Shown: piece after piece, positions 1 through 7,509 of the stretch
How the letters are laid out: every line of letters begins with the position of its first letter
Position numbering within the stretch: the stretch's first letter is position 1
From: Azolla caroliniana
Taxonomy: Eukaryota > Plantae > Polypodiophyta
Direction: 5' to 3'
Assembly: GCA_043228905.1 (NCBI GenBank)
Contig: JBHGNT010001486.1
Coordinates: 1 to 7,509 of the forward strand
Length of the DNA stretch: 7,509 nucleotides
The notes under the pieces: generated by a model
Seen by the model: the letters and a program-made list of their open reading frames with translations, nothing else
Databases searched by the model: none
What the model was told of the DNA's origin: nothing
Made by a program: the position numbers and the translations under genes

Positions 1-418
1 ACACAAGGTATCCTTCTGGATCACTTCACCAAAGGGGTGGTTACAGTAAGGATTTCCGACTCTGATAGGCTTCAACCAGTGAATGTCCGGTGGAGATCCG
101 ATTCACAACACACAGTATTACACGCGTAAGATCAATACATTAACACAGGACGGAATAAAGATCAGATAGACAATAATAACATGCTCTTATATTAATGTTC
201 CTTCATTCATACAATGATATCCGGATCCTTTTATAGGCATCCGGTTTGTGCTACAAAACGGTGCCTAACCGGCAACCAACTATCAATCAGTCCGGATCCG
301 AATCGGCATACCTCTTCCAGATCTGTCCGTTCCGAACATAATTCTTAGTTATTTAATTATATTTCTATGAACCAGCTTTCCTCTTGCTCCTTCCATACTT
401 GGCCACCACTAGACAACA
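1..418 (-). mobile_element. Putative LTR (minus strand, runs off the window start)
   Basis: Minus strand starts TGTTG at 418 and has CCTATAAAAGG (plus 227-237) followed by T-rich, U5-like sequence. No coding motif recognised. The other terminus, TSD and PBS/PPT are not visible, so this is inference. Confidence 0.45.
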
Positions 419-420
419 AG

Positions 421-729
421 TGTTATGTGTTAACCAACATGTCCAATATACAATCATATGCATAATTGTTCCTTGTAGCTTTTAAGCTAGAAATATGAGC
501 ATAATTTCTTCCTTGTATTTTTCACATTCAGCACATGCATGCATACATAAATGTGTACATACATCCTCTAAAGCATCACATGCACTGGACATGCATGCAT
601 GCTGCTTAGTATAAATACTTGGGTTCACCTTGAATGAATTCAAGGTGAACAACACCAGTTAACAACATTTGCTCTTTTATGCTTGCCAATCATGTCCTTA
701 TAGTTTCCATTGTTTTTCGGTCCTTAACA
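421..729 (+). mobile_element. Solo-LTR-like insertion (309 bp)
   Basis: Ends are TGTTA...TAACA (5-bp terminal inverted repeat). TATAAATA at 610-617 with CATGCA motifs upstream. The right end abuts a 5'-truncated LTR at 730. TSD is not clean (CAAG left, CCAG right). Confidence 0.55.
623..650. repeat. 13-bp perfect inverted repeat (GTTCACCTTGAAT-ga-ATTCAAGGTGAAC)
   Basis: Read directly: arms 623-635 and 638-650, 5 bp after the TATA box. Confidence 0.9.
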
Positions 730-1092
730 CCAGATCGGTTGAATAAGCCCAGAGCCGGATCGGATGAAGACCTATTGGTTAAGAGCCAAATCAGAGAGTC
801 GGATCGGAGAGATGGATTTGCGGGAAGGGAGTAGGCCATTAGAGGCCTACGCTCCTAGTTTAGTAGGTAGTTATATTTTTGGGTGTTAGTGTCACTGGCT
901 CTTTCAAGAGCATTGGAGTACTTGTCAATCATTTAAGGACTTGTATAAAAGTGCTCTTTGAGCACACTTGTACGTAAAGAGAACATATTATTTTGAACCA
1001 AATATTTAGTCTTTTGCTCTCTCTTTCTCTTCCGCATTCTGTGTATCTCCATTTCTTCTTTGTTAAGCTTCCACACATAAATCTCTTAGACA
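730..1092 (+). mobile_element. Copia LTR (3' or solo), diverged relative of LTR C, missing its first ~25 bp
   Basis: Collinear with 3130-3525: CC(A/G)GATCGGTTG start, identical 20-mer GGACTTGTATAAAAGTGCTC (937-956 = 3340-3359), CT-rich tract, and a CA end at 1092. That end is exactly where the RT frame of element A is cut. No PBS follows. Confidence 0.75.
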
Positions 1093-1910
1093 TACTAGCT
1101 CCCATGTATCACTTTCTTTGATCGAGTTCATTCAGGATATCATCGCTTGTTGTCATGTGTTAGCATCCAGCGCAGTCATGGCTTCTTCGTAGGAGCTCGG
1201 TTCTCCTACGTCCGTGTAATTGACATGGTCTAGGCCCGGTTGATAGAACTTTGTCCGGATCTCCTTGGTGCCGATTTTGTGGGTTCAAATTCTTCAATCG
1301 ACACATGTGTCCAATCAACATTGTTTGAAGCATTGTTGTAAGAAGATCATTGGTGGATCATTGCATTGCTGTCAGATCATCCTCTACCTTGGGAGTGTTT
1401 GACTAGTGTGTTCGTGTCGTGTCTTGCTTGGATCAGCCATTTGGCATCCTGGTTGATTCAGGTATTGTATCCGATTCGATCCTGGTCAATGTTCTAGCTG
1501 ATTGATTTTTGGCTATTGGACCATTTGCCGATTCGGGTTTGGCTAGGGAATTGTTGGCCGATTCAAATTCGGCATAGAACATGTTGGCCGCAAACTCGGT
1601 CAGAGAATAGTCAAAACTAACTCTCTTTCCAATTCGGGGCTTCATTGAAGACCACATCACTGCTTCAGATCGATTTCCAGTTCCTTGGATCCTAGTGCCG
1701 ATAGTTGAATTCCCTGTCTATCCCGTATCCAAGAATAATGCACTTCGTCGAATGGGGTGCCAGCTTGGTCTGTTTCTCCCTTGGAATATATGCATAAGCT
1801 TCACACCCAAATATACAAAGTTGATTGTAAGTCAACTATTTTCCCGACCATAATGCCTGTAGCATCTAGAGCCAAATTTCTTTTGACGGCGGCAGATTGA
1901 CAAGATATAT
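1093..1910 (-). pseudogene. pol: Ty1/copia pol fragment (element A): integrase C-terminus, linker, start of reverse transcriptase
   Basis: Manual translation from 1910 gives IYLVNLPPS...LWSGK*LTYNQLCIFGCEAYAYIPREKQTKLAPHSTKCIILGYG...SSDVVFNE (copia integrase tail). About 1210-1093 gives GEPSSYEEAM...T*QQAMIS*MNSIKESDTWELV (copia RT N-terminus). Integrase before RT is the copia order. Several in-frame stops. Confidence 0.93.
1474..1590 (-). repeat. Degenerate 30-bp (10-codon) tandem repeat in the integrase-RT linker
   Basis: Units 1501-1530, 1531-1560 and 1561-1590 share ATT...GGC...TT(G/T)GCCG, plus a weaker copy at 1474-1500. Translates as ESANNSLAKP / ESANGPIAKN / QSARTLTRI. Confidence 0.6.
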
Positions 1911-2281
1911 TGTTGTTTGCAACACTCCAACCCAAAACTGCAGCTTTTATCCGGCCTAATGGAGCTAGCAATGGGCCCAGTTCGGTTTCGGTTCGGTTTA
2001 GTTTTGAAGGGCAAATATGCATGTAAACGTATGAGTGAGGATTTGTGATAGTGTTCAGCAAACAACACAGAAGGAAGACAAGAGAATAAATAGAAAATAT
2101 ACACAGTAAGCTTTAATGGAAGCTTTGTTATTATGTTCTCTCTCTCTCAGAGACTCTGTACAAGAATGATCAAGAGATGCACTTTACAACGTTAGGTTAT
2201 CACTTATATACTAAGCCCTAACTCATTTTATGAGTTCAGACAAGGATACAAAATGGAAGGAGTCGGCCTTTTATGCCAACA
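1911..2281 (-). repeat. 3' LTR of element B (371 bp)
   Basis: TGTTG...CAACA termini, preceded on the minus strand by a PPT, with TATATAA at ~2204-2210 (minus). Confidence 0.85.
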
Positions 2282-2283
2282 AA

Positions 2284-2290
2284 CTCCCCC
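2284..2290 (-). promoter_or_regulatory. Polypurine tract of element B
   Basis: Minus strand reads GGGGGAG-TT-TGTTG, the typical copia PPT/LTR junction. Confidence 0.85.
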
Positions 2291-2508
2291 ATAAAAGGAT
2301 ACTCTTTCCTACATGTACAAGTGTTTGGGGTTCTCTCCCCCGTAAACCTAAATTACAAAACTAATCTAATTTATATTACAAGTCTGTTGACATATAGACG
2401 AGTCAACAAAGATAGGGTTTGTGTCAAGCCTAGCCTGGTTCATTATCATGATTGACTTGGTTGACTCTTACCTTCTGCTCCTTGTTCGACGTTCTTCTGC
2501 TTGGTTAC

Positions 2509-3104
2509 TTATCGTAGTCCCATTCTAGTCTTTACTACTCCAAAGCGTTGATCTGGGAGTGGCTTCGTTAGGCCATCGACGATGTTCACCTTCGTGTCGA
2601 TCTTCTGGGCTTTGAGCCTCTTCTCAGTTATGAGTTCCCATATGTGATGATACCACACCTCGAAGTGCTTTGCCTTTGCATGATAGACAGGATTGTTGAG
2701 GTGTATTGCGCTCTGTGAGTCGTAATAGATGGTTGGCGTTGGTTGGTCGATTTGCCTTGTAGATGAGAGGTCGGTAGACAGTCGGTGCAACCAGATCGCT
2801 TCCTTCGTTGCCTCTGATGTTGCTATCTACTCGGCCTCTATGGTTGATAGGGTCGTGCATTCTTGAAGCTTTGACCTCCGTGATATAGCACCACCACCAT
2901 AAGTGAAATTATAGCCTGATGTTGACTTCCGATTGTCCGTGTTGCCTCAGTGTAGCCTTCGACTTCGGTTGAGGTTGGCAAACCGAAAGTCAGTAGTGTA
3001 TCTTCGGTCCCTCACAGGTACCTGAAGATGTGCTTGATGGCTTCCCAATGCTTCCATCCTGGATTCGATATGTACTAGCTGACCACCCCTATGACATAGG
3101 TTAG
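2509..3104 (-). pseudogene. pol: Ty1/copia RT C-terminus and RNase H (element B)
   Basis: LTYVIGVVS*YISNPGWKHWEAIKHIFRYL*GT...EGYT, then a frameshifting deletion of the DxDYA motif near 2948, then GNTDNRKSTSGY...SRRSKLQECTTLSTIEAE*IA...EAIWL...YYDSQSAIHLNNPVYHAKAKHFEV...VDGLTKPL. These are hallmark copia RNase H motifs. Confidence 0.94.
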
Positions 3105-3525
3105 TGTTGAGATACAAGCTCAACATTGGCCGGATCGGTTGTGCAAGCCGAGAACCGGATTGGTGCGTAAACCGGGTGCGTACACTGTTACGCAAACTAG
3201 TACGCAACGAGAGGCCGTAGTGGTGCATAAAGCGTGAGGCTGTTGGAAAGATATTCCCCATAGGAATATATTTTGGGAGTTACTGTAGCGCTCACTTATG
3301 AGCATTGAAGTACGTGTCAGTACTTCTGTCAGTCCATATGGACTTGTATAAAAGTGCTCACTGAGCACATCCTATGTACAGACTGAGTATTATTTTTTGA
3401 ATTGTTTTGCATGCATTCTTTCTCTCTGTCTGTCTCTCCCGTGCATTGTGTATATTCAAGCTCTCCATTAAACCTGCATTTCTGTTTTTGGTTTTCTATT
3501 GCTTCCGCACGCTACTCTTTTTACA
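3105..3525 (+). repeat. 5' LTR of element C (421 bp)
   Basis: Starts TGTTG exactly where the RT frame of B is cut and ends TTACA immediately before the PBS. TATAAAA at 3347-3353. Confidence 0.88.
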
Positions 3526-3537
3526 TGGTATTAGATC
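3526..3537 (+). promoter_or_regulatory. Primer binding site, tRNA-iMet type (degenerate)
   Basis: TGGTATTAGATC matches the canonical plant TGGTATCAGAGC at 10/12 and follows directly after the LTR CA. Confidence 0.85.
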
Positions 3538-3615
3538 GCGAGGGTTGAGAACCTCTGTTGCCGATCTTAGCTCAAAGAAGAAAACCTAACCTTCGTAAAG
3601 AACAGGAAAAACAAA

Positions 3616-4759
3616 ATGGATAGAGGCATGGCTAGCTCGTTTCCAACAGAGAAGCTCGACAGAAACAACTACGCGTCTTGCTGTTACAAGATGCACCAGT
3701 ACCTACTCGGGCATGGATATTGGAGCTATGTTGACGGAGCAAATGCCATAGCACCCAATTCGACACACAAAGACTTCCCGGCTTGGGAACAGTCAGCGAG
3801 CAGAGTTCTCTACTACTTCGTGTCTTGTGTGGGTGAACAGCTTCTGAGCTATATTCGGGATGCGAAAACGCCGAAGGATGCTTGGGGAAATCTGAAAAAG
3901 ATTTTCGCCGCAAGCAACACTACTAGGAAGCTTCAACTCCGACAAGAGCTGAGCAACTTACGACAACGCAACTTGTCGGTGGCTGATTACACCTCGAAGA
4001 TCAAAGAGATATGCGACTCCTTAGCCTCTTTCGATGTTCAACGTCGAGGAAGGCGAGATGGTGCAGATCTGTCTCGGGGGACTGGCGTTGAAGTTCGGAG
4101 CGTTCCAAACTGTTGTGTGTACACGAGAGATTACGCCGTCATTTTTCGACCTACAGTTGAGGCTCCTTACACATGCCGACAACAAGATGTTGTACACGGA
4201 GGGAGCAATTCCGGACCCTCCGGAAACAGGGGGAATCGAGCTGACGAGAACCGGCAAGGGAAACCTGTCGCTTAATGCTGGTACTGTGGCAAGAAAAGCC
4301 ACAAGGAGAGCGAGTGTTGGAAGAAGCACACCGATTCAGAGAGGAATAGATCCAGATCAGTTTCCGGATAAACCGACAAGGGTAATCGGCAACGATCGCA
4401 CTACGCCGAAGGATCCGGAAAAACCGAAAAAGGGTCAGCCTTCGTGACAAAACACGAAGCGAACTCAATGAAGAAGTCCACCTCGAAATCGGACAAGGTG
4501 TGGTACGTTGACTCCGATGCATCAAACCGCATGACGTGCCACAAGGAGTGGTTCTCATACCTTGAGAAACCGATGCAACCGGGAGTAGTCCAAACCGGAG
4601 ATGACACTCCGCATCCGATCGTGGATGTCCGTGAAGTTCCCCTGAGCCATGTCGAGCAGAAAGGGAAACTCATGAACGTGTTACACGTCTTGACAATCAC
4701 GAAGAATCTGGTGTTGGTTGGGCAGATCGTTGACCAGGGGATGAAAGTACGGTTCACGC
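3616..4759 (+). pseudogene. gag: Copia gag (with CCHC zinc knuckle) and aspartic protease of element C
   Basis: EKLDRNNYASCCYKMHQYLLGHGYWSYVDG and TPKDAWGNLKKIF...LRQELSNLRQ are copia gag-like. Frameshifts near 4037 and ~4200, TAA at 4273. CWYCGKKSHKESEC (4276-4317) fits CX2CX4HX4C. WYVDSDASNRMT (4501-4536) is a mutated DSGASxHMT protease motif. Confidence 0.93.
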
Positions 4760-4846
4760 TGTCGTAGTGTATTTCGTACACTACGTGAAAAAGTAAAAAT
4801 AATATAACCGATTTAATTACATATAAATAAATAAAATAAGAATATC

Positions 4847-4933
4847 AAAATATTTATCACGTGCATAGGGCAAGATTCAAACCTTGTACCTCCACGTAGC
4901 CAAACCTCAACTTTACCATTATGCTACCTTATC
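4847..4933 (-). promoter_or_regulatory. tRNA-like internal Pol III promoter cassette in LTR D
   Basis: Minus strand has A-box-like TAGCATAATGG (4926-4916), GAGGT, B-box-like GGTTTGAATC (4883-4874) and TTTT at 4850-4847. A-to-B start distance is 43 nt. Confidence 0.55.
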
Positions 4934-5002
4934 TTTAGTGTTCTACAAATAGATTTAATAACTATAAGTGCTTTATTTGCACCTACCTTTATTAAAAGGT
5001 AA

Positions 5003-5150
5003 ATCATGCATTTTTAGAGTGCGTGAATATTTTATAGAAAAACGCAAGCAACTAAAAAGTGACTCATGCACATCTAGTGTGCATGAGCACTATATTTAGC
5101 AAATAAAAGCAAGGATTAGAAAAGCATCACATGCACATTTAGTGTGCATG
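5003..5150. repeat. Three ~60-67-bp-spaced copies of the palindrome CATGCACA-T(C/T)TAG-TGTGCATG in U3 of LTR D
   Basis: 10-bp arms at 5063-5072/5078-5087, 8-bp arms at 5130-5137/5143-5150, and a degenerate copy at ~5003-5027. Homologous copies in LTR E at ~6341, ~6407 and ~6470. Confidence 0.8.
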
Positions 5151-5484
5151 AACATATTAGAAAAAGCATGTAGCTATGCTTAGTCTCTCCCATCACTATA
5201 TAAGGATGGGGAGCACATTGTAGTTTTTGTTGATTATTTTTCTATAATGATCAATCAATCTAAAATATTCGTGGGATTCACGAATTTGCTAAAATAATTC
5301 TCTCTTACTACCTAAATATTGACTAAATATACTAAACTCGTGGGATTCACGAGATTCTTATCTTATAACTCGTTATACCTATTCTTTACTAGCCTTATTT
5401 GTATTTTTATTCCTCCTAGTCCAAAACCTCGGCGGTTCCCACCCGACTCACGCAACGATCCGGAGCCGAAGGGCTCGACAACGC

Positions 5485-6096
5485 ATCTCGGGTGCTTCAT
5501 CGAGGAAGAAGGCCGAGTTATTATGCAAGGGCGCAGAGACGGGAGGATGTTTATCCTCGACTCTAGTGACGGTTGCACTGCAATGTTCGCGAAAAGACAA
5601 AATGTCGAGACGGATATTGACTTATGGCACAAGCGGATAGGCGACGTCAACTATCAATAGCTTCAGGACCTGCAATCGAAACAGGTGGTGTTCGGATTGC
5701 CCAAATTTAGTGGCTAGAAGGCACAAATTTGTGAAGCTTGCGAGCTAGGGAAGCAATACCGACTTCCTTCCCCTAACTAGCGTAACCGGAGCCAAACCCA
5801 GTTCGACTTGATACATTCAGATGTATGGGGGCGAGCATAGAACGTTAGTCTTGGCAGGAGTCGATACTTCATCTTCTTCATCAACGACTATACGCGACAC
5901 ACGTGGATCTACCTTATTACGAAGAAGAGTGAAGTCTTCGACTATTTTCGGGACCTCAAGAGTTTCGTCGAAAGGGAAATAGGAAGAAAGATCAAGTGCC
6001 TACAGTCGGATGACGAAAAGGAGTACTTTTCCGGTCAATTCAACAGGTATCTACAATAGATGGGAATTCGACGCGAATTCAGTTGCAGATATATAC
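5485..6096 (+). pseudogene. pol: Copia GAG-pre-integrase/HHCC and integrase core of element C
   Basis: One frame: LWHKRIGDVN...ICEACELGKQ...DLIHSDVWG...SRYFIFFINDYTRHTWIY...KKSEVF...KIKCLQSDDEKEY...GIRREFSCRYI. Cut just before the expected PxQNG motif. TAG stops at 5658, 5715, 5778, 5838 and 6057. Confidence 0.94.
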
Positions 6097-6822
6097 TGTC
6101 GTAGTGTGAATCACACAATATGTGAAATATGTAAAATACTATATCCGATTTAAAGTACGTATAATAAATGAAATAAGATATTAAAAAAATATATTACATG
6201 CATAGGGCAAGATTCGAACCCTATACCTCCACATAGACAAACCCTAACCTTACCATTGTACTAACTTATCCTTAGTGTTTTAAATGTAGATTTAATACCT
6301 ATAATACCTTTAATTACGCCTACCTTTATTAAAAAGGTAAGTCATGCATTTTTAGAGTGCGTGAATACTTTATTTATAAGAAAAATGTAAACCAATAAAA
6401 TATTACCCTTGCACATCTAGAGAGCATGAGCGCTATATTTAGGAAATAAAAGCATAGTGTAAAAAGAAACTCATGCACATTTAGTGTGCATGAACACTTT
6501 AGAAAAAGCATGAAGCTATGCTTAGCCTCTTCCATCCTTATATAAGGAGGAGAGAAAGATGTATGGTGGTGTTGATTATTTGACAAGGGTTGATTAATAT
6601 AATATATTGGTGGGATTCACGAATTTGCTAACTATTTTTCTCTCTTAATCTGAGTACTCACTAATACATTATACTCGTGGGATTCACGAGTTTTTCATAT
6701 CTTTCTATCTTACAATATATTTCATATTCTTAATTGCCTTAGAATTTTCTTTTCTCCTAGTCCAAAACCTTAGTGGTTCCCGCCCAACTCACGCAAACGA
6801 TCTGGAGCCGAAAGGCACGACA
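6097..6822 (+). repeat. 5' LTR of element E (726 bp), diverged relative of D
   Basis: TGTCGT...ACGACA termini, block-by-block similarity to 4760-5480, and TATATAA at 6539-6545. Confidence 0.92.
6183..6270 (-). promoter_or_regulatory. tRNA-like internal Pol III promoter cassette in LTR E
   Basis: Minus strand has TAGTACAATGG (6263-6253), GAGGT, GGTTCGAATC (6220-6211) and T7 at 6189-6183. A-to-B start distance is 43 nt. Confidence 0.6.
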
Positions 6823-6826
6823 CATT

Positions 6827-6842
6827 TGGTGAACACGACGTG
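6827..6842 (+). promoter_or_regulatory. Primer binding site complementary to the tRNA-Trp 3' end
   Basis: TGGTGAACACGACGTG starts 4 nt after the LTR. It matches 15/16 to TGGTGAACCCGACGTG, the complement of the plant cytosolic tRNA-Trp 3' end as I recall it (not verified by search). Confidence 0.75.
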
Positions 6843-6860
6843 GACACGGGTGGCAAGGAG

Positions 6861-7026
6861 ATGGAAAATTAACCGGAGGCTAACAACATGATGATGAAGT
6901 TCGAGCGGATGCTTCAAGAACAACGTGCGATGTTAGAGATAGCGGCGACAGTTGAGCGGCTCGTGGAACGGATCGGGCAATTCAACGGAAAGGACATATC
7001 ACACAATCTTCGGGACTAGAAGGCGG
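6861..7026 (+). pseudogene. gag: gag N-terminus of element E (truncated, two stops)
   Basis: ATG 18 nt after the PBS: MEN*PEANNMMMKFERMLQEQRAMLEIAATVERLVERIGQFNGKDISHNLRD*KA. This is a helical start followed by an F(N/D)GxD-like capsid motif. Confidence 0.65.
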
Positions 7027-7509
7027 TGTCGTGTGAATCTTCACACACTATGTAAAAAATAATGAAATAATTAATTTAGATTAGATTAGTAGCTTGTTAT
7101 AGAAATATGGATGTACTCAAGAGTTTTAAAATGTATTTTACTACATACAAAATAGACAACTACATATCAAGTTAGGTGGACATGAACCTTGAAAAGATAG
7201 GGAAAATAGAATTTTGAAGTATCCCACATAGATAGGAAACTTAAGGCCCTGGCTATATAAGCACATTGAGATCCCTCATTTTTCATTTGTGCTAAGAGCA
7301 CTTTGGCCACTTTTTCTAGATGGATGAATGTGGCCAAGTTCCCAAAAACCGACTGGCAATAAAATGGAACCGACCGGTAATGGAACTGGAATCGGCCGGT
7401 AAGCAAACCGGAACCAGCGGGAAAGCAATCCGGAACCGATTGGTAAGCAAACTGGAACCGGCCGGTACTCAAATTGGAGTCGGCGAAATCGGCAATCGAA
7501 TGGTGTCGG
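7027..7509 (+). mobile_element. LTR F (TGTCG-type, runs off the window end), inserted in the gag of E
   Basis: Starts TGTCGTGTGAATCTTCACACACTATGTAAAA, resembling the starts of D and E. Composition switches abruptly to AT-rich. TATATAA at 7254-7260. The right end is not in the window. Confidence 0.75.
7345..7488 (+). repeat. ~22-bp degenerate tandem repeat, about 6 copies (consensus AAGCAAACYGGAACCGGCCGGT)
   Basis: Units at 7358-7378, 7379-7400, 7401-7422, 7423-7444, 7445-7466 and 7467-7488, plus a partial copy from 7345. Confidence 0.85.

What the first reader, a model, noticed from the sequence alone, without database searches (positions are those of the whole stretch)
6183..6270. Antisense tRNA-like Pol III cassette built into the LTR of family D/E
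Seen: on the minus strand of LTR E, TAGTACAATGGTAA...GAGGTATAGGGTTCGAATCTTG is followed by T7. LTR D has TAGCATAATGGTAA...GAGGTACAAGGTTTGAATCTTG followed by T4 (4933-4847). Both boxes keep a 43-nt spacing (about 44 in tRNA genes) in two visibly diverged LTRs, with AT-rich TATA-like sequence ~25-35 nt upstream. I cannot fold a cloverleaf, so this is not a tRNA gene. Known: A/B boxes form type-2 Pol III promoters and TFIIIC sites, and Cassandra elements carry 5S-derived Pol III promoters in their LTRs. Inference: this family captured a tRNA/SINE head in U3. It could produce an ~80-85-nt antisense RNA or act as a TFIIIC barrier protecting the LTR promoter in heterochromatin. I do not know whether this has been described.
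Basis: partly seen in the sequence, partly recalled or inferred. Interest (0 to 1): 0.8.

Follow-up and report, generated by a model that had tools for sequence, protein, structure and literature searches.

The report
Backward tRNA-type promoter in moss LTRs
A family of protein-coding jumping genes, likely from a moss, carries in its end repeats a conserved backward-facing stretch with the two promoter boxes of a tRNA gene but no tRNA fold, likely captured from a tRNA-like sequence and likely acting as a docking site for the tRNA transcription machinery next to the element's own promoter, though no binding or transcript has been shown.

Summary
LTRs D (4760-5480) and E (6097-6822) each carry a minus-strand A box and B box 43 nt apart, followed by a T run; 0 of 1000 shuffles give this. 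The LTRs belong to a Phygy-type gypsy family (NCGN target site, tRNA-Trp primer site) with protein-coding members. In 59 aligned LTR copies the spacing is 43 in 49, and the 72-nt module changes about half as often between subfamilies as the rest of U3. The boxes are not better kept than their own spacer, and B-box C56 is T in most long-contig copies (C kept in 50-68% of whole-genome depth). There is no cloverleaf and no Rfam tRNA hit. The only RNA data are polyA libraries, which cannot show an 85-nt product. tRNA-like LTR pieces are known (Helenus TRIMs). This one differs: it is antisense, closed by a T run, and in an element with its own TATA box, so it cannot drive the element. A second LTR family in the same contigs has a similar antisense cassette. 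This scan noted comparable cassettes in fungal gypsy elements, on other DNA. Function is unproven.

The parts
6097..6822 (+). LTR E, 5' LTR of a Phygy-type gypsy element, TG...CA ends
   Evidence: followed by a primer site; NCGN target sites in the family; Phygy traits
6199..6270 (-). 72-nt tRNA-sized module in U3 of LTR E, antisense to the element
   Evidence: internal-branch changes 0.017 per row against 0.034-0.037 in other U3
6252..6263 (-). A box of LTR E
   Evidence: motif met in 39 of 59 copies
6210..6220 (-). B box of LTR E, core intact in this copy
   Evidence: full core in 6 of 59 copies, T at C56 in 26 of 59
6183..6189 (-). T7 run, predicted Pol III terminator
   Evidence: T4 or longer within 60 nt after the B box in 57 of 59 copies, in AT-rich sequence, with no chance control run
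6286..6297 (-). conserved AT-rich block 16-27 nt upstream of the module; role unknown
   Evidence: chosen after seeing the data
6539..6545 (+). TATA box, predicted Pol II promoter of LTR E, about 270 nt from the module and facing the other way
   Evidence: sequence; zone conserved in the family, p 0.03
6827..6844 (+). primer-binding site, tRNA-Trp type
   Evidence: the family site (10 of 45 3' flanks) is the complement of the 3' part of a tRNA-Trp fragment in L028
6879..7026 (+). gag-like stub of element E, cut by LTR F
   Evidence: matches the region after the primer site in other loci; no Pfam hit; the gag label is inferred from position
4760..5480 (+). LTR D, solo LTR with a 4-bp ACGC target duplication inside a copia pol gene
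4847..4933 (-). cassette of LTR D: A box from 4926, B box from 4883 with T at C56, T4

Best explanation
The cassette is a family-wide, antisense A-box/B-box module in the U3 of a Phygy-type gypsy LTR; it was likely captured from a tRNA gene or tRNA-derived SINE head, and in copies with an intact B box it likely binds TFIIIC and recruits Pol III back to back with the LTR's predicted Pol II promoter. Shown: layout, family-wide presence, lower change between subfamilies, loss of the cloverleaf, and an orientation that rules out transcription of the element from it. Inferred: tRNA origin (about 0.8); TFIIIC binding in young copies (about 0.5); the benefit, which I take to be an open-chromatin or boundary site on the flank side of the TATA box, with an unstructured RNA of about 80-90 nt as a by-product. 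Copies and subfamilies with T at C56 would be weak or dead.
For: 0 of 1000 shuffles. Spacing 43 in 49 of 59 copies; only 7% of 657 same-length LTR windows keep their length as well. The module changes on internal branches at 0.017-0.018 per row against 0.034-0.037 for other U3 columns of the same base (p<0.001) and 0.028 for the first 250 nt (p 0.003), also on a tree built without the cassette; terminal-branch change equals the U3 background. T8, A14, G18, G19, G53, T54, T55, A58 and C61 show no variant at 8% of depth in 4 of 4 contig sets. L074, a contig whose name gives coverage 34 and which has an open 214-codon frame after the LTR, has a perfect B box. A pattern of B box plus 3' arm hit 9 places in GTDB contigs, 3 of them ARAGORN tRNA genes. 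A free relic in L010 resembles the cassette outside the boxes (z 3.0; 2 of 300 shuffles). A second LTR family has an antisense cassette with 44-nt spacing.
Against: The boxes are not better kept than their own spacer on internal branches (A+B p 0.35-0.54) and the B box equals background (p 0.40-0.68). The B-box CpG is intact in 9 of 56 rows, against 55-86% at many other LTR CpGs, with a 35 to 4 skew to T56, so several active lineages seem to have fixed T56. Both boxes are intact in only 2 of 59 copies. A-box G10 is changed in 50% of depth in X11 and about 79% in X20; L074 has that change too. No Rfam tRNA hit. With the ascertained 3' part held fixed, similarity to the two tRNA-Gly genes is weak (z 2.0 and 1.2). 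Most other positions near the boxes are also invariant.
Confidence: 0.45

Rival explanations
1. The module is a tRNA-derived relic with no Pol III role today; it is kept as ordinary U3 sequence (Pol II factor sites or a sense-strand constraint on the genomic RNA), or looks conserved because it spread through the family later than its surroundings.
For: Conservation covers the whole block, spacer and 3' arm included, not just the boxes. C56 and G10 are lost in high-depth subfamilies. The 5' 250 nt of the LTR are generally less variable than the rest.
Against: A-B spacing is held; the A box is among the least changed parts; half or more of whole-genome depth keeps C56 although it is a CpG (laid on E, so biased to C); a second family has the same layout.
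Confidence: 0.35
2. The short antisense RNA is the selected product: it would pair with the U3 end of the element's genomic RNA and tune silencing, packaging or reverse transcription, like the Pol III small-RNA cassette in foamy virus U3.
For: A T run closes the unit inside the LTR. An 8-bp stem around the B box can form on the minus strand in 86% of cells. L074 and L030 fold better than shuffles (z -2.3, -3.6).
Against: No consensus structure; no covariation above shuffles for that stem (122 of 500 shuffles reach the score); D and E fold no better than shuffles (z 0.1, -0.4).
Confidence: 0.12
3. The boxes are a chance look-alike that arose once in the ancestral LTR and was inherited by all copies.
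For: All copies share one origin, so they are not independent; no donor tRNA was found; relaxed ARAGORN calls real copies less often than box-keeping shuffles (7 of 56 against 130 of 460 at ps80).
Against: 0 of 1000 shuffles; tRNA-like 3' end; similar cassette in a second LTR family and in L010.
Confidence: 0.08

Closest known systems
Helenus / TRIMp3 (Kojima 2024, PMC10886601; read parts 1-4 of 6 of the text and term passages, no supplements)
   Same: tRNA-like A and B boxes inside LTRs, no working tRNA, proposed origin from a SINE2 insertion, Pol III activity not validated.
   Different: Helenus are non-coding TRIMs of 311-1263 bp whose cassette is proposed to drive the element; the only plant case is Selaginella, with 120-bp LTRs and 5-bp TSDs. 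Here the LTR is about 725 bp, the family has RNase H-integrase members, a TATA box is present, and the cassette is antisense and closed by a T run. The paper says 'not a few' Repbase LTRs hold tRNA-like pieces but follows only TRIMs; it has no occurrence of 'antisense', 'opposite' or 'Physcomitr'.
Cassandra (as described in PMC10886601 and in passages of bioRxiv 2023.07.14.548913)
   Same: Small-RNA-gene promoter inside a plant LTR.
   Different: 5S-derived, replaces the Pol II promoter and transcribes the element; a TRIM of ferns and angiosperms.
Phygy clade (Neumann et al. 2019, PMC6317226; passages and one row of supplementary file 3)
   Same: 4-bp NCGN target duplication, tRNA-Trp primer site in 81%, non-chromovirus gypsy described from Physcomitrella.
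   Different: The passages read mention no LTR cassette; the RT tree was not tested here.
Bovine foamy virus U3 miRNA cassette (PMC7693620; abstract and passages)
   Same: A self-contained Pol III unit in U3 of an autonomous LTR element.
   Different: It yields processed dumbbell miRNAs with a shown role in replication; the cassette here has no conserved fold and no shown product.

Membership tests
Phygy gypsy clade | 4-bp NCGN target site | tested here: met
   D has ACGC on both sides; NCGN in 32 of 44 5' flanks and 22 of 35 3' flanks, background CG 0.035
Phygy gypsy clade | tRNA-Trp primer-binding site | tested here: met
   10 of 45 3' flanks and window E; complement of the tRNA-Trp fragment in L028
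Phygy gypsy clade | gypsy domain order, no chromodomain | tested here: met
   L004: RNase H, integrase, SH3, then purine tract and LTR; no chromodomain hit in the one frame scanned; L067 and L075 agree
Phygy gypsy clade | placement in the RT/RH/INT tree | not testable with these tools
   no REXdb reference set available
Helenus / TRIMp3 | tRNA-like sequence in the LTR with conserved box A and GGTTC in box B | tested here: inconclusive
   boxes present; full B core in 6 of 59 copies, C56 in 50-68% of depth; no donor tRNA identified
Helenus / TRIMp3 | short non-coding TRIM | tested here: not met
   725-bp LTRs; coding members; the one complete copy, L041, has a 1.8-kb interior
Helenus / TRIMp3 | Pol III promoter placed to transcribe the element | tested here: not met
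   cassette on the strand opposite to primer site and coding frames, T run 20-30 nt after the B box
tRNA gene | cloverleaf and covariance-model match | tested here: not met
Type 2 Pol III promoter | A and B boxes at tRNA spacing with a downstream T run | tested here: met
   E and L039 have both boxes intact; spacing 43 in 49 of 59
Type 2 Pol III promoter | TFIIIC / Pol III occupancy and transcript | not testable with these tools
   only polyA libraries were available
SINE insertion | free-standing SINE family, tail and own target duplication | tested here: inconclusive
   one similar free relic (L010) in 222 kb; no empty-site LTR seen; no search for a target duplication was made

The most novel reading that the evidence does not exclude
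Moss gypsy retrotransposons have more than once captured a tRNA-type promoter and mounted it backwards at the outer edge of U3, where TFIIIC and Pol III act as a portable insulator for the element's Pol II promoter. The second family, whose cassette reaches the LTR end with no T run, would also fire Pol III into host flanking DNA. Thousands of such LTRs would then be TFIIIC sites shaping moss chromatin.
Probability: 0.25. Interest if true: 0.75.

Novelty: new variant of a known kind. Interest (0 to 1): 0.45.

Why it matters
Known small-RNA-derived LTR promoters (Cassandra, Helenus, Ajax) serve, or are proposed to serve, to transcribe tiny non-coding elements. A backward, terminated cassette in a protein-coding family cannot do that, so its retention needs another reason. 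If it binds TFIIIC, it gives a direct test of whether plant transposons carry their own chromatin boundary, in a lineage with good transformation tools. If it does not, it is one more tRNA-like relic in a repeat and a caution for tRNA and SINE annotation.

Tried and rejected
No whole genome is held, so copy ages and the host tRNA set could not be had. Functional tRNA gene: rejected. Vestigial acceptor and T stems: no covariation above shuffles (part of that structure string was misplaced on gap columns, so only its T-stem part counts). Hairpin round the B box: pairs possible, no covariation. Donor isotype: a first test gave z 3.4-3.8 for L102, L109 and L106 but was circular, since they were found with the 3' arm; the corrected test gave z 2.0, 1.2 and -0.7, so tRNA-Gly is only a weak lead. 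No likeness to the tRNA-Trp primer beyond the T loop (by eye). Landing pad for other elements: 5 of 76 match ends fall at 6285-6316, about 3.6 expected from length, and many ends are alignment artefacts: not supported. Expression: no RNA holder listed. In 3 of 3 polyA libraries, reads over 6176-6277 all lie in one direction, the same as reads over the gag stub in X21 and X22, and share variants as if from one or a few loci; such libraries cannot show an 85-nt non-polyA RNA. Three viral-contig scans found nothing. The protein search gave 11 unnamed copia gag relatives and no host name. The lineage of the second LTR family stays open: no Pfam hit for its gag-like stub. Literature: searches listed no paper on an antisense tRNA-type cassette in a moss or Phygy LTR; the library lacks most subscription papers, and I did not read the Helenus supplements or Repbase, where such LTRs may be listed.

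Full report
Setting. The window is a nest of LTR retrotransposons. A copia element (gag at 3571-4272, protease, pre-integrase and integrase pieces) is interrupted by two related LTRs, D (4760-5480) and E (6097-6822). D is a solo LTR with a 4-bp ACGC duplication; E is followed by a primer site at 6827 and a short internal stub, cut by another LTR, F, at 7027. Neumann et al. 2019 (PMC6317226; passages and one supplementary row) define Phygy by a 4-bp NCGN duplication and a tRNA-Trp primer site. No genome is held; that the host is a moss is inferred from these traits alone.

Observation. Confirmed at the stated places: E has an A box from 6263 and a B box from 6220 on the minus strand, D from 4926 and 4883, both 43 nt apart, with T7 and T4 behind. 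Shuffles gave such a pair in 0 of 1000 (E), 0 of 1000 (D) and 0 of 100 (window). The box motifs used are recalled consensus motifs. ARAGORN and Rfam find no tRNA.

Family. To avoid choosing copies by the cassette, I scanned metagenome contigs with a U3 motif lying outside it: 102 stretches, 101 loci, 222 kb. Flanks are NCGN in 32 of 44 and 22 of 35 cases, 10 of 45 3' flanks carry the primer site, and that site is the complement of a tRNA-Trp fragment in L028. L004, L067 and L075 show RNase H, integrase or SH3 pieces before the purine tract and 3' LTR, so the family has coding members; L041 is a complete copy with a 1.8-kb interior and no Pfam hit in the four frames scanned. Primer site, coding frames and TATA box are on the plus strand; the cassette is on the minus strand and faces the LTR's outer edge.

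Conservation. Copies with one BLAST match from LTR position 60 or less to 200 or more gave 63 rows with D and E; 2 exact and 2 near duplicates were dropped, leaving 59 (62-96% identical, median 78%). This filter leaves out copies that lost the region: L008, L046, L061 and the 5' LTR of L041 have deletions there with different ends; three kept rows also have partial deletions. By plain column identity the boxes are only modestly high: A 0.92, B 0.90, spacer 0.85; 16-19% and 27% of windows are as conserved. Splitting changes into internal branches (active lineages) and terminal branches (decay after insertion), the 72-nt module shows 0.017 internal changes per row against 0.034-0.037 in other U3 (p<0.001) and 0.028 in the first 250 nt (p 0.003), also on a tree built without it. 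The A box (p 0.001-0.02), the 11 nt after the B box (p 0.001-0.004) and a block 16-27 nt upstream (chosen afterwards) are low; the B box is at background (p 0.40-0.68); the boxes do not beat their own spacer (p 0.35-0.54). These p values treat columns as independent and are not corrected for several tests. Spacing is 43 in 49 of 59.

State of the boxes. The A motif is met in 39 of 59 copies, the full B core in 6, both in 2 (E, L039); 26 have T at C56. That CpG is intact in 9 of 56 rows with a 35 to 4 skew, whereas many other LTR CpGs keep 55-86% (a few others are also low), so some active lineages seem to have fixed T56. Long contigs favour old copies. In whole-run contig sets laid on E, T56 makes 32, 32, 50 and 33% of depth and A57 18, 21, 12 and 13%; A-box G10 is changed in 50% of depth in X11 and about 79% in X20; the other invariant tRNA positions show no variant at 8% (biased towards E, and summed contig depth is no copy number). 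Variable sites there were 2 of 15 in the boxes against 14 of 31 in the spacer (p 0.03). The high-coverage contig L074 has a perfect B box and a changed G10. A yeast structure paper shows base-specific TFIIIC contacts in the B box, including template G56 (PMC11724288, passages); that T56 weakens binding strongly is my recalled knowledge.

Origin and structure. No Rfam tRNA match in 20 loci; relaxed ARAGORN calls real copies less often than box-keeping shuffles; RNAalifold gives no consensus pairs; an 8-bp stem round the B box can pair in 86% of cells without covariation; D and E fold like shuffles. A pattern of B box plus 3' arm hit 9 GTDB places, 3 of them tRNA genes (two Gly, one called His), so that end reads like a real tRNA 3' end; outside it the likeness to Gly is weak. 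A free relic in L010 resembles the cassette (z 3.0). A second LTR family (L030, L066, L021) begins with an antisense A/B cassette of 44-nt spacing that runs to the LTR end with no T run; outside the boxes and 3' end its likeness to the D/E cassette is not significant (z 1.2, 0.9), so shared or separate capture is open. The part of LTR F in the window shows no such pair.

Expression. Three polyA libraries show only reads in the element's sense direction over the cassette, likely from one or a few loci. They cannot detect a short non-polyA RNA, so this is no evidence either way.

Mechanism. The cassette cannot transcribe the element. In a 5' LTR it sits about 270 nt outside the TATA box, back to back with it; in the genomic RNA it lies in the 3' U3. 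The simplest working role is a TFIIIC/Pol III docking site on the flank side of the Pol II promoter, with a short unstructured by-product (0.45; that tRNA genes and TFIIIC sites can act as chromatin boundaries in yeast and mammals is recalled, not tested). A relic kept for other reasons is nearly as likely (0.35); a selected antisense RNA (0.12) and chance (0.08) are less so. A landing-pad role, a lead from earlier notes of this scan, was not supported.

Known systems. Kojima 2024 describes Helenus TRIMs with tRNA-like LTRs and notes that not a few Repbase LTRs hold tRNA-like pieces. This family fails two Helenus criteria (non-coding TRIM; promoter placed to drive the element). Foamy viruses show that U3 can house a self-contained Pol III unit. 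Plant tRNA genes carry upstream TATA motifs in only 22-32% of cases and T runs in 67-72% (PMC11700998, passages), so the weak upstream TATA is not decisive. Ten literature searches listed no report of this arrangement in mosses. Earlier notes of this scan describe similar cassettes in fungal elements; none matched this sequence.

Verdict. A real, family-wide, moderately conserved antisense tRNA-type cassette in a Phygy-type LTR: a new variant of a known kind, function unproven. Interest 0.45.

Noticed in passing
L030:2570-2650, L066:1-153, L021:1285-1367: A second LTR family starts with an antisense tRNA-like A/B cassette (44-nt spacing in L030 and L066) that runs to the LTR end with no T run, then a TATA-like motif and a CT microsatellite; a gag-like frame follows in L021. 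Its lineage was not settled.
   Followed up: partly
L028:6258-6312: Directly after the LTR end lies the 3' half of a tRNA-Trp sequence in direct orientation, in place of a primer site.
   Followed up: partly
L041:4795-4878, L036:3026-3098, L062:7499-7573, L028:6270-6312: Four tRNA genes or relics in 222 kb of family loci, about 470, 100, 4600 and 15 bp from an LTR; seems many, but distances vary and no genome background was available.
   Followed up: no
L010:1095-1172 (minus): Free-standing tRNA-like relic that resembles the cassette outside the boxes; may belong to the donor family.
   Followed up: partly
window 4994-5160, 5256-5373, 6332-6502, 6595-6710: The D/E LTR has three palindromic U3 sub-repeats about 65 nt apart and two palindromic repeats after the TATA box, candidate factor sites.
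   Followed up: no
L041:2096-3886 (minus): Complete short family member: primer site, gag-like start, low-complexity interior of 1.8 kb, purine tract; likely non-autonomous, or a misassembly.
   Followed up: partly
window 7027-7509; L053:281-490: LTR F has an NCGN left junction and a terminus like D/E but no cassette in the part seen; an F-like copy abuts a D/E-family LTR in L053.
   Followed up: partly
L102, L109: tRNA-Gly genes without CCA and followed by T runs inside bacterial MAG contigs; they look eukaryotic and may be contamination.
   Followed up: no
window 7366-7485: 22-nt tandem repeat, four copies, at the window's end.
   Followed up: no
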